A DNA stretch of 64,000 nucleotides from a virus (lineage: Duplodnaviria > Caudoviricetes). Under the pieces are notes generated by a model. The model did not search any database. It worked only from the letters and a program-made list of their open reading frames with translations, and was not told where the DNA came from. A program made the translations under genes and the position numbers. The DNA is taken from positions 2,705 through 66,704 of IMG/VR virus record IMGVR_UViG_3300033066_000811; one strand, written 5' to 3'. Of this stretch, positions 1 through 64,000 are shown piece by piece. Positions within the stretch are counted from its first letter, which is position 1. The number at the start of each line of letters is the position of its first letter.

Positions 1-1447
1 GAAAGTATTTGAACTCGTCAATAAATTCCTCATTCCATCTTCCCGGTTTCAACCAGACATTTCCACCGTTGACTTGAGTGGAGAATGCGTCTGCTCTTGC
101 TGCTTTACCAGCACCGGCGGTATGTCTGTTAGGAGTAATCTTTTTGACATTAAATCCTGCCATTTTTCGGAAGGTAATGTCTACAGATTGTTTTCCACCA
201 GAACCCCCTTCCTGTTCAATTCCGACAATAACGTGCATACCATCTTCTCTTGCAGTATTCAGCATCATTTCATCGCGTGCGTAGCTGTCAAGTTGGAAAC
301 GTATGACATCATATATGACGTATCTGTGGTCTTCATCAACACCCATAAGAACCCCAACAGTAAAATTACCTCCGCCAAGTGAACCGGCTTTATCCCAAAA
401 CCTGCAAAATCGAGTACACTTCGGAACTGTCGGTTCTCGTCTGAATTTGTCAACAAGGAACTGACCTCCTTCAAGGGGAATGGGACTCTGACCGTATTGC
501 CCTGCAAAGGCAAACTTACCGATCTTCCGTTTGATATCATCCAGAACTTTTCTAGTTAGTCGTTTAGGGTCCATCAGACCATCAACGTACTTGTCTCTCA
601 ATTCTGGAGGAAAGACAGGATAATTATTCTCAGCAGGTAGAACAAGTCTCTTTACATTGGAATTGTTCATCATCACTTCAGAAGGATCGCCAAGTCCTAA
701 TCTCTGTTGAACAAGTAAAGTCACAGATGTAGCTTTATTTGTCTTTCTACCAGAGATTTCTTCCGCAATCCATTTGTTTGCGGCAGTCAAGTCTGCAACA
801 GACCCGGCACGTTTAGGGTCAACAGGGTCATCTAGGATAATCGCGTGAGCGTGATAACCGATAACTGACCCACCAACTGATGTCGCAAAACGCAAACCCC
901 CTTTAGTTGTTACAAACAAGTGTTTAGTATTCTGATCGTCTGTCAATTCAACATCAGGAAACATTTTTTTGTATTTTTCGGATGTCACAATCAGGCGGGC
1001 ACGTCTGGACAATTCAAGTGACAGTTCATGTGAATATGAACCACAGATAAACTTGAATGAAGGAAACTTTGCCCATGCCCATCCCATAGGCATCATTGAA
1101 CAGAGAAGAGACTTACTTGTACCGGGTGAGATATTGACAAGGATATCATTATCACACGGAAGTCCTTTCATGACACGTTCTAATGCTTCCTGAACTCTGG
1201 AACAGATTTCTGACATGTGCCAGTTCCATTCCAGTTTTTCAGCAACAACAATATCCCATGCCCATTGGACATAGGATTCATAATCCTCTTCAAGAATCTT
1301 TCTCTTAAGTTTGTCAGTATTTATTGCAATTGATTGAAGTACAGATAAGTCAAATCTGGGCGGACTCTGTTCCTTTGGAGTCTCTGGTTGATGGACAACG
1401 TTGACTCTTTTCTTTTTCTTTTTGTAAGTTATCCATGAAGCAACCAT
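1..1447 (-). CDS. terL: terminase large subunit (3' end runs off the window)
   Basis: Not in the ORF track; translated by hand from ATG 1447: MVASWITYKK...ILVNISPGTSKSLL (Walker A)...AIILDDPVDP (Walker B)...RFWDKAGS (nuclease Asp)...WNEEFIDEFKYF; open to position 1; directly follows terS. Confidence 0.9.
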   Translation of the reverse strand, partial: MVASWITYKKKKKRVNVVHQPETPKEQSPPRFDLSVLQSIAINTDKLKRKILEEDYESYVQWAWDIVVAEKLEWNWHMSEICSRVQEALERVMKGLPCDNDILVNISPGTSKSLLCSMMPMGWAWAKFPSFKFICGSYSHELSLELSRRARLIVTSEKYKKMFPDVELTDDQNTKHLFVTTKGGLRFATSVGGSVIGYHAHAIILDDPVDPKRAGSVADLTAANKWIAEEISGRKTNKATSVTLLVQQRLGLGDPSEVMMNNSNVKRLVLPAENNYPVFPPELRDKYVDGLMDPKRLTRKVLDDIKRKIGKFAFAGQYGQSPIPLEGGQFLVDKFRREPTVPKCTRFCRFWDKAGSLGGGNFTVGVLMGVDEDHRYVIYDVIRFQLDSYARDEMMLNTAREDGMHVIVGIEQEGGSGGKQSVDITFRKMAGFNVKKITPNRHTAGAGKAARADAFSTQVNGGNVWLKPGRWNEEFIDEFKYF

Positions 1448-1449
1448 GA

Positions 1450-2253
1450 TTATACCCTCTCGACAATTTCAGCGTCTTGGATTGTCTCTTGTTCCTGTGC
1501 CTTCTCAAGCATCAGAAGAATTTGTTTCTTTTCAGCAGTGGGGAGTCTTTCCATGATACGGTCAAAGGAATGGGTATGGTCAACTGAACCTTTAATCTCA
1601 ACAGTCTTTTTGTTATCCCCATATCCTCTGTCAGCATTCAATGCCTTATTTGCATGAATAGTTGCTGTCACATCCCCCTTCTTAATCAGCTTGAACATAC
1701 TTGATTCGACAAAGTTCTGTTTATGCCATCGTATTTCATCACAGAGTTTTTTGAAGTCATCGTTCTTTAACCAGTTATCAAAAGTCTTCTTGGAGATACA
1801 GACCTTTCTGCAAGCTGCGGAAAGATTGAATGAAGAGACAACGTAGGCATGAAGAAACAGTTGTTGTCTTACATGAAGGGGTTTCTTTTGGAACAGACTT
1901 TCTATTCTCTGTTCCCTGTAAACACTCTTACTGTATCTGTGAATCTTGTCCCACAATCTCTGCATCGGTGGTGACAAACTATTGTACATATACTTGATGA
2001 TTGTGTCAGCCGAGTTTCCTTTGTCATCTTTCTCTCTGGCTTTCTTCAGAGCATAGGCGATTACAGGTCTATTTGCCCTCCAGTCGATCAGTGTATCTTT
2101 GGATATCTTTAGGACTTTACATATCTGTTTGTTCGTGAATCCATTTCTTGCCATGTCATAAACATCAACAGGAGTTGTATGAGGGTCATATTTCTTACCC
2201 TTCAATACAACAAACTCTTTATCTTTCCTTTTCTTTCGTCTTGTTACGGGCAT
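1450..2253 (-). CDS. terS: terminase small subunit-like protein with two HTH-like segments
   Basis: Immediately upstream of terL; HTH-like motifs (GFTNKQICKVLKISKDTLIDWR; FNLSAACRKVCISKKTFDNW); C-terminal KKTVEIKGSVDH typical of TerS. Confidence 0.7.
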   Translation of the reverse strand: MPVTRRKKRKDKEFVVLKGKKYDPHTTPVDVYDMARNGFTNKQICKVLKISKDTLIDWRANRPVIAYALKKAREKDDKGNSADTIIKYMYNSLSPPMQRLWDKIHRYSKSVYREQRIESLFQKKPLHVRQQLFLHAYVVSSFNLSAACRKVCISKKTFDNWLKNDDFKKLCDEIRWHKQNFVESSMFKLIKKGDVTATIHANKALNADRGYGDNKKTVEIKGSVDHTHSFDRIMERLPTAEKKQILLMLEKAQEQETIQDAEIVERV

Positions 2254-2421
2254 ACCTTTAATAACTCCATTGGACTATTGGACAAAAAGATTCCCATTCC
2301 GAACCATTGTATCTTCGGTGTACATTCGTGCAATAAAAAAAGGTAAGTGTGTCGTATTGTCATGTACTTTCCCCTACAAATTTAAGGAAGAAAAAATTTT
2401 GAAAAAAACGTAAACCAATGG

Positions 2422-2450
2422 TTGATACTGGCATGAAATTTTCGTATAAC
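2422..2450 (+). promoter_or_regulatory. sigma70-type promoter (TTGATA-17-TATAAC) for the topoisomerase gene
   Basis: -35 at 2422-2427, 17-nt spacer, -10 at 2445-2450, A-tract upstream. Confidence 0.6.
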
Positions 2451-2490
2451 TTTGATTCTGAAAACCTTTTACCCTAAAGGACGGTTGAAA

Positions 2491-3681
2491 ATGAATGCGA
2501 AACAGAAGAAACTTGACAAGGAAATCAGCCTTCTGTCAAAACGAAAGGAAACCCCTGAAACAAAGAAAGCGATTAACAAACTGAAAAGGGAGTATAACCA
2601 AGTTTGGAAAGACGAATTGGTCAAATATATAGGAAAGAAAATTGACGGGATGGTGGATTATCAGTCATTTCTAGAATACTGTCTGGAAAATAACATATCA
2701 CACTCTCTACCGGGAGGGTTTACAGGATATATTGACAAAGATCGCAAGTGGTACACTGTGGACGAAGATTTAGTCAATGGTGCCCCTAATTCTTTTATGT
2801 TCCCTACCGTCAAGATGAACCCATCATTTGACAAAGAATCTTCACCTTGGGTATTCGTAGCTATCAGACAAGACGGAACCCAAGGAAACTACTTTTACTG
2901 CAAATCATTTGTCAAAGAACAACGCAACAAAAAGTTTATGAACGTAAGGTCACTTCTGGATTGTATTGACAAGGTTCGTGCCAAGTGGTTGAAACTGATA
3001 AATGAGTTTGACGAGTCAAATCCAGACAGTGTTGCGGCAGTTGTACTGGAATTGCTCTTTCAGTTTTCCGCCCGTATAGGTTCCGATGGGAATGGAACAC
3101 GGGAAGGGAAAAAAACCTACGGTATTGTCACACTTCGCAGAAAGCATGTTAGGGATTGTTCCAAAGGACTCATTTTCCGTTACCTTGGAAAAGACGCAGT
3201 TAAGACAAAACATATCTGGTTCCCTTCGGATAAACAAAAACATGACATACTGTGCATAATCTCTGACTTGCTCGAAAACAAGAATCCCTCAGACTTTGTG
3301 TTCACCTATCGTTGTAAGAATGGAAAACGAAAACCAATTCAACCGAGTGTCGTAAACAGACTATTCAAGAAACTCGGGGCGGGAGATTGTACAGTTCATA
3401 AACTTCGGACATATCATGCTACGGCACTAGCGGAAAGACTGATTGAAGAAATGTTTGTCACTCGCAAAAAGTTCATGAACGAAAAGAAAGCAGCGGAAGC
3501 ATTAGTCAAGATTGCAGAAAAGGTAGGCAAACAATTAAACCATGTACGGAGGACAAAAGAGGGACGGCAGAAAGTAACAGGTATGACAGCATTGAACAAC
3601 TATATTGACACAATCTTACAGAAGAAGTTTTACGAACACTACAAAATTCCCTTCCCTAAGTATCTGGAGAAAATGCTGTAA
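2491..3681 (+). CDS. DNA topoisomerase IB
   Basis: TopIB catalytic pentad in order: SARIG (R), YLGKD (K), HKLRTYHAT (R), LNH (H), LNNYID (Y); start placed at ATG 2491, downstream of the promoter. Confidence 0.9.
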   Translation: MNAKQKKLDKEISLLSKRKETPETKKAINKLKREYNQVWKDELVKYIGKKIDGMVDYQSFLEYCLENNISHSLPGGFTGYIDKDRKWYTVDEDLVNGAPNSFMFPTVKMNPSFDKESSPWVFVAIRQDGTQGNYFYCKSFVKEQRNKKFMNVRSLLDCIDKVRAKWLKLINEFDESNPDSVAAVVLELLFQFSARIGSDGNGTREGKKTYGIVTLRRKHVRDCSKGLIFRYLGKDAVKTKHIWFPSDKQKHDILCIISDLLENKNPSDFVFTYRCKNGKRKPIQPSVVNRLFKKLGAGDCTVHKLRTYHATALAERLIEEMFVTRKKFMNEKKAAEALVKIAEKVGKQLNHVRRTKEGRQKVTGMTALNNYIDTILQKKFYEHYKIPFPKYLEKML

Positions 3682-4130
3682 TGCCATACATTGCAAAAAA
3701 GAAAAAGTGGATAGTCAGAGTAAAGAAAGTCAAAAAGGTAAAGGATAATCACAAGTTTGAAATTGGTCTGGATTTTGACAAACCTGATGGGGCAATCATT
3801 CTGGCTGCCCTATCACTCATGGGAACAGTATTAAAGAATCCTGAAAAGCTAAAGGACAAAAAAACAAGGGATGATCTTGAATGGACTCTTTCTGGTAAAC
3901 TGGAGACTCTCGGAGTTCCGGCGGGAAAGAGAAAGATAACTCAGAATGATATCGAAAAATGTATGACTAAAATATATCACATATTCACGAAAGGATACAG
4001 TAGTCCGACAAAAGTAAACAAGGCAATGTTCAACACAATCTTCTGGCCTGACTTCTCTGGAGGATTTGTGGTTAAAGCAAACGAAGTCATTGATGTTACT
4101 TCCAACAAAACCAAACTACGGAGTTATTAA
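3681..4130 (+). CDS. hypothetical protein
   Basis: 149-aa ORF translationally coupled to TopIB (TAATG overlap). Confidence 0.6.
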   Translation: MPYIAKKKKWIVRVKKVKKVKDNHKFEIGLDFDKPDGAIILAALSLMGTVLKNPEKLKDKKTRDDLEWTLSGKLETLGVPAGKRKITQNDIEKCMTKIYHIFTKGYSSPTKVNKAMFNTIFWPDFSGGFVVKANEVIDVTSNKTKLRSY

Positions 4131-4131
4131 C

Positions 4132-4917
4132 ATGCTTAGGACTATTTACCTTTCTCACAATACCGCACAAGCAGAAGTTCAGGGAGTAAAGGATATTCTG
4201 ACTGAAATGATGGAGATTATGGAATTTGGGTTGTTGGACATTCCTGCCGATGATCGTCCAGATCGTGTCAAACAACTGATGTTTGAAGTGACTAAATGTG
4301 TTCAACCTCTCTTGCAGGAATACATTGAAATAAAGACTGGAACGGGAAGGTATTTAGACACAAATTTTCTGCCCCCTTCGATCAACCATTTGTCAGATAT
4401 TCAGAAAGCGTTCGGGATTCTGATTGAAAGGCAGATTGCAAAGATTGATAACACGGACCCGGAAAAGGAAAAGAAACTGATTGACTTCGAGAAGTATAAA
4501 TTGCTGTTCACTCAGAACGTATTCTGTCTGAGTTACCTGCTGATTGAAAGACTTACTGATTTATCTGACATTCCTGAAGGGAGTTGGTTCCGATCATGTA
4601 TCGGAGGGAAGTTTATGACTATCTTTGGGAATTATCCAATGTGTCCAATATCCGTACCAAACATTCTGTTCATGGGCATCACTGGAATGTCCAACGATCA
4701 GAACGCTTTGATTGTCAGAAATAACTACGACCATCTTTTCCAGCAAGCCATCACAAAGAAAGGACATATAAAGAAAGAAAAAAATATCCAGAAACTTCGC
4801 AGAGAGATATTGCATATAGCGGGAAAAATCAATACAGATATCACGTTCCATGTTTATAACAGTGACAAAAAGGAGGTTGAGACAAAAACGGAACCTGTGA
4901 AATTATTTGAAAATTAA
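4132..4917 (+). CDS. hypothetical protein
   Basis: Long ORF; ATG 4132 follows the previous stop. Confidence 0.65.
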   Translation: MLRTIYLSHNTAQAEVQGVKDILTEMMEIMEFGLLDIPADDRPDRVKQLMFEVTKCVQPLLQEYIEIKTGTGRYLDTNFLPPSINHLSDIQKAFGILIERQIAKIDNTDPEKEKKLIDFEKYKLLFTQNVFCLSYLLIERLTDLSDIPEGSWFRSCIGGKFMTIFGNYPMCPISVPNILFMGITGMSNDQNALIVRNNYDHLFQQAITKKGHIKKEKNIQKLRREILHIAGKINTDITFHVYNSDKKEVETKTEPVKLFEN

Positions 4918-4956
4918 AACCCCTTAACTGATTGACTTCACACTTAGGAGAATGAC

Positions 4957-6063
4957 ATGCCTTTCGTTTCAACAAAGAAAGTCACAAAGAAACCCGCTAA
5001 GGCCAAAGCAAAGAAAAAGGTCTTAGTCAAGCCTAAGTTAGCTGCACCTAAGAAGAAACCCGCTAAACCTGCCAAAAAGCCAGCAAGCAAGAGGAGGAAA
5101 CCCCTCCCCTTACCCCTTTCCCGGCCTGCCAAGGGGCCGAAAAAGGGGAAACCGGGCAAGAAAGCAACCAAGGCAATAAAACCCGTTAAAACGAAGCCTA
5201 GACGTTCTGATGAGAATAAGAATGTAGTTAGTGTACAAAGTACACCAACTGTACAAACTCCCATTAAAAAGAAGAACCAACGGGAATGGTATGTCATAGC
5301 TGTTACACCGGGATACCGGGATGAGAAAGTCAGAAAAAACTTGGTCAGAGAAAGAAAGAAACTTGACAATGATGTAAGGAAACTGGTTGGAAAGATTCTT
5401 TCCCCTAAACACGAAATTGTCACTCTCGCTCCGGTTGGGAAAGATGAACGTCCTTTCATGGATGTCAAAGCACCACACGAAGAACTAGGATATGAAACTC
5501 CCAAAACTGTCAAAGTTGCAGGGAAATACAGTTTCATGAAGTATCTTCGAGTCGGAGAAGATAATCGAAAGAGAGAGGAAAAGGTCAAACGAGTTGCAAA
5601 GTTTCCCGGCTATCTGATTATTGAATGTCGTTTGACGGATGAAGTGAAGTCCTTTATTATGACAACAAAGGGAGTTCAATGTATCCTCATGAATCCCCAA
5701 AACATTGTCAGTATGAAAGACCAAGAAGCAGCGGAATTGCTTCTGGAAAAGAGAGATATTGACAATAGAAAGAAAAACCCTCCAAAGAAAGATGAACCGA
5801 AAAAGGATGACAAAACTTTCTCTTTCGATGACATAAAGAAAGAGGAAAGTAAGGAGCCTGTTCCGGTTGTGAACAACAATACTTTCGAGAAAGGGGAAAC
5901 AGTCCTTATAGAAAAGAAAGGCTATCCTTGGGATGGGTACAAGGCAATAATACAGAAAACAGACACAAGTATGGACAATGTAGTTCAGGTTGAAGTAGTA
6001 TTCATGGGATTCACTATTTCAATCATGGTTCCGGTATCTGTACTGAAGAAGGGAGTCAAGTAA
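4957..6063 (+). CDS. nusG: NusG-family transcription factor with Lys/Ala/Pro-rich N-terminal extension
   Basis: NGN motifs REWYVIAVTPGYRDEKV, KFPGYLIIEC, IMTTKGVQCIL; KOW motif FEKGETVLIEKKGYPWDGYKAII...VEVVFMG; AGGAG RBS. Confidence 0.8.
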   Translation: MPFVSTKKVTKKPAKAKAKKKVLVKPKLAAPKKKPAKPAKKPASKRRKPLPLPLSRPAKGPKKGKPGKKATKAIKPVKTKPRRSDENKNVVSVQSTPTVQTPIKKKNQREWYVIAVTPGYRDEKVRKNLVRERKKLDNDVRKLVGKILSPKHEIVTLAPVGKDERPFMDVKAPHEELGYETPKTVKVAGKYSFMKYLRVGEDNRKREEKVKRVAKFPGYLIIECRLTDEVKSFIMTTKGVQCILMNPQNIVSMKDQEAAELLLEKRDIDNRKKNPPKKDEPKKDDKTFSFDDIKKEESKEPVPVVNNNTFEKGETVLIEKKGYPWDGYKAIIQKTDTSMDNVVQVEVVFMGFTISIMVPVSVLKKGVK

Positions 6064-6650
6064 TGTCGAAAAAGGAAATAGTGAAACGGAATAAACGATT
6101 CGATGATGTAAAGGACATTGTTACCAATGCCGCAAGATTCATTCTATCTTCTGTGGATGCAGTAGCAGAAGCACCGGGAGTCGCTTTTCTAGGATTTGTC
6201 AAAGCACTGGAAGGATTCAAGAGTGACAAAGGAATGGAGTTTGAGGACTTTGCAAAGTATATGACAATATACGAAGCAAAAAAAGTTAAGAAGTTTCTGC
6301 TGGATATCAAAAAGTCCAAAAAGGTGTATTACTTCCCTGATGATGACCTTCAAAGTATTCCAAGCAACAGTGATATTGAACAGGAAAATGTCTGGCTTGA
6401 AGTCGATGAACGGTTATCTCAGGACGGAAAACATCTTTTGGACCTTATCATTCGTGAAGAGGGAATGAAAGATATTGTTGACTTGTTTGCAAAGAAAGAA
6501 ATGGTATTTGACAAATACTCACGTTCCTATGGAAGAGTCTGGAGAAGGGAATTAAAGAATCAATGTACAATATGGGAGGAATGGACTCAACAACGATACG
6601 ATGAAGCATTCAGGGAAGTCAAAAATCTTTACAGAGCAATCTCAGCATGA
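6063..6650 (+). CDS. putative sigma-factor-like protein (region 2-like)
   Basis: AFLGFVKALEGFKSDKGMEFEDFAKYM resembles sigma70 region 2 (GxxGLxKAxExFDxxKGxxFxTYA); no clear region 4. Confidence 0.45.
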   Translation: MSKKEIVKRNKRFDDVKDIVTNAARFILSSVDAVAEAPGVAFLGFVKALEGFKSDKGMEFEDFAKYMTIYEAKKVKKFLLDIKKSKKVYYFPDDDLQSIPSNSDIEQENVWLEVDERLSQDGKHLLDLIIREEGMKDIVDLFAKKEMVFDKYSRSYGRVWRRELKNQCTIWEEWTQQRYDEAFREVKNLYRAISA

Positions 6651-8035
6651 CTAAAAAAATAAAACCTTTCCCTTTCCAACTGGAAGGGATTGAAGCTATA
6701 CAGGACTTTGGAGGGGTAGCTTTACTTGCGGACGAAATGGGACTTGGAAAGTCCTGTCAAGCTATCCGATGGTGGAGAAAATATACCGATAAGAACCTTC
6801 CGATTCTGCTTATCTGTCCTGCTGGACTTAAATGGAACTGGAAGGATGAAATTAAAAAATGGGCACCAAAGTACACAGTAGTTACTTTGTCAACAAAAAC
6901 CCCTTTTGACTATAAACCAAAGAAAGAGGCTTTCTACAAAAAAGTCTATATAATTAACTATGACATTCTGAAGGCATGGTTGCCTTGGTTAAAGAAAATA
7001 CCATTCTCGACCGTAGTGATGGATGAATGTCACTTAATCAAAAACAGAAAATCACAGAGAAGCAAGGCATCAAAGTCAATCTCTTTGAAAATACCACACC
7101 GGATATTATTGTCCGGTACTCCGTTGACAAACATGCCTGCGGATTTATGGGTTGCATTGAACATTCTGGACAGAAAAGGATTCCCTAGTTTCTTTGCGTT
7201 CTGTTCTGAATACGCAAAACCAAAGAAAACCCCTTGGGGATGGACTTTCAAGGGAGCAAAGAATCTTGGCAAACTTCACAGAATTCTCAAACGTAGCTAC
7301 ATGATAAGACGGTTGAAGAAAGATGTCCTGAAAGACCTTCCAGATAAAGTACATACCGTTGTTCCTATTGACCTGCTTCCAGCACAAAGGAAAAAATACG
7401 ATAAGGCAAAGTTTGATTTTCTTCGATGGGCAAACAAGAAACAGCACACTATGTCAAAGAGCCAGTTTGAAACTGTCTCCAAGACAAAGATGATGAAGTT
7501 AAAGACGGTGGTCGGTAAACTGAAAATGAACTTTCTTGTCGAATGGATCGAAAACTTTCTGGAAGAGAACGACGGGAAACTGATTGTGTTCGGGATTCAC
7601 AAGAAAGTCCTGAAACAATTACATGACAAGTTTGAAAAGATCAGTGTGCTGGTAAACGGTGAAGTGTCCATGAAGGACAGAAAGGTACGGACGAAGCGAT
7701 TCCAGAAAAAAGAAAACTGTCGCATCTTCTTTGGGAATATCCATGCTGCTGGAACTGGTTGGAATGGTTCAATGGCGAATACGGTATTGTTTGTCGAACT
7801 GGACTGGGTTCCTGCAAACATGAACCAAGCGTCTGACAGACCTCACCGTATTGGTCAGAAAGGGAATACCAGTGTCTACTATCTTGTGGCAAGAAACACA
7901 ATCGAATACACCTTGTGTAAAATGCTACAGGACAAGCAGGGTATCTCCGATGAAGTCTTAGATGACAAAAAGAACGTAAAGAATCTTGAACTGCATAAAC
8001 AACTGTTACAGAAACTCTTGAAGGAAAAGAAATGA
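6647..8035 (+). CDS. SNF2-family helicase/ATPase
   Basis: LLADEMGLGKS, VVMDECHLIK, LLSGTP, QASDRPHRIGQ. Confidence 0.9.
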   Translation: MTKKIKPFPFQLEGIEAIQDFGGVALLADEMGLGKSCQAIRWWRKYTDKNLPILLICPAGLKWNWKDEIKKWAPKYTVVTLSTKTPFDYKPKKEAFYKKVYIINYDILKAWLPWLKKIPFSTVVMDECHLIKNRKSQRSKASKSISLKIPHRILLSGTPLTNMPADLWVALNILDRKGFPSFFAFCSEYAKPKKTPWGWTFKGAKNLGKLHRILKRSYMIRRLKKDVLKDLPDKVHTVVPIDLLPAQRKKYDKAKFDFLRWANKKQHTMSKSQFETVSKTKMMKLKTVVGKLKMNFLVEWIENFLEENDGKLIVFGIHKKVLKQLHDKFEKISVLVNGEVSMKDRKVRTKRFQKKENCRIFFGNIHAAGTGWNGSMANTVLFVELDWVPANMNQASDRPHRIGQKGNTSVYYLVARNTIEYTLCKMLQDKQGISDEVLDDKKNVKNLELHKQLLQKLLKEKK

Positions 8036-8913
8036 ATCTGACAGAGTTGTTGCAGAAGCACGGAGCAAAGATAGCTCCACAGGGGAACAAGTACAACAGA
8101 CCAAACTGGACTAACATTGTTTGTCCTTTTTGCGGTCATTTATATCCTGATAAATACCACTGCGGTATCAACAATACCTTCGGAACTGTCAATTGCTATA
8201 ACTGCGGTCCCGGAAAATCATTGAAAAGGGTATTGCAGAAAGTCAGTAGTTCTTCCTACAAAGAATTGTCAGATGATGTAGGAAAAATCAAGTGGGAGAA
8301 ATACAAGGAAACAGGTCTTAATACAGGTTTCAAATATACGGAACCTGATTTTGTGGGAGAACTGAAGAAAGGTCACATTGAGTATCTGAAATCCAGAAGA
8401 CTTAATGTGGATGAAATTGTAAAGATATGGAACCTGAAAGGAATCGGAATCGCTCCAAGATTGTCATGGAGAATCTTCATCCCTATTTACTTTCAGGGAA
8501 AGAAAGTTTCTTGGACAACACGATCAATAGGAAAAGCCGGTTATATGTCAGCTTCTAAAAGGGAAGAAACAATTGACCATAAGCAGATTCTCTATGGAGA
8601 AGACTATGCCGGAGAAACAATATGTGTCCATGAAGGACCTTTTGATGTTATTACGACTGGTCCGGGAGCGGTTGGAACTCTCGGAATTGGATATACACAG
8701 TCTCAGCTTATCAGAATTGGAAAACATCCTAATAGATATATCTGCTTTGACAATCAACCGTCTGCCATTGAACGAGCGAAAAATCTCAAAGATGAGTTGT
8801 CTATCTTTGGAGGAAAGACCAGTATTCTTATTATTGATGCGAAAGACATAAATGAAGCATCTGACAAAGAGAGACGATTGCTGAGAAGAACTGTATTCGG
8901 GAAAAAACACTAA
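8032..8913 (+). CDS. DNA primase (Zn-binding plus TOPRIM)
   Basis: CPFC...HCGI...CYNCG Zn site; VHEGPFDV; ICFDNQ. Confidence 0.8.
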   Translation: MNLTELLQKHGAKIAPQGNKYNRPNWTNIVCPFCGHLYPDKYHCGINNTFGTVNCYNCGPGKSLKRVLQKVSSSSYKELSDDVGKIKWEKYKETGLNTGFKYTEPDFVGELKKGHIEYLKSRRLNVDEIVKIWNLKGIGIAPRLSWRIFIPIYFQGKKVSWTTRSIGKAGYMSASKREETIDHKQILYGEDYAGETICVHEGPFDVITTGPGAVGTLGIGYTQSQLIRIGKHPNRYICFDNQPSAIERAKNLKDELSIFGGKTSILIIDAKDINEASDKERRLLRRTVFGKKH

Positions 8914-8925
8914 CAGGAGTATGAC

Positions 8926-9243
8926 ATGGACTATGATCCCGACCGTATTCTTATGCTCAGTGGCGGTCTTGGGGAAATGGATAAAACTCAGTTAAGAAAA
9001 TATGCTGAGATTCTTTTGGACCAAATTATAAAATATGAAACTGGAGAAAATTGTTACAGACTTGTCAAAGTTAAGCAAGGAAAAGGGCTTATAGAAGAAG
9101 AATTGACAAATGGAACAAGAGAGGCTTGTATCCAATGCGGTGAAGTCTTGAAAAAACAATATCCTGAATCTGTCATAGCTGTGATAACGGGAAGACTTGT
9201 TATTTGGCCTGAAATGAACTTTGGGGAATTGTTGCGTATTTAA
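8926..9243 (+). CDS. hypothetical protein
   Basis: 105-aa ORF with AGGAG RBS. Confidence 0.6.
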   Translation: MDYDPDRILMLSGGLGEMDKTQLRKYAEILLDQIIKYETGENCYRLVKVKQGKGLIEEELTNGTREACIQCGEVLKKQYPESVIAVITGRLVIWPEMNFGELLRI

Positions 9244-9270
9244 TTCTTGAAGAGATTCAGTCATTTTGTT

Positions 9271-9307
9271 AAAAAAGGAAGACCTGAGCAACGCACTCAG
9301 GTCTTCC
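9271..9307 (-). terminator. intrinsic terminator oriented for minus-strand (antisense) transcription
   Basis: 12-bp stem GGAAGACCTGAG (9277-9288)/CTCAGGTCTTCC (9296-9307); U6 run only on the minus strand (A6 at 9271-9276). Confidence 0.55.
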
Positions 9308-9344
9308 CTCTTACCGGAACGGGCAAGGTTACACAAGAAAGGGT

Positions 9345-9373
9345 ATGGTAATGAAAGGCAAAAAGGTCGTCAA
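9345..9373 (-). promoter_or_regulatory. putative antisense sigma70 promoter TTGACG-17-TACCAT
   Basis: Minus-strand -35 at 9373-9368 and -10 at 9350-9345, pointing at the terminator about 70 nt downstream. Confidence 0.4.
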
Positions 9374-11054
9374 GAGAAAAAAGGGTCATTTTTTCGTTTG
9401 GGCGCATTTTCTCACTAGGTTCAATTCTACTGAATGTTTGTTCATTAGCTGGCTTTTATGGAAAGCTAAACAAATGAACACATACCTAGAAAACAAGATG
9501 GAAGGTTGTCTTGACAAAAACAAGATGGAATGGACTGAAGCTGACAATGGTTGGGTGCGATGGAACACAAATTGTGTCTTAAATGATTTGACATTCTTAA
9601 ATGAAAAGAATTTGTCAAAAATAGTTCAGAAGTTTAACAAACTCAACATTTTGTCTTGGCAAACATTTGTAATTGAAAACAAAACTTTGAGAAAGATACG
9701 TCAAAAACATGTCAGAATAAATTTATCAGAATTACATAAGTACCTGACAGACAAGACGCTGAGTAAGATAAAAGAGTTTGAACAAGACAAACATACCAGA
9801 ATCAGATACACTCTTTATATCAATGATGTCATATTGGAAGACTACACATACTTCCCTGTTGACTATAGCATCATAGATGCTTTGAAGAACTCAAAAGAAA
9901 TTCTTTTGTATCACTGGATTAAAAATGAACTAAAAGTCAAAAAGATTCACAAATTTGATAAAATGTTTCCTGTCAAATACATTAAGAATGCTTTGGGGTT
10001 CAAAGTCACTACTCAAAGGAAATTATTGAAGAGTATAAGAGAAAAAGGACTTCTCAATTACAATGTTAATAAAAAACCAACTGTGACCAGTGATGGAATT
10101 AAGTTTCAAAGTAAGAGGATTATTGAATTAAAAACAAAAAATTCGCCAAAAGGGTCTCCATACAATTCGCCAAAAGGGTCTCCATACAATTCGCCAAAAG
10201 GGTCTCCATACAAACTATTACAAACTAATAATAAAAACTCTCCGGTTTCCTGCGGAAACACGGAGGGAGGTCAATCTTGGATTATTTATGTTAAGAAAAA
10301 GAAAACAGGAATAACTCCACCTGTGACTTTCTTTACTCCCCCTGCGAAGCAGATTGAGGATGATTACCACAGACTTGCAATTAAATTAAAAGATATTGTC
10401 AAAAAGAATAAAGCAAGGTACAAACAAATTTCCACCAAAAAATGGGCTAAGGAATTACGGTTATTGGGTAAGTCCCTTCGGGACGAAACCCCTGAACCGA
10501 TTTCCCACATAGAAAAAACAATTGACTGGTATGAAAAGAATTACCAGAAACAATTTACTCCGAAAGCGGACAGTGCTTCCGCGTTCCGCGAGAAGTACGG
10601 TCGTATTCGGAGACAAATGGAAAAGACCGTACATGATGACATTAAAATAACTCCACAGGCATTGTCATATACTGACCAGTTACTTCGCTATCAATGGCCG
10701 GAATTGGCCAAAGGCCAGTTGCCGAAAATTGTTCAGCAAGGTATAAATGTCGTAAATACTTTCCGAAAACTTGTATATGACTTTGTTAGAGAAGCAACAC
10801 AAGTTGACAAGTTTGGCTGGCCTGATGCTAAAGACAAACTGAGATTCTTCGCCAAGGATAAAATTCTCACTCATGTTAATATCGAAAATGTTGTCATAGA
10901 AAAACTGAAAAGAGTTTGGGAAAGGAATATCAATAACCCAAACTGGGATGGAGATTTGACATGGAATGCGATAACTAAAAATGACATTCTGGAATGTCCA
11001 TTGCAATACCAACCTCTCTGGAAAGATGTCCTTTCCAGAATCAACTACCTCTAA
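9345..11054 (+). CDS. replication initiator, lambda O-like
   Basis: N-terminal wHTH-like segments, central tandem repeat, C-terminal KWAKELRLL...IDWY...SASAFREKYGRI resembling the O-protein C-domain; upstream of the DnaB-like helicase. Confidence 0.65.
   Translation: MVMKGKKVVKRKKGHFFVWAHFLTRFNSTECLFISWLLWKAKQMNTYLENKMEGCLDKNKMEWTEADNGWVRWNTNCVLNDLTFLNEKNLSKIVQKFNKLNILSWQTFVIENKTLRKIRQKHVRINLSELHKYLTDKTLSKIKEFEQDKHTRIRYTLYINDVILEDYTYFPVDYSIIDALKNSKEILLYHWIKNELKVKKIHKFDKMFPVKYIKNALGFKVTTQRKLLKSIREKGLLNYNVNKKPTVTSDGIKFQSKRIIELKTKNSPKGSPYNSPKGSPYNSPKGSPYKLLQTNNKNSPVSCGNTEGGQSWIIYVKKKKTGITPPVTFFTPPAKQIEDDYHRLAIKLKDIVKKNKARYKQISTKKWAKELRLLGKSLRDETPEPISHIEKTIDWYEKNYQKQFTPKADSASAFREKYGRIRRQMEKTVHDDIKITPQALSYTDQLLRYQWPELAKGQLPKIVQQGINVVNTFRKLVYDFVREATQVDKFGWPDAKDKLRFFAKDKILTHVNIENVVIEKLKRVWERNINNPNWDGDLTWNAITKNDILECPLQYQPLWKDVLSRINYL
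10140..10211 (+). repeat. three exact tandem 24-bp repeats (candidate iterons)
   Basis: AATTCGCCAAAAGGGTCTCCATAC at 10140, 10164 and 10188, followed by an A-rich stretch; encodes (NSPKGSPY)x3. Confidence 0.95.
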
Positions 11055-11074
11055 AGAAAGGTCAGGGATGATGA

Positions 11075-11689
11075 ATGGAACCTTATCAGCAAAAAGCATG
11101 GGACTACTTCTATGAAAGAAGACATTTATGGATATCCAAATATAAAAAGACATTAAAACGTCTGGAGGAAAACAAGAAACTGGAATACGATGACATTGTG
11201 CAGGAAGTCTGTTATTTTGTGTACAGTTGCATAATCCATAAATATAGTCATGAAAAGGCAACTGAGTCAAACAAAAACTTGGAATGCAATCCGGTGTATC
11301 TGTTCAAGTGTGTCGGTTCCGCTTTAATGAGAATCAGACCTTTCAAGCATACGATCAGGGAATGTAAATACAAAAGTATCAATGAAAAGGTCTATGAGAA
11401 CAGAAGAGAAAGGAAGCATAGACATATTGAAGCAGAGAATGCAGAACAATTGTCTAACATCATTAAAGATATTCTGAACAAATACTGGAGAAGTTCTTCA
11501 ATGAAAAAGACAATAAAGATGTATTATCTATCTGATTTAGATATGACAATGCAGGATGTAGCAGACATCAAAGGTTGCAGGAAACAGTATGTCTGTATAA
11601 GTGTAATGCACTTTAAGAATTACCTTTTCAAACTTTACCTGACTTACAATCATCTTTACGAAAGGCATGTGATTTATGGAACTGTATGA
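11075..11689 (+). CDS. sigma-factor-like protein (ECF-like, regions 2 and 4)
   Basis: LEYDDIVQEV (region 2) and MTMQDVADIKGCRKQYV (region 4 HTH). Confidence 0.55.
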   Translation: MEPYQQKAWDYFYERRHLWISKYKKTLKRLEENKKLEYDDIVQEVCYFVYSCIIHKYSHEKATESNKNLECNPVYLFKCVGSALMRIRPFKHTIRECKYKSINEKVYENRRERKHRHIEAENAEQLSNIIKDILNKYWRSSSMKKTIKMYYLSDLDMTMQDVADIKGCRKQYVCISVMHFKNYLFKLYLTYNHLYERHVIYGTV

Positions 11690-11762
11690 AATAATACAGT
11701 CCTTTCAATTCATCCCCACTGCCTTTTCCACCGCCATTACCTTTCGACCCAAAGGACACTAA

Positions 11763-13142
11763 ATGAAAATCATCACAGGAAAAGACAACAATCATTCTCT
11801 GAAACTTGTACTGACAGGAATGATAACCAATTCTACTGTTCTCAGTCATATTGCTGAGAAGTGGGATAAAGGTCTGTTTACAGATAAGTGGTCAAACCTG
11901 ATCGGACAATGGTGTGTTGACTATTATACAAAATATGGAAAACCACCAAAGCAGCATATTGAACAGATTTATTCCAAGTGGGCAGCAAAGACCAAAGAAG
12001 ATTATGCTGAAGTGATCGGTTCGTTTCTTGGAAGAATGTCCAATGAATACGAACGATCCAAAAAGATGAACACTCAGTTTGTCTTAGATGAAGCAAGGTC
12101 TTTGTTCTCAATCGCTAATCTGAAAGACCTGAAAGATGATCTTGATGACCTGATCGAAGAGGGTAATTACAAGAAAGCCTATGAAGTTCTCCATAAACAT
12201 GACCAGATTGAATTGGGTACTGGAAGTGTTATCAATGTCCTTACTGATGATGCTTCCTTATCTTCTGCTTTGGACAATCCTAAAGACGATATTCTGTTCG
12301 AGTATGATGGAGCAGCAGGGACTTTCTTTGGTGACATATTTTCCAGAGGAAACTTTGTTGCTGTGGAAGCACCAGAAAAGACTGGAAAATCATGGTTACT
12401 TATGGACTTTGTGTTCCGTGCTGCGGAACAGGGATGTCGTGTAGCTTACTTTCAGACAGGTGATATGACGGAAAAGCAGGTAATGAGAAGAATGTCTTCA
12501 AGATTCTCAAAGAGACCTTTCAAACCTGCAATCATAAAGATTCCTACTAATATCACAATGTCTGATAAGACACCTGAGATTGATTACATTGAAAAGGAAT
12601 ATCCTACTTATCTGTCAAAAAAGAAAGCACAGAAGTATCGAGACAGAATGGTAAAGAAAGGGATGCTTGAGGATGCAATCAAACTCATGGTCTATCCTTC
12701 TACGACAATAAGTGCTGTAGGAATTGATGCTCAATTAAAGACTCTGAAAAGACAGGGATGGGTAGCTGATGTGGTTGTTGTTGACTATGCTGATATCCTT
12801 GCCCCTGTGACTGGAACAGGGGATGATCGAAGTAAAATCAATGAAACTTGGAGTCGATTAAGAACAATATCACATGACACTCTTTTGATTACAGCTACCC
12901 AGGTCAATCGTGGAGCATACAAGGCCGATGTATTGACTAAGGATCATACGGCAGACGATAAAAGAAAGATGGCTCACGTGACATGTATGATCGGTATTAA
13001 CCAGAAAGAAGAAGAAAAGAAACAGGGAGTTATGAGACTTAATTATGTAGCTCTCCGCGAAGGTGAGTTTCTGGAAACACAATGTGTCTATGTAGCTGGC
13101 TGTTTGGGTATTGCAAATCCTATCATGCTTTCCTCTTTTTAA
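11763..13142 (+). CDS. DnaB-like replicative helicase
   Basis: APEKTGKS Walker A, VVVVDYADIL, TATQVNR, LNYVALREG. Confidence 0.85.
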   Translation: MKIITGKDNNHSLKLVLTGMITNSTVLSHIAEKWDKGLFTDKWSNLIGQWCVDYYTKYGKPPKQHIEQIYSKWAAKTKEDYAEVIGSFLGRMSNEYERSKKMNTQFVLDEARSLFSIANLKDLKDDLDDLIEEGNYKKAYEVLHKHDQIELGTGSVINVLTDDASLSSALDNPKDDILFEYDGAAGTFFGDIFSRGNFVAVEAPEKTGKSWLLMDFVFRAAEQGCRVAYFQTGDMTEKQVMRRMSSRFSKRPFKPAIIKIPTNITMSDKTPEIDYIEKEYPTYLSKKKAQKYRDRMVKKGMLEDAIKLMVYPSTTISAVGIDAQLKTLKRQGWVADVVVVDYADILAPVTGTGDDRSKINETWSRLRTISHDTLLITATQVNRGAYKADVLTKDHTADDKRKMAHVTCMIGINQKEEEKKQGVMRLNYVALREGEFLETQCVYVAGCLGIANPIMLSSF

Positions 13143-13151
13143 GGACATATA

Positions 13152-13505
13152 ATGACGGTTGAAGTCAATATACTCGATGTAATCAGAACCAAACGGAAGG
13201 AACTTAACTTGAGTCTTTCCAAGCTGGCAAAAAAAGTAGGTTGTTCTACGACCTATGTTTCCGCAGTGATGAAGAAACAAAAGACTGCTTCTGACGACTT
13301 TCTTATTAGGACTCTCTATGCTCTCGGATACGGTCCTTCTGATATTTTTTTATGGTACAGGGACTACTTCTGGAAAAAATCTTCGAAAAAAATCACGATA
13401 GATGTTTCCTGTGTTCCAGACGTAAACAAGCAGAATGTCCTGTATTCTCTAGTGGAAAGTGTGATAGAGAAAGAGAAGACCAAGTCCCTCCTGAAAAAAT
13501 CTTGA
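13152..13505 (+). CDS. XRE-family HTH regulator
   Basis: IRTKRKELNLSLSKLAKKVGCSTTYVSAV. Confidence 0.75.
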   Translation: MTVEVNILDVIRTKRKELNLSLSKLAKKVGCSTTYVSAVMKKQKTASDDFLIRTLYALGYGPSDIFLWYRDYFWKKSSKKITIDVSCVPDVNKQNVLYSLVESVIEKEKTKSLLKKS

Positions 13506-13537
13506 TAAATTTTCAGAATTCTGGATTGAAAACTTAG

Positions 13538-13553
13538 GTCAGATGATATTATA
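13538..13553 (+). promoter_or_regulatory. variant of phage motif GTCAA(G/A)GAACATTATA
   Basis: GTCAGATGATATTATA preceded by AAAACTT, in an intergenic gap. Confidence 0.4.
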
Positions 13554-13639
13554 GATTAGAGACACCCATCCCACCGGGTTTCATCAGATACAGTGATATC
13601 TGACCCGTTTACAGGGTTGTCTGATTTTGGAGAAATATC

Positions 13640-14272
13640 ATGTTGAAGGTCAAAAAGGTTCGTCTGGTGAAGTTGCTGAAGGCTGCCGGAGTCAAAGGCG
13701 TTGATGACATGAACGAAAAGAAACTGGCAAAGGCAATCAACGCTCTCCCGAAAGTCATTGCTGACGAAGACAATGAACTGAATGAGAAGCAACTTGAACT
13801 TGCCAAGGCAATCATGAAAGCCGACAAAAAAGGCAAGTGGACAATTGTGGATGAAGAAGCAGAAGCAGAAGAAAAGGTCAAGGCAAAAAGCAAGAGCAAA
13901 CATACCGCTCCTGACATTGGTTCCCCCCGTGGCAAGTTCGGGATCATTGATTATGTCAAAGAAATGCTCCAGAACGCCAGCAAGAAAAAGCCTCTTCTGT
14001 TCACGGACGCATTAAAAGCAGTAGTCAAGAAGTTTGGTCCAAAGACGGAAGCTGATCGCCCTCTTCCGGGTCTGAAGACGACTGTTTACTCTCAATTGAT
14101 GGTCCAACTGAAACAAAAAGGTTGGGATGTTCAACGTGTGACAGACGAAGAACTTGGAAACGCTTTCTACATCGGCAAGGGCGGAGTTCCTTCCGAGTCA
14201 AAGGAAAAGACCAAAACAAAAGGAAAGAGCAAGGAAAAAGAAGTCGTAAAGAAAAAGAAGAAAGCCGCGTAA
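13640..14272 (+). CDS. Lys-rich hypothetical protein with a possible winged-helix domain
   Basis: GIIDYVKEMLQNASKKKPL...KTTVYSQL; basic tail; GGAG RBS. Confidence 0.6.
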   Translation: MLKVKKVRLVKLLKAAGVKGVDDMNEKKLAKAINALPKVIADEDNELNEKQLELAKAIMKADKKGKWTIVDEEAEAEEKVKAKSKSKHTAPDIGSPRGKFGIIDYVKEMLQNASKKKPLLFTDALKAVVKKFGPKTEADRPLPGLKTTVYSQLMVQLKQKGWDVQRVTDEELGNAFYIGKGGVPSESKEKTKTKGKSKEKEVVKKKKKAA

Positions 14273-14295
14273 GTTCTGATTTACTGACAAACTAC

Positions 14296-14326
14296 AAAAC
14301 CCTCTGAATTGTTCAGAGGGTTTTTT
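14296..14326 (+). terminator. intrinsic (likely bidirectional) terminator
   Basis: AAAACCCTCTGAA-TTG-TTCAGAGGGTTTT plus TT. Confidence 0.85.
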
Positions 14327-14352
14327 AACGTACATACACAAGGAAACAAAAC

Positions 14353-14751
14353 ATGATTGAATATATCACTCCTGCAAAAAAGATTGAAGTCATTAGTGAA
14401 GACCATGATACGCAACGAATCGAACTGAAACTTAAAAAAGGGAAGCTGTTTGTCTCAGTCAGTGAAAATAGTGATGAGGATATTTGTTTGTTGTCTCTTA
14501 ATCCTGAAGGATTCATTCAACTGCACAATGTCAATATAAATGAAAGTGGACAAAACGCAGAATATCTTCACGGAAAACTTTGTCTCCAAAGTACGGACAG
14601 TGAAGAAGAAGCAGACGATGGTACAGTTGATGTCGCTCACGTTGTTGTCAAAATGTATATTGAAGGAAAGATGATTTCTTTTATTCCAGAATCCCTGATG
14701 CCTGAAAAGTCAAACCCTCTTTTCCCTGCTTCTATTTCAAAAAGGAAATAA
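14353..14751 (+). CDS. hypothetical protein
   Basis: 132-aa ORF with AGGA RBS. Confidence 0.6.
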   Translation: MIEYITPAKKIEVISEDHDTQRIELKLKKGKLFVSVSENSDEDICLLSLNPEGFIQLHNVNINESGQNAEYLHGKLCLQSTDSEEEADDGTVDVAHVVVKMYIEGKMISFIPESLMPEKSNPLFPASISKRK

Positions 14752-14757
14752 TCAGTC

Positions 14758-15519
14758 ATGAAGAAAAATGAACAGTCACTTCCTCAGTTTCCTAAAACCA
14801 AAATCGAACAGATGTTTTCAAACATTGAGGGAAGAAAGGTCACTATCCCTGAAAATGTCTATCAGGAGTTTCCTGCATTCATTGTAGTATCTAGTGCAAG
14901 AATGTTTTACTCTCCGTTGACTTCAAGTGAAGTGAGTTTTCGTTTGGGTGCCCAGACAGTTTTCTTTGATTTTTACAAAGAACTTGCAGAGTGGTCTTCA
15001 AATACATTTGGACCTCCTGAACATCGAGGACCACTTGGTCCGATGGAACATTTCATGAAGGAAGTGAAAGAAGTCAAATCTGAGATTGATCCAGACAAGC
15101 AAAAAGAAGAAATTATTGACATGCTTTTCCTTGCTCTGGACGCTTCCCAACGAAGTGGTATGTCTTTTCCAGAAATGTGTTATCGTGCTTTTGAAAAACT
15201 GGAAAAGAACAAAAAACGGACTTGGCCAGATTGGAAGAAAGCTGACCCGAACAAAGCTATTGAACATGTCCGAGAAGAGGAAGAGGAGGTTGTCGTAATC
15301 GCAGTAAAAGATGACATAACTCCTATCTCTCTCCGTGCTTTCATGAATCAGGCAAAAGACGAAGAAGACTGGAATAAGCGTGCTGACCATATTAAAAGAT
15401 TATGGGGAGGAGTGGACAATCCTCAGTTCCCTTCATTCTGGTTCCCTTCAATTGTCTCTTCTGGTCTGATGAACATAAAGATACGTCAGTGGTTAAAAGA
15501 AGGAAAGACAACTTACTAG
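14758..15519 (+). CDS. protein with DUF550-like dATP/dGTP pyrophosphohydrolase (MazG-fold) domain
   Basis: WSSNTFGP...GPLGPMEHFMKEVKE...EEIIDMLFLALDA...KLEKNKKRTWPDW...AIEHVR. Confidence 0.75.
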   Translation: MKKNEQSLPQFPKTKIEQMFSNIEGRKVTIPENVYQEFPAFIVVSSARMFYSPLTSSEVSFRLGAQTVFFDFYKELAEWSSNTFGPPEHRGPLGPMEHFMKEVKEVKSEIDPDKQKEEIIDMLFLALDASQRSGMSFPEMCYRAFEKLEKNKKRTWPDWKKADPNKAIEHVREEEEEVVVIAVKDDITPISLRAFMNQAKDEEDWNKRADHIKRLWGGVDNPQFPSFWFPSIVSSGLMNIKIRQWLKEGKTTY

Positions 15520-15584
15520 AAAGATTGATTCCCTTTGAAAACCAAGGAAGAAAAATTTTCAAAAAATCTTTCTGAAAAACTTGA

Positions 15585-15600
15585 GTCAAGGAACATTATA
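15585..15600 (+). promoter_or_regulatory. phage motif GTCAAGGAACATTATA
   Basis: Identical 16-mer at 22539; variants at 57271 and 13538. Confidence 0.65.
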
Positions 15601-15759
15601 TATTGTTCAGGTTTATGGTACTGTTTCCCCTTGCTATGAGAACAGCTAAAAAACAGTAAAACCTTTCTCCATATTTCACCAGTATCTATCATTAGGGAAA
15701 GGAAAGGTGTCCAATGTAAGACATATAACACGATCTTATCCAGTATCAGACTTTCAAAA

Positions 15760-15822
15760 GAAGAACATCAGACAGTTTTAACTATTCGCATGGTTAAAGG
15801 GAGAGGCTGTCTGATGTTCTTC
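15760..15822. other. long hairpin (16-bp perfect outer stem)
   Basis: GAAGAACATCAGACAG (15760-15775)/CTGTCTGATGTTCTTC (15807-15822) with inner TTTAAC/GTTAAA stem. Confidence 0.75.
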
Positions 15823-15844
15823 GTTTTACCCGAAAGGACTCAGC

Positions 15845-16081
15845 ATGAAGTTTACAAGGTTTTTGACTGCTGTTGTTTGTTTGTGCTTGTTCTCCGTCTT
15901 TGCGGAAGCTACACACCGCAGAGAAGTCCGACAGGAACGGAGAGAATTTCGACAAGTATCTAAACAACCTCAGTGTCAATCCACTGTGAAAGTGGAAACA
16001 TCGTTCAAGGAAAAGGCTAGAACCGTTGTGACAGCACCCCTTCATTTCATGCAAATGAAGACCTGCAACAACTGTAAGTAA
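15845..16081 (+). CDS. small secreted protein
   Basis: Signal-peptide-like MKFTRFLTAVVCLCLFSVFAEA; C-terminal CNNCK; AAGGA RBS. Confidence 0.65.
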   Translation: MKFTRFLTAVVCLCLFSVFAEATHRREVRQERREFRQVSKQPQCQSTVKVETSFKEKARTVVTAPLHFMQMKTCNNCK

Positions 16082-16093
16082 GTCTTTTCCTAT

Positions 16094-16131
16094 GAGTAGG
16101 TTGATATACTCGCTATATCAACCTACTCTTT
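16094..16131 (+). terminator. intrinsic terminator
   Basis: 15-bp stem GAGTAGGTTGATATA/TATATCAACCTACTC followed by TTTG. Confidence 0.7.
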
Positions 16132-16165
16132 GTCGTTTAATCCCCTAAAAATAGGACCAAACACA

Positions 16166-17209
16166 ATGTTTGTTCAGCGTGAAGAACTTATCAGTATGCT
16201 TGAAGTCCTGAAACCCGGAAGCACACCTAAAGACATTCAGGAACAGTCAAGCTGTGTTGTGTTTAAGGATGGATACGCATATACCTACAACGAAGACATT
16301 TTCTGCCGTACAAAGACAAAGTTCCCAAAAGAATGGGAAGCTGCCGTCCCTGTCACACCTTTACTTTCAATTCTCAATAAACGTAGGGAACCGGAACTTG
16401 AAGTCAAACTGGAAGATGGAAAATTCCATCTTATCAACAAGAACCGAAACTCGTATGTCCGATACGAAAATCAAATCTCACTGCAATATGACAAAGTCAC
16501 ATTACCTTCAAAAGAAGACTGGGAATCACTGAAACCTCATTTCTCCGATGCGGTCACTCTGGTTCAGGATTGTGCTGGAAAGAATTCAGACTTACTTGCT
16601 CTTACCTGCATTCACATTACCAAAGACTATATCGAAGCATCTGACTCCCAGCAGATTGCCCGATTCCATATCAAAACAAAAATAAAAGAGGACTTACTTC
16701 TCAAGAAATCTTCCATTGAACCTCTGTTGTTCTTGGAACCAACCAAGATTGCTGTGACAGATAACTGGTGTCACTTCAAGACGGCAAACGGTTCACTATA
16801 TTCAATTCACAAATATGTCGGTGATTTTGTTGATGTTGACAAATACCTGAAAGTGGAAGGAAAGAAAATTATTCTTCCAACAGGATTGGTCACAGCATCA
16901 GAAATTGCTGAAGTCTTTTCATCGGAAGATAAGGACAACAATAACGTCACTATCTCCCTGTCTTCCAAGAAAATCAAAATCCGCGGTGAAGGAGATTCCG
17001 GTGGTCACAGAGAAACCAAGAAAGTCAAATACTCTGGACCTGATATTTCTTTCATGATTAACCCTAAACTGCTAAGAGAGATTATTGACAGAAATAATGA
17101 ATGTTTCGTCACTCCCACCAAATTGACTGTTGATGGAAACAAATACATTTACACGACCGTTCTCTCTCAAGTGGAACAGAAAGAAGAAGAATCAAGTGAA
17201 GACAATTAA
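16166..17209 (+). CDS. DNA polymerase sliding clamp (beta/DnaN-like)
   Basis: About 350 aa; QREELISMLEVL..., LALTCIHI...EASDSQQIA, ISFMINPKLLREI match the three-domain beta-clamp pattern. Confidence 0.7.
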   Translation: MFVQREELISMLEVLKPGSTPKDIQEQSSCVVFKDGYAYTYNEDIFCRTKTKFPKEWEAAVPVTPLLSILNKRREPELEVKLEDGKFHLINKNRNSYVRYENQISLQYDKVTLPSKEDWESLKPHFSDAVTLVQDCAGKNSDLLALTCIHITKDYIEASDSQQIARFHIKTKIKEDLLLKKSSIEPLLFLEPTKIAVTDNWCHFKTANGSLYSIHKYVGDFVDVDKYLKVEGKKIILPTGLVTASEIAEVFSSEDKDNNNVTISLSSKKIKIRGEGDSGGHRETKKVKYSGPDISFMINPKLLREIIDRNNECFVTPTKLTVDGNKYIYTTVLSQVEQKEEESSEDN

Positions 17210-17210
17210 A

Positions 17211-17537
17211 ATGGTCTGCCTGCATGACTTTCAATTAGGAAACCCAGAACATGCTTATGTGTCAATAGAACTTCCAAGAGGTTCTACTGTCCTTGATGCA
17301 AAAGCAATGAGAGGGGCAATTGATCTTGTTGTCTTTGCAGACTTTGAGAACAAAAAAGAGCAAAGACGTTTTTATGTTTATCGCAATGAAATGACTTCTC
17401 TTGCTGAAAGAGATGTCAACTATAACATTGAAAAACAGATAATTCGTCTACGATATCTGAATACAGTCAATCATCTGTGGAAACATCCTTGGTATGAAAC
17501 CACTGTGACTTATCATGTATTTGAGGAAATAGCATGA
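17211..17537 (+). CDS. hypothetical phage protein
   Basis: SIELPRGSTVLDA...TYHVFEE resembles a common small phage family; start placed after the clamp stop. Confidence 0.55.
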   Translation: MVCLHDFQLGNPEHAYVSIELPRGSTVLDAKAMRGAIDLVVFADFENKKEQRRFYVYRNEMTSLAERDVNYNIEKQIIRLRYLNTVNHLWKHPWYETTVTYHVFEEIA

Positions 17538-17869
17538 AAGATGGACACCAAACTTCAGTAAGTTTTCAACCCGATTCTGTCAATAAAACAGTAGGAATAA
17601 TGTCATTAGATGTTTTCAATGAATTAGGAACGACTAGTCTGATACGTATTTTTGAAGGAATTAACCAAACAGTTTGGATGCCTTTTACATTGATGTCAGG
17701 AATTGGGATGCTAATGAAACAGGTAGACTATATTCCAGTTACATTTTCTTTTGTATGGAAAAAGGATTCAGACAATGTCAAACAAATGGATAACCAAGGT
17801 CAAGAAGAAAAAGGAACAGGATACAGTCCTTGCCTTCAAACTTCTTTTCGTGATAAGTGTTCGGGATGA
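17534..17869 (+). CDS. hypothetical protein
   Basis: GAGG RBS, ATGA overlap; 3' end overlaps the next ORF. Confidence 0.45.
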   Translation: MKDGHQTSVSFQPDSVNKTVGIMSLDVFNELGTTSLIRIFEGINQTVWMPFTLMSGIGMLMKQVDYIPVTFSFVWKKDSDNVKQMDNQGQEEKGTGYSPCLQTSFRDKCSG

Positions 17870-18215
17870 AGAGGATCAATACGGTCCTTTTCTGATTGCT
17901 GCTGTTGATTTTCACAGTGCGATACGAAAAGTATGTCAGCACTTAAAAGAAAAAATGCTGTTTAGAAGTCCTTCTTTAATCAGTTCTCACCGGATTGATA
18001 CAAAGGACATTGAACTTAATATACCAAAAACAATTTCAAGTCCACAGGAATCTAATCCGTGGAAGACAGAAGTGGTTTTCAACAAAACCACAAATACATT
18101 TGACATTGATGTGTATATGGGAGATTCCAAACGTGCTATGAAGGAAGCTCATGACAAAGCAAACAAATTCCGTTTTTCTGATTCTGGTAAGAAACGAAAC
18201 AGTCGGAAAACTTGA
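17775..18215 (+). CDS. hypothetical protein (paralog of next ORF)
   Basis: AAGGA RBS; LFVISVRDE...IAAVDFHSAIRKV. Confidence 0.55.
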   Translation: MSNKWITKVKKKKEQDTVLAFKLLFVISVRDEEDQYGPFLIAAVDFHSAIRKVCQHLKEKMLFRSPSLISSHRIDTKDIELNIPKTISSPQESNPWKTEVVFNKTTNTFDIDVYMGDSKRAMKEAHDKANKFRFSDSGKKRNSRKT

Positions 18216-18456
18216 CCCTGCTATTATTGTCGCTCCGAATAATCTTACAGCTATCAGAAAACTAGCTGATGGATTATTGATTGACCTTCAACTTGACTCA
18301 GATAATCTTTTTGAAGTCTTTGAGTTTCATAATCCCGGTAAATGTGACTTTGCTTTACCGTATCTGTTTTATCATGCTAACTCAGACAGTATGTACCATA
18401 AAGTCAAGTTCAAGGTTACTGTAAACAAGAAAGGTCATATCGACATAAAGATATGA
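18151..18456 (+). CDS. hypothetical protein (paralog of previous ORF)
   Basis: VFLILVRNE...IVAPNNLTAIRKL. Confidence 0.55.
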   Translation: MTKQTNSVFLILVRNETVGKLDPAIIVAPNNLTAIRKLADGLLIDLQLDSDNLFEVFEFHNPGKCDFALPYLFYHANSDSMYHKVKFKVTVNKKGHIDIKI

Positions 18457-18463
18457 GGACACA

Positions 18464-19717
18464 ATGAAAGGATTTTTCTCTGTACTGGAATTACCTACTG
18501 TAACTGCTTCAGGTATTGTCACAGGAGAACCTCAGTGTGGTCGTTGTGGTTTCTATCGCAAGTGTAATACACCAAAGATGAAACCATACGGCAAAGGTAA
18601 AAAAAACATCCTCATTGTGTCTGAGTATCCGGGTACAGAAGAAGATAAGACAGGAAAAGCCTTATCTGGAAACTCTGGCAGGTTTCTGGAAGATGTCTTT
18701 GATCGTTTTGGTTTCTCTATCAGGCATGATTGTCATTTAACTTATGCTTTGATATGTAAACCTTCCGCAGAACCAAAGACTGCTCATATCAATTATTGCA
18801 GTCCTAATCTGGTGAATACGATCAAGGAACTTGCTCCTAAAGTCATTATTACTTTAGGAGCAAAAGCTATTCAAAGTCTAGCGTCTTATGTATGGAAACC
18901 TGAGATATCAACTGACCACATGAAAATGGAACCGTGGGCAGGTTGGCAGATTCCATCCAGAATACTGAACGCTTGGATATGCCCTACCTATCATCCTGCT
19001 TATGTTTTAAGACAACGGGATGAAGGTAAATGTCCGATGATTGAAAAGTTTTTCTCCAAGAACATTATGAATGCCTTGGAGAAAAAAGAAAGACCTTACA
19101 AAGAATCCCCTTCCATAGAAAAGAAAGTAGATTGTCTCTATGATGAAGTCAGAATCCTGTCTGCTCTTGATCGTTTCATTGATTCTTCTGTACCAGTCAC
19201 TTTTGACTATGAAACTAACAGAAGAAAACCGGAGAATCCGGGAGGAGTTGCACGTTGTGTCGGTTTGTCTGATGGAAGAAAGAGCATTGCATTTGAATTT
19301 TCTGAAAAAACTAGAAAAAGATTTATAGACTTTCTTAAATCAGATGTCCCTAAAACAGGACATAATACAAAGTTTGAACAGAAGTGGTCAAAAAGAATGT
19401 TCGGTGTCTGGCCAAAGAATGTAATATGGGACACAATGCTTGCTTCCCATGTTCTTTCCAATAAAAGAGGTATCACAGAACTGTCCTTCCAATCCTTTGT
19501 CCGATTAGGATATCCTGACCATAAAAACCACATGAAAAAATGGTTAGGTGCGGAAGACTCTGAAGGTGGGTCTTATGCAAATAATAGAGTCATGGATGTT
19601 CCTCTTCCAGTTCTTTTGAAATACTGTGGCGAGGATGTCTGTATTGAAAATGAATTGTTCTATAAACAGTTAAAGGACTTTAACACCACTTGGGAGGATG
19701 TATGCCGGACAAAGTAA
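18464..19717 (+). CDS. family-4 uracil-DNA glycosylase-like domain fused to PolA 3'-5' exonuclease domain (N-half of split DNA polymerase)
   Basis: CGRCGFYRKC Fe-S motif, IVSEYPGTEED, TYHPAYVLR; Exo I FDYET, Exo II GHNTKFE, WDTMLASHVL, Exo III YCGED. Confidence 0.85.
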   Translation: MKGFFSVLELPTVTASGIVTGEPQCGRCGFYRKCNTPKMKPYGKGKKNILIVSEYPGTEEDKTGKALSGNSGRFLEDVFDRFGFSIRHDCHLTYALICKPSAEPKTAHINYCSPNLVNTIKELAPKVIITLGAKAIQSLASYVWKPEISTDHMKMEPWAGWQIPSRILNAWICPTYHPAYVLRQRDEGKCPMIEKFFSKNIMNALEKKERPYKESPSIEKKVDCLYDEVRILSALDRFIDSSVPVTFDYETNRRKPENPGGVARCVGLSDGRKSIAFEFSEKTRKRFIDFLKSDVPKTGHNTKFEQKWSKRMFGVWPKNVIWDTMLASHVLSNKRGITELSFQSFVRLGYPDHKNHMKKWLGAEDSEGGSYANNRVMDVPLPVLLKYCGEDVCIENELFYKQLKDFNTTWEDVCRTK

Positions 19718-20028
19718 TCAATCGTGCTAATGTCATTGATCCAAAGTTTCTATCTATTTCCAGAAAAGGAAATATGATATCGGGAGAAGACAAAGTCTTT
19801 GTTTGGTTCAAAGGTAAAAGAGAACCTGTTATTGTTTCTGTAGCAGAAAAAGTCAAAGTACATTTAAGCGGAGATGGTTGTCTGTTTACCAGAATGGAAA
19901 TACTTCTGAATGAAGGACTGGTGTGGTTCCCTGATAAACAGTCCTTCGCAATTCTTGAGTTTGGTTTTGACAGGATTCACAATGAGTTTCTTCCAAGACT
20001 TGCAAAGAAATGGAATATCGAATGGTAG
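19702..20028 (+). CDS. hypothetical protein inserted between the two polymerase halves
   Basis: GGAGG RBS, ATG 19702; overlaps both neighbours. Confidence 0.6.
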   Translation: MPDKVINRANVIDPKFLSISRKGNMISGEDKVFVWFKGKREPVIVSVAEKVKVHLSGDGCLFTRMEILLNEGLVWFPDKQSFAILEFGFDRIHNEFLPRLAKKWNIEW

Positions 20029-21467
20029 TTCGTTTTGCAGGAATGAAATTCAATAGGTCCAGATTAGATGCTTACCGACTTCTCCATGAAGGTCAGACTA
20101 CTCTGGCCCACATGGAGAATGCCGGTATCAAGATTGACACAAACTATCTGAGAAAATCCATTGATAACATTGATAAGGTTATCAAAACAAGACATAGAGA
20201 ATTGTTGGACAACAATCCTGATGTGGTTGAAGCATGGAGAAGACGATACGGCAAGAATACAAATATGGACAGTGGGGATCAGATAGGTACGATTTTCTAC
20301 AAAGACTTGGGTTATGAGTCCAAGAATAAAACAGCAACAGGAAAGTTTAAGACAAACATTGAAGCTCTATCCAAGATAGACCATCCGTTTATTCGGGGAT
20401 ATCTGGAAATAAAGAAACTTAAAACAGCAACAGGAACATTCCTTAATGGATTGAGAAACGAATTGACTTCTGATGGTTTTGTCCATCCTTTGTTTCATCT
20501 GCACTTTGTTGTGACTTACAGATCGAGTTCATCAGACCCAAACTTCCAGAATCTTCCAAGTCGAAACTATGAGATTATGCAGCTTGTTAAAAGATGCTTT
20601 ATCTCAAGATTCAAAAATGGACATATAGTTGAACGTGACTTCAAGGCAGTGGAAGTAGCTGTTGCTGCCTGTTATCACAAAGACCCGACCATGCTTCAAT
20701 ACCTGAAGGATGGTTTTGACCTCCACTTGGACATGGGGTCACAGATATTCCTATGCAAAAAATCACAAGTACCAAAGAAGGCAAGATATGAGGCGAAGAA
20801 CAAGTTTGTCTTTCCTCAGTTCTATGGTTCTTTTTACGTTGATTGTGCTAGGAATATATGGGATGCTTGTCTCAATAATCCTTTTGATATCGAAGGTGTC
20901 CCGGTATTTGAGTGGTTGAAGAAACATGGAATAAAGAAACTAGGTCTGTGTGATGAAAAGACTTCTCCAAAGAAAGGAACCTTTGAGAAACACATAAAGG
21001 ACATTGAAGAACATTTCTGGAACAATCGTTTTCCAGTCTATACGCAATGGAAAAGAGACTGGTATAACGCTTACAAACAGAATGGTCTTATTCCTTTCTA
21101 TACTGGCTTTCTGGTTGAAGCGATTAACAGACGTAATGAAGTCATTAACTATCCGATCCAAGGTTCTGCTTTCCATTGTACTTTATGGTCTGCTTGTGAA
21201 ATCAGAAAGAAACTGAAGAAATATAAAATGAAGTCCATCCTGATAGGTCAAGTTCATGACTCACTTATTGGAGATTCCCCCGAAAATGAATTACAGGATT
21301 TTCTGGATATCTCGGAAGAAGTGACTTCAAAAGGATTGAAGAAACATTGGGATTGGATCATTACTCCGATTGGAACAGAAGTCGAAGTTGCTCCTGCTGG
21401 TAAGTCATGGGCAGACAAACAACCTTGGGAGAAAAAAGATGTTTGGAGACCTGTTCTCAACCATTAG
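20022..21467 (+). CDS. polA: family A DNA polymerase, polymerase domain (C-half; start uncertain, 20022 or 20043)
   Basis: LAHMENAGIKID, TYRSSSSDPNFQNLP, motif A DFKAVEV, motif B RYEAKNKFVFPQFYG, NYPIQGSA, motif C QVHDSL. Confidence 0.9.
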   Translation: MVVRFAGMKFNRSRLDAYRLLHEGQTTLAHMENAGIKIDTNYLRKSIDNIDKVIKTRHRELLDNNPDVVEAWRRRYGKNTNMDSGDQIGTIFYKDLGYESKNKTATGKFKTNIEALSKIDHPFIRGYLEIKKLKTATGTFLNGLRNELTSDGFVHPLFHLHFVVTYRSSSSDPNFQNLPSRNYEIMQLVKRCFISRFKNGHIVERDFKAVEVAVAACYHKDPTMLQYLKDGFDLHLDMGSQIFLCKKSQVPKKARYEAKNKFVFPQFYGSFYVDCARNIWDACLNNPFDIEGVPVFEWLKKHGIKKLGLCDEKTSPKKGTFEKHIKDIEEHFWNNRFPVYTQWKRDWYNAYKQNGLIPFYTGFLVEAINRRNEVINYPIQGSAFHCTLWSACEIRKKLKKYKMKSILIGQVHDSLIGDSPENELQDFLDISEEVTSKGLKKHWDWIITPIGTEVEVAPAGKSWADKQPWEKKDVWRPVLNH

Positions 21468-21591
21468 GATTTTCTGGAGAGACTTGGAGTTACTCGGATT
21501 AAGAATTCCCTTTTTGATTGTTTCTGTGTCTTTCCTGCTGTTGTTTTTCATTGCAATTAAACTCTTACTAGGACTATTCAATGTCGAGTGA
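21439..21591 (+). CDS. small membrane protein
   Basis: GGGAG RBS; one hydrophobic helix (IPFLIVSVSFLLLFFIAIKLLLGLF). Confidence 0.4.
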   Translation: MFGDLFSTIRIFWRDLELLGLRIPFLIVSVSFLLLFFIAIKLLLGLFNVE

Positions 21592-22519
21592 ATTACACCG
21601 TCTCTACCGTCCAAAGAAATTATCTGATGTCATTGGACAACCTGATGCAATCAAGATGATTGAATCATGGAAAAAGAAAGATCGGTTTCCTCATACGGTA
21701 TTATTGTCTGGTCCTTCAGGATGCGGGAAAACAACTCTTGCAAGAATCATTGCAAGGATGGTCGGAACAGAGAAGATTGATTTACAGGAAAATGACTGTG
21801 CTAATCTGAACTCTGTTGAAGATATACGGGCATTAAGAGACAAGAAAGGTTTATCCCCCATTGCAGGAAAGACCAGAAGCATCATTCTGGATGAAGTACA
21901 TGCGTTCCGAAAGGAAGCACAGAATGTCATGTTAAAGATGCTGGAAGAACCTCCTAGCCATCTTTACTTCTTTCTGTGTACGACAGAACCCGGTAAGTTG
22001 ATGAATACGATTCGGACAAGATGTACTCAGATTAACATACGTCTTTTAACTGATGATGAAGTCACAGACCTTGCAAAGAATATATGCAAGACAGAAAAAG
22101 TGAAATTATCTGATAAGGTCATTTCCAAGATTGTAGAGATAGCAAACGGATCGGCGAGAAAGGCAGTTGTGACTCTTCATTCCATTATTTCATTGGACAA
22201 TGAAAAAGAACAACTGGCTTGTCTCAACAAAAGTGCTGAATCAGAAAAATCAGCATTTGACATAGCAAAGGCATTGTTCAAAAGAAATGGAATGAGTGAA
22301 TTAGGACCAATGCTGAAGTCTATTGAAGAGACTCCAGAAACAATACGAAGAGTCATTCTCAGTTATGCCTCTTCCATTATTCTTAACTCAAACGGCAAGG
22401 CAGGAATATGTCCTTTTGCCCATGCGGTTATTGAAGAGTTTCGGGAACCTTTCTTTGATGAAAGTTCTGGTAAACCCCTTTTAATTGCAGGGATTTACAG
22501 GCTAACAAATAAAAAATAA
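21581..22519 (+). CDS. clamp loader ATPase (DnaX gamma/tau- or RFC-like)
   Basis: LHRLYRPKKLSDVIGQ, GPSGCGKTT, ILDEVH, LKMLEEPP, TIRTRC. Confidence 0.85.
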   Translation: MSSELHRLYRPKKLSDVIGQPDAIKMIESWKKKDRFPHTVLLSGPSGCGKTTLARIIARMVGTEKIDLQENDCANLNSVEDIRALRDKKGLSPIAGKTRSIILDEVHAFRKEAQNVMLKMLEEPPSHLYFFLCTTEPGKLMNTIRTRCTQINIRLLTDDEVTDLAKNICKTEKVKLSDKVISKIVEIANGSARKAVVTLHSIISLDNEKEQLACLNKSAESEKSAFDIAKALFKRNGMSELGPMLKSIEETPETIRRVILSYASSIILNSNGKAGICPFAHAVIEEFREPFFDESSGKPLLIAGIYRLTNKK

Positions 22520-22538
22520 TTTTTCAGAAAAAACTTCT

Positions 22539-22554
22539 GTCAAGGAACATTATA
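22539..22554 (+). promoter_or_regulatory. phage motif GTCAAGGAACATTATA
   Basis: Identical to 15585-15600; intergenic, 27 nt before ATG 22582. Confidence 0.65.
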
Positions 22555-22581
22555 TATAGTACCTAGAATGAAGGTGAAGAT

Positions 22582-23103
22582 ATGGCCATTGTTCAGAAAA
22601 TGAATTACAGTAATGACCTAAGATCACAAGTCAGTATTGATCCTGACAAACTTGATGTGGAGTGGATGGTTCATGCTGAACGTGTCTTTGATGCTTGTGA
22701 ACAAGTGACTGAATATGAAGAGACTTTTTTAAGTGCGAAAGCAAATGAAGAAGAGGTTTACGCTACTCTGGTCAATCGTGTTAGAAAAAAACCAGAGAAA
22801 TATGGGATTGATAAAATAACTGAGTCAGCTATAAAGTCTGTTGTGGAAGTTCATGAAAAATACATGGCAGCTAAAGAACAGACTATTGCAGCAAGGCATG
22901 AATGGACAACCAGAAAGAATCTGGTTATTGCTCTTGACGCAAAAAAGAAAGCGTTGGAGAACTTGGTAATACTATGGACAAGTAATTACCATAGTGACCC
23001 AAAGGACCGCACAAAAGGACAATCTGATTCCGTTCTTGAGCAGAAGAAAAAAGAACGGTTTCAAAAACAATCAACCAAGTTTCTAAGAAAGAAAAGATTA
23101 TAA
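22582..23103 (+). CDS. UvsY-like recombination mediator (helical)
   Basis: IDPDKLDVEW...ITESAIKSVV...ALDAKKKALENLV; lies next to SSB and RecA. Confidence 0.6.
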   Translation: MAIVQKMNYSNDLRSQVSIDPDKLDVEWMVHAERVFDACEQVTEYEETFLSAKANEEEVYATLVNRVRKKPEKYGIDKITESAIKSVVEVHEKYMAAKEQTIAARHEWTTRKNLVIALDAKKKALENLVILWTSNYHSDPKDRTKGQSDSVLEQKKKERFQKQSTKFLRKKRL

Positions 23104-23393
23104 TGGACTTTATCGAGTTGGTGTTTTCAACAAAAGGTTTCGCGGTTGCTATTGTCTGGTTTCTAGTTTGGGTGGTTCTCATGATGATGGTATTGTCCAT
23201 CACTCATGTTATCTATGTGACCAAACTTAAACTGGATTTTCGCCGATTCAATCAAGACAACGAGATTGAAAAAGCAAAAAAGGATTTACAGGGAATGGAA
23301 AACCCTTATGAAAGTAAGACCTATCCAAAAGATAGTGTCTTCCCTTCATCGGACACTCTTCTCAATTATGGTACGAAAGGCAGACAAAACTGA
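23103..23393 (+). CDS. membrane-anchored hypothetical protein
   Basis: N-terminal hydrophobic helix. Confidence 0.55.
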   Translation: MDFIELVFSTKGFAVAIVWFLVWVVLMMMVLSITHVIYVTKLKLDFRRFNQDNEIEKAKKDLQGMENPYESKTYPKDSVFPSSDTLLNYGTKGRQN

Positions 23394-24664
23394 TGGGAAA
23401 GCGTGACAGAGAACGACGTTCAGCGTATTCGGCAGAGAATGCGGTTAAAGCAAAACAGACTGGTGCATCGTGTCTTCGTGTTCCGTCTGGTGCCAAGTTC
23501 ATGCAGTTTCCAGAGAAAGGGGAATATGTTATTGACATTATTCCTTTCATTCTCAAGAAACGACCTGATCCAACTGACAAAGAGCAGAAGTATATCAAAG
23601 TAGGACACCCTGCTATTCAGTTCACTTACTTTGCTCACACTATAGGACCAGAGAACAAGAAAGTAGTTTGTCCTGCAAGGCAGAGTAGTTCTCCGTGTCC
23701 TGTTTGTGAACATAGTGCAAAACTTCGTCGGATGCCTGAACCTGATGAAGCAATGAAGAAACTGATAAATAGTTTGAATCCAAAAGAAAGAAACCTTTTC
23801 AATGTCATTGAATTGAAAAAGAGAGAAGACGGTATCAAGATTCTCGATATGTCAAACTTTCTTTTCGGTAAACCACTGAGAGAGAAACTGGAAACTTCCG
23901 GTGAGCGATATGTAAACTACGCTGACCCGGAAGAAGGTCTAAGTTTAGAATTGACTGTTGTGAAAGAATCCTTTTCAGGACATACTTACGCAAAAGTTAC
24001 TTCAGTTGGTTTCAGAGAACGAGATAAGCAGTACAAAGAAAGTATCGTCGAAAAAGCACATGCTCTTGACATTATGCCAAGAGAAATGTCTTACGACGAA
24101 ATGAAGACATTGTTTGAAGCGGGTCTCGGTAAAGTCGATGATGACACCGATGACGATGACCGCGACGACGATGACACCGATGACTCTGATACCCGTCGGC
24201 CTCGACGGGGGGACACGGTGAAGTTCAAGTTGAATGGAGAATGGACTATGGGTACGGTTCTCAAGTTTGATGAAGAAGAGAAGGAAGTCACGATTGAAGT
24301 CGATGGTAAGAAGGGGCCAGTTATCAAAAACATCGACAAGGTTGAGATTGTGTCTGAAGATGATGAAGACGATGATGATGATGACAAGAAGAAGAAGCCT
24401 GCCAAGGGTAAAAAGGGCAAGGCAAAGGATGAAGACGAAGACGATGAAGATGATGATGAAGACGATGAAGAGGATGAAGACGAAGACGAAGACGATGAAG
24501 ATGACAAGCCGAAGAAGAAAGGCAAGAAGTCAAAGGATGACGACGAAGACGATGATGACGAAGACGAAGATGACGAAGATGAAGATGACGAAGACGACGA
24601 AGATGATGACAAACCAAAGAAAAAGGGTCGTGGCAGACCTCCCGGTAAGAAGAAGAAAAAGTAG
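23393..24664 (+). CDS. gp32-like ssDNA-binding protein with long charged C-terminal region
   Basis: H...CPARQSSSPCPVCE Zn motif, RNLFNVI, YADPEEGLSL; D/E and K blocks; ends KGRGRPPGKKKKK. Confidence 0.75.
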   Translation: MGKRDRERRSAYSAENAVKAKQTGASCLRVPSGAKFMQFPEKGEYVIDIIPFILKKRPDPTDKEQKYIKVGHPAIQFTYFAHTIGPENKKVVCPARQSSSPCPVCEHSAKLRRMPEPDEAMKKLINSLNPKERNLFNVIELKKREDGIKILDMSNFLFGKPLREKLETSGERYVNYADPEEGLSLELTVVKESFSGHTYAKVTSVGFRERDKQYKESIVEKAHALDIMPREMSYDEMKTLFEAGLGKVDDDTDDDDRDDDDTDDSDTRRPRRGDTVKFKLNGEWTMGTVLKFDEEEKEVTIEVDGKKGPVIKNIDKVEIVSEDDEDDDDDDKKKKPAKGKKGKAKDEDEDDEDDDEDDEEDEDEDEDDEDDKPKKKGKKSKDDDEDDDDEDEDDEDEDDEDDEDDDKPKKKGRGRPPGKKKKK

Positions 24665-24682
24665 TCTATTGTAAGTAACCCT

Positions 24683-24716
24683 AGCCGGGCATGACTTGTT
24701 CATGCCCGGCTTTCTT
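24683..24716 (+). terminator. intrinsic terminator
   Basis: AGCCGGGCATGA/TCATGCCCGGCT 12-bp stem followed by TTCTT. Confidence 0.75.
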
Positions 24717-24733
24717 CATATACAGACATAACC

Positions 24734-25729
24734 ATGAAATCAAAACATTACGTTTCTGTCGGTTCCGGTTTAGTCAATGCTGCTCTTTCTGGAAGCACAA
24801 GCAAGGGAATTAAAAAAGGCAGATATGTCCTTCTTGTTGGAGATTCTGAATCTGCTAAGTCTTGGGTGTGTGCTTCCGTTCTTGCAGAAGCGTCTGTCAA
24901 TCCTCATTTCAAAGATTATGCTCTTGTCTACCAAGACCCTGAGAATGGTATGACAGCTAATATCGAACAGTTCTTTGGCAAGGAACTGGCAAAAAGAATT
25001 CAGTTTGAGTATCCTGATTCAATTGAACATTCTTATGACATAATGGAGAATTATCTGGACCAAGGTCCATGTATAATTATTCAGGATTCAAACGATGCTC
25101 TTGACTCTGAAGCTGATCTTGAAAAGTCTGAAGAGGATAAAAAGAAAAGACGGGAAGGAAAAGATATCGGAGGTTCCTACGGAACTGGTAAAGCCAAGGT
25201 AAACAGTCTTCGCCTGAAACCTATTGTCAAGAAACTCAAGAAAACAAACTCTATCCTGATTATCATATCTCAGACAAGAGATAATCTGGCTCAGTTTACT
25301 TTTGACAAAAAAACAAGGTCTGGTGGGAAGGCATTAAAATTCTATGCTCACATGGAACTGTGGACTTCTTCAATCGGTAAAATCACCAAAACGATCAATG
25401 GAAAGACAAGAACCATCGGAGCAAACATCCAGTTTGATGTCAAGAAAAACAGAAGTACCGGATGGCACGGTAAAGTCGAAGTACCTTTCTTCCGTAAATA
25501 CGGACTCGATGATATCGGTTCCTGTATTGACTTTCTTGTTGAAGAGAAACATTGGTCCAAAGGTAAAGTCATAAAAGCACCAGAACTAAAACTGGAAGGT
25601 TCCAAAGAAAAACTGATTGCTGATATTGAAGCAAAAGACAAAGTTGAAAAACTTTATGAAGTTGTTCAAAGTGTTTGGGACCAAATTGAGGAGGCATCAC
25701 TTGTCAAAAGAAAACCAAAGTATGGTTAA
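24734..25729 (+). CDS. RecA/UvsX-like recombinase
   Basis: GSGLVNAALSG, GDSESAKS (variant Walker A), IIIQDSNDAL, IIISQTR, TRSGGKALKFYAH. Confidence 0.85.
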   Translation: MKSKHYVSVGSGLVNAALSGSTSKGIKKGRYVLLVGDSESAKSWVCASVLAEASVNPHFKDYALVYQDPENGMTANIEQFFGKELAKRIQFEYPDSIEHSYDIMENYLDQGPCIIIQDSNDALDSEADLEKSEEDKKKRREGKDIGGSYGTGKAKVNSLRLKPIVKKLKKTNSILIIISQTRDNLAQFTFDKKTRSGGKALKFYAHMELWTSSIGKITKTINGKTRTIGANIQFDVKKNRSTGWHGKVEVPFFRKYGLDDIGSCIDFLVEEKHWSKGKVIKAPELKLEGSKEKLIADIEAKDKVEKLYEVVQSVWDQIEEASLVKRKPKYG

Positions 25730-26783
25730 TCTGAATAAGTCTTTTCTCAGATACCCCGGAGTCTATTTTGGAAACAAATCCAAGATTGCTTCTGAGGTCT
25801 GGAAAAGACTTGGTAATGTTGACACTTATATTGAACCGTTCTGCGGTTCTGCTTCAATGCTCTGGAAAAGACCTCTTGCCCACTTTGCCGATGGGAAAGC
25901 AAGGATTGAAATACTGAATGATAAGTATTGTCATGCAGTCAACTTTTTGAGAACAATTAAATATAAACCGGAGGTACTTGTCAAAGAAATAAGTACCTCT
26001 GTTGCGTCTGAAGTTGACCTGATTGCAAGATATCGTTATCTTGCATTCGGACATGATAAGAAAGGTTTTTCCAAAAAATTGAAAGCTGACCCTGAATACT
26101 GTGAACCTGTCATGGCAGCATGGTGGGTTTGGGGAATGTGTCTATGGATCGGTAACGACAACTTTCAGGCATTGAAATATGATAACTGGAGAAAAATTCC
26201 CGAGTGTACGACAAGAAAAGGCATCTGCGTCGACTTCAACATCGACATATGTAGTGAAAATTTCTTTTCAGGAAACGACAGATACATCGTGTCCATCAAA
26301 AACAGACACAAATGTATTCACAACTGGATCAATACACTACACAATAGACTTCTTTATACAACTATCGCGTGCGGAAAATGGTCCAGAGTTTGCGAAGCTG
26401 ATTCAATTATCAGAGGAAACGGAACTAAACGAGTCGGCGTATTCCTTGATCCACCTTATCCGACAAAGTCAGAGAGTGGGGTGGAAGAGACAACGAGAGA
26501 CGTATACTCAAAGAGTAAAAGCAGTTTCCGCAAACTGCAAAAGAATGTCATGGACTGGTGTATCAAAAATGCGAATGAAAAGGTTAGAGTAGCTGTCTGT
26601 GGTTATGAAGGAAACGGATACGAACTGCTTGTTAAAGAACATAGTTGGACTGAAATGAAATGGTCCACTATCGGGGGATATGCCAATACAGGAAAGAATG
26701 AAGAGAAGTCAAAAAAGAAGAATCGGTTTCTAGAACGGATATGGTTCAGTCCGAACTGTATCAAGAAAGACTCTTTCTTTTAG
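25722..26783 (+). CDS. DNA adenine methyltransferase (Dam/D12-like)
   Basis: YFGNKSKIA, YIEPFCGSASM, FLDPPY. Confidence 0.85.
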   Translation: MVNLNKSFLRYPGVYFGNKSKIASEVWKRLGNVDTYIEPFCGSASMLWKRPLAHFADGKARIEILNDKYCHAVNFLRTIKYKPEVLVKEISTSVASEVDLIARYRYLAFGHDKKGFSKKLKADPEYCEPVMAAWWVWGMCLWIGNDNFQALKYDNWRKIPECTTRKGICVDFNIDICSENFFSGNDRYIVSIKNRHKCIHNWINTLHNRLLYTTIACGKWSRVCEADSIIRGNGTKRVGVFLDPPYPTKSESGVEETTRDVYSKSKSSFRKLQKNVMDWCIKNANEKVRVAVCGYEGNGYELLVKEHSWTEMKWSTIGGYANTGKNEEKSKKKNRFLERIWFSPNCIKKDSFF

Positions 26784-26791
26784 GAGTGACC

Positions 26792-27640
26792 ATGCAACGA
26801 TCATGGCTTATACTTGATGTCTCAAACTTGGCATATAAAGCCATGTATACGACTGGATGGATGGAGAATGATGGAGACCCTACTGGAGTTCTTTATGGAC
26901 TCTTTAGGGATGTCTTCAATCTGAGAAGAAGATTCAATACTGACCATATTGTATGGTGTTTCGATTCCAGAAATAGTCATAGAAAAAACATCTATCCTCA
27001 GTACAAAGAAAAGAGATTACAGAAAACAGTTGAAGAAAAAGAAAAGATTGACAAGTTACATAGACAATTGGATGATCTTCGTAAGAAATATCTCCCTGTT
27101 GTCGCTCATAATATTTTTTACAAGAACGGATATGAAGCTGATGACATGATAGCATGTGCTGTTAATAAAATAGTACATGATGACATAATCATTGTTTCCG
27201 GTGATGAAGACCTGTATCAATTGCTTCATAAGAATGTCTCTATGTATTCCATGCGTAAAGACACTATTATGAATAAAACAAAGTTCAAAAGAGAGTATGG
27301 AATAAAACCAAGTGAATGGTCACTTGTGAAAGCACTGGCAGGATGTTCTTCTGACAATATCAAAGGTATTGAAGGTATTGGTGAAAAGACAGTCTGTAAA
27401 TGGATAAACAATACCCTCAGTCCTTCTTATAAGACATTCAAGAAACTGGAGAAACTGGAAAAGGTTTATCTGAAAAAGAATCTCCCTCTCGTTCAACTGC
27501 CTTTTGATGGACTTGAACTGGAACAGGAATTAAAAGACAAACCTGATCTTCATGAAAGCCACAAGGACTTTACTACGATATTAGGACAACTAGGAATCAA
27601 ATCACTTGGAGGAATGGATGGCAAAGGGAAAAGGGAGTAG
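26792..27640 (+). CDS. 5'-3' exonuclease / flap endonuclease (T4 RNase H-like)
   Basis: LILDVSNLAY, RKNIYPQYK, GYEADD, VSGDEDL, SDNIKGIEGIGEKT; AGGAG RBS. Confidence 0.9.
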   Translation: MQRSWLILDVSNLAYKAMYTTGWMENDGDPTGVLYGLFRDVFNLRRRFNTDHIVWCFDSRNSHRKNIYPQYKEKRLQKTVEEKEKIDKLHRQLDDLRKKYLPVVAHNIFYKNGYEADDMIACAVNKIVHDDIIIVSGDEDLYQLLHKNVSMYSMRKDTIMNKTKFKREYGIKPSEWSLVKALAGCSSDNIKGIEGIGEKTVCKWINNTLSPSYKTFKKLEKLEKVYLKKNLPLVQLPFDGLELEQELKDKPDLHESHKDFTTILGQLGIKSLGGMDGKGKRE

Positions 27641-28181
27641 CTACGAAAGAAGTATCTGTAAAAAACTTTCACTGTGGTTAAGCAACGGTCAATCTGATGA
27701 TTACTTCTGGAGGTCTTCAAACTCTGGAGGCAGAGCAACAGTCAGAAATAGAAAAGGAAAAGGTACAAGAGGACATGCCGGGGATGTTGTTGGAACTCAC
27801 CCGATAGGAGAGAGATTCCTTGACAGCTTTACTCTGGAACTGAAACACGGATACAGCAGATACAGTCCATTTGATCTTATTGACAGTATGGGAAACCTGA
27901 ATGCCCATCAGTACAGAAGATGGATTAAGCAGGCAAGGTCTTCTCAGAAAATAGCAGGAAGCAGGTCATGGATGATTATTCACAGACGGAACTTCAAGAA
28001 AGACATGGTTTACTTTCCAGAGAAACGGAATGCTGCTTTCCTTTTAAGCATTGAAGACTTTCCTTACTGTATCCTCAAGTGGGGAAAGATAAAGATAGTT
28101 GGAATGTCACTTGATAGCTTCATGAAACTTCTTGACAAAAACAGGAGTAAGATGATATGGCTAAAACAAGAAAAAAGTTAG
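27618..28181 (+). CDS. Holliday junction resolvase (Hjc-like PD-(D/E)xK)
   Basis: KGSSYERSICKKL, RSSNSGG, AGDV, LELKHG. Confidence 0.75.
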   Translation: MAKGKGSSYERSICKKLSLWLSNGQSDDYFWRSSNSGGRATVRNRKGKGTRGHAGDVVGTHPIGERFLDSFTLELKHGYSRYSPFDLIDSMGNLNAHQYRRWIKQARSSQKIAGSRSWMIIHRRNFKKDMVYFPEKRNAAFLLSIEDFPYCILKWGKIKIVGMSLDSFMKLLDKNRSKMIWLKQEKS

Positions 28182-28399
28182 TCGAGTTCTATCATGGACC
28201 TTTTGACGGAAGAAAACAAACTGTTGAAGTTGATTTTCTTCCAGACCCTTTCATTATCATGATTAACCATACTTATGTTTCCGCAGAAGGGTCAAATATA
28301 ACAAAAGCATTCAAGTACGTTATGGACAATTCCACATACGAAACAGATAAATGGAAATACTATCATGAAGGAAACTTTCCCGCGAGAAAATCTGTATAG
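28157..28399 (+). CDS. hypothetical protein
   Basis: 80-aa ORF; FYHGPFDG motif. Confidence 0.5.
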   Translation: MAKTRKKLVEFYHGPFDGRKQTVEVDFLPDPFIIMINHTYVSAEGSNITKAFKYVMDNSTYETDKWKYYHEGNFPARKSV

Positions 28400-28462
28400 G
28401 ATAGGGTGTTTCATTTATGTCTTAATCCTCTGCTGCATAGCAGCATACAAAATGAGTCGATT

Positions 28463-29062
28463 ATGAAAGGTAAAAACTTTTCCTGTAACAATGCTACAGG
28501 GAAAAGAAAAAAGTCTGATTTTTATGAAACACCTTATTCATTAACCAGACTTCTTTTGAAAGATAATTCCTTCAAATATGACTTCAATGATAAAAGACTG
28601 ACTATTCTGGAGCCTGCGTGTGGGAATGGTGCAATATCAAAAGTTCTCAAAAAGAAACTAGACTCCAAAATAGTTGAGTATGACATACAGCAGGGGAGAG
28701 ATTTTCTTAAAGAGAAAAACAAATACGACAGGATAATAACAAATCCTCCGTTTAGTCTTGCATACGAGTTCATTCAAAAAGCAAAAGAAGTGTCTAAACA
28801 GTTTTGCTTTCTTTTACCATTGTCTTATCTTCATGGAAAAGAAAGACATGATAAGATATACTGTGATGTGAAATACCCTCTTCGACATATTTTCATATTC
28901 ACACGATACCCTATGCTTGGAGACAAATTGAGAAAAGATGGAAAGCATAGGACAGGAATGATGGTCTATGCTTGGTTCTGGTGGGCAGAGGCTCATTACT
29001 TTGATAACCAGACATCTATCTCATGGTTAGACAATGATCCTTATGTCCTGAGAAAACGATGA
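28463..29062 (+). CDS. N6-adenine DNA methyltransferase (small, NPPF type)
   Basis: DFYETP, ILEPACGNGAI, IITNPPF. Confidence 0.85.
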   Translation: MKGKNFSCNNATGKRKKSDFYETPYSLTRLLLKDNSFKYDFNDKRLTILEPACGNGAISKVLKKKLDSKIVEYDIQQGRDFLKEKNKYDRIITNPPFSLAYEFIQKAKEVSKQFCFLLPLSYLHGKERHDKIYCDVKYPLRHIFIFTRYPMLGDKLRKDGKHRTGMMVYAWFWWAEAHYFDNQTSISWLDNDPYVLRKR

Positions 29063-30132
29063 TTAAAAAAGTTATCTGGAAAAACTTCCAGAACCATACA
29101 AAGAAAGTCATTGAGTTTGCTCCTGATGTTACTGTCATTGTTGGAGCAAGTGATAAAGGAAAGTCTGCTTTGTTCCGGGGAATCCGTTGGGTAGCTACTG
29201 GAAGACCAGTAGGAGGAAGATATGTTAAAAAAGGGAAAACAAACTGTTCTGTAAAGATCATCACTTCAGACGGAACTGTCAAACGATCAAAGAATAAAAA
29301 GACAAACTCCTATGAAGTGAATGGAAAAGTTCTGAAAGCGTTTCAGGCAAAGGTTCCACAGGAAGTCACATACATATTAGGTCTTTCAGAGATAAACTTT
29401 CAGAATCAGTTTGACGGTCCTTACTGGTTTTCTCTTTCCCCGAAACAGATTACTCTTAAACTCAATGATATTGTCAATCTATCTGAACTGGATAAAATTC
29501 AATCCAAATGTCAGAAAATGTTACGAAAGACTAAAACTGAAAAGGATTTTCTAACAGACAAAATTATTGAGGATAAGAAGGAACTGAAGTCTCTTGAATG
29601 GGTTCCTGAGTGTTATGCTGCACATAAGGAATTGAAAAACTTAAAGACAGATAAACTGGAACTGGAAGAAAAAGAAGAGAGACTATCTAAACTGTTAAAA
29701 AATCTTGTTCTTCATGAGGAACGAGTCAATCTTTATAGTCGTTTAGTATACGACTTCATAGAAGTCAATAATCTTTATCTCACTATCATTCACAATGAAC
29801 AGAAAGAAAAGAAAATTAAATCTACTCTGAAAAACTTCAAAGGAACTGACTTGACTCCAGTTGATTTCTCAGAGGTTCAGAAATTAAGAGAAGAATGTGA
29901 CAAACTGGCAAATAAGGAATCCCGGTTAGTTATTCTCCGCGATTCAATCATTGAAACAGAGCAAGAGTTAAATACCGTATCAGACAAACTCAAACAGTTT
30001 CTAAGGAAACAGAAAAGGTGTCCATTATGTCAAAGCAAACTAAAGCCAAACCAATTGCAGTCTGTGTTTCAGATATCCACTTTACAGACGACCCTCCCAA
30101 AGCAAGAAATAAAGACAAAGACACCCTTCTGA
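29059..30132 (+). CDS. Rad50/SbcC/gp46-like ATPase, N-terminal half ending at the Zn hook
   Basis: KNFQNH, VGASDKGKSALFR Walker A, FQNQFD Q-loop, coiled coil, CPLC. Confidence 0.85.
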   Translation: MIKKVIWKNFQNHTKKVIEFAPDVTVIVGASDKGKSALFRGIRWVATGRPVGGRYVKKGKTNCSVKIITSDGTVKRSKNKKTNSYEVNGKVLKAFQAKVPQEVTYILGLSEINFQNQFDGPYWFSLSPKQITLKLNDIVNLSELDKIQSKCQKMLRKTKTEKDFLTDKIIEDKKELKSLEWVPECYAAHKELKNLKTDKLELEEKEERLSKLLKNLVLHEERVNLYSRLVYDFIEVNNLYLTIIHNEQKEKKIKSTLKNFKGTDLTPVDFSEVQKLREECDKLANKESRLVILRDSIIETEQELNTVSDKLKQFLRKQKRCPLCQSKLKPNQLQSVFQISTLQTTLPKQEIKTKTPF

Positions 30133-31058
30133 ATGACATAATCAGAAGTATGGAAATTGTTTTTACTCATGCAATGCAATTGAATGTTCCTATTTTAATT
30201 GCAGGGGATGTATTCGACAAATATAATGTAGGGAATTATACTCTTTATAAAGTCATGGATTTATTCAAACGTGCTTCCTATAATACACCCATTTATATGA
30301 CATACGGTCAACATGACCTGTATTGCCACAATTTTCTTTTAATGGACAAGACTGCTTATGGTATACTTGCTTCTCATGGAGAAGCAACTCATTTAGACAA
30401 AACAAATGCTGTTGAGGTTATTGGAACTTGTCTAATCGCTTCTCTTGGATGGGATGAAGAGTATAGTAAAGGTGTATTAAAAAATATCAGAAAACAATTG
30501 AAAGAGAAAAAAGAGTATTGTCTTGGAAAAGACATGAAAAGCATTCTGATGGTTCATAAATACATCCATAGTGGAAAGTCAGATATTCCTGATCTTCCTA
30601 AAGATGCTGATGCAAGTGTCTTTCAACAGAAGTTTGAAGGTATCTTTGATTTTATTGTCAGTGGAGACAACCATACACCTTTCGTTTCTTCCATGAAAGG
30701 TTGTCCTACTCTTGTTAATTGCGGTGGAGTGTGGAATAAGAATTTTAATGAAAAGGGAAAAGAGAGATTCTGTTATGTCTTATATGACGACGGAACAGCT
30801 TCCCCTAGACCTATCAATCTGGAACATAAAGAGCATTGGGACGCATTCTATGATTTTGAAAAGATTCCTGAGAAAGACAAAAAAAGAATAGCTCAGTTCG
30901 CCAGAGACTACAAACTTTCTTTTAATGAGATAACTGAAATAACAAAAGACAATATACAGCAAATGTTATTTTCTCAAGTCAAGACAATGAATAATGATGA
31001 ATGGAGTTCAGCACATGTCGGTTTTGCTGAAGAACTATTTAATAAGGAAGAAGAATGA
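30027..31058 (+). CDS. Mre11/SbcD/gp47-like nuclease
   Basis: VSDIH, AGDVFD, GQHD, MVH, GDNH. Confidence 0.85.
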   Translation: MSKQTKAKPIAVCVSDIHFTDDPPKARNKDKDTLLNDIIRSMEIVFTHAMQLNVPILIAGDVFDKYNVGNYTLYKVMDLFKRASYNTPIYMTYGQHDLYCHNFLLMDKTAYGILASHGEATHLDKTNAVEVIGTCLIASLGWDEEYSKGVLKNIRKQLKEKKEYCLGKDMKSILMVHKYIHSGKSDIPDLPKDADASVFQQKFEGIFDFIVSGDNHTPFVSSMKGCPTLVNCGGVWNKNFNEKGKERFCYVLYDDGTASPRPINLEHKEHWDAFYDFEKIPEKDKKRIAQFARDYKLSFNEITEITKDNIQQMLFSQVKTMNNDEWSSAHVGFAEELFNKEEE

Positions 31059-31321
31059 CAACAGTAGCGTTAGATGGTCATGAGACTCTTGCGAGAACTG
31101 TTAAAGAATATAATGACAAAGTTTCTGAATCTGCTGGAGCATTGAAGCAGTTAAAGAAAGCATTGAAAGAAGAATTTGACTGTACCAGTAAAGAACAACT
31201 GGAAGAACTGTTGTCTAAAACAAAGAAACTCAAGATGAAAAAATATAAACTCTATCTTGAGAAAAGGAAAGAGTTTGAAAAGAAATACAGGAAACAACTG
31301 GACAAGTTAAATGAATCTTAA
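31055..31321 (+). CDS. coiled-coil protein (possible middle piece of Rad50)
   Basis: Entirely helical and charged; overlaps both neighbours. Confidence 0.55.
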   Translation: MTTVALDGHETLARTVKEYNDKVSESAGALKQLKKALKEEFDCTSKEQLEELLSKTKKLKMKKYKLYLEKRKEFEKKYRKQLDKLNES

Positions 31322-31856
31322 AAAACTCAAGGACCGTTATGACGATCTTCAGAAGTTCATTGATAAGAGTATGAAGCAAAGAAAGAAACTGAAGGACAAG
31401 TTGGATGCCGGTAAAGATGTCTCTGCAATGATTCAAAGCATATCTGAGACATTGCAGAGAGAAACTTATGGAAGAATATCCGGTATTGTTACTTCTTGTC
31501 TTAATGCAGTGTTCGACGATCCTTATGAGTTTGAGATTGTAGTCCAGAAGAAAAGAAACAAGACTGAAGCTAAACTGGTTTACAGAAGAGACGGAGAAGA
31601 GTTTGATCCAATGACTGAAAGTGGGGGAGGGGTTCTGGATGTGGCAGCATTTGGATTAAGACTTGCTACGATGCGTCCCGGTATTAACGGAGTTGAGCCA
31701 GTTCTGCTTCTTGACGAACCATTCAAACATTTGTCAGAAGAATATATACCTAGAGTCAATGAACTTCTGCAAACCATGTCAAAAGAGTTCAAGTTTCAGT
31801 TTATTGTCATAACACACAATCAAGGTTTGTCAGGAACAAAGACGGTTCATATCTAA
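31311..31856 (+). CDS. Rad50/SbcC-like ATPase, C-terminal half
   Basis: Coiled coil, signature ESGGG, Walker B LLLDEP, H-loop VITH. Confidence 0.85.
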   Translation: MNLKKLKDRYDDLQKFIDKSMKQRKKLKDKLDAGKDVSAMIQSISETLQRETYGRISGIVTSCLNAVFDDPYEFEIVVQKKRNKTEAKLVYRRDGEEFDPMTESGGGVLDVAAFGLRLATMRPGINGVEPVLLLDEPFKHLSEEYIPRVNELLQTMSKEFKFQFIVITHNQGLSGTKTVHI

Positions 31857-31858
31857 AA

Positions 31859-31889
31859 GTATAGTAGTGTACAGTGTACACTACTATAC
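31859..31889. repeat. perfect 15-1-15 palindrome
   Basis: GTATAGTAGTGTACA-G-TGTACACTACTATAC. Confidence 0.95.
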
Positions 31890-32031
31890 CCCTTCTTTTA
31901 TAGTGTACAAAGTACCATCGTTTTTAATTGCGATATGGCTTTATTAGGCGAACTATTTTCAAAAAACCGATTCAGAGTACACCTACGGGGGAATTTCGCG
32001 TCCTAGGGGCCAAATTTAGGGGTAGAAAACG

Positions 32032-32080
32032 AAAAGGCCGGAAACTGAAACCCACTAGGGAACAGTTTCCGGCCTTTTTT
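32032..32080. terminator. bidirectional terminator between the convergent arms
   Basis: AAAAGGCCGGAAACTG (32032-32047)/CAGTTTCCGGCCTTTT (32063-32078). Confidence 0.8.
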
Positions 32081-32106
32081 AGTGTACATAGTGTACACTA
32101 CTATAC
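32081..32106. repeat. third copy of the 15-mer, inverted, overlapping the last virion gene's stop
   Basis: AGTGTACATAG-TGTACACTACTATAC (15-mer at 32092-32106). Confidence 0.9.
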
Positions 32107-32553
32107 AATTGGTTCGTCCATCTCCACTTCCTCCACTGTTTCAAGACTAAATTGTCCCGGAACAGGAGGAGGGAAAGTGTCAGAAGCAATAAACTCTGTC
32201 CCACTGTTGTATGGACTCTTGTTTCCAGACACATCAATTGCTCTCAGCTTGACAACACCACTTGCATCTTTGGGTACAACAAAGTCAGCAAAAGCAAGAT
32301 CGGTACTGTAGTCATCCATCTCCAGAGTGAACGGACCCTTCACTTCATCACCGGACTTATAGCTGTAGTCAATCCTCACACCCCAATTAGCATGATCCGC
32401 GGAAGTCTTGTTTGGGAAGTAGACACGCAACTTGATTCCCTGAATCATATACTCTCCTTCTATAGACAATGTTGGCGGATTAGGTGTAGGTACAAACTTA
32501 CACTCAGAAAATAATCTGCACAACCATGTCTTTAGTTTCTTGAACATGACCAT
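32101..32553 (-). CDS. FN3/Ig-like small protein
   Basis: PTPNPPTL...LRAIDVSGNKSP...DTFPPPVPG; start uncertain. Confidence 0.55.
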   Translation of the reverse strand: MVMFKKLKTWLCRLFSECKFVPTPNPPTLSIEGEYMIQGIKLRVYFPNKTSADHANWGVRIDYSYKSGDEVKGPFTLEMDDYSTDLAFADFVVPKDASGVVKLRAIDVSGNKSPYNSGTEFIASDTFPPPVPGQFSLETVEEVEMDEPIV

Positions 32554-32561
32554 GTTCTCTT

Positions 32562-32849
32562 TTAGATATCTGCAACAAAAAAATTGCATTTAGATGAATT
32601 ACAATTACAGGTACATACTACTCCCAGTCCTTTATCACAAACATACCATTGTTTTCTGACATCCCCTCCAATTGGAGGAGGGGCAGGTTTCCCTACATAG
32701 ATGCAGGGAAGACTTTTTTTCTTTGCTTTGGTTGTCTTGGTAACACTTTTCTTTGGATTCAGAATAGAGTTTCTGTATGCTTCGTTAGTGTCAAACAACC
32801 AGCATAGTCTGCAACCGGGAAAAGTTTCCGTATGTTTGCATTTTTTCAT
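32562..32849 (-). CDS. small Cys-rich protein
   Basis: CKH...CRLC...PCIY...CDKGLGVVCTCNCNSSKC. Confidence 0.6.
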   Translation of the reverse strand: MKKCKHTETFPGCRLCWLFDTNEAYRNSILNPKKSVTKTTKAKKKSLPCIYVGKPAPPPIGGDVRKQWYVCDKGLGVVCTCNCNSSKCNFFVADI

Positions 32850-33910
32850 CTTGTCACTGTACCTTCGATTGTTCCGTCAGGTGAAGTGACAGTGAAATCA
32901 ACAGACACAAACCCTTCTGCATCACATACAAGATTGTCCATAGTTATAGTTGTTACACCATCACTAGGTTCAATGGCACAACTATCATGAGTTGTTGCAG
33001 CAACAGGAGCAACAGGAGTAGGACAACCTGTATCATCGCCTATCACAGAAGCAGTAGCCCATTTTACAGATAGACATAAAGCACCGTCAGAATAACCATC
33101 ATCGGATGTCATTCCTGAATAATAATCTGATGGAACAGGTCTAGCACAGGATGCTTTTATATCTAATGTCCAGATATATGCCGGACATAATGCTCCTGAT
33201 GTATAAATAAACTCATTAACCTGAGTAATTGGAAAAGGATCATTAAACCAGTCAGCTACAGCACCAGTAGCATTTGTTATTGTGACATAATTCAAACTGG
33301 ATGTAGTGAACCCACATATTGAACAACCACAATCACAATTCAATAAAGCACCAGTGGATGTCAATGTTATGGTTGCAGGTATGTCAGAATAATAAGCAGT
33401 ACGGGTTAATGTCCCACCATTGACACAGAAATCATTTTTATCTGCATCAGTTGGTAAAGCCAATTCGTAAAAGGGAGGAGGATTAGACACTCCTCCTAGA
33501 AACAATCCCCATAAAAGAATGTTATCACAGTCAGCAGAATAAGTCTCTGTTCCATTATCCCAAGAATAATAATTTAATTGAGTGGCATAGAGACTTCCTA
33601 CTGTCAGCCATTCATCCCCGATATTCTCTTTCCATTGTGTTTCTCTCACACAGGAACAGACTCCGATAAGTCTTAAACGATAATACCCATCAGGTAAGTC
33701 AGGATTGGTTGAACCGGATATCTGGAATTCATAGACATCGGCTTGCTGCATTCCTTTGCAGCAGTCACAACAACCGATTGAATGAGAGTTGCAGCAATAA
33801 CATGGAGCAGGATAATCTCCATAACCAGAAGACATGATGCTATGGATATTTCCCATAGACCCGAAACCGTCACCAATAATACCTGAAGCACTGTCTTCTG
33901 TAGTAACCAT
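32846..33910 (-). CDS. Cys-rich tail-region protein
   Basis: PCYCCNSHSIGCCDCCKG, CDCGCSICG; last third of the tail operon. Confidence 0.6.
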   Translation of the reverse strand: MVTTEDSASGIIGDGFGSMGNIHSIMSSGYGDYPAPCYCCNSHSIGCCDCCKGMQQADVYEFQISGSTNPDLPDGYYRLRLIGVCSCVRETQWKENIGDEWLTVGSLYATQLNYYSWDNGTETYSADCDNILLWGLFLGGVSNPPPFYELALPTDADKNDFCVNGGTLTRTAYYSDIPATITLTSTGALLNCDCGCSICGFTTSSLNYVTITNATGAVADWFNDPFPITQVNEFIYTSGALCPAYIWTLDIKASCARPVPSDYYSGMTSDDGYSDGALCLSVKWATASVIGDDTGCPTPVAPVAATTHDSCAIEPSDGVTTITMDNLVCDAEGFVSVDFTVTSPDGTIEGTVTR

Positions 33911-35286
33911 TATAGACTTCTTTCAATTTTCACAGGTCTATTTGTTGCTGTCAAACCAACATCAAATTCCATTGCAAGAGTAGTACCATTCAATTCATAA
34001 GTGGACATTGTGATTGTACTTGCAACAGTACCGGGCCAGGTCATATGAGTTTCCTTAGACCACATCATGTACAGCATTTCAATTGGAGTAGGTTCAACAC
34101 CATCAGCAGCATAAGCCTGTGGCATAGCTACCGTGCCTTTAGCAAAGTCATAAGCACTTGTTAAGGTCTTTGGGTCACTAACAGCTTCATCTAAATAAGT
34201 ACCTATCAGATATCCTGCCGTCCCTGCCCCATACGCACCGGGAAGAGTTGTGGTCCAAGGGTCACCAGCAGAACCAGCAGCATTCAATGCTTCACCAGTA
34301 GACCCGGCTGTCAAGTGTCCTGCTATCACTTCATCCCATACAGCATCAGCAATTGCAGAAGCAGACGGTATGTCACTTACAGCAGCAGGACTGGCAGGGA
34401 GATTGTCAGTTTTTGCCTTAATAGCTGCAACTTCAGTGTCAACAGCAGCAAGTATAGCAGCTACTTCCGTGTCAACGTAAGCGACAATAGCAGCAAGCTG
34501 AGTGTCAAGATTAGCAGTAGCAAGTCCAACAGCAGTTCTGGTTCCAGCCGCATCGAGAGGAACAGTATAGGAAGCAGATGATAGTCTAGTTGAAGTAGCA
34601 ACGTCTGTTCTTGCATAGATCGCAGCAAGACCAGTAGAGTTAGAATCAATTTCTGTCCTAATAGAAGCAGCAGAGGGAGGAGCGGTATATCCAGAAGACA
34701 ACAACCAATCACCTTTACCGTTCAATGCGTTGGCAGCAATACCAGCAGCAGTCAACCATCCTGCCGTAATTGCAGGAAGATTGGTCAAGGTAGTTACTGT
34801 CGGTATTGTTACCCCGGTTTGAGTCGGTTGTAATAGAACAGCACCACTAGACAACGATATCTGTCCTGTCCCTGTTCCGCTGGACAGTAGGACACTTGCT
34901 CCGATATCCCTTGCAGTTTGAGTTGTTCCTGCAATCTTGGAAACATCGACACGACCACTACTGTCAATAACTTGATCGCTAAAGTATTGTGGGATAGGGT
35001 TAATGCGGGCCGGAGACCCAACGACTACAATGTTTGCAGTTGAAGACTTGCAGGTTATCAGGATATCGTCTGCGTTTGTTTCTGACTGCGTGATATCAAA
35101 TAAGTAATAGCCTTTAGCATTGGTCGCATCTTCTTCCGTTGCCGAAGTATCTGTCAGTGCAGTTATTGCTCCAAAGTCTTTGGAAATATATGCAGTGAGG
35201 TTAGCTGCATCTCCTGTCTTAGGTGAACTCGTTGTAGAGTCAAATGCAAACACTCTTATCTTTTGACTAGCTACGTTCTTCTTCAT
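33910..35286 (-). CDS. tail fibre/virion structural protein
   Basis: Ala/Thr-rich; repeated VDTEVAAI; AIADAVWDE motif. Confidence 0.6.
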   Translation of the reverse strand: MKKNVASQKIRVFAFDSTTSSPKTGDAANLTAYISKDFGAITALTDTSATEEDATNAKGYYLFDITQSETNADDILITCKSSTANIVVVGSPARINPIPQYFSDQVIDSSGRVDVSKIAGTTQTARDIGASVLLSSGTGTGQISLSSGAVLLQPTQTGVTIPTVTTLTNLPAITAGWLTAAGIAANALNGKGDWLLSSGYTAPPSAASIRTEIDSNSTGLAAIYARTDVATSTRLSSASYTVPLDAAGTRTAVGLATANLDTQLAAIVAYVDTEVAAILAAVDTEVAAIKAKTDNLPASPAAVSDIPSASAIADAVWDEVIAGHLTAGSTGEALNAAGSAGDPWTTTLPGAYGAGTAGYLIGTYLDEAVSDPKTLTSAYDFAKGTVAMPQAYAADGVEPTPIEMLYMMWSKETHMTWPGTVASTITMSTYELNGTTLAMEFDVGLTATNRPVKIERSL

Positions 35287-35990
35287 TAGACAATCCCTCC
35301 GATTCGTGCGACATGTTCTAAGTAATGGACAATTCCACCGGGGAGAATTGCCGTATAGGTGATAGCAACTTTCCCAGCCGCACCTGTACCACTATTTGAT
35401 GCGGTTGAACCACCGGCACCACCACCGCCTCCACCGGGGGCAGTGCCGTTTGCCATTCCTGTGTTAGTGGTTCTGTCACCACCTCGACCACCATCACCGC
35501 CACCAGAAGGGGCAGTGCCACCGGCACCACCACTTGAAGGACCAGCAATAGTCCCGGCAGTCCCGTTACTTGCTGTTCCGGCAGATGACCCACCTCCGCC
35601 ACCGGCACCGCTGACACGTCCGTTTCCTCCACTACCACCAGAGAACTTTGTCGAGCCTACTCCACTTGCAGCAGCACCACCAGTAGAACCAGCAACACCA
35701 CCTTGACCACCTTTGGCCATAATGGTTCCAGATGTATTGAAATAACTATCTCCGCCAGTTGCATTACTTCCTCCAGTCCCGACAAATACTGTGTATCCAA
35801 CTCCGGGGGTCACAGATAAGCCAGTTGACTTTGAGTATGCACCACCACCTCCTCCCCGCTGCCCTATTGTTCCTGTAACTGGTGGTCCTCCACCGCCCGC
35901 TCCCCAGCACTCCACGTCAACGGAAGTCACGCCAGCAGGACAGGTCCAAGTAAACGTCCCAGCAGTAGAATAAACGTCTGTTGTTGCCAT
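35286..35990 (-). CDS. glycine-rich virion protein
   Basis: GTFTWTCPAGVTSVDVECWGAGGGG...GAAGKVAITY. Confidence 0.75.
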   Translation of the reverse strand: MATTDVYSTAGTFTWTCPAGVTSVDVECWGAGGGGPPVTGTIGQRGGGGGAYSKSTGLSVTPGVGYTVFVGTGGSNATGGDSYFNTSGTIMAKGGQGGVAGSTGGAAASGVGSTKFSGGSGGNGRVSGAGGGGGSSAGTASNGTAGTIAGPSSGGAGGTAPSGGGDGGRGGDRTTNTGMANGTAPGGGGGGAGGSTASNSGTGAAGKVAITYTAILPGGIVHYLEHVARIGGIV

Positions 35991-35996
35991 AAGTTA

Positions 35997-36890
35997 TTAA
36001 GGGGCAGGTTCCATTGACAAGACAACTTCTGAATCTGTTCCAGCATTTGTTGTGTCAATAGAAAGTCTTGTTGTGGTATATATAAGATCACACAAGTCAG
36101 GATCAAATCCAGTTGGTAATTGAAAATCAACAAAAGACTCAATCAATGGGAAGTATATGAAATACTGGTCCCCGACATCAGGGAAAGCATCCCCATTATG
36201 TTTATATAATGGAATAGCATGTGTGACAGTAGTTCCTGTCTCATCATTTATATCAACAAGTTTAGGTCTTCTTCCACAAGATTCAGTCACATAACCGGAA
36301 GTACCATCAGTAGCACCCTGTCCATAAAGAACTCTTGGTATCTCTTCCAGAAGAGTACCTGAAGAATCTCTATATACTCTAACACAAAACCAGTCAGTAG
36401 GGTCTGAATCGTAGGTTGGTCCTTTTACAACGTGAACAATGTCATGAACAAAAGAGGTTCCGATTCCACCAGAACCTCCAGCTATCGCAGCAAACACAGG
36501 AAGAGGAATCGGATTTGGTCCTGTGTCTGCATCTATTTGTCCAACAGGAAAACCTATGTATCTACCTGAAGTCAAAGACTCTCCATTCAATGCTATAACA
36601 TGACAACCATATCCAGTGTCAGTTGTTTCCCAAGTCGGTGTGGAGGATGGGGTTGCTATGTTATAGTTGATATTACTAAAGACACCTTCCCAACGTCCTG
36701 TCGAGATAGGTGTCGAAGATGTAATTTCGATTGGAGTTAGAATAGGTGCTTCTGTCGTATTAGAAAGACCTGTAATCGGACCACCCAATTTTTCAATCGG
36801 GTTAGCTGATCCACGGAGTTCTTCAATATAACGAACAGCTTTGACAACTCTATCCCAGTCTTCTTCAGACACAGCAACCATATTTCTCAT
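35997..36890 (-). CDS. tail-region protein
   Basis: Position downstream of the tape measure gene; coupled to neighbours. Confidence 0.55.
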   Translation of the reverse strand: MRNMVAVSEEDWDRVVKAVRYIEELRGSANPIEKLGGPITGLSNTTEAPILTPIEITSSTPISTGRWEGVFSNINYNIATPSSTPTWETTDTGYGCHVIALNGESLTSGRYIGFPVGQIDADTGPNPIPLPVFAAIAGGSGGIGTSFVHDIVHVVKGPTYDSDPTDWFCVRVYRDSSGTLLEEIPRVLYGQGATDGTSGYVTESCGRRPKLVDINDETGTTVTHAIPLYKHNGDAFPDVGDQYFIYFPLIESFVDFQLPTGFDPDLCDLIYTTTRLSIDTTNAGTDSEVVLSMEPAP

Positions 36891-37390
36891 TCTGGTTGTT
36901 CTCTTAGTGTTACATTAACAATCAATCCCTGTCCAAGAGTACCAGTACCTACTGTAGCTGTGACAACTACTTCAAAGACATCCCCGTCAACGTAGGATGC
37001 TGAAGACACAGTAGCTAGTAGTTTTGCAAAAGCAGCATCACCACTGTCAAAACTGATTGTTCCAGAAAGAACAGTTGACCCGTTTTTGTATAGGTTGACA
37101 ACAATTGTTGAGTCACCAATACAAGCTACAACCAATGCTGCTTCCACTTCAACAATAGAACCAGTTCCTTTTGCAATATGAACAGGTTTTCTTTCAGTCA
37201 CTACGGCAGTACCGTGTTTCTGATTGTACTGGACTTGATGCTGATGAACTTGTTTTGTCGCTTCAAGTCTGTCACCAATAGCCGAAGAAAAGTTAGTGGT
37301 TGTTATTGATTCACTTGGGGCAGAATAAGAACTGCATTGAAACCGACCACCTACAACCAGATTCCCCGGAATGTAATTATTGTCAGCCAT
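36887..37390 (-). CDS. virion protein (beta-sandwich)
   Basis: VEVEAALVVAC...VNLYKNGSTVLS...GQGLIVNVTL. Confidence 0.55.
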   Translation of the reverse strand: MADNNYIPGNLVVGGRFQCSSYSAPSESITTTNFSSAIGDRLEATKQVHQHQVQYNQKHGTAVVTERKPVHIAKGTGSIVEVEAALVVACIGDSTIVVNLYKNGSTVLSGTISFDSGDAAFAKLLATVSSASYVDGDVFEVVVTATVGTGTLGQGLIVNVTLREQPE

Positions 37391-37405
37391 AAGAACCTTT
37401 CTTGA

Positions 37406-38488
37406 TTATGGTCTGGGTCTTCCACCCGGACCAACACCATTGGTGAATAGAGTATTAAAGTCAATTCTTTTTCTTGTCTTAAACTTCAAGAACACTGGAT
37501 CAGGTACACTTACTGTTTCAGGGTCAGCACCTTCTCTGACTTGTATTACAGTATAATCAGAGATATCATTCTGAATACGACCATTCCCGTTTAATAGAAC
37601 AGGGTGTTTAGCTAATGTCTCCCCTCTTTTAATTGGAACAAAAGCATAAGGGGAAACTACATCAGGAGGGTCTTTAAGAATCCTTTCAACAAAACCTCTG
37701 TCAAGTTCTGAATGCTGAAAGGATTCATAAAGGTCGATTTGTTCGCCTGTGTCTGGATTGGTTTCAATCCCGGCATAATAACCAAACTTTATCTTGTAAG
37801 TCACTCTCCAATATGACAGATTACCTTTCCACATCAGACGTGCCCTTGGTGCCATACACAAGACAGTATCCATAGGATATGTATTGAATGGTCTATTATT
37901 AACAGCACCAGCAAACTGAGCAGCTTTTTCAGGACTGAAGAATAATTCATTCCTTGAAAAACTGACTACTGTTCTGTGTACGTTAATACCGGGAGTGGGA
38001 TTGATAACTTCCCAGCTTGAAAAGAGAAAAGGTCTTCCATCCAAGTCACGCATCATGTGAATAGTTGCTTCTTCATAGTCATATTCAATTTCAGGAGGTT
38101 CCAATTCAGGATTGTCCTGATTACCCCCAGCGTTACCACCCGGTCCACCATTAGCACCGGGGAATCTTGTATCAGAAGGACCACCTGAATTTATGTCAGT
38201 AGAGAACTCACAGGTAACAATAGAGGACAATTCTGATTCACGTTTGGCGGATATTCTGACGCATAAAGCATTAGCGTCAAAGAAACCTGTCTGTTCATTC
38301 AGATAAGAAGCATACGGCAAAGGCATCCCCGGAGCATAGCAGCATGTCTCCGGGGATACGTTTTTGTCATTTACTTCCACTCTGTACTTTTTTACATAGT
38401 TCCTGACTTTTGCTTTTGCATCAAATAAAGTCACTTCTTGGTCATCAAAAATCAGACCAACATTTGTAAATCTATATGGAATAGGCAT
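37406..38488 (-). CDS. tail tip protein following the tape measure
   Basis: Position; KYRVEV...PGMPLPYASY...VTCEFST. Confidence 0.6.
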   Translation of the reverse strand: MPIPYRFTNVGLIFDDQEVTLFDAKAKVRNYVKKYRVEVNDKNVSPETCCYAPGMPLPYASYLNEQTGFFDANALCVRISAKRESELSSIVTCEFSTDINSGGPSDTRFPGANGGPGGNAGGNQDNPELEPPEIEYDYEEATIHMMRDLDGRPFLFSSWEVINPTPGINVHRTVVSFSRNELFFSPEKAAQFAGAVNNRPFNTYPMDTVLCMAPRARLMWKGNLSYWRVTYKIKFGYYAGIETNPDTGEQIDLYESFQHSELDRGFVERILKDPPDVVSPYAFVPIKRGETLAKHPVLLNGNGRIQNDISDYTVIQVREGADPETVSVPDPVFLKFKTRKRIDFNTLFTNGVGPGGRPRP

Positions 38489-41400
38489 TAGTTAAATCCT
38501 TTAGGAATGACAGGCCAGCCGTTTGTCTGGATATAACTTCGGAATTGTTCAAAGTTCTTGTTGAACTTTTCCTGTTCCTTATATGCTTTTTCCAAGACTT
38601 CCTTAATCTGCATTTGAGGATTGTCTGCACTATTGGCATTCATGGAATCATAGATAGCTTTAACAGCTTCAGATGAATCCTTTACTATTGTCCCAATAGA
38701 CTTAAAATCATCACTCTTATTTCCATACTTTGAATTCAAAGCACTGAAAGCACCAAAAGACATTTGATCTATTTCATTTTGACTTACCATGTCTACTTTT
38801 CTTCTAAAAGCAGCAATCTCTTCTTCAGGTATAAGACCTTGTCTTAAAGTCTGTTCAATCAGGTCAGCATTGTCTTTCATGTTCTGGACATCAAAGATAC
38901 TTTTCATCTTTATCTGATATTCGTCAAGAGGAGTCATACCTTCTTTGAGTTTCTTTCCCAAGTCAGTAGATAATTGCTCAAAGATAGGACTAAACCATTG
39001 AATAGCTGTAGATATATCAGAAGCAGTTGCAGTAGGTTTCATCCCACCTGCTACAATACCTGCACCTGCTATACCCATAAGACCATTAGAACTTCCGGTT
39101 AAAGAAGACAATCCATTTATAGATGTAAATGGGATGTCTAATACTCCTCCGTTTTTCTTCCAATTGTCTCTAGCTTCCTGTGCCCTTTGTTTAATAGACT
39201 TTCTGTCTCCTAAAGTCTTGTCTCCTCTTAGAGAATTATCCAGTTTGGTCCATGATGTTAGAGCATCAATTTCCATTTCTCTAAGACCATGTGACCCATC
39301 TTGTGCTTTTTTGAATGCTTGTTCTCCTGCCGCCAATACAAGCGCACCAAAAAACGGGACACCATTGCTTGTGTATTTTAGAATAGGGTCTCTTAAAGAA
39401 CCTAATCTTCCAATGTCTTCTGCAATGTTAGCTATCTGAAAACCAAACCTAATAAAAATTGGACCCAAATCCAGTATGGTGTCCATTAAACCTGCAAAAA
39501 GATCGGAGACAAATGTGACTCCATTTACCATTGATCTTTCAAAAGTCTTCCAAGCAGATTCCCCATATTTGAAACCATCACTGATTCCAAACAAAGAGTC
39601 AAACATCTTGACACTCAGATCAACAACTAAAGACAATGGAGTGACAAGGCTATTGTATAATTGACCACCAAACTTGATAACAGCATCCAGTTTGGTAACA
39701 ATCCAATCAGCAGTTTTGTCAATACCTCCACTGCTAATCCATTTTTCAATAAAGTTTGTTCCTTGTCCAATTACATCAGCGGCACTTGTTTTCTGAAACA
39801 AAGCAAGACCAAGTCTTCTTCCGACCTTTTCAATTGTTCCTTCAAACACCTGCCATTGTCCTGAAACAGTTTTCAAACCTTCTTTGTTCATACCAAAGAA
39901 ACGCCCACCCTCATTAGTTAATCTGTTGATAGTCTTAACCATTACAGAAGCAGGAACAATCCCAGCCTCCATATCAGCTTTCAACTGAAGAACAGACTTA
40001 CCATAAGTGAGAGCAAAGTCTTCAGCACCAACACCTGCTTCAGAAAATTGTCTTAATTCTTGGCCCATCAGACGACCAGCAGAAGACACCTGTCCGAATG
40101 CAAGAGCAAGTCTTTGCATTCTGACAGCATCACCACCGGCAATTTCACCAAGTCTGGAAAGTGCTGAGGGAATGTTATCCTTGGACACACCATAGCCAAG
40201 AAGCATTTCGGTATTCTGAGATAGACTTCCTACGGAATAGGGAGTCTGCATTCCAAGTTTTTCGATACTGCCGTATAGATTCTTTCCTGCTTCTTTACTT
40301 CCTGTCAGAACTGTGAACTTCATCAATGATCGTTCATAGTCCATACCAAGAGCAACGACCTTTTTAGTTCCAGAGACAAGATATTCAATTGCTGTGGAAA
40401 TACCAGAAGTGAATATATCCACAACACCTTGAATAAGTCCTGAAGCAAAACCAACTCCAGCTCCAATGACAGTTCCGATTGCTCCACCAGCTAAAGCACC
40501 CCAAGGACCACCCATCATCATTCCAAGACTTCCACCAAGACCACCACCACCACCACCTCCAGCTAAAGCTCCCATGAAAGGTTTACCTATGACAGAAGAG
40601 CCACCGGGCATAGACCCGATGATACTTCCCATAGTAGCACCACCAAAGGAAGCTAAAGCAGTCATACCACCGTACATGTTATTACTGAACTTGTCATATC
40701 TTTGCTGACGTAATGCTAGTCTTTGCCGTTCTTCTTTTGCCAGTCTTTTAGTTTCGGCCTGTTCTTCTGTTTTCCGAATCTTTTCCTGCAATTTAAGAAG
40801 ATTTTGTTTTCTTTTATGAACACCCTCATTGAACTTATCTAAATTGACATAATAGTCAATTGTTTTTTGAAGTTCTGCTGCTTCTCTCTTCTTAATACCA
40901 TCCTGAAACTTTTGGTCTCTTTTATCTCTATCAGAATAATATTTAGCAATTTTATTAGGATCAGTTGTCCCATATTTTGCTAAAGTTTTTGCATCTTGGT
41001 CAAGTTGATCTGCTTTTTTTACAAAGTCTCCAAGAGGATTCCAAGTGTTCTGATATTTCAACTTCATATCAGACAATAAACCTTGAGCATCCTTGGAAGG
41101 TTTTGCTGCTTCGTCTTTTCTTCTCTGAACTTCTGCTTGTGCTTTCTTTAATAACTCCTGTCCTTCAGGAGTTCCTTTAATGTCAATAAAACCGCGTTGG
41201 TTATACGACATCCCTTGGTCACGCATCATAGCACGGAGGATGTTTCTGTCTTCCCGTTCTGGAAGTAACTGAGAAACATATTCAAGAGAAGTCTTTTTAT
41301 TGTTCTCTATCCATTCTTTTTTCTTTTGTCTGGAAAGTTCCTTGTTTCTTTTGTCTTCTTCTCTTTTCTTCTTAGCATCAGACTTTTCTTGTGCTTTCTT

Positions 41401-41655
41401 CTCAGCTTCATCACGTTTTCTCTGAACTTCCTCAGCAGCAGCAAGAAGTTCAGCGTCTGTTATTCCACCTGTCGCATAATTATTAGCTAAGTCTTGTTGC
41501 TGTTTTTTGTTTCTTTTGGTTTTATTGAATTGCTTGGCAAGTTCAGGGTCCAGTTTAGCCAAATCTGCTATGACTTTATTGACACCAGCAGTGACACCAG
41601 AAGCATTAAGAGTTAGAATCACTTCCACTGTCTTTAGAATGTTCTGTTTTGCCAT
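38488..41655 (-). CDS. tape measure protein
   Basis: 1055 aa; tape-measure domain FTVLTGSKEAG...LALAFGQVSSAGRLMGQELRQFSEAG; follows the chaperones. Confidence 0.9.
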   Translation of the reverse strand: MAKQNILKTVEVILTLNASGVTAGVNKVIADLAKLDPELAKQFNKTKRNKKQQQDLANNYATGGITDAELLAAAEEVQRKRDEAEKKAQEKSDAKKKREEDKRNKELSRQKKKEWIENNKKTSLEYVSQLLPEREDRNILRAMMRDQGMSYNQRGFIDIKGTPEGQELLKKAQAEVQRRKDEAAKPSKDAQGLLSDMKLKYQNTWNPLGDFVKKADQLDQDAKTLAKYGTTDPNKIAKYYSDRDKRDQKFQDGIKKREAAELQKTIDYYVNLDKFNEGVHKRKQNLLKLQEKIRKTEEQAETKRLAKEERQRLALRQQRYDKFSNNMYGGMTALASFGGATMGSIIGSMPGGSSVIGKPFMGALAGGGGGGGLGGSLGMMMGGPWGALAGGAIGTVIGAGVGFASGLIQGVVDIFTSGISTAIEYLVSGTKKVVALGMDYERSLMKFTVLTGSKEAGKNLYGSIEKLGMQTPYSVGSLSQNTEMLLGYGVSKDNIPSALSRLGEIAGGDAVRMQRLALAFGQVSSAGRLMGQELRQFSEAGVGAEDFALTYGKSVLQLKADMEAGIVPASVMVKTINRLTNEGGRFFGMNKEGLKTVSGQWQVFEGTIEKVGRRLGLALFQKTSAADVIGQGTNFIEKWISSGGIDKTADWIVTKLDAVIKFGGQLYNSLVTPLSLVVDLSVKMFDSLFGISDGFKYGESAWKTFERSMVNGVTFVSDLFAGLMDTILDLGPIFIRFGFQIANIAEDIGRLGSLRDPILKYTSNGVPFFGALVLAAGEQAFKKAQDGSHGLREMEIDALTSWTKLDNSLRGDKTLGDRKSIKQRAQEARDNWKKNGGVLDIPFTSINGLSSLTGSSNGLMGIAGAGIVAGGMKPTATASDISTAIQWFSPIFEQLSTDLGKKLKEGMTPLDEYQIKMKSIFDVQNMKDNADLIEQTLRQGLIPEEEIAAFRRKVDMVSQNEIDQMSFGAFSALNSKYGNKSDDFKSIGTIVKDSSEAVKAIYDSMNANSADNPQMQIKEVLEKAYKEQEKFNKNFEQFRSYIQTNGWPVIPKGFN

Positions 41656-42136
41656 CTGACACTACCTCTTTCTTTTTCTGTTCCAGCTTTTTTGCAATCT
41701 TTTGTCCAGAAGTTCCCAAGTGTGGAAGAATGTTCGCCAGCTTTTGTTGGGAAATCTTTTTCTTTAATTCCTTTATCTCTTCTGGAGACATTTTACTGAC
41801 TTTTTCCTTGAAACTCTGCTGTTCTTTTTGTCTCTTCTTTTTCGATTCCCTGTATTCTGATGGAATATAATTGACATGATCTGGAAAGGGGGATGGAGAA
41901 CCGGAACTGAACATTGATGTCATATACCAACGAAAACAGGCTATCTCATACGAAGCAGAACCAATCATATCCAAAAGAAGTCCCGTATCTGAAAAGTCAA
42001 TAGCTTTCCTTTGAAAGTATTCTTTCCAGTACGGGACTTGGGATGCTTTAATCTTTTTCTTTAACTTGTCAATGTTGAACTCACCTGTCATTTCACCTAA
42101 TCTGTAAAAGACTTCATCTTCTTCAGAGATCAGGTT
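41606..42136 (-). CDS. tail assembly chaperone extension (gpT-like), reached by -1 frameshift
   Basis: The -1 frame is open from the A9 run (42143-42135) into the ORF at 42091. Confidence 0.7.
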   Translation of the reverse strand, partial: NLISEEDEVFYRLGEMTGEFNIDKLKKKIKASQVPYWKEYFQRKAIDFSDTGLLLDMIGSASYEIACFRWYMTSMFSSGSPSPFPDHVNYIPSEYRESKKKRQKEQQSFKEKVSKMSPEEIKELKKKISQQKLANILPHLGTSGQKIAKKLEQKKKEVVSDGKTEHSKDSGSDSNS

Positions 42137-42549
42137 TTTTTTTGACCAGTGATTTCTTCAATAGTCAAGTTAAGACCGTTTATCTCAGAACACAATACCC
42201 ACAACTTATTCAAAGTTGTAGAACTGAATCTGGATATCTCTTCAACAGAGAAAGTCTTTGTAACAGGAGGAAGATAAACAAGACAAGAATGTATCAACAT
42301 GGCATTGAACAGTTCTTTGTTCTTTATTTCTGTTACAACACCATCTTTGTCCCGAACAATACATTTTGATCGGAAGTCCTCCCATTTGGACAAACCATCC
42401 CCATCCATTTCAACCAGTTCACAATCAATGAAGATTTTTGTCTTTGCCCCATTAACATCATCAACGTATGACAATTTAATGGGGATATGCTGACGTTCAA
42501 TGTCAAATTCCATAACCTTGTTTTCTTGAATCTTCTTTTCTTCGGACAT
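42130..42549 (-). CDS. tail assembly chaperone (gpG-like)
   Basis: Between tail tube and TMP; ends CAA AAA AAA ACC TGA (slippery). Confidence 0.75.
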   Translation of the reverse strand: MSEEKKIQENKVMEFDIERQHIPIKLSYVDDVNGAKTKIFIDCELVEMDGDGLSKWEDFRSKCIVRDKDGVVTEIKNKELFNAMLIHSCLVYLPPVTKTFSVEEISRFSSTTLNKLWVLCSEINGLNLTIEEITGQKKT

Positions 42550-42580
42550 TGTATTATACCTGTGGGATGGAGTAAAAGGA

Positions 42581-43021
42581 TTAGGCAGCAGTAAAGACAG
42601 GATCAGTTTCCACTTTACTTGTGTTTGTCATTGTTGGAACAATCGTGAGGGAACCTGTCGGTTGAGAACCTTCCTGCAATGCAGAGGGTTGAAAGTTCTT
42701 GACATATCCCCAAAACTCAAGAGTAGACCCATCAGGAAGAGTCATAGTGATTTCCTGATTCACATTTGTCATTGCAAGGACAGTGGTTGGGTTGAACGCT
42801 TCTGACGTATAACTCACTGTCAATGTCATTGGAGTCATACGCACAAGCTGTCTTGGTGCGTAAGTCCGGTATTTATTGTTTCTCATTGTAGTGGTTTCAA
42901 TTTCTTCACCACCATCAATACCCGGAGGAGTCACATCCTTTTCATAGAATTCCACTGTAGGGAAGTCTGCAAAGGAAATCAGTGTCGAAAAACCATCGTC
43001 AATACGGTCTTGAAGAGCCAT
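42581..43021 (-). CDS. major tail tube protein
   Basis: DVTPPGIDGGEEIETTTM...ITMTLPDGSTLEFWGYV; strong AGGAGG RBS. Confidence 0.75.
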   Translation of the reverse strand: MALQDRIDDGFSTLISFADFPTVEFYEKDVTPPGIDGGEEIETTTMRNNKYRTYAPRQLVRMTPMTLTVSYTSEAFNPTTVLAMTNVNQEITMTLPDGSTLEFWGYVKNFQPSALQEGSQPTGSLTIVPTMTNTSKVETDPVFTAA

Positions 43022-43030
43022 GTCAACCTC

Positions 43031-43468
43031 CTAGTTAATTTGCGTAACAGACAGAGAAAAGTTCACACTGAACCTATTTCTTCTTTTGATTTCACTGACA
43101 CCAAGATTAAACGGACCTGATATCAGAGAAACACTGTTCAAGCGATAGGTATAGTCACCAATGGTAAATTGGTGGTCATTTTGTCTATTGATGTTTTCAG
43201 TAGACGTTTTAACAATCTCAGTTATCTTTTCATAAGAGGACAGATAACCGTTCACTAAGGTTGTTACTTGAACGAGTGGTCTTCCAAAAACAAGACCTGT
43301 TCTCATGTCTCTTCCATCCTGCAAACTGGAAGCATAGTCAACAAACAGACAAACTTTATCAGATTCAATATCCTCAGTACAGATTGTCCATCCTGTACCA
43401 TCACCAACTACATCCAGAGTCTCAAGAATAGCAGCAAGTCCCATTGCAGGAGTATTTGCAGTAATCAT
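43031..43468 (-). CDS. tail terminator-like protein
   Basis: Position; RPLVQV...GY...RNRFSVNF. Confidence 0.6.
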   Translation of the reverse strand: MITANTPAMGLAAILETLDVVGDGTGWTICTEDIESDKVCLFVDYASSLQDGRDMRTGLVFGRPLVQVTTLVNGYLSSYEKITEIVKTSTENINRQNDHQFTIGDYTYRLNSVSLISGPFNLGVSEIKRRNRFSVNFSLSVTQIN

Positions 43469-43477
43469 TGTCCATCC

Positions 43478-43927
43478 TTATACAAGAGACCTACCTGTAT
43501 CCCCCGTATGAGGATTAGCATGGTAAGAAGTGTTTGCTTCACCTTTACCACCTTTCATAGACATATTGTCTATTTTTTTAAGGAATTCAGGTATTTCCTG
43601 TTCGGCAGCATTTTCAAGAAACTTATAACCAGCACCACCGACAATTTCATGGACATAGATTGCATAGTCAACAACTATAGCATTTCCACTTACTACAACA
43701 GGACCACCAAAGATAACTTTTCCTGATAATCCATTTTTTTCTATTTCTATATGTCCACTTTGAGACAATGCTCCTGTCACTTTTGGAGCATTTGATTGTG
43801 CCTGTTTAAGAATCTTTTCAAGTGTCTCTTTTATGATGACTTTTCCGTCTGCTTCATATTGTTTCATGTTCTGAACAATGGCAGAAGAAGCAGCAAGAAT
43901 TCCTTTTACTTGTGCTGTCAGGTTCAT
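43478..43927 (-). CDS. HK97 gp10-like neck/tail completion protein
   Basis: APKVTGALSQSG...YAIYVHE...YKFLENA. Confidence 0.7.
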   Translation of the reverse strand: MNLTAQVKGILAASSAIVQNMKQYEADGKVIIKETLEKILKQAQSNAPKVTGALSQSGHIEIEKNGLSGKVIFGGPVVVSGNAIVVDYAIYVHEIVGGAGYKFLENAAEQEIPEFLKKIDNMSMKGGKGEANTSYHANPHTGDTGRSLV

Positions 43928-44292
43928 AAAAGTGCCTCATATAATGCTTCCCTACAATCGACATCAGGAGTGACTCTTGTCTCTTGTATTCTTAAAGCAT
44001 TATAAGACAAAGGATTGTTTGTGATACCGGGATAATTAGCAATATCCCCCAGCATCAGAAAACCTTCACTGACACATCTTCTGTCAGTAATAACAGTGGA
44101 AGAATAGGATATATTTCTTCCGTTTGTCATCAACTCTTCTATTTCATGTTCATCCCAACGGCACTTTATTGAAACAGGAGTTGCAAAAGATTTCTGTCCA
44201 AACTGATCCACTGTTCCTGTAGGTGCCCAATAGACACCTTTTTGCTTACAGGGCCATTTAATTGCTCTTAAGTCAGCCATAGAAGACCTCAA
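43924..44292 (-). CDS. head closure protein
   Basis: YWAPTGTVDQFGQKSF...IKCRWD. Confidence 0.6.
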   Translation of the reverse strand: MRSSMADLRAIKWPCKQKGVYWAPTGTVDQFGQKSFATPVSIKCRWDEHEIEELMTNGRNISYSSTVITDRRCVSEGFLMLGDIANYPGITNNPLSYNALRIQETRVTPDVDCREALYEALL

Positions 44293-44696
44293 TCACTTGG
44301 ATAGGAACCCAACCAAGTTACCGAAGGTGTGACTTTAACACCCCCTGTCTCAGTCATTCGTTTATTGTAAGCTGCCAGCAATCCGTTTGTATCCATAAGC
44401 ATTGCTGTCTGACCATATCTTGTCTGATTCAAACCTAAATCCACTTTTGAATCAGTTGATTTTTGGACCTTACCGGCAGATTTGAACTTTGCCTGTGGAG
44501 ACAAAATACAATAACAGTGAGCGGACAACCATCTTTTAATCAGTTCAAGTTTTCCAGCAGTATAAGTATAGTCAGCACTGTCTATGCAAACATCGTCAAC
44601 AATACTTTCAGCAGAGTCAATCCAAGGGGTCAAGGTATCATCGTTATACCATTCCCCAAGAAGTTCAATAACCGAAGCGTCTGTAGGACGTGACAT
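44289..44696 (-). CDS. head-tail adaptor
   Basis: LELIKRWLSAHC...LGLNQTRYGQTAMLMDT. Confidence 0.7.
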   Translation of the reverse strand: MSRPTDASVIELLGEWYNDDTLTPWIDSAESIVDDVCIDSADYTYTAGKLELIKRWLSAHCYCILSPQAKFKSAGKVQKSTDSKVDLGLNQTRYGQTAMLMDTNGLLAAYNKRMTETGGVKVTPSVTWLGSYPSD

Positions 44697-44730
44697 TGTT
44701 TTCTCCGTTTACATAGACAGTGAATTGAAC

Positions 44731-45114
44731 TTACTTTTTCTTTTTCAATGAAGTAAGCATTTCTTCTTTTGTCATTGCTTCAGACAATTCACCATCAGAC
44801 TCAATAAAGTATTCTTTATCTTCATTCTTGAATACTTTAACTTTTCTTTTCTGAGCTAATGGATATTTCTCTGTGACATCCACCAGATCATTGTCTTCTT
44901 TTTCGTCTTCTTTGACAGGTTCTTCCTGTTTTGCAGGACGACCAATAGGTTTGCTTGGTCCTTCGACTTCTTCAAACTTATTCTTAAAGAGTTTGCAGAG
45001 GTCTTTTTCTGAAGGAACAACTTGTCCTTTTGTGTACTGCACTTTTGTCCCATCTTCTTTGAGAACGAAGTGGGCAGGACTGGCAATCAACTTGAAATAG
45101 CGTGTACGAGCCAT
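44731..45114 (-). CDS. hypothetical virion-associated protein
   Basis: Directly after the MCP; AAGGA RBS. Confidence 0.55.
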   Translation of the reverse strand: MARTRYFKLIASPAHFVLKEDGTKVQYTKGQVVPSEKDLCKLFKNKFEEVEGPSKPIGRPAKQEEPVKEDEKEDNDLVDVTEKYPLAQKRKVKVFKNEDKEYFIESDGELSEAMTKEEMLTSLKKKK

Positions 45115-45175
45115 GAAAATAAATTCCTTATGGGATGGTTAAAAGAGTTTGAAACAATGGGATGAAAGTCACAAT

Positions 45176-45205
45176 GGAGGTCAGAAGTTTTACCCTCTGA
45201 CCTCC
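45176..45205 (-). other. hairpin in the MCP 3' intergenic region
   Basis: GGAGGTCAGA/TCTGACCTCC 10-bp stem; no U-tract. Confidence 0.6.
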
Positions 45206-45230
45206 AGAGCTTCCCCATCCCACAGGGGTA

Positions 45231-46334
45231 CTAGAATGTACGGTGGTTGACACCGCATTTGCCGTCGTAGTCAGAACGGAAGTTGGGGATAAGCATAGCC
45301 ATGACCTTAAAGTGAAGGTCCATTCCACCTTGCTCCGACCATTGAACAACAATGGGAGGAGTCCCAACAACACCACGAACAGTTTCTTCTTTCATTGCAG
45401 CCAAGACCACATCATTCGGGTCAAGATGTTCTGCAATGACAACATCCCGAATGTCTCGGATTTCCTTAAGACGGGAGTAAAGAGTATTTGCACGATTATT
45501 AGTCGTGGTATAGTCCTTTTCCAGATAAGGTTCCCATGTCGTACCTAAGTACAGCATGAACGGACCCTTTTGTTGGATGTTACGAAGTTCCTGTTTCATG
45601 TCAATGATTTCATCGACAAACTTCTTTGGTGTCCAACCAACCGAAGCAGGATCAGTAATGGCAGTGCTGGAAATACGGTCAGGATAACTCGTATAACCGT
45701 AAATCGACCCTTCACCAAAGGTAAAGGTGTCATAAGTACCTGCCAGCATTTGCTCTGCAACTTCAATAACCTTCCGAGTACCTGTCTTAACACCAGAAGT
45801 GTCAAGAGATTGAGTACCCTTTCGGCTTTGCTCAAGGTCGCGAGCCGAGAAGTTGAAGTCAACAGAGATAATCGGCAAGGGTAGGAACTTGGTCGAGTAT
45901 TGAGGTCTGTCTCGTTTACCACGATTCAAACCATCCATACTCACAGTAGCTTCAAGCCAGTCAGACTTGGCTTGGTACTGCATAACAGAAGCAGAGAAGG
46001 CGTTACCATAAGTCATGGTAAGACCATTTGCTCTCAAGTCATCCCAAAGGCGAAGTTCCTTTCGGGAAACATCACGTACCGCAGTGTCAATGAACTTCCA
46101 TTCGTCATACAGAAGAGTCGCTTCGTTAAAAGCAACTTGGACAACTTCAATTTCCCCTTTACGGTTTTGCTGGTTAATCAGCACAGGGGAGTCAGCTTCA
46201 TCGTCCATTGTGTAAGGACGAAGTGTGTCAAGATTGAAGCCGTTGGTCAAAAGACGTTTGGCCAGAGAACCTGACCCACTTCTCGAACCAAAATTAACGA
46301 CATCAATCGACACTTCAGAAACTTGCGTATCCAT
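45231..46334 (-). CDS. major capsid protein (HK97 fold, encapsulin/linocin-like)
   Basis: LLYDEWKFIDTAV, LPLPIISVDFNFSARDL; position after the protease/scaffold. Confidence 0.85.
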   Translation of the reverse strand: MDTQVSEVSIDVVNFGSRSGSGSLAKRLLTNGFNLDTLRPYTMDDEADSPVLINQQNRKGEIEVVQVAFNEATLLYDEWKFIDTAVRDVSRKELRLWDDLRANGLTMTYGNAFSASVMQYQAKSDWLEATVSMDGLNRGKRDRPQYSTKFLPLPIISVDFNFSARDLEQSRKGTQSLDTSGVKTGTRKVIEVAEQMLAGTYDTFTFGEGSIYGYTSYPDRISSTAITDPASVGWTPKKFVDEIIDMKQELRNIQQKGPFMLYLGTTWEPYLEKDYTTTNNRANTLYSRLKEIRDIRDVVIAEHLDPNDVVLAAMKEETVRGVVGTPPIVVQWSEQGGMDLHFKVMAMLIPNFRSDYDGKCGVNHRTF

Positions 46335-46392
46335 CTTTACAAACCTTTCGTAGAGTGAACAAGAAATAAATACAGACTAAGACAACAATGTC

Positions 46393-47865
46393 TTAGTTAT
46401 TTTTCCCCGATTCAGAAAACCACTCATTGACAACACTTGGCAGAGGTTTCACATCCACCTTTCTTGCACCATTCACAGCAGCAACACCAGCAAGACCAAA
46501 ATTGGTCTTCTTACCAGCATTGACAACCGGAGCAGCAACAGCTTCAGCAATCTTTGCCATCTTTTTCAGGTCTTTCATTGACTTTTCAACAAGTTCTTCA
46601 GCAGTGTATTCATTGGCCTTATTAGCAAGAATCTTTGCGATCAGACTTTGCTTCTGATCGTTTGCTGTTTCCACTGCTTCAGACAACGCTTCACCAAGTT
46701 CTGGATTATGATTGGTAATCAGTTCCAGAAGTTCAGGAAGAGTCTTCTGAGTATTGACAACAGGTTCAGGTTCTGGAGCAACCTTCTTCTTTTCAGATTC
46801 CTTTTTCTTGTTGGCTGTCAAAGAAGAAGTATCAATCTTCTTTGTCAGTTCACTCAAAATAGTCTCTGGAAGACCACTCAAGGTTGCTTTCTCTTCATCA
46901 GAAATAGCCAGTCCCTTGATGAAGTCTTCAAATTGGGAATTCAACGCCATCTTCTTCTCCTGTTTGGTCTTATTCAAGAAACGAGTTGATTCTTGATTAG
47001 CAGTAACATAAGTAATTTCTGTCACTACTTTGGATAATGAACGTGTCTCTAAAACAGCAACTCCGTTTTGGATGCTATAAAAGACACGATACAAGAAATA
47101 ACCACCATTAGGTTCTGGTTTTTCAAAAATCACATAGTCAGGGTAAAGGGCATAAATATACCCGTACCATTCTTTACCCGGTTCTCCATAAGTTGATGCC
47201 AGAGCAGTTCTGACAGCACATCTTATGTCTTCAAAGGACATTTCATTGATAGTGAAAGGTTCACTAATCATTGGTGTCCTGTTTTTGATTTCCTCATTCG
47301 CAAGAAGTCCGGCACCTTTTTTAATAGAACAGGCACCAATGGAATCAGATAAAATAGCCAAATGGTCTGGTCTATGATTTCTAGCAATAACATCGTAGGA
47401 CTCCCCGTTGAAGTCCCCTTTTGTTTTGTCAGCATCATACCCCAAACCAGTTGACACTTCCAGCAGAGTTCCATTTTTAATGGCGTTAATGACAAACGGT
47501 GCTTTTTCCTCTGTCTTAACCTTATCAATCCAAGCCTCGGCTTTCTGCTTTTCCTCGTAAGAAGTATTCAGCAGAAAACCGAGTTTGGATTGAGAAAGTA
47601 TGTCCTTTGTTCCAGCGGAAACGTATTGTCCGTTTACCTTTGGATGGTCAAGAACGACAGGCTTATTATTCCAAGCTAAGCAACTTTTGTCAAGTTCCTG
47701 TTCAGGATAATAAATCGGTCCCATATTCCCCGAATGTACGCCTTCAGTCATCAGGACAACTGGACACACATAATAATCTCTACCATCCATACTTTCTTCC
47801 CGAACAGAAGAAGCATTTATAGTAAACTTATATGGTGTCTCAATTGTCTTAGGTTTTTTCGACAT
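46393..47865 (-). CDS. prohead protease/scaffold (DUF2213-like)
   Basis: WNNKPVVLDHP, EVSTG, RPDHLAIL...GACS; helical scaffold-like C-half. Confidence 0.8.
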   Translation of the reverse strand: MSKKPKTIETPYKFTINASSVREESMDGRDYYVCPVVLMTEGVHSGNMGPIYYPEQELDKSCLAWNNKPVVLDHPKVNGQYVSAGTKDILSQSKLGFLLNTSYEEKQKAEAWIDKVKTEEKAPFVINAIKNGTLLEVSTGLGYDADKTKGDFNGESYDVIARNHRPDHLAILSDSIGACSIKKGAGLLANEEIKNRTPMISEPFTINEMSFEDIRCAVRTALASTYGEPGKEWYGYIYALYPDYVIFEKPEPNGGYFLYRVFYSIQNGVAVLETRSLSKVVTEITYVTANQESTRFLNKTKQEKKMALNSQFEDFIKGLAISDEEKATLSGLPETILSELTKKIDTSSLTANKKKESEKKKVAPEPEPVVNTQKTLPELLELITNHNPELGEALSEAVETANDQKQSLIAKILANKANEYTAEELVEKSMKDLKKMAKIAEAVAAPVVNAGKKTNFGLAGVAAVNGARKVDVKPLPSVVNEWFSESGKNN

Positions 47866-47881
47866 ACATTCCTCTCAGGAA

Positions 47882-48826
47882 TTAGGCAGCTACGACACAA
47901 ATCCAAGCGTCGTCAGTACCGGCACTGTTATTCACTGTCTCATCAGCTTGACCAACAAGGTGTCCAGTAGCAAACGGAGTACCTGCTTCGACCTGTTCCA
48001 CCATGAAAGTCTCAAGACGGACTTGATTGTTTGCATGAGCAACAGAGAATGTCGCAGTAACAGTGATGTCAATGTCAGCAGTTGTATCAATTGCAGTGGA
48101 ATCAGTGATATCTGCTTTTTCAGTCGCAGTACCTTCCACTCCAATTGTGTAACTGCCATCAGACACAAAGGTGCCAGAAGCACCAATTGTGCGAAGAGTC
48201 ACAACAGCATCAAAGGATACATAGTCACCAGTGGTAATATCCAATGCTGCTGTGGTAACAAGTGCAGTTGCACCCAACAGAACTTTGACTTGCAGAGTAT
48301 CTGTCGAGTTTGCACTCAAGACTTTGGCAGTACCACGGATACGGACTTGATCCCCGGCTTTCAACGTGTTCTTCTTGATCGTCGAAGTGCCATTACTGAA
48401 AGTTGTCTCAGCAACAGTATTCGTGATTGTCGTAGAAGCAGCAGTATTGAGAGTCAGGAATTGGGAAGTTTGTGCTTTGCACAATGTCCCATCACCGTAA
48501 GAAATCAACCAGTCATTTTTGGTAACACTTTCGTATGCGTGCAGACGCATATTGAACTTTTGTCCAGATTTCATCTGGTGAATCAAAAGACCATTTTCAC
48601 CGGAAGTATAAGCATCGGTAACAGTCTTTCCTAAAAGATAGTTTTCTTTCAGGACATAACCACCGTGCAAACCCCCTCTTGTCGAGTGAACAGTGTAAGT
48701 GTCCTTGGTTGCTGTGGTTTTTTGCAGCAAGTGACCCGGTTTGAGTGTACCGCTTGCGATACCTTCAACGTGGGCATACTCAAACGAGGCTTGAGCAACA
48801 ATTGTTCTCGGAGTAGTCATTCCCAA
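47882..48826 (-). CDS. capsid decoration protein with an inserted domain
   Basis: EGIASGTLKPGHLL...LISYGDGTL...ADETVNNS; about 170-aa insert. Confidence 0.6.
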   Translation of the reverse strand: MGMTTPRTIVAQASFEYAHVEGIASGTLKPGHLLQKTTATKDTYTVHSTRGGLHGGYVLKENYLLGKTVTDAYTSGENGLLIHQMKSGQKFNMRLHAYESVTKNDWLISYGDGTLCKAQTSQFLTLNTAASTTITNTVAETTFSNGTSTIKKNTLKAGDQVRIRGTAKVLSANSTDTLQVKVLLGATALVTTAALDITTGDYVSFDAVVTLRTIGASGTFVSDGSYTIGVEGTATEKADITDSTAIDTTADIDITVTATFSVAHANNQVRLETFMVEQVEAGTPFATGHLVGQADETVNNSAGTDDAWICVVAA

Positions 48827-48867
48827 AACCCTTTCAAAAAGAAGTAAGTTTGTCTAAACTAAATAGT

Positions 48868-49152
48868 TTAGAGAAGTCCCAAAATGATTTGAATGAAAAT
48901 CTGGATTAAAGCCTGTCCAGTTTCACTTTGCAGAAATTCCAGAATCTTCTGGAAGATTGTCCCGTCTCCAATTTTTTCAACTTTCTTTCCAGTCGTCTTC
49001 TCGTAATGAACTACAGCTTTTGTCATTACTTCGTCAAACATTTCATCATCAAGATTGTCAATAAGAGCCTGAGCCTCAGCAAAAGACTTATGATGCTGAG
49101 TCATCAGAACTGTTTTCAGTCTCCATCGAAACCATTTATTGTTTTGTCTCAA
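48868..49152 (-). CDS. small protein with C-terminal amphipathic/hydrophobic helix
   Basis: IGDGTIFQKILEFLQSETGQALIQIFIQIILGLL. Confidence 0.6.
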   Translation of the reverse strand: MRQNNKWFRWRLKTVLMTQHHKSFAEAQALIDNLDDEMFDEVMTKAVVHYEKTTGKKVEKIGDGTIFQKILEFLQSETGQALIQIFIQIILGLL

Positions 49153-49177
49153 AATACACCAGACCTTTCAGAAAGAA

Positions 49178-49825
49178 TTACCAAGCAGCACAGGCCAATG
49201 CAGTTTCCTTTGCAGTGAAACTTGTCTCAGAAAAATAAACATCAGCATGGTCAAATTCAAAAGGTGTTGCATACACCGTGGACATCACATTTCCAACGGA
49301 AGGAAATCCACCAACAAGTCCAACACTCTTTCCGGCAGGAATGTCATAGAAACGTGCTTCCGAACTGGACACTTCTTCATTGGGGAAGATTGCAGAATTG
49401 GTAGAGTCTCTGAAAATTACTGCCAGTCTTCCCTTCGTATTATTTCTTGCTCCAACAAACAAGACATCAGTGGGAAGCGTAAAAGAGTCCAAAAGAGTTA
49501 CAGTTGTCTTTTTACAGACTGTAACTGCTGTACTAGCAGCAGGTAATGTACCAAAGTCAGGTGTAACAGTCATTGTGTTGGAACTGATGACAATGCTTGA
49601 CTCAAAAGCAACACCACCATCCCAAAAAATCATTACACTGTCAGTAGAAACAAGACCATGCCCACCAGCTAAAGTGATAGTTGTGCCGTTTACAACAGTA
49701 CCGGTTTTTGCAGCATTGAAAGTCAGATCAAACTCATTGACTACACTGTAATCAATTGTCTTTTCTTCAGTGAAAGTCTCACCATTGATTTTCACAGTCT
49801 GCGTGGCTTTAATTTCTGTCGCCAT
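49178..49825 (-). CDS. hypothetical protein
   Basis: 215-aa beta-rich ORF. Confidence 0.6.
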   Translation of the reverse strand: MATEIKATQTVKINGETFTEEKTIDYSVVNEFDLTFNAAKTGTVVNGTTITLAGGHGLVSTDSVMIFWDGGVAFESSIVISSNTMTVTPDFGTLPAASTAVTVCKKTTVTLLDSFTLPTDVLFVGARNNTKGRLAVIFRDSTNSAIFPNEEVSSSEARFYDIPAGKSVGLVGGFPSVGNVMSTVYATPFEFDHADVYFSETSFTAKETALACAAW

Positions 49826-49834
49826 TGAAATACA

Positions 49835-50038
49835 TCACTTTCTGTAACGGGGGAAAATAGTAATCCTTTGATTTGTCACAGGAGGCAGAGTCATTCCCAA
49901 AGGATTATAACAGGAATCACCCGGTTTACATGTCTGTAAGTCCTGAATAACAGGACTTACAATAGGTTTGTCAGGTGCCTGTTCCTTTTGAACAAGAGGC
50001 GGAGGACTGTAATCCTTCAAAGGCGGAGGAATGTCCAT
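49835..50038 (-). CDS. small Pro-rich protein
   Basis: Follows the C1 peptidase stop; CKPGDSC. Confidence 0.45.
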   Translation of the reverse strand: MDIPPPLKDYSPPPLVQKEQAPDKPIVSPVIQDLQTCKPGDSCYNPLGMTLPPVTNQRITIFPRYRK

Positions 50039-50039
50039 G

Positions 50040-50864
50040 TTATCCTTTCAGGACAGGAGTATCCGAACTTTCTGCAACAACAGAACGGATAGCCCACCAA
50101 CCACCAACAGGTCCACTGTAAAGGGTTTCAGGTATGACAAATCGTCCTCCCTTATATCCCCAATTCTGCCCCCAACTGTTGTGGTGCCAGATTCCGTAAG
50201 TGTTTCCAATTCTTGTCGCTTTATATCCTTTAATAGCGTGACCACCAGAGCGACCAGAACCTCTCTTTGGCAGCCATCCATTCTTGTCGGGATTAAAGTT
50301 GTCTGACCACATGATACCAGAGATAAGTCTGAATCCTTTCAGAACCGCAGAGTAACAGTGGTCAAAAGATGGACAGAGGAATGCTTCAAGAACCCTGTTT
50401 GATTTTCTCTGTTCCGGGGTTGCTCTGGTGTATTGTCCTCTTTTCCACAAAGAACCACATTGGTCAAGAGTACCTACACCGACATTGATTAACTTCAGAA
50501 GACCATCTTCAAGAAGAGAGCCATTGTCAGAACCGCCATTGATCTGATCGTACAAGTCAGCAGCAGATAGCCTTAAATCAGACAATCCTGCCATTTTTCG
50601 ACAATCTTCATAAGCACCTGTCGCAGCATCAGCATTACACTGACCAACACCGTTCTGGTCATGAGTATAAAGAATATCAGGATCAGTCTCATCACTCATG
50701 TCAGGAACTAAAGTGTTCCATTCAGACCTTGGTACAAGTGGGACAGAGTCATCTAATCCCCACATATTCCAAAGATACTTTGTTTTTGTCGGATCATCGT
50801 AAGGAATCAAGTTTGCAAGTTTTCTGACTTCACCATCATCAGTGATAATTTCATGTATAGCCAT
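50040..50864 (-). CDS. papain-like (C1) cysteine peptidase
   Basis: DQNGVGQCNADA (Q, C), GGHAI (H), HNSWGQNWG (N). Confidence 0.85.
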   Translation of the reverse strand: MAIHEIITDDGEVRKLANLIPYDDPTKTKYLWNMWGLDDSVPLVPRSEWNTLVPDMSDETDPDILYTHDQNGVGQCNADAATGAYEDCRKMAGLSDLRLSAADLYDQINGGSDNGSLLEDGLLKLINVGVGTLDQCGSLWKRGQYTRATPEQRKSNRVLEAFLCPSFDHCYSAVLKGFRLISGIMWSDNFNPDKNGWLPKRGSGRSGGHAIKGYKATRIGNTYGIWHHNSWGQNWGYKGGRFVIPETLYSGPVGGWWAIRSVVAESSDTPVLKG

Positions 50865-50867
50865 GAC

Positions 50868-51701
50868 TTACTTGATACCTCCATGAGTCTTTAACAGCTT
50901 GATAAACTCTGCCGCATTGTCAGGTCGAGCACCTTCATACAAAGGTTCTCCGTTCATCCCAACAATAAAAAGAACAGGCACACCTTTTTTCTTTGACTTA
51001 TCAAGATAAGTCACAAGGTCTTTTGGAGGATTTCCGTCTTTGTCAACAACATCCTTGTCAGCTTCTCTCCATTTAATCTTGTTTTCTTGACAAAACGTGT
51101 GAACCTCTCTCATTATCTGTCCACGATTGTTTAGAGCGTCCTTTGTCTCTTCAATCAGGACATATCCCCACATCTTTGCTTTTATCTTGTCTTCATTATC
51201 TGGATTAGGAGGAGGTTCAGGTCCGGGAGGAACAGGTACAGGAGTAATTCCCTTGACAATTTCAATCTTTAGTGGAGGACCGTCTTCGACAGGTCCGTCT
51301 GTCTTTCCGTCTGGAGAAACCACACCATTCATGATCGGTTGTATGTCATACTTACCATTTGTTTTTCTGGTAAGCAGAACATATACCGGACCTTTAGTAC
51401 CTTTAGGTGGAGTCCAGAATTCTGGTTCTTCCTGACTAGCAGGAGCATCATACTTAATACCGGGAAATGGGACACCGTCTTGCAGCTTGTAAATCCTGTA
51501 AGCAGGATTAGGGGCAATATAAACAGATTGCCCAGACAATGTCTCAAACGGAATAAAACGTCCTGCGGGAATCTGAACAACCGAAGGAGGGTTGTCAGAT
51601 AAATGAGGACCAAGAATCCGAATACCCTTCTTTTGGGGTATTTCATCCTGAGCATTTAATGTCTGACAAGCAAACATTAAACATAAGACAAAAAATCGCA
51701 T
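50868..51701 (-). CDS. secreted protein with Pro-rich linker and thioredoxin-like C-domain
   Basis: Signal peptide MRFFVLCLMFACQTLNA; PVPVPPGPEPPPNP; GVPVLFIVG...YEG..P; GGAGG RBS. Confidence 0.65.
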   Translation of the reverse strand: MRFFVLCLMFACQTLNAQDEIPQKKGIRILGPHLSDNPPSVVQIPAGRFIPFETLSGQSVYIAPNPAYRIYKLQDGVPFPGIKYDAPASQEEPEFWTPPKGTKGPVYVLLTRKTNGKYDIQPIMNGVVSPDGKTDGPVEDGPPLKIEIVKGITPVPVPPGPEPPPNPDNEDKIKAKMWGYVLIEETKDALNNRGQIMREVHTFCQENKIKWREADKDVVDKDGNPPKDLVTYLDKSKKKGVPVLFIVGMNGEPLYEGARPDNAAEFIKLLKTHGGIK

Positions 51702-51731
51702 AACAGAAACCTCCAAGTGGGATGGAAAGGG

Positions 51732-52235
51732 TTAAGGGTGTATTTTTCTAGGTTCAGGTGCCTTTTCTGCTTCTGTTGAAAAATTAGGAAAGACAAAAGT
51801 TATGTCTTTTCCAAACGTAGAACTAATCTTTCCTTTATTCTGTAAAGATAAGACAGCTTTTGTGTTCTTCTCTACAGATTCAATAAATCTTTCAATTTGA
51901 AAAGAGTTCTTTTCATGCACTGTTTTCAAGTCTTTGATACTTTCAACAATACGTCCATTGTCTTTTTCATAAGACACGTTTACAGATTGTATGATTTTTT
52001 CCATTCTGTCAATAACGGCTCTTTGATCTTGACGGTTGTCATGGTAAAACAAACCTACAAGAGCGAGCACAACAGCAAAAGCAGTCATCTCTTTAATGTT
52101 CTTACCATTCTTCAGAAACCACTCAAAAAAAGTTTTTGTTTGACCCTCTTCTTCTTTTTCGACAATTTGTGGAGAATGGTTTTTTTGGGGCATTGTTGTC
52201 CTCTGTAATGTGTCATTTTGAAAATTAACTTTCAA
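51732..52235 (-). CDS. single-TM protein (holin-like candidate)
   Basis: TAFAVVLALVGLFY followed by a coiled coil. Confidence 0.45.
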   Translation of the reverse strand: MKVNFQNDTLQRTTMPQKNHSPQIVEKEEEGQTKTFFEWFLKNGKNIKEMTAFAVVLALVGLFYHDNRQDQRAVIDRMEKIIQSVNVSYEKDNGRIVESIKDLKTVHEKNSFQIERFIESVEKNTKAVLSLQNKGKISSTFGKDITFVFPNFSTEAEKAPEPRKIHP

Positions 52236-52641
52236 TGGCTAGCATACCGCCAGAGATTATAATAGAAGAGTCTTCTCCAGACACAAAAACCCGCATTCTG
52301 ACATATCTTTGTGTCTTTTTCACGTTCACCATATATAAAAAATCTGGAGAAAGAGTTCCTGACTCATGAAGAGTGTCATTAAAAATGACACCTGTATTTG
52401 ATTCTCTTACATCAAAAGTACAAACTGATCCATCAGCTATTTCTCCTATCATGACGACAATTTGTATCCAGTCAGAAGTATATGCTCCTAAAGTATCAAT
52501 GGCATTACTACCTGTTGTCCCTGTTAATAAGGTTTGAGGAGGGAAGAACAATTCTCCAGTGGTTGTAAGACCTGTTCCTCCTCGTATCATACCAGACTTC
52601 CAAGCAAGCCAATCAGAAGTCATTATCCTTGCACCGGGCAT
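52225..52641 (-). CDS. putative capsid cement/beta-sandwich protein
   Basis: IDTLG...KTQRYVRMR pattern; low specificity. Confidence 0.4.
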   Translation of the reverse strand: MPGARIMTSDWLAWKSGMIRGGTGLTTTGELFFPPQTLLTGTTGSNAIDTLGAYTSDWIQIVVMIGEIADGSVCTFDVRESNTGVIFNDTLHESGTLSPDFLYMVNVKKTQRYVRMRVFVSGEDSSIIISGGMLAIES

Positions 52642-52661
52642 ATTAAACTCCTATATTCTGT

Positions 52662-53681
52662 TTATCCATACAGATCAGTAAACCCGGACAGGTCCGCCAA
52701 GGTCAGAGTGTAAGCCCCGATCAACGCCTGAATCTCTGTCACGAACTCATGATAAGCCGGACCCATGTTAGCAAAGAAGCACGCGGACACAAGCACCGGT
52801 ACTCCGTCAATCAAAATGAACACAGGGCTTCCAGAATCGCCGCCACTCGGCTGGTAAGCATACCGGGCCGACTTCACGTAATAGCCGGAACTTGGTCCCC
52901 ACACGCTTCGCAAGTTCATTCCGACTACTCTTGCCTTTCTTCCAATGGCAACAGGTAGAATAATTGCCGGGGTAGGTGCTTCTTTGTCAGGATTCCAGTA
53001 GTCGGCAAGATTAGATGGTGGTAGTGTGGCAGGAGTTATTCCTGTCACGTCACTAGCTAACGTACCCAATGACAAATCACCATAGGTTCCTGTGGCACCG
53101 GGCCGAACCTGCTGCGTACTTGATATTGCAACACTAACTAAAGTCCCATCAGACTTTACAAACTCAATCGGACTGCTCGGAGGGTAATGAGTTGCAAACA
53201 GAATATGCCGGGGAGTTATCAGGCAGGCGTTGCCGTTATATGCCCGGCAGGTGAAGTCCAACGAAGCTAACCAGCAAGCCGGGTTTCGGGTTGTCCCGGT
53301 CGTATACAGAGCATCGCCCACAACGGAACCGAAAGGAGCATCAAGGTCTAAAGTGGGGGCCAGTGCTTCCAACGCATTCGCGGCACTCGCACCCACCATA
53401 GGATTATCGCCTACGGTGACAGTGACGCTTGCCGTATCACTTCCTGAAGTATTGCTGACAGTTCCGGTCACCGTGTAAGTGCCCGGATTCAGGAAAATAT
53501 GGGATACGGACAAACCACTCGAACGCTGTCCGAACGTATTTCCGTCGCCGAAGTCCCATACCCAAGTCTCGATGGACGGCTGAGTGCTTGTCGATCCGGT
53601 AATTACCGTTAGCAAAGTCTGCTCGCCTGTTACCGCACTGGCGCTGACAACAGCGTCAGCGGGCGAGACGGGCGGGTCTAG
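52662..53681 (-). CDS. PKD domain plus trypsin-like serine protease, in frame with the upstream fibre gene across one TAG
   Basis: TWVWDFGDG...SHIFLNPGTYTV (PKD); FATHY / GDLSL / GGDSGSP triad; frame is open from 53681 with no ATG or RBS before the PKD fold begins. Confidence 0.75.
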   Translation of the reverse strand, partial: LDPPVSPADAVVSASAVTGEQTLLTVITGSTSTQPSIETWVWDFGDGNTFGQRSSGLSVSHIFLNPGTYTVTGTVSNTSGSDTASVTVTVGDNPMVGASAANALEALAPTLDLDAPFGSVVGDALYTTGTTRNPACWLASLDFTCRAYNGNACLITPRHILFATHYPPSSPIEFVKSDGTLVSVAISSTQQVRPGATGTYGDLSLGTLASDVTGITPATLPPSNLADYWNPDKEAPTPAIILPVAIGRKARVVGMNLRSVWGPSSGYYVKSARYAYQPSGGDSGSPVFILIDGVPVLVSACFFANMGPAYHEFVTEIQALIGAYTLTLADLSGFTDLYG

Positions 53682-55238
53682 CTAAGTCTGAAAAATTGCA
53701 TCTAGTTCGGCGTTGGTGTAATTGTTGCCAAGGTTCCGCCATGCTCCACCGTAGTCTATGCCAACAGAAGGACCGATGTTCCATCCTTGGCATATCCTCC
53801 AATTAAAGTCCATGAATGGACCATCTTCCCCTTCAGAGTATCCGTTAGTAAAAGGACTGTTTCCGGGGCTAGAAAACACTAAATTGCCTGAAGAATCGTA
53901 TGCAGAAAACGTAAAGTTGCTTCCTGTGTTCCATTTGAATCTAATGAAAAACCAATCACTCGATACCTCTAGCGGTAATGAAGGACTATATTCTGTTTGA
54001 CCATTATTTGACCCTCCAGAGTCCTGACTAGTTGCAAACAAGTAAAAATAAAATCTAGGAAGCACACTGTCTACGGAGTAAAACGCTCTAACTTCGTTTC
54101 CGTGTCCATCTTTTGCTTCGCTTAGAAACAGAGTAGCATTTGCTGCTCCGGTCAAAGGGACGCTGCCGGGGAGTCTTAATTTGAAAATGTACTCGGCTTT
54201 GTTGTAATGCCCTGATACGACCGTGTCATTTGGACAAGCTAAATGCCTATCTATGGGGTACTCAGAGTGTTTTGTTGCCCGGACACCATCAGCAATCAAA
54301 GTCCTTCCGGCAGGAGCACCACTAAATACAAGGCCATCTGACGCCACCCATCTATTGACAGCATCACCAGCAACCGTTGCCGGAATTGTCCCTGCTTCGT
54401 CCTGATACAGACCTTCAGCCGGGTCAAGCCAAGGAGTCACAGTCAGCGGAGTGTACCCTACGGCAAAGTCATGCAGGATCGCCGCAATTTCCCTATCAGT
54501 ATAGACACCGCCAAGATTGCGATAATGCTTTCCGTAATAGACAAGAGAAGTTACCGATGCTCGAAATGTCTGGCAAGAAATTGGAAGAAAAGCCCCCGCA
54601 GAAGGATCGCCAGTGAAACCCGCTGTGCCAGACCCGGCAGTCGATGAAAGAAGTTCGCGGCTAACCGCATCATAGACTCGGAGCAACGGAGCGGAACCGG
54701 CGTTCCAAGTCATGCGAACAAGTAGCCATCCATTTGAGACAATTTCGGAAGAAGTAAATGCTGGCACAGCATCAGAAGGAGCAAACAAAAACTTAAATCC
54801 TGTTGTCGTTCCAGATAAACTTGTCTGTAAAGAAAAAACAAACTCCCCTTCAGTGTCCTGTGCGTATGCAATTCCTGATGGTATATTTGCCCTGCCGTTT
54901 GGATAGGCGACAAACAAAAGTATATCTGCCTGATTTTGAGGAAGAATCAAATAAGGGTCTTCTGCTGCTTCCAAACCGTCTTGACTTCCTGTCGAATAGC
55001 TAGAACGTATTACAGTCTTTCCGCAATAAGTCTCTTTAGTGCGAATCCAAGGACTTGTGTAAGCAATTCCGTCACTGGAAATAATCGCTTTGACGTTCTG
55101 ACCATCTGCGGTCACCGGAGCAAGGTGAGTCGTATCAGTGAAGATCGCCTGCGACGGGTCAAGCCATGCGGTAGGACAGGTGGGTAATGGTCCCAGCATA
55201 CTGTCTTTTATTACAGAGGTTGTACTAAATCCAAACAT
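53682..55238 (-). CDS. head spike/fibre protein with two tandem lectin-like (LamG-type) modules
   Basis: WLDP...SDG...RNLG..YT..E..AI occurs twice; follows the spike-base gene; GGAG RBS. Confidence 0.6.
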   Translation of the reverse strand: MFGFSTTSVIKDSMLGPLPTCPTAWLDPSQAIFTDTTHLAPVTADGQNVKAIISSDGIAYTSPWIRTKETYCGKTVIRSSYSTGSQDGLEAAEDPYLILPQNQADILLFVAYPNGRANIPSGIAYAQDTEGEFVFSLQTSLSGTTTGFKFLFAPSDAVPAFTSSEIVSNGWLLVRMTWNAGSAPLLRVYDAVSRELLSSTAGSGTAGFTGDPSAGAFLPISCQTFRASVTSLVYYGKHYRNLGGVYTDREIAAILHDFAVGYTPLTVTPWLDPAEGLYQDEAGTIPATVAGDAVNRWVASDGLVFSGAPAGRTLIADGVRATKHSEYPIDRHLACPNDTVVSGHYNKAEYIFKLRLPGSVPLTGAANATLFLSEAKDGHGNEVRAFYSVDSVLPRFYFYLFATSQDSGGSNNGQTEYSPSLPLEVSSDWFFIRFKWNTGSNFTFSAYDSSGNLVFSSPGNSPFTNGYSEGEDGPFMDFNWRICQGWNIGPSVGIDYGGAWRNLGNNYTNAELDAIFQT

Positions 55239-55259
55239 GTCTTTTCTCCGTGTTAGGAT

Positions 55260-55589
55260 TTATTCAAACCCGTAAATATCTGTTGCAGTTGTTCCAGTAG
55301 CAAAAACTTTGACAATACCACAAGGTTGTGGAGGAAACAAAACATCATCGCCAACAGTAAATGTCAACTCTTGTCCATTGACAAACTGGACTTTGATAGT
55401 CCCACCTGTGGTAATATAAAGTTGTCTTGCAATCAAGACAACTTCATCAGAATCCTGTGTATATGACAACTGGTCGTCGTCATTCGGGGTAATTGGAAAC
55501 ATGCCCGGAGAAATTGAATCAATCGAACATCTTTTATAAAAATCTTGTCTTAAAGAGACAATTGGATCAACCGTAGCTGTTGCTGCCAT
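55260..55589 (-). CDS. head spike base protein (RcGTA Rcc01079-like)
   Basis: ITPNDDDQL...RQLYITTGGTIKV...VKVFATGTTATDI. Confidence 0.7.
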   Translation of the reverse strand: MAATATVDPIVSLRQDFYKRCSIDSISPGMFPITPNDDDQLSYTQDSDEVVLIARQLYITTGGTIKVQFVNGQELTFTVGDDVLFPPQPCGIVKVFATGTTATDIYGFE

Positions 55590-55598
55590 GACTTTCCT

Positions 55599-57134
55599 TT
55601 ATTTAGGATTACTGGAAGTGGAAGGTTTTCTTCCTGATTTACCAGACTTCTTTCCCATTTGTAAACCACTGAGACTTTTTACCGGAGGATTAGTTATTTC
55701 CTTGGGAACAAAGTCTTTGATTTTCTCTTCTGTGACTTTACGAGCAAGTTCTTCAGGTAAACCGAGAATCTCTGTAAGAAAGTCATATAGAGGAAAACCA
55801 AATCTAGCATTGCTTCCAGCAAACTGAGACAATGCCTGTGTTTTCTTGAGAGCAATGTCAGCTTTAGTTGCATCAGGAATGTTTGTCTTTGCCCATTCAA
55901 TTTTCATTTGCTTGGGTTTTGGACAACAACCTAGTTCAATCAGACGGCCAAAATATGTCCGAATCATTTTCGGAGAAACATATTGTTCGTTTCTGGATTT
56001 AACCTTATCATTCCAGTAAGTAGAGTCTTCCTGTGAAGCTAAGTGTCCTGCCTGTGTTCCTAAAAGAACTTTAACAGGACATCCAACTGTTCCGCAAAGA
56101 AGGACTAAAGCCTGCTCCATATGTTTGCTGGGATCCGCAATTTTTGGAGAAAGCATCGTAATGTCAACACCAACCGCAGATAAAGCCCTTTCAAGACCTT
56201 CCTGCCAGTTCTTGACCTGTTCCTTCAGGGACTCTTCGTCCATTTCTGGTCTGTTACCAGATTGCCAGACTTCTTTTTGTGTGGTGAAGGCAAGTCCCGG
56301 AAAAGCTGACTTCCAGAACATTTCAGCAGAACCACCACCGACTTTCCGAATATCCCATATATAAGGGATAAGGTTTTTTAGAATCGGAGTTGACAGATAA
56401 TCACAGTCAAGAGTTCTTTCCGCAATGTGAATAACTCTTGTCCAGTGTATTTCCTGTTTCTTGACGTTGTCTTGTGTACTGGTAAAGGTTCCTTTAGAGT
56501 CAATTGCAACAAATCTCTCTGAATCAAAGTTCACGGAATACTTTGTCGGTAATCCGTATCTAGGTGAACTTGTGTCACCTTCTGTTTCAAGAATTGTCAC
56601 ACGACTTTCATCGAATACTCGCGTATACATCAACTCAAGGTCTTTTTCAATAGGCTTGAGTGTATCTGTATTGCTGTCATATTCTCCAACAGGAGTGTCA
56701 AAACCTTTACCGTCATTGAAACCGAAGAAAATGATACTAAAGCGACCAATACCTGATGCAATGTCCGCGTTTTTGAGAATTGACCAAGGATTCAGTTTAG
56801 GGGATTCAATCCAACTGTTGACTTTTTTCTCAAAAGGCGTCGGAGTCTTTTTGTTTGTCTCATAAACAAAAGGATTGTCTTTCCAGCACTCTTGAGGATA
56901 GATTTCGATTACTCTTGTCGCAATCCCAACATAGTCATAAAGATCTCGGTAGAAGTAACAGTTGTGTTGAGACCGTTTCGGGTAATCGCAGGATTTGTCT
57001 ATGTCTTTTGTTGTACCCTGCTTACCACTTCCGTTAATCATGTCAAACAGTGTTCTTGTCATTTCTGCATTGAAAACTGCTTGAGGTATTCGTGACTTAT
57101 ACGGCTTTAAGTCCTTACTAGGTTGATTTTTCAT
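55599..57134 (-). CDS. portal protein (DUF1073-like)
   Basis: YRDLYDYVGIATRVIEIYPQECW, SGIGRFSIIFFG, IHWTRVIH, GCPVKVLLGTQAGHLAS; start placed at ATG 57134. Confidence 0.85.
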   Translation of the reverse strand: MKNQPSKDLKPYKSRIPQAVFNAEMTRTLFDMINGSGKQGTTKDIDKSCDYPKRSQHNCYFYRDLYDYVGIATRVIEIYPQECWKDNPFVYETNKKTPTPFEKKVNSWIESPKLNPWSILKNADIASGIGRFSIIFFGFNDGKGFDTPVGEYDSNTDTLKPIEKDLELMYTRVFDESRVTILETEGDTSSPRYGLPTKYSVNFDSERFVAIDSKGTFTSTQDNVKKQEIHWTRVIHIAERTLDCDYLSTPILKNLIPYIWDIRKVGGGSAEMFWKSAFPGLAFTTQKEVWQSGNRPEMDEESLKEQVKNWQEGLERALSAVGVDITMLSPKIADPSKHMEQALVLLCGTVGCPVKVLLGTQAGHLASQEDSTYWNDKVKSRNEQYVSPKMIRTYFGRLIELGCCPKPKQMKIEWAKTNIPDATKADIALKKTQALSQFAGSNARFGFPLYDFLTEILGLPEELARKVTEEKIKDFVPKEITNPPVKSLSGLQMGKKSGKSGRKPSTSSNPK

Positions 57135-57270
57135 AGACCTTCCCCTACCCCACAAAATGTTCCTAGTAATGTACCTTAAAAACCAATTGGACTCAACTAG
57201 GGGTAAGCATATTTCCAAGGGGAAAACAGGATTTTAAGAAAAATCGAATGATTTTTTCAGGAAAAGTAAG

Positions 57271-57286
57271 GTCAAAGAACATTATA
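57271..57286 (+). promoter_or_regulatory. phage motif GTCAAAGAACATTATA
   Basis: One mismatch to the 15585/22539 motif; sits at the start of the right-hand plus-strand unit. Confidence 0.6.
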
Positions 57287-57351
57287 AGAAAGTGAGTATT
57301 TTGCAGGTTCGAGTACACAACTGTTACCTTTTTCTTGAAAGGGATGGAGAA

Positions 57352-57909
57352 ATGAAGACACTTTACATTGTTCGCGGCTTGCCGGGAACTGGTCAAGACG
57401 AGTGGATTGAAAAGAAGACAAACGAGATGTTGTCAGGTGGAATGGACCTGAACTTCTCAACAATGTTTGACTTCACAGTGTACCTGAAGAAGTACAACAG
57501 TGAAGGAAAGCTACTTGTTGAAAATGAAGAACCTTACACCAACTTCACAAAAGACATAATCACTCATATTGTCAGGGAAGAAGAATCCTCCGACGATATC
57601 ATCTTTGCAAAGATGATCGGGTCGGGAGTTTGGGAATACATGACATTCCTGAAGTGTGCTAAAGTGTTCCAGTATGAGATTGCCATAATGGAAATGGTAC
57701 TCAAGACAAAACCCGGAATGCTTCCATCAGCAATCAGTACAATCAATCAGGAAGAATATGACATGGGGCAATTGCTCAAGAAACTGTCTTCTTGGGAACC
57801 AGTACCGTTATTCTACAAACGGGACAGTTTCTTTGTTGAGACTCAGTACAACCCGAAGAAAAACAAAATACAGATAATGGATACAGTTGGACAATTTATT
57901 GATAAATGA
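57352..57909 (+). CDS. AAA_33/polynucleotide-kinase-like protein with a degenerate P-loop
   Basis: LYIVRGLPGTGQDEW (canonical RGLPGSGKST); GGAG RBS. Confidence 0.5.
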   Translation: MKTLYIVRGLPGTGQDEWIEKKTNEMLSGGMDLNFSTMFDFTVYLKKYNSEGKLLVENEEPYTNFTKDIITHIVREEESSDDIIFAKMIGSGVWEYMTFLKCAKVFQYEIAIMEMVLKTKPGMLPSAISTINQEEYDMGQLLKKLSSWEPVPLFYKRDSFFVETQYNPKKNKIQIMDTVGQFIDK

Positions 57910-57915
57910 GTCCAA

Positions 57916-57950
57916 AGACCTGTAGCTCAATTGGACAGAGCATTCGCCTT
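57916..57950 (+). tRNA. tRNA-Arg(UCU), 5' exon (positions 1-34)
   Basis: Acceptor AGACCTG, D-arm GCTC-AATTGGACA-GAGC with A20, anticodon stem TTCGC, loop CTT. Confidence 0.9.
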
Positions 57951-58558
57951 TAATTGAGGAGCGTTCAGTGTGGAAGATTGAGAAGATTGTTAAAAAGGGT
58001 GACTATTTGTATGCTATTGTGCGAAACCATCCAAATAGAACAAAAATGACTATGTGTTAATGCACAGAGTAGTCATGGAAAATCACCTAAAAAGACTTCT
58101 CAAGCCCTATGAGGTTGTTCACCATAAAAACAGGAATAAACATGACAATGCTATTAAAAACCTTGAAGTGTTGACTAAATCTGTTCATATACAGCAACAC
58201 GGACTTCAAGTTAAAAAGAAAATAGCAAAATGCAAATGTCCTGAATGTGGTGTTGTTTTTCTAAGAGCATACAATCAGACCCACTTGATTAAAAAAACAA
58301 AATACAATTTTGTTTGTTGTAGTAGGTCTTGTTCTGGAAAGTTCAAAAGAAAAATACAACTTCACGGATTAACCGCTGAAATGAAAGACACCGTATCGGT
58401 GAATATCCAAAGGGTTTACTACGGTAAGCTACCGGACAATACCGAGGAAACTTCAAACAAAAGGTTCCGTAGAGACTAAACGTGTCTCACCTGAAACGGT
58501 GGTGTTATAGTCCAGCACACAACACTTAATTGTGGTCATAGTAATATGATGTGTGAAG
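57951..58558 (+). mobile_element. group I self-splicing intron (608 nt) in the tRNA anticodon, between positions 34 and 35
   Basis: Exon ends in U with P1 CCUU/GAGG (U.G); P3 AGACAC/GTGTCT; P4 TCGGT/ACCGA; P7 GACTA 58474-58478/TAGTC 58508-58512; P8 CACC/GGTG; P9 CACAC/GTGTG; terminal G 58558. Confidence 0.88.
57968..58479 (+). CDS. intron-encoded HNH homing endonuclease with a -1 frameshift at about 58045
   Basis: GAGGAG RBS plus GTG 57968: WKIEK...KGDYLY...HPNRTK; then, in the -1 frame, NDYVLMHRVVMENHLKR...EVVHHKNRNKHDNAIKNLEV, CKCPEC, CCSRSC. Confidence 0.8.
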
Positions 58559-58597
58559 CTAAGCGAACGGTTCCGGGTTCGAGTCCCGGCAGGTCTA
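58559..58597 (+). tRNA. tRNA-Arg(UCU), 3' exon (positions 35-73; CCA not encoded)
   Basis: CTAA-GCGAA-CGGTT-CCGGG-TTCGAGT-CCCGG-CAGGTCT-A; pairs with the 5' exon acceptor and anticodon stems. Confidence 0.9.
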
Positions 58598-58630
58598 TTG
58601 TCCTTTAACCCTTTCTATGGAGTGTTTGGT

Positions 58631-59245
58631 ATGCAGATTTTTAACACAGAAGTTCTTCGTGACTGGGAAAATCTTCTTTCTTCTATGACAGAAAAAGAAA
58701 GAAAAATCATGATGAAAGCTATTGTTCAGGACGAAAAGAGAAGAACTGTCAAAAACCTTATTGGAGAAAATTCGTTGAGGGAATATACAGATATTGAAAC
58801 TGAAAAACCTCTTGTAGACATCCCTGCTTCTCCAATGAAACAGAATGAAGTCAAAAACAAAACTACTCTTCCAGAAAAAGATTATATAAGTGATGCAGAT
58901 AGTTACACTTGTTTAGGAGGATCAGTCACAGGATACACCAATTTCCCTCCAATTCCATATTTCCATGATGGGAAGTCTTCTTTCTCTGGAAACAAGTATT
59001 TTGTCAGGATTCATCCAAAAGCAGAGTCTATTCCGACTCCTGTGCCGAACAATCCCGACTTAAAGACCATTGGATACTTTGTGGATGCCTATATCATTGC
59101 AAAAGCATTAGGTATCATAAGTCATCCAGTTTTTCACGCATTCAAGAAAATTGCCTATGCTGGCAAGAGAGGAGGAAAAGGATACAGACAAGACATTCAA
59201 GAAGCGATTGATGCTCTCCAACGTGAACTCGAACTGACCAAGTAA
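58631..59245 (+). CDS. protein with C-terminal DUF3310-like domain
   Basis: VDAY...HAFKKIAYAGKRGGKGYRQDIQEAIDALQR. Confidence 0.6.
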   Translation: MQIFNTEVLRDWENLLSSMTEKERKIMMKAIVQDEKRRTVKNLIGENSLREYTDIETEKPLVDIPASPMKQNEVKNKTTLPEKDYISDADSYTCLGGSVTGYTNFPPIPYFHDGKSSFSGNKYFVRIHPKAESIPTPVPNNPDLKTIGYFVDAYIIAKALGIISHPVFHAFKKIAYAGKRGGKGYRQDIQEAIDALQRELELTK

Positions 59246-59275
59246 CTCAAACACTTTTCTCAAAGGATTCTGACC

Positions 59276-59653
59276 ATGAAGATTAAACTCAGTAAGAAAG
59301 ACCTGAAGCAATTACAGGAAGTAATGCCTCAGTCAAACGTGACTCTCTTCAAAAATAACATGGAAGTTGCCCGAAACCATCCTTCCATGAAGGCAGTTAA
59401 AGTAAAAGGACTCAGCATTCCAGACATATTCAAGAAACTTGCATTCATTACTGACATTATGAATGCAATCAAAAAGAACATTCTGGAACCTCTGAAGATT
59501 CCAATGACTTACTTTAACATGATTCTGGCTATTCTGGAAGAAATTCAGAGATTTAACCCGAATGTCGGGTTCTCTGTTTCTGACCACATCCTTACCGACA
59601 AAAAAGGCAATGAGTACCGTCTACTCTTTGCTTTCGACAAAAACAAGATTTAA
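59276..59653 (+). CDS. hypothetical protein
   Basis: 125-aa ORF with AAGGA RBS. Confidence 0.6.
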   Translation: MKIKLSKKDLKQLQEVMPQSNVTLFKNNMEVARNHPSMKAVKVKGLSIPDIFKKLAFITDIMNAIKKNILEPLKIPMTYFNMILAILEEIQRFNPNVGFSVSDHILTDKKGNEYRLLFAFDKNKI

Positions 59654-59663
59654 TTCACTTGAA

Positions 59664-59782
59664 ACACCTTTTAAGGTGTAGGCGTCACCTGCCTTGAGTG
59701 GTGATTGGAGCATGGACACCTGACTTAACCAATGCCGAAAACGCCAGCGAAAGAGGCGTGACAGCCGGAGAGACGGCTTTTT
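59664..59782 (+). ncRNA. candidate structured RNA upstream of thyX
   Basis: Stems ACACC/GGTGT, AGGC/GCCT, ATTGG/CCAAT, ACGCC/GGCGT, AGCCG/CGGCT plus T-run. Confidence 0.4.
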
Positions 59783-59801
59783 CTCTAAATGGAGTTTAAT
59801 A

Positions 59802-60701
59802 ATGCCTATTTCTGCTGAAGTTGTCTGTGATTCATTCAATACTGGTGAATATCTCCATAGAAATGCAAGACTAACTACCTTTGTCTTGACTTTTCCTCGT
59901 TATCTTCTTGCTGAATTTAACACTCACCGGGCATTTTCTCGTAATGCTGCTTCAAGTCGAGCCATTCCATTCAAGAAAATGCTCGATAAAGTCATAAAAG
60001 ACACTTACATTCCTGAAAAATGGATGAAAAAGCATTCAGGGATGCAGGGAACAGAGTATTTTGACTCAGAAACAGAAGAAAATGCTGTCAGTGAAATCAA
60101 ATTCGCATATAACAACGCCTTTAACAAGACAACAATGGCAGCAATTTACATGAATGAGTTGAATGTCAGTAAACAAATCACAAATAGACTGCTCGAACCG
60201 TTCAGTTACACAAAAAATATCGTGACAACAACGGTTTCCGGGTTTGAAAATTTTATCTCCCAGCGTTTTGACTCACAAGCAGACATAAATTTCTGCAAAC
60301 TCGCAGAAAAAATGCTCGAAGCATACAACAATTCCACTCCAAAATGTCTAAAAGCAGGGGACTGGCATGTTCCTTTCTCAGACATGGACCCTTCTTCGAG
60401 TGATTACTTAAATCAAGTCAAAATTTCAGTTGCAAAATGTGCCAGAGTGTCATATTTTGACTTTGATACACCAAAAACCATTGAAGATGATCTTAATTTA
60501 CATGACAATCTGATAATAAAGAAACATTGGAGTCCTTTTGAGCATCAAGCAATGGCGGGATACGAGTCACAAAATTCTGGAAACCTCAATGGTCCTTGGT
60601 TACAGTACAGAAAGTGTTTTTCTAGCTTTGAATGTCAAAGAGACGAAAGAGTAAGAAAATGGAAGTATTGTCCTGACACAGAAATCTTGCAAAGAATTTA
60701 A
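59802..60701 (+). CDS. thyX: FAD-dependent thymidylate synthase
   Basis: RYLLAEFNTHRAFSRNAASSRAIP, KCARVSY, HWSPFEHQA. Confidence 0.92.
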   Translation: MPISAEVVCDSFNTGEYLHRNARLTTFVLTFPRYLLAEFNTHRAFSRNAASSRAIPFKKMLDKVIKDTYIPEKWMKKHSGMQGTEYFDSETEENAVSEIKFAYNNAFNKTTMAAIYMNELNVSKQITNRLLEPFSYTKNIVTTTVSGFENFISQRFDSQADINFCKLAEKMLEAYNNSTPKCLKAGDWHVPFSDMDPSSSDYLNQVKISVAKCARVSYFDFDTPKTIEDDLNLHDNLIIKKHWSPFEHQAMAGYESQNSGNLNGPWLQYRKCFSSFECQRDERVRKWKYCPDTEILQRI

Positions 60702-60709
60702 TTTTTCTG

Positions 60710-60738
60710 TTGCCACTGTTTTTTACTTCTGATAAAAT
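60710..60738 (+). promoter_or_regulatory. sigma70-type early promoter TTGCCA-17-TAAAAT
   Basis: -35 at 60710-60715, -10 at 60733-60738; intergenic. Confidence 0.7.
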
Positions 60739-60794
60739 TTCTAAACTTGGTAAAACTGGTAATTCGCCAGCAACCATGAAACGGAGTGAATGAC

Positions 60795-61070
60795 ATGACC
60801 AAGACGAAAAAGAACACGACCGTTGTGTCCACCAAGACAAACACCATCGTGAACATTGAACGCGATATGTCAATGGAGCAGATCAAGTTTGACCTGCAAC
60901 GTGCAAAACTCCGCCAAGTGACTTTATTCAAGATCGGGTCACTTGCGACACTTTCTGTAACTCGAATGGGACCAAACTCATTCCAAGTACCCGGAAAGGT
61001 GGTCGAAATGCTAACTCTGACAGAAACCGTCCAGAAACTCTATAATATGTCAAGAGAAATCATGTTATGA
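60795..61070 (+). CDS. hypothetical early protein
   Basis: GGAG RBS; first ORF after the promoter. Confidence 0.55.
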   Translation: MTKTKKNTTVVSTKTNTIVNIERDMSMEQIKFDLQRAKLRQVTLFKIGSLATLSVTRMGPNSFQVPGKVVEMLTLTETVQKLYNMSREIML

Positions 61071-61297
61071 GTTTTATGGACAAACTCTACACGACTTGGT
61101 GCTACCTGAAAGGGATCAGCACCAAGTCTGTTTTTATAGTTGAGTATGACAAATCTTACAGCAAAGAAACAATCGAAAAAGGACTTGCTCTCACAGCATT
61201 GTCCAAAAGATATGGAGAACTCCCCGTATCTGTCAGATTCAAAGCACACTTTGAAGATTGGTCCAAAGAAAAATTTCTTCGTTATATTACTCAATGA
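61067..61297 (+). CDS. hypothetical protein
   Basis: ATGA-coupled ORF. Confidence 0.5.
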   Translation: MSFMDKLYTTWCYLKGISTKSVFIVEYDKSYSKETIEKGLALTALSKRYGELPVSVRFKAHFEDWSKEKFLRYITQ

Positions 61298-61303
61298 GGT
61301 TTT

Positions 61304-61693
61304 ATGGAAATCACATACAATGACTCAGATGAAAACGAAGACATGTACGGATACTGTGAAAGATGCCGAATAGGTCTGAAGGAAAAAAGAAGTCTGTTAA
61401 AGACATGCAAGGAATGGAAAAAAATTGAAGAGGAACAGAAAAGAAAAACCCATCCAAATGACCCAAGAAAATGGACCTCCATAGAGGTTCATAGACTTAT
61501 GGGGAATTCCTTTGGTGCAAGAGAAACCGATCTTACCGGATTCTGCCCGAAGTGTCATGATCTTATCAGATTCAACAGACTAACTTGGACGGACACAGTT
61601 CTGTTCATCCTGTTTGTCATAGCATTGTTCGCAGCTTTTGTCGGATTCTTTTACGGTTTCTTTGAAGTCTTAAAAAGGATGGGTGCTCCATGA
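61304..61693 (+). CDS. Zn-finger plus C-terminal TM protein
   Basis: CERC...CPKC; VLFILFVIALFAAFVGFFYGFF. Confidence 0.6.
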   Translation: MEITYNDSDENEDMYGYCERCRIGLKEKRSLLKTCKEWKKIEEEQKRKTHPNDPRKWTSIEVHRLMGNSFGARETDLTGFCPKCHDLIRFNRLTWTDTVLFILFVIALFAAFVGFFYGFFEVLKRMGAP

Positions 61694-62073
61694 CAATTTT
61701 ACTTGAAGCAGACAAAAATGGAACCATGCTAACCGAAAAAGAAGCATGGAATTTCATCAAAGAAGTCTTTGAAGCAGAAAGAGCACCAGCATCAGTCTAT
61801 ATATTTTATGGACTTAATCTGAGTGCTTCTGTTATCTTTGGAATGTGTGACATTATCCAGTTCCTTGAAGGAAACAGTTACATCACTGGCGTTACTCATG
61901 ACCTGATGATAGACAAAATTAAAAAGAGCATGAGAGAAAGTGGACGAAATCCAAACATGAGACAGTATTTGTTTGATGAAGATGACAGAGAATCCAGAGT
62001 TAAATACTGCCAAGAACGTATACTGGAACGCATACAAGAGATTAAAAATGAAGAAGTACAAAAGAATGTCTAG
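61690..62073 (+). CDS. hypothetical protein, paralog family copy 1
   Basis: TEKEAW...GMCDII...YLFD...RVKYC. Confidence 0.65.
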   Translation: MTILLEADKNGTMLTEKEAWNFIKEVFEAERAPASVYIFYGLNLSASVIFGMCDIIQFLEGNSYITGVTHDLMIDKIKKSMRESGRNPNMRQYLFDEDDRESRVKYCQERILERIQEIKNEEVQKNV

Positions 62074-62449
62074 TAGGGAAATGTGGACCTATGTTCGGGA
62101 CTGCTATAAAGTCAAGATGCCTCTCAAGATAAGAACTTGGTTCAGAACCAATATAGCAGACCATACAAACAGTGAAATAGGTATTTGTCATATTATTGCC
62201 TTTCTTGGAAGAGAGGACAGAATACTTGTCGTTCAGGAAATGTTAGCCAAGGTTCATATCAAAAATTACAGAACGACTTTGTCAGAATCAGACTTAGTTG
62301 ACTGGTTTCCTTATCTGTTCCCTAAAAAGGACAAAGAAAAGAGAATCGAGTTCTGTGAAAAGATGATTAAGGAATCATCCAATGTCGTTCCCGAAAAGAT
62401 TTTCATTGAATCAAAACCAACAATGAATAACAAAGTCTTATCACACTAA
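62066..62449 (+). CDS. hypothetical protein, paralog family copy 2
   Basis: SSREMW...GICHII...YLFP...RIEFC. Confidence 0.65.
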   Translation: MSSREMWTYVRDCYKVKMPLKIRTWFRTNIADHTNSEIGICHIIAFLGREDRILVVQEMLAKVHIKNYRTTLSESDLVDWFPYLFPKKDKEKRIEFCEKMIKESSNVVPEKIFIESKPTMNNKVLSH

Positions 62450-62462
62450 CTGAGGAATACTC

Positions 62463-62924
62463 ATGATGACAGAAAAACAGGCTTGGTTGTATATGGCGGA
62501 TTTTTACAGCAAGGAACACAATCAGATAAAGATAACTTATCATAGCAAAACAACCAATTCACAACAGACTGCTTATTACTATGTCTATCTATGGGGGAAT
62601 AACTGGAATGTAACAGACGAAGATTTATATGATTCAGTCTACACAGGATGTTATCTGAGAATTGGAGGTATGTGTTCTCTTCTGACTTGTCTGATTCAAC
62701 AGAAGAGTATTTCCAGAATGGTTAAAGATAAAATGTCTGCAAAAATAGAAGATACTCTGGATAGTCTTCTACAGAAATCTTGTGGAAAACGCAGTTCAGC
62801 ATATCTCTTTGATATGACTAAAGAAGGACATCTATTAAGAGTTGCATACTGTACCGCTCAGGCCAACGAAATAAAGGACACAATATATGGACTACCCTCT
62901 TCCTCTTCATCCGATACCGTTTGA
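62463..62924 (+). CDS. hypothetical protein, paralog family copy 3
   Basis: TEKQAW...GMCSLL...YLFD...RVAYC. Confidence 0.65.
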   Translation: MMTEKQAWLYMADFYSKEHNQIKITYHSKTTNSQQTAYYYVYLWGNNWNVTDEDLYDSVYTGCYLRIGGMCSLLTCLIQQKSISRMVKDKMSAKIEDTLDSLLQKSCGKRSSAYLFDMTKEGHLLRVAYCTAQANEIKDTIYGLPSSSSSDTV

Positions 62925-63025
62925 ACTCATGTTCAAAAACTCCAAGAAAGTCAAAGCAATAGACACTTACACAAGAGAAAACATGAACACCCACAAATGT
63001 CCAGACTGCGGAGGCGACGGATTTC

Positions 63026-63364
63026 ATGCTGGAAACAGAGGCCGGAAAATGCAGAGCCATTTACGACACGACAGGCAATTACCCGGTTGCGTTTGTTCCG
63101 CTTGGCTTGCCTGATTCTGATTTATATTCCGCTATCATCGCCGATTTACCTGAGATAGTAAGGGCTGCCAATAGTTTTTCATTGTACATGGTACAAATGA
63201 AAAAACTGTTTACAGAGTTCTCCACAGTCAAAGCAGAAAAGCCTGACGATTACGAGCGGGAAAAATGGGAGATTGCCGAAAAGATTCGGCAATTGTTAGT
63301 CGATGCGGTTAAAGAAATCCAAAAAACAAATGCAAAGTCTAAGGGGGTGCGTGATGACGATTAG
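63026..63364 (+). CDS. hypothetical protein (start uncertain)
   Basis: ADLPEIVRAANSF pattern common in small phage proteins. Confidence 0.5.
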   Translation: MLETEAGKCRAIYDTTGNYPVAFVPLGLPDSDLYSAIIADLPEIVRAANSFSLYMVQMKKLFTEFSTVKAEKPDDYEREKWEIAEKIRQLLVDAVKEIQKTNAKSKGVRDDD

Positions 63365-63557
63365 GTTTGAGCCGAAAATATGGCTTCTTAAAAACGACCG
63401 CTTTGAAATCATCCAATGGCAAGAAGACAATTTTACGGCCAAAGATTTTGAAGCTGAAGACGAGATTGATTGTTCAGGCGACTTGCCCACGTTTAACAAA
63501 GCCGTCGCGTGGTGCGAGTCACGGTCCGCAGCGGGCCAAGGGGAGGCCAAGTCATGA
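63354..63557 (+). CDS. hypothetical protein
   Basis: GGGGG RBS-like sequence; coupled to neighbours. Confidence 0.45.
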   Translation: MTIRFEPKIWLLKNDRFEIIQWQEDNFTAKDFEAEDEIDCSGDLPTFNKAVAWCESRSAAGQGEAKS

Positions 63558-63952
63558 CCCCGACCGACGCGGCACGGCAGTTATTGGCACTGGCGGAACG
63601 GGCATCGCCCGTTCCGTGGAAGTATTATCCAGCAACCGAAGACGGACTTGTAAAGGTTCAAATGGGCGATGACCACGTTGTTGATTGGGACTTGGAAGGT
63701 ACTTGTCCAGAGTGTTTTGCGAATATGGAATTGATTGCCCATGCCCGCAACCACGGCCCCGACATCGCCCGTGCGTTGCTGGACGCGGAGGCCCGCATCG
63801 CGGACCTGGAGGGGGCACTGCGGGATTTACTTACATGGTTCCCCCAAAAACCATCTGAACCAAAATGGGAATTGAAGGCAGGCGAGTATGGGGCAGATGA
63901 TGCAATACAACACGCCCGCGAAACCCTAACCCCGGAAGGCGGTGGGAAGTGA
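63554..63952 (+). CDS. Ead/Ea22-like phage protein
   Basis: LLALAERASPVPW...NMELIAHARN...ALLDAEARIADLE; GGAGG RBS. Confidence 0.65.
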   Translation: MTPTDAARQLLALAERASPVPWKYYPATEDGLVKVQMGDDHVVDWDLEGTCPECFANMELIAHARNHGPDIARALLDAEARIADLEGALRDLLTWFPQKPSEPKWELKAGEYGADDAIQHARETLTPEGGGK

Positions 63953-64000
63953 CTCCAGCCGAAACCCTCGCTGCGACCCGTCCGATCAAGCGACCGCCAC

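What the first reader, a model, noticed from the sequence alone, without database searches (positions are those of the whole stretch)
4957..6063. NusG paralog fused to a histone-H1-like basic tail
Seen: about 90 N-terminal residues of K/A/P repeats (KKPAKAKAKKK, KKPAKPAKKPASK) precede recognisable NGN and KOW domains; the NGN has an insertion and a charged linker precedes KOW. Known: NusG paralogs (RfaH, LoaP, UpxY) act as operon-specific antiterminators, and K/A/P tails bind or condense DNA. Inference: a phage processivity factor for its two very long operons that also tethers to or compacts nucleic acid. I do not know this fusion from described phages.
Basis: partly seen in the sequence, partly recalled or inferred. 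Interest (0 to 1): 0.72.

Follow-up and report, generated by a model that had tools for sequence, protein, structure and literature searches.

The report
Phage NusG homologue with basic tail

Summary
ORF 4957-6063 (+, 368 aa) has one possible start, an ATG behind AGGAG. It encodes:
- a disordered tail of about 110 residues (30% K, 15% P, 10% A, net charge +36);
- an NGN domain (Pfam NusG 37.5 bits, cut-off 22.2) split by a roughly 45-residue insertion at the hairpin where Thermotoga and Aquifex NusG carry domain II;
- a charged 38-residue linker;
- a beta-barrel KOW.

AlphaFold and Foldseek agree with this layout. The family profile matches full-length bacterial NusG (E 1e-34 to 1e-28) far better than RfaH (about 1e-3). 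The protein reaches no NusG, RfaH or LoaP equivalog cut-off.

About 21 relatives exist, all metagenomic. Every context I inspected looks like phage. Fifteen carry a basic N-terminal tail (net +14 to +42) conserved in composition, not sequence. A sigma-70 region-2-like gene lies just downstream in four lineages.

Isolated phages gave no homologue, and six phage NusG-like models in BFVD are 241 aa or shorter. Planctomycetota housekeeping NusG, the only cellular hits, have acidic tails or none.

Best reading: a host-RNAP elongation or antitermination factor whose tail grips nucleic acid at the upstream fork. This function is inferred, not tested. It is a new variant of a known kind. Earlier notes of this scan describe similar phage NusG paralogs on other DNA.

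The parts
4132..4917 (+). Conserved upstream gene of unknown function (about 261 aa), first gene of the cassette unknown / NusG-like / sigma-like
   Evidence: No Pfam or PHROG hit. It is weakly homologous (BLASTP E 2e-5) to the gene at the same position in locus L004. The position is syntenic in L002, L004 and L005.
4946..4950 (+). Shine-Dalgarno AGGAG, 6 nt before the ATG at 4957
   Evidence: Read directly from the sequence. 32 of 50 genes in the window have an SD-like motif upstream.
4957..5286 (+). Disordered basic K/P/A tail, residues 1-110
   Evidence: Net charge +36 with K 30%, P 15%, A 10%. AF2 pLDDT is about 50 with no secondary structure. It holds the most basic stretch in the window. 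Basic tails recur in 15 relatives.
5287..5433 (+). NGN domain, first half (residues 111-159; begins with the WYV motif)
   Evidence: AF2 pLDDT 88-97. TIGR00922 aligns residues 111-271. W111 and Y112 are invariant in the alignment with E. coli NusG.
5434..5571 (+). Insertion in the NGN beta-hairpin, residues 160-205, predicted disordered here
   Evidence: It forms a gap against E. coli NusG. It lies at the position where T. maritima NusG carries its large inserted domain (alignment). Its length and content vary among relatives: a CxC...CxC motif in P0002, P0003 and P0005, and a longer beta-rich insert in P0013, P0016, P0017, P0019 and P0023.
5572..5775 (+). NGN domain, second half (residues 206-273, with the invariant FPGY motif at 216-219)
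   Evidence: Best Pfam PF02357 stretch is 205-261. AF2 pLDDT is 84-96. P217, G218 and Y219 are invariant in 22 sequences.
5776..5889 (+). Charged K/E/D-rich flexible linker, residues 274-311
   Evidence: AF2 pLDDT is about 50-55. It is much longer than the E. coli NusG linker.
5890..6063 (+). KOW domain (residues 312-368) and TAA stop
   Evidence: AF2 predicts five beta strands with pLDDT of about 76-92 per 10-residue block. The family profile hits KOW-only NusG chains: 1nz9 at 1.2e-9 and 2kvq at 1e-6. PHROG 6386 aligns residues 204-365.
6063..6650 (+). Sigma-70 region-2-like gene (195 aa); its ATG overlaps the NusG-like stop codon by one base (TAATG)
   Evidence: The overlap was read. Pfam Sigma70_r2 scores 14.8 bits here but 28 bits (cut-off 24) in the homologues of L003 and L004, which match the window protein at BLASTP E 1e-7. 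With a five-sequence profile, 12 of the 14 best PDB matches are sigma factors, the best at E 0.007. The AF2 model was too poor to use (pLDDT 43).

Best explanation
[quoted passage not shown] The NGN domain most likely binds the beta' clamp helices and beta gate loop of elongating polymerase at the upstream fork of the transcription bubble. There it takes the place of host NusG and makes transcription of the long phage gene trains more processive, with less backtracking and less termination. The 110-residue basic disordered tail leaves the NGN at its N-terminal strand, the edge that faces the upstream fork and duplex DNA in solved NusG and RfaH complexes. I propose that the tail binds the phosphate backbone of that DNA, or possibly nascent RNA, without sequence specificity. 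That would add the stable nucleic-acid contact that cellular NusG lacks, and so raise affinity and residence time on the elongation complex. The KOW domain, on an unusually long charged linker, stays free for a partner such as the ribosome or a termination factor. The gene is translationally coupled to a sigma-like gene, so the two probably form one takeover module: the sigma directs initiation at phage promoters and the NusG-like factor takes over the same clamp-helix site during elongation. Shown here: the domain architecture, the disorder and charge of the tail, its recurrence in relatives, and the gene neighbourhood. Inferred: RNAP binding, nucleic-acid binding by the tail, antitermination, and the hand-over from sigma.
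For: The NGN and KOW domains are supported by Pfam, PHROG 6386 'transcription antiterminator', a family profile against PDB sequences (full-length NusG at E 9e-34 to 1e-28), AlphaFold2 and Foldseek. The hallmark WY and FPGY motifs are invariant across 22 sequences. The KOW is predicted as a beta-barrel, as in NusG, and not as the alpha-hairpin of autoinhibited RfaH. Basic tails occur in 15 relatives, with composition conserved and sequence not conserved, which fits an electrostatic role for a disordered region. Every context I inspected is a phage early or replication arm running TerL/TerS, then the NusG-like gene, then an SNF2 helicase. A sigma-like gene lies directly or closely downstream in four divergent lineages. 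[quoted passage not shown] NusG and RfaH stabilise upstream duplex pairing, yet make no stable contact with that duplex apart from RfaH R11, which touches the non-template backbone at position -11. NusG is also readily lost from elongation complexes (bioRxiv 10.1101/324400, read). Phage Xp10 p7 gains processivity by stabilising the upstream duplex (PMC4513864, abstract).
Against: Nothing was tested biochemically and the host is unknown. The protein scores far below the cut-offs of all curated NusG, RfaH and LoaP models, so its function cannot be transferred by equivalence. NusG proteins of some bacteria promote pausing or termination instead of suppressing them, so the sign of the effect is open. 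The consensus scan found no more terminator-like sites in 1400-14000 than in shuffled sequence, so nothing shows that there are terminators to read through. Five to six family members lack the tail, so the tail is not essential to the core function. The E. coli KOW residues F165 and R167 align to M350 and F352, so the KOW partners may differ from those in E. coli.
Confidence: 0.55

Rival explanations
1. The protein is mainly a decoy that shields phage transcripts from Rho. It occupies the single NusG site on RNAP, and its diverged KOW does not recruit Rho, so phage transcripts escape Rho-dependent silencing in the way RfaH-controlled operons do. In this reading the tail only raises affinity or local concentration on DNA.
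For: NGN sites are mutually exclusive, and RfaH excludes NusG in this way (bioRxiv 10.1101/324400; PMC7819879). The KOW residues that align with E. coli F165 and R167 are changed to M and F. Planctomycetota-type NusG proteins are the nearest cellular relatives found.
Against: It is not known whether the host uses NusG-stimulated Rho termination. Most relatives keep the R that aligns with R167. This reading overlaps with the best explanation and does not replace it.
Confidence: 0.18
2. The protein is a nucleoid or compartment organiser. The H1-like tail coats or condenses phage or host DNA, or drives condensates with nucleic acid, and the NGN-KOW part recruits RNAP into that compartment. The main role would then be spatial, not control of elongation.
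For: The tail has net charge +36 and K/A/P composition like H1 C-terminal tails and bacterial H1-like tails.
Against: There is only one such tail in the window. Tail-less family members exist in similar-looking phage contexts. A fusion that places the tail exactly at the DNA-facing N-terminus of the NGN argues for action within the elongation complex.
Confidence: 0.1
3. The protein couples transcription to translation, or loads ribosomes. The KOW on its long linker would bind ribosomal protein S10, and the basic tail would bind rRNA or mRNA, tying ribosomes to RNAP on phage messages as proposed for RfaH.
For: The protein has an intact beta-barrel KOW on a 38-residue linker. A hydrophobic residue is kept at the position that aligns with E. 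coli F165. RfaH is proposed to act as an RNAP-tethered translation factor (PMC7819879).
Against: Most phage genes here have their own SD motif (32 of 50), so no special ribosome loading seems to be needed. Nothing points to rRNA binding by the tail.
Confidence: 0.07
4. The protein shuts off or pauses host transcription. It would bind host elongation complexes and, with its DNA-binding tail, stall or terminate them, as the pro-pausing NusG proteins of Bacillus and Mycobacterium do. RNAP would then be freed for promoters served by the phage sigma.
For: NusG can promote pausing or termination in some phyla (PMC8060035 and PMC12288461, abstracts). The gene is paired with a sigma-like gene.
Against: No feature distinguishes host from phage templates. 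The gene sits at the head of a 30-kb phage gene train that would itself be stalled.
Confidence: 0.06
5. The tail is a neutral low-complexity expansion with no function of its own.
For: The tail sequence is not conserved, and five to six family members lack a tail.
Against: Fifteen lineages of differing base composition keep the same position, strong positive charge (+14 to +42) and near absence of acidic and aromatic residues. The sampled Planctomycetota NusG proteins have acidic tails or none at this position, so composition here is not free to drift.
Confidence: 0.04

Closest known systems
Bacterial housekeeping NusG (for example T. maritima 2xhc/2lq8, E. coli 2jvv)
   Same: It has the same NGN + KOW architecture. 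The family profile aligns end to end at E 9e-34 to 1e-28. The WY and FPGY motifs are kept, and the KOW is predicted as a beta-barrel. The insertion lies at the same hairpin as domain II of Thermotoga and Aquifex NusG.
   Different: It shares 20% identity with E. coli NusG. TIGR00922 scores 35 bits against a cut-off of 135.7. The context is a phage early arm, not secE-nusG-rplKA. It has a 110-residue basic tail, a 38-residue charged linker, and M350 and F352 at the positions of F165 and R167.
Specialised NusG paralogs: RfaH, LoaP, UpxY
   Same: It is a second NusG-family gene carried by a horizontally moving element and placed at the head of long gene trains. It is expected to exclude host NusG.
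   Different: Sequence similarity is much weaker: RfaH chains score E 5e-4 to 2.5e-3, RfaH and LoaP models score 24 bits against cut-offs of 125-145, and no UpxY model hit was listed. No alpha-helical autoinhibited C-terminal domain is predicted. I identified no ops-like loading site.
Phage NusG-like proteins known only from annotation (PHROG 6386; BFVD models such as A0A6J5PZH6 'NusG transcription antiterminator')
   Same: These are phage-encoded NGN+KOW proteins. PHROG 6386 matches at E 2.3e-7 and Foldseek against BFVD gives E 1e-9 to 2e-5.
   Different: They are 146-241 aa, and the PHROG profile is 179 positions long, so they have no long tail. None has been characterised as far as my literature searches show. 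BLAST finds no similarity in 50,697 phage records.
Histone H1 C-terminal domain and bacterial H1-like K/A/P tails
   Same: Composition (K+P+A of about 55%, almost no acidic or aromatic residues), predicted disorder and high positive charge.
   Different: No linker-histone globular domain and no Pfam hit on the tail. Alanine content is lower than I recall for H1 (my own knowledge, not checked here). The resemblance is compositional and is not evidence of homology.
Eukaryotic Spt5, and actinobacterial or planctomycetal NusG, with an acidic N-terminal region
   Same: A long disordered, charged extension attached at the N-terminus of the NGN. Spt5's acidic N-terminal region is described in PMC7819879. 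Planctomycetota NusG tails have net charge -7 to -21.
   Different: The charge is the opposite sign here (+36), which implies direct nucleic-acid binding and not binding of basic proteins or DNA mimicry.

Membership tests
NusG/Spt5 superfamily | N-terminal NGN domain (Pfam PF02357 at or above the gathering score) | tested here: met
   37.5 bits against a cut-off of 22.2. Foldseek TM (target-normalised) is 0.69-0.76 at rmsd 3.6-4.3 A to NGN domains in 8ehq, 8e74 and 8eos.
NusG/Spt5 superfamily | C-terminal KOW beta-barrel | tested here: met
   The family profile hits KOW-only chains 1nz9 (1.2e-9), 2mi6 (2.3e-8) and 2kvq (1e-6). AF2 predicts five strands with pLDDT of about 76-92 per 10-residue block. 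Pfam PF00467 on its own gave no hit.
NusG/Spt5 superfamily | Binds the RNAP clamp helices on elongation complexes | not testable with these tools
   The host and its RNAP are unknown. I ran no complex prediction, because a stand-in polymerase from another host would say little.
Housekeeping NusG (NCBIfam TIGR00922 equivalog) | Score at or above the equivalog cut-off | tested here: not met
   35.1 bits against 135.7.
Housekeeping NusG (NCBIfam TIGR00922 equivalog) | secE-nusG-rplK-rplA gene context | tested here: not met
   The neighbours are a TopIB gene, two unknown genes, a sigma-like gene, an SNF2 helicase and a primase. Planctomycetota NusG loci do show the ribosomal-protein context.
RfaH (TIGR01955) | Score at or above the equivalog cut-off | tested here: not met
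   23.6 bits against 144.5. RfaH chains score only E 5e-4 to 2.5e-3 with the family profile.
RfaH (TIGR01955) | Autoinhibited alpha-helical C-terminal domain packed on the NGN | tested here: not met
   AF2 predicts an all-beta KOW separated from the NGN by a disordered 38-residue linker. This is a prediction only.
RfaH (TIGR01955) | ops-type loading site in the leaders of target operons | tested here: inconclusive
   CCATCCCA is enriched (9 copies against 1.7 expected), with three copies just upstream of late genes. Nothing links this motif to the protein.
LoaP (NF033641) | Score at or above the cut-off | tested here: not met
   24.3 bits against 125.
UpxY (Bacteroides capsule-operon NusG paralogs) | Match to a curated UpxY model | tested here: not met
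   No UpxY model appeared among the NCBIfam hits at E up to 10. This assumes that NCBIfam release 20 holds such a model, which I did not verify.
PHROG 6386 (phage 'transcription antiterminator') | Profile match over the family's length | tested here: inconclusive
   E 2.3e-7 (31.7 bits), covering profile positions 49-178 of 179. The first third of the profile is unmatched, and PHROGs has no curated cut-off.
Linker histone H1 | Winged-helix globular domain | tested here: not met
   No Pfam hit apart from NusG at E up to 10, other than a chance BSMAP match. The tail is predicted to have no secondary structure.
Linker histone H1 | K/A/P-dominated disordered basic tail | tested here: met
   K 30%, P 15%, A 10%, D+E 3%, net +36 over 110 residues. 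This is a likeness in composition, not evidence of membership.

The most novel reading that the evidence does not exclude
The basic tail is a DNA-gripping module that turns NusG into a self-tethering elongation clamp which cannot be displaced by host NusG. It would have evolved by inverting the charge of the acidic N-terminal tail found on NusG of Planctomycetota-type hosts. It would work as one unit with the translationally coupled phage sigma factor: the sigma and the NGN use the same clamp-helix site in succession, so polymerases started at phage promoters are converted at once into phage-specific, termination-resistant complexes.
Probability: 0.22. Interest if true: 0.7.

Novelty: new variant of a known kind. 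Interest (0 to 1): 0.5.

Why it matters
NusG/Spt5 is described as the only transcription regulator family conserved in all life (PMC7819879). How its accessory regions tune polymerase is an active question. Cellular NusG makes no stable contact with the upstream DNA duplex and dissociates easily (bioRxiv 10.1101/324400). A natural variant with a +36 tail at exactly that edge is a ready-made test of whether extra DNA contacts raise processivity and exclude competing factors. It also adds to signs that phages carry their own NusG paralogs, here paired with a sigma-like factor. That would be a route to antitermination distinct from lambda N and Q, P7 or put RNA. The practical value is modest unless the host is found.

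Tried and rejected
- **Isolated phages:** tblastn of the protein and megablast of 25 kb against 50,697 phage records gave no match.
- **Pattern scans with the single protein:** IMG/VR and 185,579 species genomes gave no confirmed relative.
- **Narrower alignment A5:** it found one IMG/VR locus (L009, the same protein as P0010 but for one residue). In genomes it found only four Planctomycetota housekeeping NusG genes.
- **Prophage copy in Planctomycetota:** 294 of 301 genomes gave a match at E 1e-5 or better, nearly all a single one (nine genomes had two or three). The best score was 153 bits, and every locus I inspected was an ordinary NusG. No prophage copy was evident. The host therefore stays unknown; Planctomycetota is a weak lead. 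The TerL protein points instead to phages of Flavobacteriia at 33-34% identity. SD use upstream of 32 of 50 genes, by my own knowledge of Bacteroidota, argues against such a host.
- **Sigma-like neighbour:** the word-based homologue search returned only the query itself. Its AF2 model had pLDDT 43, so I did not send it to a fold search.
- **Promoter and terminator scan of 1400-14000:** counts were not above shuffled sequence, so it says nothing about read-through.
- **Conserved short motif in the tails:** a GxxLPxGRNAGKxxKSG-like box is shared only by P0004, P0006 and P0007. The window's PLPLSRPAKGPKKG resembles it only loosely, so I did not count it.
- **Minus-strand ORFs 4944-5588 and 5110-5478:** I regard these as by-products of the low-complexity coding strand, because it is the + frame that has homologues and a predicted fold.

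Full report
**What is there.** The window is 64 kb of a 66.7-kb IMG/VR virus record estimated 87% complete. ORF 4957..6063 on the + strand encodes 368 residues. AGGAG at 4946-4950 lies 6 nt before the ATG. No other in-frame start codon exists before the NGN domain begins at 5287, so the basic tail is part of any product that contains the NGN.

The first 110 residues are 30% K, 15% P and 10% A, with only 3% D+E, and have net charge +36. They contain the most basic 30-residue stretch of any reading frame in the window.

**Domains.**
- Pfam finds NusG NGN at 37.5 bits, above the 22.2 cut-off.
- PHROG 6386 ('transcription antiterminator') matches residues 204-365 at E 2.3e-7.
- The NCBIfam models for NusG, mycoplasma NusG, LoaP and RfaH all match, but at 17-35 bits against cut-offs of 124-150. 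The protein therefore belongs to the superfamily and to none of the curated subfamilies.
- A 22-sequence family alignment (A1) used as a profile matches full-length solved NusG proteins over both domains: T. maritima 8.9e-34, E. coli about 1e-28, M. tuberculosis 5e-28. It matches KOW-only chains at 1e-9 to 1e-6. RfaH reaches only 5e-4 to 2.5e-3.
- AlphaFold2 on that alignment gives pLDDT above 90 for the NGN (110-159 and 206-273) and high confidence (about 76-92 per 10-residue block) for an all-beta KOW (312-366). It gives about 50 for the tail (1-105), the insertion (160-205) and the charged linker (274-311).
- Foldseek puts Aquifex, E. coli, Thermotoga and M. tuberculosis NusG on top.
- Aligned with E. 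coli NusG (20% identity), the insertion falls in the beta-hairpin before the FPGY motif. This is the site where Thermotoga NusG carries its extra domain. E. coli F165 and R167 align with M350 and F352.

**Relatives.** The exhaustive HMMER search of 1.84 billion representatives found only 22 proteins at E up to 1e-3. The word-indexed search of 5.8 billion found two besides the query.
- All are metagenomic and none carries a useful name.
- Fifteen have an N-terminal tail of 57-185 residues with net charge +14 to +42 and almost no acidic or aromatic residues.
- The tails align poorly, so composition is conserved and sequence is not.
- Five to six members are short and tail-less. Their small contigs show phage-like neighbours of small, overlapping unknown genes, not ribosomal-protein genes.
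- One hit (P0022) has an acidic tail.
- Where context is available it is a phage arm like the window's: terminase genes on the other strand, then an early or replication arm holding the NusG-like gene and, a little further on, an SNF2 helicase.

**Neighbour.** The next gene (6063-6650) starts on the last base of the NusG-like stop codon (TAATG).
- Its homologues in L003 and L004 pass the Pfam Sigma70_r2 cut-off (28 against 24 bits). The window protein scores 14.8 bits and matches them at BLASTP E 1e-7.
- Similar sub-threshold region-2 signals occur in genes one or a few genes downstream of the NusG-like gene in L007 and L009.
- With a five-sequence profile, 12 of the 14 best PDB matches are sigma factors, the best at E 0.007.
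- I therefore call it sigma-like with moderate confidence. Its AF2 model was unusable.
- The gene upstream (4132-4917) is also syntenic and weakly conserved. The unit looks like a three-gene cassette.

**Comparison with cells and known phages.**
- No homologue was found in 50,697 isolated-phage records.
- BFVD holds six phage NGN+KOW models, some annotated NusG or RfaH. All are 146-241 aa, too short for a long tail.
- A pattern scan of one genome for each of 185,579 species confirmed only four loci. All are housekeeping NusG genes of Planctomycetota, and the two I read in full lie between a membrane-protein gene and the L11 and L1 genes.
- Across the Planctomycetota loci fetched, the N-terminal extension is absent or acidic, with net charge -7 to -21. 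The few apparent positive values come from over-long ORF calls that have an internal start near the NGN.
- 294 of 301 Planctomycetota genomes gave a match, the best at 153 bits. Nearly all gave a single match, and none was evidently a prophage copy.
- In this sampling, a basic tail on NusG is a property of the phage family.
- The host remains unknown. Planctomycetota is a weak lead, because the profile scores overlap those of Thermotoga NusG. TerL points weakly elsewhere.

**Mechanism.** The literature places NusG-family NGN domains at the upstream fork junction (PMC5100998). The cryo-EM study of NusG and RfaH complexes reports three things (bioRxiv 10.1101/324400):
- Both factors stabilise pairing of the upstream duplex.
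- Neither makes stable contacts with that duplex apart from RfaH R11, a residue at the N-terminal edge of the NGN that touches the non-template backbone at position -11.
- NusG is readily lost from complexes.

A +36 disordered arm attached to that same N-terminal edge is therefore well placed to hold the upstream DNA. This would raise affinity and reinforce the anti-backtracking effect. Phage Xp10 p7 offers an independent precedent for processivity gained by stabilising the upstream duplex (PMC4513864).

The predicted beta-barrel KOW and long linker argue against RfaH-type autoinhibition. Loading may therefore be general, or may follow the phage sigma. From established knowledge, sigma uses the same clamp-helix surface; I did not test this here.

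All of this is inference. The sign of the effect (anti-pausing or pro-pausing), the ligand of the tail (DNA or RNA) and the KOW partner are open. The rival explanations are listed with their odds.

**Novelty and score.** Phage NusG-like genes exist in annotation resources but I found no study of one. I also found no report of a NusG with a lysine-rich tail.

Earlier AI notes of this scan describe, on unrelated DNA, a Methylobacterium phage NusG paralog with a basic arm and a gut-phage NusG-like gene always followed by a sigma-4-type gene. These agree with the present reading, but they are unchecked and share no sequence words with this protein.

I rate this a new variant of a known kind with moderate interest. 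The architecture and its recurrence are solid. The function is plausible and readily testable.

Noticed in passing
window 6063-6650 (+): A sigma-70 region-2-like gene of 195 aa overlaps the NusG-like stop codon by one base. Homologous sigma-like genes follow the NusG-like gene in loci L003, L004, L007 and L009. It is probably a phage sigma factor with an unknown promoter.
   Followed up: partly
window 4132-4917 (+): An unknown gene of about 261 aa lies directly upstream. It is syntenic and weakly conserved (E 2e-5) in relatives, and has no Pfam or PHROG family. It may be the third member of the transcription cassette.
   Followed up: partly
window 42563, 45131, 51718 (-) and six other sites: CCATCCCA occurs 9 times against 1.7 expected (0 of 100 shuffles reach 9). 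Three minus-strand copies lie just upstream of late genes. It is a candidate late promoter or regulatory box.
   Followed up: partly
window 15575-15606 and 22529-22560 (+); also 2369-2406 and 15529-15566: Two intergenic direct repeats lie on the replication arm: one of 32 nt at 91% identity and one of 38 nt at 76%. One copy of the second sits just upstream of the TopIB gene. They are candidate phage-specific promoters or operators.
   Followed up: no
window 2452-3681 (+): A type IB topoisomerase (Pfam Topoisom_I, 1e-21). Its best phage relatives are jumbo phages (Achromobacter Motura, Ralstonia phiRSL1, Burkholderia BCSR5) at about 41% identity, which is unusual for a 67-kb phage.
   Followed up: partly
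   Followed up: no
loci L010, L011, L012, L013, L025, L029 (Planctomycetota NusG genes): Housekeeping NusG of several Planctomycetota carries an acidic, E/A/P-rich N-terminal extension of 36-128 residues (net -7 to -21). This is the opposite charge to the phage tail.
   Followed up: partly
proteins P0002, P0003, P0005 (loci L002-L005): In these close relatives the NGN insertion carries two CxC pairs (CDCPK ... CNCPK), which suggests a small zinc-binding module. The window protein's insertion has no cysteines.
   Followed up: no
window 4944-5588 and 5110-5478 (-): Long antisense ORFs (214 and 122 aa) lie opposite the tail-coding region. They are most likely by-products of the low-complexity sequence and not genes.
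   Followed up: no

Follow-up and report, generated by a model that had tools for sequence, protein, structure and literature searches.

The question raised by this locus is what separates the two halves of a tRNA at 57916-58597 of a phage genome, and whether the separating element can still splice and still move. The window, by which the whole analysed stretch of 64,000 nt is meant, belongs to a viral contig of 66.7 kb that is recorded as an estimated 87% complete. Tailed-phage genes are found on the contig, namely those for a portal protein, a head protease, a tape measure protein, a DNA polymerase and helicases.

An earlier note on this DNA described a tRNA-Arg(UCU) gene whose halves, 608 nt apart, reconstitute a perfect cloverleaf, and it stated that standard tRNA scans would miss the gene. 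Default ARAGORN reports zero tRNAs across the whole 64-kb window, and Rfam gives no match in the window at gathering thresholds. Once introns are permitted, ARAGORN reports tRNA-Arg(tct) at 57916..58597, with a mature length of 74 nt, an intron at 57951..58558 (608 nt) and the junction gcctt/...gaag/ctaag. Because ARAGORN in intron mode also yields ghost calls, the split tRNA was reconstructed independently, starting from the T arm and proceeding through 7/7 acceptor pairing, the D stem and 5/5 anticodon-stem pairing. The gene obtained in this way is identical to that of ARAGORN, and the description in the note is borne out by both routes. On the same reconstruction, the isotypes Ser(GCT) or Gln(TTG) that ARAGORN gave to several sister genes were put down to wrong boundaries or ghost exons and discarded. 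The gene consists of the following parts:

57916..57950, plus strand: exon 1 of tRNA-Arg(UCU), with the acceptor 5' strand, the D arm with A20, the anticodon stem 5' strand and C32 U33 U34 (ARAGORN with introns, own reconstruction, sequence).
57951..58558, plus strand: the insert, assigned as a group I intron of 608 nt between U34 and C35 (ARAGORN, reconstruction, core alignment, covariance models).
58559..58597, plus strand: exon 2 of tRNA-Arg(UCU), with C35 U36 A37 A38, the anticodon stem 3' strand, the variable loop, the T arm, the acceptor 3' strand and A73 (ARAGORN, reconstruction, sequence).

Removal of the insert leaves a cloverleaf with stems of 7/4/5/5 bp and the anticodon UCU, as drawn by ARAGORN. 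The anticodon loop reads C32 U33 U34 / C35 U36 A37 A38, which places the insert between U34 and C35. Both arginine identity elements, A20 and C35, are present, A20 within the 9-nt D loop AAUUGGACA, and CCA is not encoded by exon 2. In 24 viral contigs, uninterrupted tRNA-Arg(UCU) genes contain exactly the 25-nt anticodon arm predicted after ligation, so that excision of exactly 57951-58558 recreates an ordinary anticodon arm. The window yielded neither a second tRNA nor, in a search with the family model, a second copy of the ribozyme core.

The earlier note had recognised the U.G splice site in P1, the helices P3, P4, P7 (GACTA/TAGTC), P8 and P9, and the terminal G. All of these elements were located, together with P2, P5 and P6:

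57948..57961, plus strand: P1, formed by C57948 U57949 U57950 (exon -3 to -1) and U+1 with the guide GGAG at 57958-57961 (sequence, family comparison).
57964..58380, plus strand: P2, UUCAGUG 57964-57970 with CGCUGAA 58374-58380 (sister comparison, fold check).
58386..58487, plus strand: P3, AGACAC 58386-58391 with GUGUCU 58482-58487 (covariation, 100% paired).
58396..58445, plus strand: P4, UCGGUG 58396-58401 with UACCGA 58440-58445 (covariation).
58406-58408 / 58434-58436, plus strand: P5, inside P4, UCC with GGA, plus a variable P5 extension (covariation).
58446..58468, plus strand: P6, GGAAACUU 58446-58453 with AAGGUUCC 58461-58468, with one A/G mismatch (covariation, unconstrained folding).
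58474..58512, plus strand: P7, GACUA 58474-58478 with UAGUC 58508-58512, a pseudoknot with P3 (covariation, 100% paired).
58488..58501, plus strand: P8, CACC 58488-58491 with GGUG 58498-58501 (covariation, folding).
58516..58555, plus strand: P9, CACAC 58516-58520 with GUGUG 58551-58555 (covariation, folding).
58558..58558, plus strand: terminal G (omega G), the last intron base, abutting the 3' splice site (sequence).

The helix pairs proposed for the window are all Watson-Crick or G.U. At the splice site P1 is made of the wobble U57950.G57959 and the pairs U57949-A57960 and C57948-G57961; an alternative register would pair CCUU with GAGG (57956-57959). The conserved J6/7 segment GUAGA directly precedes P7. 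Two inner hairpins lie within P9, and one of them (58536-58549) is closed by the GNRA loop GUAA. A scan of 57100-58900 for promoters and terminators gave nothing usable.

Relatives of the insert were sought among viruses. A blastn search against 50,697 phage records returned a single match, 75 nt of the core, and no cultured relative. The match spans the proposed P7-P8 region and falls in the 484-kb uncultured huge phage LR756508.1 (locus L001). Compact inserts separate the halves of two tRNAs in this locus, 193 nt in tRNA-Lys(UUU) and 175 nt in tRNA-Arg(UCU); the matched core lies in the Lys insert, and the Arg insert holds a slightly diverged copy. A family was then collected by means of a fixed 16-nt J6/7-P7 motif, which occurs in at least 118 viral contigs. 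Among the fetched loci, with the window and L001 included, 18 of 131 motif sites fall in split tRNAs that can be reconstructed. Sixteen of these 18, the window counted, are tRNA-Arg(UCU) with the identical junction CTT/...G/CTAA, and the remaining two are Lys(UUU) and Thr(UGU). Apart from the window, a tRNA-Arg(UCU) split at this junction is thus found in at least 15 viral contigs. The second split gene of L001, tRNA-Arg(UCU) with its 175-nt intron, differs slightly in the motif and stands outside the count of 18. Introns of the viral family measure 175-305 nt without an open reading frame (ORF) and 599-653 nt with one. The terminal G is kept in 18 of 18 reconstructed viral members, in the second (Arg) intron of L001 and in the bacterial Arg(UCU) members described below.

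The family makes it possible to examine the proposed helices by covariation. The contiguous cores of 13 distinct members, from P3 to the terminal G, were aligned (alignment A2), and the canonical group I topology was laid over them. In this core 92.7% of the cells are paired, compared with 33-40% when the partners are slid; the structure was derived from the same sequences, which inflates the paired percentage and leaves the double changes unaffected. Both sides have changed in 26 of 43 pairs; slid partners give 3-10, and not one of 500 shuffles equals the real alignment. P3 is 100% paired across A2, with double changes in five of its six pairs, and one P4 pair (alignment columns 20/64) is seen as U-A, A-U, G-C and C-G. 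A double compensatory change is also seen in P7, where GACUA/UAGUC stands against GGCCA/UGGCC in the L001 Arg intron. The helix otherwise varies little because the motif used for collection fixes J6/7 and the P7 5' strand. Outside the core, the P1 guide covaries with the exon, being CUU-GAG in the Arg and Lys introns and CCU-GGG in the Thr intron. Among ORF-bearing sisters P2 shows the compensatory changes CUUCUAUG/CGUAGAAG, CUGUAUGUG/CACAUACAG and UUUCAUUG/CAAUGAAA.

Thermodynamic folding recovers less of this structure. In the unconstrained minimum free energy fold of the ORF-deleted window intron, P6, P8 and P9 are recovered, while P1-P5 and P7 are not. Consequently, the structural case rests on the comparative data. 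The fold also contains a local hairpin, CACCGUAUCGGUG at 58390-58402, that competes with P3 and P4. Together with the decay of the endonuclease gene described below and the lack of a match to the Rfam group I model, this hairpin might be taken to indicate that the intron is a splicing-dead relic in a tRNA pseudogene, with the phage depending on the tRNA-Arg(UCU) of its host. Such a relic is unlikely. The hairpin is not conserved among most sister introns, the core pairs of the window are all canonical, the conserved joining segments are intact, and the cloverleaf of the exons is perfect. The family covariance model scores 169.6 bits on the window, which is one of the seed sequences of that model. 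Codon usage points in the same direction: AGA accounts for 390 of 824 arginine codons (47%) and is the commonest arginine codon of the phage. A working tRNA-Arg(UCU) would thus be useful to the phage, which argues that the intron still splices.

The Infernal check proposed in the earlier note, carried out with the Rfam group I model RF00028 (Intron_gpI), did not detect the window: there is no match at the gathering threshold, nor at E<=10 on sub-windows of 901 and 241 nt. The compact L001 introns likewise give no match at E<=1. On the sequences compared, this silence is a sensitivity limit, since the closest bacterial Arg(UCU) relatives also score poorly or not at all. These relatives were found through a looser motif scan of bacterial genomes, which gave at least 120 loci. 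Among the loci listed are split Ile/Met(CAU) genes of the form CUCAU/...G/AA in Burkholderiales and others, and split Arg(CCU) genes of the form UUCCU/...G/AA in Alphaproteobacteria. At least about 16 bacterial tRNA-Arg(UCU) genes are split exactly like that of the window, one of them belonging to a completely sequenced Neobacillus. The two classical settings of such introns in Proteobacteria are Ile(CAU) and Arg(CCU).

R1, a covariance model made solely from phage cores, matches all three groups over their full length, with 120-147 bits for Arg(UCU), 44-51 for Ile(CAU) and 37-55 for Arg(CCU), part of each score being owed to the fixed motif. RF00028 in turn recognises the Polynucleobacter Ile(CAU) intron (L123) with 54.5 bits, above gathering. 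It aligns, below threshold, over the full length of the Neobacillus Arg(UCU) intron (L145; 33.1 bits, E 7e-5) and of a Methylorubrum Arg(CCU) intron (34 bits). Because R1 links the window to L123 and L145, which RF00028 matches above and below threshold, respectively, the window is tied transitively to the curated family. Judged by sequence, the insert is a group I intron of the bacterial tRNA-intron lineage, and its splicing is predicted. The lineage is best called IC3-like, a label taken from the Ile(CAU) and Arg(CCU) introns, which the insert resembles and which are classed IC3 in the literature. The central claim of the earlier note, a group I intron inside the anticodon of a phage tRNA-Arg(UCU) with an associated HNH gene, is therefore supported by anatomy, covariation and homology, with splicing itself a prediction.

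The second part of the question concerns mobility. Most of the ORF in the intron is contained in the P2 loop, and it is divided as follows:

57968..58060, plus strand: HNH ORF piece 1, MWKIEKIVKKGDYLYAIVRNHPNRTK followed by out-of-frame codons up to a stop; collinear with the N-termini of intact sisters.
58042..58046, plus strand: frameshift site, a run of five A where six are needed to keep the ORF frame (sequence, sister alignment A1).
58045..58479, plus strand: HNH ORF piece 2, NDYVLMHRVV...HHKNRNKHDN... (Pfam PF13392, alignment A1).

The GTG start (57968) lies inside the P2 5' strand. Intact sister ORFs, of which L032:592-1143 is an example, encode about 160-200 aa; they start with ATG TGG AAG in the P2 5' strand and run through the P2 loop and the core to P7 or beyond. 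In the window the last ~30 codons of piece 2 overlap P2', P3, P4-P6 and P7, and the stop TAA (58477-58479) is partly in P7. The HNH_3 domain (PF13392) is detected in piece 2 with E 8.5e-9 and 35.4 bits, above the cut-off of 24.8, and sisters score 35-54 bits. The earlier note had described the intron as carrying an HNH enzyme. The domain is indeed above threshold, but the gene is frameshifted into two pieces: alignment A1 shows a copy that is collinear with intact sisters yet lies in two frames, with one A missing at 58042-58046.

The break is real in the population, since two contigs from other studies agree with it. These contigs, from a wastewater and a river metagenome (X2 record 3 and X3 record 13), are of low depth and cross the A run without an indel. 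In all, three runs, each of a different study, yielded contigs with the break-bearing sequence; one of these runs, X1, may be the source of the window itself. The communities in which the phage occurs are those of wastewater, river or sludge (runs X1-X6). In other sister ORFs the break lies at another point, a frameshift in L046 and a stop in L097. Scattered breaks of this kind are the usual decay pattern of homing endonuclease genes. Homing into other tRNA genes, which the earlier note had considered possible, is thus unlikely for this copy, and the intron is probably immobile.

An endonuclease could still be made, and the intron could still be mobile, if ribosomes slipped by -1 on A-AAA-A (58042-58046) or if an N-truncated protein were started at 58054 or 58060. 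For a slip, tRNA-Lys would re-pair perfectly one base back, from AAA 58043-58045 to AAA 58042-58044, and the next codon, AAT, would bring back the sister reading ...TK-ND.... The downstream piece is an ORF of 141 aa (58054-58479) that retains HNH_3 without further stops after the break, and the sequence is identical in the contigs of the three runs and studies, with the reservation on X1 given above. However, the site is not a classical X-XXY-YYZ heptamer, the P-site codon ACA is unable to re-pair, and there is no Shine-Dalgarno sequence ahead of 58054 or 58060. The window also has V where intact sisters have E just before the last histidine (A1), and the breaks in L046 and L097 fit ordinary endonuclease decay. 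Continued production of the enzyme is consequently regarded as improbable.

The cargo of the family is not uniform. In sisters L101 and L112 the HNH gene is replaced by a PDDEXK_5 gene (PF11645), which lies in the P6 loop, immediately upstream of P7; PF11645 is presumably the family of I-Ssp6803I. Seven bacterial introns also carry a PDDEXK_5 gene, and by analogy with the viral pair these genes would lie in the P6 loop as well. The form with HNH in P2 was found in viral contigs only, among the viral and bacterial matches listed. A sequence search of the PDB with an intact sister HNH protein and a PDDEXK_5 protein gave no match.

The P1 guide GGAG doubles as the Shine-Dalgarno sequence of the ORF, whose start codon follows 6 nt downstream and is itself part of P2. 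Translation of the ORF and folding of the ribozyme should therefore exclude each other, and a competition between them is inferred. In ORF-less members P2 is capped by a GAAA tetraloop, whereas the window has a loop of ~400 nt instead, so that one likely tertiary contact is gone. This loss, together with the preference of single-sequence folding for alternative structures, might mean that the intron is group I-derived and needs a protein to splice, either a host or phage chaperone or a maturase, possibly the former HNH protein. Such dependence is doubtful, given that phage group I introns with ORFs in peripheral loops are well established as commonly self-splicing in vitro (PMC3984707), that the GNRA-capped hairpin in P9 is kept, and that no intact maturase-type protein is found at the locus. 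A tRNA-shaped or protein-spliced (bulge-helix-bulge) intron was rejected, as the full group I core is present and tRNA-like ends are absent.

The search for intron-less alleles suggested in the earlier note returned none of the phage lineage. A scan of viral contigs with the 25-mer junction found only unrelated tRNA-Arg(UCU) genes, and a search with the portal protein found no relatives. Two apparent intron-less joints in metagenome contigs have replaced letters and unlike flanks, and they were set aside as uninterrupted tRNA-Arg(UCU) genes of other organisms. Among the sequencing runs listed for the stretch, none is of RNA.

The anatomy, covariation, homology, broken ORF and codon usage are probably best explained by a group I intron in the only tRNA gene detected in the window, which would splice in the standard way to give a tRNA that reads AGA, and which has become fixed after decay of its HNH gene. 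In this mechanism the pre-tRNA would fold into P1-P9, and exogenous guanosine would attack after U57950, which is held in the U.G wobble by the GGAG guide. G58558 would then occupy the G-binding site, and the exons would be ligated to CUU-CUAA, giving tRNA-Arg(UCU). Mobility in the past would have depended on an HNH homing endonuclease, whose gene starts in the P2 5' strand, fills the P2 loop and reaches P7. Lacking one A of a homopolymer, this gene is most likely a decaying remnant, which would leave a fixed and immobile intron whose splicing is still required.

An additional role as a gate on the sole detected tRNA is conceivable and very unlikely. Under this proposal the precursor, whose anticodon loop would form only on splicing, would be hidden from anticodon-loop nucleases of the host, and the supply of AGA-reading tRNA would be tied to GTP/Mg or to the stage of infection. 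Through the overlaps of the Shine-Dalgarno sequence with the P1 guide and of the start codon with P2, residual translation of the endonuclease by the -1 slip would be coupled to unspliced RNA. If it were true, the HNH-in-P2 form would be a branch of the bacterial Arg(UCU) intron adapted to phages.

Known systems allow the intron to be placed more closely. The classical IC3 introns are reportedly those of Azoarcus-type tRNA-Ile(CAU) and Agrobacterium-type tRNA-Arg(CCU) genes, described by Reinhold-Hurek and Shub in 1992. They share with the window the J6/7-P7-J7/3 segment GUAGAGACUA.ACG and the P3-P9 architecture, but they are inserted after position 36 (loop position 5) rather than 34, are ORF-less and reside in bacterial chromosomes. 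In the survey of Williams 2020 they are listed as Ile2.5Ug and Arg.5Ug, and the settings of group I introns in bacterial tRNAs are raised from 4 to 21 (bioRxiv 10.1101/2020.01.27.920355). The seed alignment of that survey includes Arg.3Ug, Lys.3Ug and Thr.3Ug members, among them Rba190.Arg.3Ug with the P1 CUUC-AAUA-GGAG; the survey covers bacterial and archaeal genome assemblies, and phages are unmentioned in its text (10.1101/2020.01.27.920355). The window has the Arg.3Ug arrangement, with the intron between loop nucleotides 3 and 4, U at -1 and G at omega. It shares with the bacterial Arg.3Ug introns the host gene type, the site CUU/...g/, the P1 design (CUU/N... GGAG) and the core, whereas the ORF-bearing copies of bacterial Arg(UCU) introns listed carry PDDEXK_5 and not HNH in the P2 loop. 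The tRNA-fMet intron of Synechocystis, as summarised in a review, encodes I-Ssp6803I (Bonocora and Shub 2001, via PMC3984707). On that summary it resembles the window as an anticodon-loop group I intron with its own homing endonuclease, broken in the window. It differs in host tRNA and site, and the cargo of the window is a broken HNH_3 gene in the P2 loop.

Among phages, SPO1 has in its DNA polymerase gene a group I intron that encodes the HNH endonuclease I-HmuI. I-PfoP3I is a further example, from an intron in a protein gene of cyanophage Pf-WMP3 (PMC3428280). Such introns resemble the window in their phage genome, group I ribozyme and HNH gene in a peripheral loop with the ORF entering the core. 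However, they interrupt mRNAs and are mostly IA2 (PMC11835236), whereas the window intron splits a tRNA and is of the bacterial tRNA-intron lineage. Although tRNA genes are numerous in phages, a 2014 review placed all phage group I introns then known in protein-coding genes (PMC3984707). Unclassified tRNA introns in huge phages appear in reports of 2018-19. Devoto et al. described 'enigmatic' introns in Lak megaphage tRNAs, stated that such phage tRNA introns were previously unreported, and left them unclassed, though they are said to have been tested against Rfam (10.1101/356790). The Lak introns, compared here by their description, likewise interrupt phage tRNAs in the anticodon region. In the huge phage LR756508.1, two tRNAs are split by compact members of the window's intron family.

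In the literature searched, group I introns of phage tRNA genes are not described, and neither are HNH genes carried by them. Both the membership of phage tRNA introns in group I and the presence of an HNH gene in P2 thus appear to be undescribed there, and to this extent the novelty put forward in the earlier note stands. It does not extend to the Arg(UCU) 34/35 site, which is catalogued in bacteria as Arg.3Ug with at least about 16 examples found here, or to phage tRNA introns as such, which had been reported unclassified (10.1101/356790). The single case is consequently modest, because the ribozyme class and insertion site were already catalogued in bacteria and the endonuclease gene of the window is broken.

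The meaning of the finding lies in the family. The bacterial tRNA-intron lineage has members established in phage tRNA genes as well, with at least 16 viral contigs carrying a split tRNA-Arg(UCU) and relatives in tRNA-Lys and tRNA-Thr. Some of these phage introns carry HNH in the P2 loop, others carry PDDEXK_5 in the P6 loop, and others lack an ORF. Endonuclease-bearing introns, found in phage and bacterial tRNA genes alike, offer a plausible route for phage-host exchange. Since default tRNA finders and Rfam miss the split genes, phage tRNA complements are under-counted, and the phage of the window would be scored as tRNA-free despite possessing a tRNA for its commonest arginine codon.

The introns of this family differ in the nuclease genes that they carry. 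In the introns of two viral loci, L101 (1047-1496) and L112, the HNH gene is replaced by a PDDEXK_5 (PF11645) endonuclease gene, which is located in the P6 loop, whereas the HNH gene occupies the P2 loop. Among the matches listed, the PDDEXK_5 gene is also found in bacterial introns, namely those of loci L184, L189, L206, L215, L221, L238, and L240. Because both the nuclease family and the loop that hosts it differ, two families of nuclease have entered a single ribozyme lineage on separate occasions, at two loops.

The same family also includes compact introns without an ORF, as in the 484-kb uncultured phage LR756508.1 (locus L001), where the following features were located:

L001:1391-2041, tRNA-Lys(UUU) and tRNA-Arg(UCU), both split by introns
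L001:2189-2413, full-length HEARO RNA (Rfam RF02033, 144 bits, E 1.7e-31)

The two split genes are spaced 130 nt apart, with an uninterrupted tRNA-Glu between them, and each is interrupted after U34, by an intron of 193 nt (Lys) or 175 nt (Arg). The HEARO RNA, identified by an Rfam search of the locus, is located downstream of the split tRNA-Arg(UCU), at a distance of about 150 nt. Variation is also observed in the wastewater DNA run X2, in which one contig agrees with exon 1 as far as the splice site (a loose end at window position 57952) and then continues with another intron start, TTAACTTGGAGCCTCTATTGGGAAACC... Consequently, a similar tRNA with a second intron variant is present alongside in this sample.

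Two further features belong to the window:

58390-58402, local hairpin CACCG-UAU-CGGUG in the intron (thermodynamic fold)
20010-21467, DNA polymerase ORF, 485 aa (PHROG profile match)

In the thermodynamic fold, the hairpin competes with P3 and P4 of the window's intron. Most sister introns lack this hairpin, and its minus strand was scored as a terminator-like site. The match of the polymerase ORF is confined to positions 834-1244 of the PHROG profile, which spans 1445 positions; the enzyme is possibly split, or spread over several coding pieces. A search of the 64-kb window with model R1, built from phage intron cores only, found no second core of the window's intron type.

Among the matches listed for viral loci L003-L120, 113 of the 131 sites of the J6/7-P7 core motif lack a reconstructable split tRNA. 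These sites may fall within protein-coding genes, within tRNAs failing the strict reconstruction rules, or at locus ends. Even with introns allowed, ARAGORN mislabels the split tRNA-Arg(UCU) as Ser-GCT in viral loci L027, L029, L035, and L101, and as Gln-TTG in L046, L055, L097, and L110, because the intron boundary is set one base off or a ghost exon is picked. Isotype tallies of split tRNAs taken from automated calls would therefore be wrong.

What the first reader, a model, noticed from the sequence alone, without database searches (positions are those of the whole stretch)
57951..58479. Intron HNH gene: RBS buried in P1, -1 frameshift, and ORF running through the ribozyme core
Seen: the GAGGAG RBS (57956-57961) overlaps the P1 guide strand, so translation and splicing compete. 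The N-terminal 26 codons join the HNH core only by a -1 shift at ACA AAA AAT (A5, 58042-58046). The ORF reads through P3-P6 and stops at the TAA in the P7 strand (AGAGACTAA). Known: endonuclease ORFs creeping into intron cores and RBS occlusion both occur in phage introns. Inference: layered throttling of a nuclease whose target would be an intact tRNA-Arg gene, potentially the host's; or early pseudogenisation after homing; or a homopolymer sequencing error.
Basis: partly seen in the sequence, partly recalled or inferred. Interest (0 to 1): 0.7.

Follow-up and report, generated by a model that had tools for sequence, protein, structure and literature searches.

The report
Frameshifted nuclease gene inside phage tRNA intron
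A phage arginine-tRNA gene is split by a self-splicing intron whose homing-nuclease gene takes its start signals and its last 35 codons from the ribozyme's own helices; that layout is shared by a whole phage intron family, whereas the one-base frameshift is a real, recent lesion of this lineage and shows no sign of being a built-in recoding signal.

Summary
All three observations hold. Joining 57950 to 58559 gives a canonical tRNA-Arg(UCU), so the intron is 57951-58558. Its P3-P9 core, with the P3/P7 pseudoknot, is backed by covariation in 23 related phage introns: 98% of cells pair and 28 of 45 pairs show compensatory changes.

GAGGAG (57956-61) holds the P1/P10 guide. The GTG start lies inside P2. 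The reading frame runs through P2', P3-P6 and stops in P7. All of this is family design: stops in relatives range from the L6 loop to P9b, and an ORF-less 193-nt relative keeps the same GGAGC and ATG-in-P2.

The frame break is a one-A deletion (A6 to A5) in an otherwise intact I-HmuI-like HNH_3 gene. Relatives are unbroken there, and five carry ACA AAA AAT/C. A second contig with flanking genes 69-86% identical carries a 99% identical intron with the same A5. So a one-off sequencing error is unlikely, and the broken allele has recently moved between phages. There is no slippery heptamer, no well-placed stimulator and no conservation of the shift. Two other family members carry different lesions.

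Best reading: recent decay or attenuation of a homing endonuclease. Leaky rescue is not excluded. This scan has already noted phage tRNA introns with HNH genes on other DNA.

The parts
57916..57950 (+). tRNA-Arg(UCU) exon 1, ending C32-U33-U34
   Evidence: Splicing 57950|58559 gives a 74-nt ARAGORN tRNA-Arg(tct). The unspliced gene is missed by ARAGORN.
57951..58558 (+). Group I intron, 608 nt, inserted between anticodon positions 34 and 35; last base is omega-G 58558
   Evidence: The G before CTAA is invariant in 23/23 aligned relatives.
57956..57961 (+). GAGGAG: Shine-Dalgarno sequence that is also the internal guide (P1 with exon CUU/CCUU; the preceding AG can pair exon 2 CU for P10)
   Evidence: GGAGC lies 4-6 nt before the start codon in all 23 family members and in the ORF-less relative L065.
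57964..57970 (+). P2 5' strand TTCAGTG, containing the GTG start codon 57968-70
   Evidence: Pairs with CGCTGAA 58374-80. An equivalent 7-9 bp helix containing the start codon is found by duplex folding in about 21 of 23 relatives, with different sequences.
57968..58060 (+). N-terminal fragment of the HNH gene (26 homologous codons, then MTMC and stop)
58042..58046 (+). A5 run: site of a one-base deletion relative to the family's ACA AAA AAT
   Evidence: The same A5 is in L061.
58058..58062 (+). TAATG: the stop of the N fragment overlaps an ATG in the HNH frame
   Evidence: Read. Possible reinitiation site; inference only.
58039..58479 (+). HNH frame (146 open codons), Pfam HNH_3, all family-conserved residues kept
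   Evidence: (35.1 bits against a cutoff of 24.8).
58374..58380 (+). P2 3' strand, inside the coding region
58386..58391 (+). P3 5' strand (pairs with 58482-87), coding
   Evidence: helix 1: 5 of 6 pairs show compensatory changes.
58396..58445 (+). P4 (58396-401/58440-45) enclosing P5 (58406-08/58434-36) and a variable P5a, all coding
   Evidence: helices 2 and 3.
58446..58468 (+). P6/P6a hairpin, coding. In many relatives the stop codon lies in its loop.
   Evidence: helix 4.
58472..58478 (+). P7 5' strand with bulged A58473 and the invariant G58474-C58512 pair (G-binding site position). The stop TAA 58477-79 overlaps it.
   Evidence: helix 5.
58482..58513 (+). P3 3' strand, P8 hairpin (58488-501), J8/7, P7 3' strand (58508-13)
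   Evidence: helices 1, 5, 6.
58516..58555 (+). P9 (58516-21/58550-55) with P9a and P9b (GTAA loop)
   Evidence: helices 7-9.
58559..58597 (+). tRNA-Arg(UCU) exon 2, starting C35-U36-A37-A38

Best explanation
The phage's only tRNA gene, tRNA-Arg(UCU), carries an IC3-like group I intron between U34 and C35. The intron's P2 loop holds an I-HmuI-like HNH_3 homing endonuclease gene. The gene is packed into the ribozyme. Its Shine-Dalgarno sequence is the internal guide (P1/P10). Its start codon is in the 5' strand of P2. Its last 35 or so codons are P2', P3, P4, P5, P6 and half of P7. A folded precursor therefore hides both initiation signals, and a translating ribosome must unfold the catalytic core, so expression and splicing exclude each other on any one RNA molecule (inferred from the structure, not tested). 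This packing is inherited family design. In this lineage the gene has also lost one A from an A6 run. The lesion is real and recent, it separates the N-terminal DNA-binding beta-hairpin from the catalytic core, and it most likely inactivates or strongly attenuates the nuclease, an early step of the usual decay of a fixed homing endonuclease gene. It is not a conserved programmed frameshift.
For: Intron: the spliced product is a canonical tRNA, and all 22 relatives also give tRNA-Arg(tct). Core covariation: 98.1% of cells paired, 28/45 pairs with both sides changed, 0/500 shuffles as high, slid controls about 35%. Packing is family-wide: GGAGC plus start-in-P2 in about 21-23 of 23, and the same GGAGC-CTTTATG-stem in the ORF-less 193-nt intron of LR756508. 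Stop positions are scattered from the L6 loop to P9b. Lesion: relatives of 158-170 aa are unbroken across ...TK|N(G/D/N)Y.... L009, L014, L020, L022 and L023 have A6 at the site. L061 has the same A5. Recency: all conserved residues are kept. Between window and L061 there are only 3 differences in the 383 nt of ORF outside ribozyme helices, against 49 of 245 in the flanking genes (Fisher p = 2e-18). Not programmed: the 0-frame reads ACA AAA ATG, so there is no X XXY YYZ heptamer. The only hairpin starts about 1 nt after the run and has z = -1.6. The shift is not conserved. Decay is common in the family: nonsense codon in L018, a different frameshift in L049. The N fragment matters: in the AlphaFold model of relative P0004 it forms two confident strands (13-17, 20-24; pLDDT above 90) next to the YVL strand, and the best fold match is I-HmuI.
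Against: The broken allele is shared by two phages whose flanking genes are only 69-86% identical, while the intron is 99% identical. So the intron moved or swept after the deletion. That is easier if the nuclease still works at some level, although general recombination or a nuclease acting in trans would also do it. No second lesion has accumulated. tRNA-Lys can re-pair perfectly at A AAA in the -1 frame, so a low level of full-length product cannot be excluded. Rfam's Intron_gpI model does not score this intron.
Confidence: 0.6

Rival explanations
1. Leaky rescue. The A5 allele still makes a small amount of full-length nuclease by -1 slippage of tRNA-Lys on A AAA A. This low output, on top of the hidden RBS and start codon, is tolerated or even favoured and suffices for homing.
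For: The -1 codon for the P-site tRNA-Lys is again AAA. The frame overlap is only 22 nt and contains the run. The ORF is otherwise perfect. The A5 intron is 99% identical in two phages whose flanks differ by 14-31%, a homing-like pattern with short co-converted flanks. Low-level 'saviour' frameshifting at indels is a documented class (abstract of PMC5009743, seen).
Against: There is no tandem slippery heptamer. There is no stimulator at the usual 5-9 nt spacing. The A-site codon ATG is not a known hungry codon. The shift is absent from all other relatives. Defunct phage intron nucleases can be mobilised in trans (PMC3984707; PMC2790892 title and abstract).
Confidence: 0.22
2. Sequencing or assembly error. 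The real genome has A6 and the gene is intact.
For: The break is a single base in a homopolymer. Nothing else in the gene is damaged.
Against: An independently assembled contig from another record (L061, JGI 3300020577) differs from the window at 57 positions over 966 nt (tally) and has the same A5. A 5/6-base homopolymer is not an error-prone length for short-read platforms (general knowledge; the platform is unknown here).
Confidence: 0.08
3. Split expression. Ribosomes finishing the 30-codon N fragment reinitiate at the overlapping TAATG (58058-62) and make a 139-aa N-truncated HNH protein, which acts alone or together with the N peptide.
For: TAATG stop/start overlap in the correct frame. 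The catalytic HNH motif and the Cys4 module lie wholly in the C fragment.
Against: The product would lack the nearly invariant (G/D)YV strand and the N-terminal hairpin, which pack together in the model. The TAATG is a by-product of the V-L-M codons and also occurs in the unbroken relative L047 (GTGTTAATGCAT).
Confidence: 0.1

Closest known systems
[quoted passage not shown]
   Same: Same insertion point in the anticodon loop (after U34: CUU/...g/). Both have a short CUU/GAG-type P1, U-1 and omega-G, and a compact core with P2, P3-P9 and the P3/P7 pseudoknot.
   Different: The host gene is a phage tRNA-Arg(UCU), or tRNA-Lys(UUU) in LR756508. The intron carries an HNH gene in L2. It is not detected by Rfam Intron_gpI. 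The classical Arg intron is Arg.5Ug in tRNA-Arg(CCU), a different site.
I-HmuI, the HNH nicking endonuclease of the Bacillus phage SPO1 DNA polymerase intron (PDB 1u3e)
   Same: Best structural match of the family model (Foldseek probability 0.96, 115 columns, 23% identity) and a weak sequence hit. It too is an intron-encoded phage HNH with an N-terminal beta-sheet followed by the beta-beta-alpha-metal core.
   Different: Weak scores (E 0.011, TM about 0.29). Here a CPxC...CCSxxC module follows the HNH motif. The target would be a tRNA gene. The window copy is frameshifted.
Phage T4 introns: I-TevI (td) translational control and the defunct I-TevIII (nrdB)
   Same: RBS occlusion to delay nuclease synthesis (from my own knowledge of the td intron literature; not re-read here). 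A truncated HNH nuclease gene persists in a splicing-competent intron, and such introns can be mobilised in trans (PMC3984707; PMC2790892).
   Different: In T4 the ORFs sit in loops of introns in protein-coding genes. Here the SD is the guide sequence itself, the start codon is in P2, and the ORF reads through most of the core.
Group I introns whose endonuclease ORF overlaps core sequences (PMC3984707, Fig. 2b)
   Same: The ORF extends out of a loop into paired core elements.
   Different: The extent differs. In this family the overlap runs from P2' to at least P6 in every member and to P9b in some, so the non-coding intron is as little as about 100 nt of 608.
I-Ssp6803I in the cyanobacterial tRNA-fMet intron (Bonocora and Shub 2001, cited in PMC3984707)
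   Same: A homing endonuclease encoded in a tRNA anticodon-loop group I intron, with the tRNA gene as target.
   Different: It is a PD-(D/E)XK enzyme, not HNH; it is bacterial, not phage; and the site is different (fMet.2Ug).

Membership tests
Group I intron (IC3-like, tRNA anticodon-loop type) | Conserved core helices P3-P9 with the P3/P7 pseudoknot | tested here: met
   45 pairs in 9 helices, 98.1% paired, 28 pairs with compensatory changes; slid controls 35-39%.
Group I intron (IC3-like, tRNA anticodon-loop type) | U-1 in a G.U wobble with an internal guide; omega-G before the 3' splice site | tested here: met
   Exon CUU with the GAG of the invariant GGAGC (or CCUU/GAGG in the window). G58558 before CTAA is invariant in 23/23. 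Both sides are invariant, so there is no covariation test for P1.
Group I intron (IC3-like, tRNA anticodon-loop type) | Guanosine-binding G-C pair in P7 next to a bulged nucleotide | tested here: met
   G58474-C58512 is GC in 23/23, with A58473 unpaired between G58472-C58513 and that pair.
Group I intron (IC3-like, tRNA anticodon-loop type) | Excision restores a functional host RNA | tested here: met
   In silico only: tRNA-Arg(tct) in the window and in 22 relatives.
Group I intron (IC3-like, tRNA anticodon-loop type) | Match to Rfam RF00028 Intron_gpI | tested here: not met
   No hit even at E up to 10 on 251 nt or on the whole record. The Rfam seed holds no bacterial introns (Williams 2020), so this failure carries little weight.
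Group I intron (IC3-like, tRNA anticodon-loop type) | Self-splicing with guanosine and Mg2+ | not testable with these tools
   Needs an in vitro transcription and splicing assay.
HNH_3 homing endonuclease (Pfam PF13392; I-HmuI-like) | HNH_3 domain above the curated cutoff, with catalytic His/Asn positions kept | tested here: met
   35.1 bits against 24.8. The HH...N...N and following H positions are conserved with relatives. PHROG HNH endonuclease families match.
HNH_3 homing endonuclease (Pfam PF13392; I-HmuI-like) | One uninterrupted reading frame | tested here: not met
   A5 in place of A6 splits it into 26 + 144 homologous codons.
HNH_3 homing endonuclease (Pfam PF13392; I-HmuI-like) | Site-specific cleavage of the intron-less allele | not testable with these tools
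   No intron-less allele of this phage lineage was found.
Programmed -1 ribosomal frameshift | Slippery heptamer X XXY YYZ in the 0 frame | tested here: not met
   The 0 frame reads ACA AAA ATG; only a single-tRNA slip on A AAA is possible.
Programmed -1 ribosomal frameshift | Stimulatory structure 5-9 nt downstream (or an upstream SD-like element) | tested here: not met
   The hairpin 58046-76 starts about 1 nt after the run; dG -12, z -1.6, and 16/200 shuffles fold as well. No SD-like element is seen upstream.
Programmed -1 ribosomal frameshift | Frameshift conserved among homologues | tested here: not met
   Only the near-identical L061 shares it. All other relatives are in one frame at this site.

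The most novel reading that the evidence does not exclude
The A5 allele is a working, frameshift-attenuated homing endonuclease. Full-length enzyme made by rare tRNA-Lys slippage, from an mRNA whose SD and start codon are also locked in P1 and P2, is enough to drive the recent spread of this intron between phages whose neighbouring genes differ by 14-31%. That would be a natural example of a mobile intron stabilised by three stacked expression brakes.
Probability: 0.2. Interest if true: 0.65.

Novelty: new variant of a known kind. Interest (0 to 1): 0.5.

Why it matters
A 2014 review stated that all phage group I introns then known sit in protein-coding genes, despite the many phage tRNA genes (PMC3984707). 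I found no paper describing this tRNA-Arg(UCU) family. It is common in IMG/VR phages: 36 of the 54 loci fetched carry the intron.

Its layout is an unusually clean natural case of one RNA serving two incompatible roles. The guide sequence doubles as the Shine-Dalgarno sequence, a P2 strand holds the start codon, and up to the whole catalytic core is read as protein. The same positions show RNA covariation and amino-acid change together. That makes testable how a mobile intron in an untranslated host RNA balances splicing against nuclease synthesis, for example whether the excised intron is the mRNA.

The frameshift itself is probably ordinary decay. But the pair window/L061 offers a dated snapshot of a broken nuclease gene that has just moved between genomes.

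Tried and rejected
- Rfam cmscan over 1101 nt and over 251 nt, and RF00028 over the whole record, gave no group I hit. The intron call therefore rests on my own helices plus covariation.
- ARAGORN does not see the split gene.
- Exact-pattern scans for the A5/A6 allele found nothing in viral contigs or in metagenome contigs.
- A search for relatives of the upstream gene, to find an intron-less allele, found nothing.
- The first related-loci run with alignment A1 failed for lack of conserved columns. It was redone with A2.
- blastn of the region against GenBank phages gave only the core match in LR756508. tblastn with relative P0004 found only free-standing HNH genes at 44% identity or less.
- The genome-contig scan gave 3 hits, the best of them on a 95,989-nt contig of a binned MAG whose length equals that of the IMG/VR viral contig behind L025. 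So I dropped the idea that the family lives in bacterial tRNA genes.
- P1 registers in which GG pairs exon C31-C32 were rejected for the family, because they leave U34 unpaired or in a U-A pair in most members. The GAG/CUU register fits all members.
- A PDB profile search gave mostly zinc-finger noise, with I-HmuI only at E 0.24.
- Literature searches for phage tRNA group I introns found no description.

Full report
**What is in the sequence**

The window is an IMG/VR viral contig of 66.7 kb, 40% G+C, estimated 87% complete. At 57916-58597 lies a split tRNA gene that ARAGORN cannot see. Joining 57950 to 58559 gives a canonical 74-nt tRNA-Arg(tct). The insert is therefore 57951-58558 (608 nt), between U34 and C35, and it ends in a G.

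- GAGGAG is at 57956-61 and GTG at 57968.
- There are 26 codons up to 58045, and the A5 run is at 58042-46.
- The second frame is open from 58039 to TAA 58477-79.
- The two frames overlap only in 58039-58060, so any join must happen there. Re-reading one A gives ...HPNRTK-NDYVLMH...

**It is a group I intron, shown by covariation and not by Rfam**

Rfam's Intron_gpI gave nothing on the region, on a 251-nt subregion at E up to 10, or on the whole record. The HNH protein has 77 relatives in metagenomes. Of the 54 IMG/VR loci fetched with it, 36 carry the same arrangement.

Splicing each of 22 distinct relatives at CTT|...G|CTAA gives tRNA-Arg(tct), with introns of 593-654 nt. I aligned the 3' 240 nt of 23 distinct introns (A3) and wrote down P3, P4, P5, P6/P6a, P7 (as a pseudoknot with P3), P8, P9, P9a and P9b from the window sequence.
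- Across the alignment 98.1% of cells pair.
- 28 of 45 pairs have changes on both sides.
- No shuffle of 500 reaches any of the five measures.
- Sliding the partners by 1-3 columns drops pairing to 35-39%.
- The G-C pair at the guanosine-site position of P7 and the omega-G are invariant.

The setting (CUU/...g/) is that of the classical tRNA-Leu(UAA) IC3 intron, 'Leu.3Ug' in Williams' nomenclature. The classical Arg intron is at another site, in tRNA-Arg(CCU).

**The translation signals are ribozyme helices**

Every member has GGAGC 4-6 nt before the start codon.
- The GAG of this motif pairs exon C32-U33-U34 with the canonical U.G wobble. This is a 3-bp P1.
- The preceding A-G can pair the first bases of exon 2 (P10).
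- In the window the alternative GAGG/CCUU register is also possible.
- Either way the Shine-Dalgarno sequence and the guide are the same bases.

Directly after it, a 7-9 bp helix forms between C-N4-(A/G)TG-TG and a complementary stretch about 15 nt before P3. The sequences differ from member to member, and the start codon always lies in this helix. In the window it is TTCAGTG 57964-70 with CGCTGAA 58374-80. This is P2, and the ORF fills its loop.

An uncultured 484-kb phage (LR756508) has a 193-nt ORF-less intron of the same family in a tRNA-Lys(UUU) gene at the same loop position. It has the same GGAGC, and a P2 hairpin that still contains the ATG, closed by a GAAA tetraloop. So the nuclease gene uses ribozyme elements as its SD and start codon. 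I cannot say which came first.

**ORF through the core**

In the window the frame reads through P2', P3 5', P4, P5/P5a, P4', P6 and into P7. In the family the stop falls at varied positions:
- in the L6 loop in 9 distinct loci;
- in the TAG of J6/7-P7 in 5;
- in P7/J7-3 in the window and L061;
- in P8, in P7' or in P9a in single lineages;
- 84 nt past P7, in P9b, in L015, L031 and L032.

The conserved C-terminal protein motifs (AISxNI, DNxEET) coincide with P4, P4' and P6. The variable x residues are the covarying P4 base pairs. Reading into the core is thus the family rule, and the window is a middling case. That some endonuclease ORFs overlap core sequences is textbook (PMC3984707, Fig. 2b), but this extent is unusual.

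**The frameshift**

Relatives of 158-170 aa are continuous across the junction, and the two window fragments align to them end to end.
- At the homologous site L009, L020, L022 and L023 read ACA AAA AAT and L014 reads ACA AAA AAC. The window is therefore one A short of an A6 run.
- A 1052-nt contig from JGI sample 3300020577 (L061) encodes the identical C fragment and has the same A5.
- Between window and L061 the flanking genes are 85.7% and 69% identical. Exon 1 is identical, exon 2 differs at one base, and the intron has 6 differences in 608 nt.
- The 383 nt of ORF outside any ribozyme helix has 3 differences (one Ile/Val, two synonymous), against 49 of 245 in the flanks. Fisher p = 2e-18.

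From this I conclude the following. The A5 is real DNA, not a one-off error. The two intron copies share a far more recent ancestor than their host genomes, so the already broken intron moved or swept recently.

Nothing marks the site as a programmed shift:
- there is no X XXY YYZ heptamer;
- the only hairpin starts about 1 nt after the run and is not exceptional (z -1.6);
- the shift is not conserved.

Independent lesions occur elsewhere in the family: a nonsense codon in L018 relative to L015, and another frameshift in a G4A3 run in L049.

The N fragment's stop overlaps an in-frame ATG (TAATG, 58058-62). Reinitiation could therefore give a 139-aa protein, but it would lack the nearly invariant (G/D)YV strand.

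**The protein**

It is Pfam HNH_3 and matches PHROG HNH families. An AlphaFold model of relative P0004 has mean pLDDT 83. It places the residues that correspond to the window's N fragment in two confident strands next to the YVL strand and the first helix. These are followed by the beta-beta-alpha core, a Cys4 ribbon and C-terminal helices. The best PDB match is the intron-encoded nicking enzyme I-HmuI (probability 0.96, E 0.011). Cutting off the first 26-35 residues should therefore remove a DNA-contacting element (inference by analogy with I-HmuI).

**Mechanism and odds**

Shown:
- the intron, its helices and the dual use of bases;
- the one-base deletion;
- its presence in two diverged genomes;
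- the absence of frameshift signals.

Inferred:
- P1 and P2 hide the SD and start codon in the folded precursor;
- translation and core folding exclude each other;
- the excised intron, with its guide freed, is the better mRNA;
- the nuclease targets intron-less tRNA-Arg(UCU) genes.

I put about 0.6 on recent inactivation or attenuation by an ordinary deletion, about 0.2 on functionally relevant leaky slippage, about 0.1 on reinitiation giving a truncated protein, and under 0.1 on sequencing error. The recent spread of the broken allele is the one observation that favours residual activity. General recombination or a nuclease supplied in trans (PMC3984707; PMC2790892) are the alternatives.

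**Novelty**

The components are known kinds: an IC3-type tRNA intron, an HNH homing endonuclease, RBS occlusion, ORF/core overlap and endonuclease decay. What is new relative to the literature I could search is a widespread phage family in tRNA-Arg(UCU), with a relative in tRNA-Lys(UUU), that has this degree of overlap. In genome contigs the family gave only 3 hits among 185,579 species genomes, one of them apparently a phage contig. Earlier notes of this scan list other phage tRNA introns with HNH genes on other DNA, so the general theme is recurrent in this scan. A companion note covers the intron itself on this same stretch.

**Limits**

No reads were available. There is no expression or splicing evidence. 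The host is unknown. P1 and P10 cannot be tested by covariation because both sides are invariant. Table 1 of the Williams preprint is an image, so I could not check whether an Arg(UCU) 3Ug class is already listed there.

Noticed in passing
L065 (LR756508.1:11490-12967), intron at L065:627-819: An uncultured 484-kb phage has a 193-nt ORF-less intron of the same family in a tRNA-Lys(UUU) gene, at the same 34/35 position. Its P2 hairpin keeps the ATG, which heads a 6-codon mini-ORF. It could be the ancestral empty intron or a precise loss of the nuclease gene.
   Followed up: partly
L026, L030, L036, L038, L041, L047, L050 (IMG/VR loci): Relatives of the same HNH protein stand free between phage tRNA genes rather than inside an intron. 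This nuclease lineage is tied to tRNA gene clusters in both life styles.
   Followed up: no
L002:4171-4267 (also L003): ARAGORN calls a 97-nt tRNA with a four-base anticodon (acaa) in the tRNA cluster next to the homologous intron. It could be a frameshift-suppressor-like tRNA, a long-variable-arm tRNA or a miscall.
   Followed up: no
L015-L018 and L021, about 40-60 nt upstream of the tRNA: A poly-C tract of 9 to 12 C varies in length between otherwise near-identical contigs, just upstream of the intron-bearing tRNA. This is either homopolymer assembly noise or a variable tract.
   Followed up: no
window 1-64000: The split tRNA-Arg(UCU) is the only tRNA gene recognisable in the window (ARAGORN finds none unspliced). 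An automatic annotation would report this phage as tRNA-free and call a 134-aa orphan HNH gene (P0001).
   Followed up: partly
window 57910-58631 against L061: The near-identical tract shared with the diverged phage starts within a few bases of the tRNA 5' end and ends at the start codon of the next gene. The unit exchanged is the whole tRNA-plus-intron cassette with about 33 nt of downstream spacer.
   Followed up: yes
A3 columns 41-46/91-96 (window 58396-401/58440-45): The variable residues of the protein motifs AISxNI and DNxEET are encoded by the two covarying base pairs of P4. The apparent co-variation of two amino-acid positions is therefore driven by RNA pairing.
   Followed up: partly
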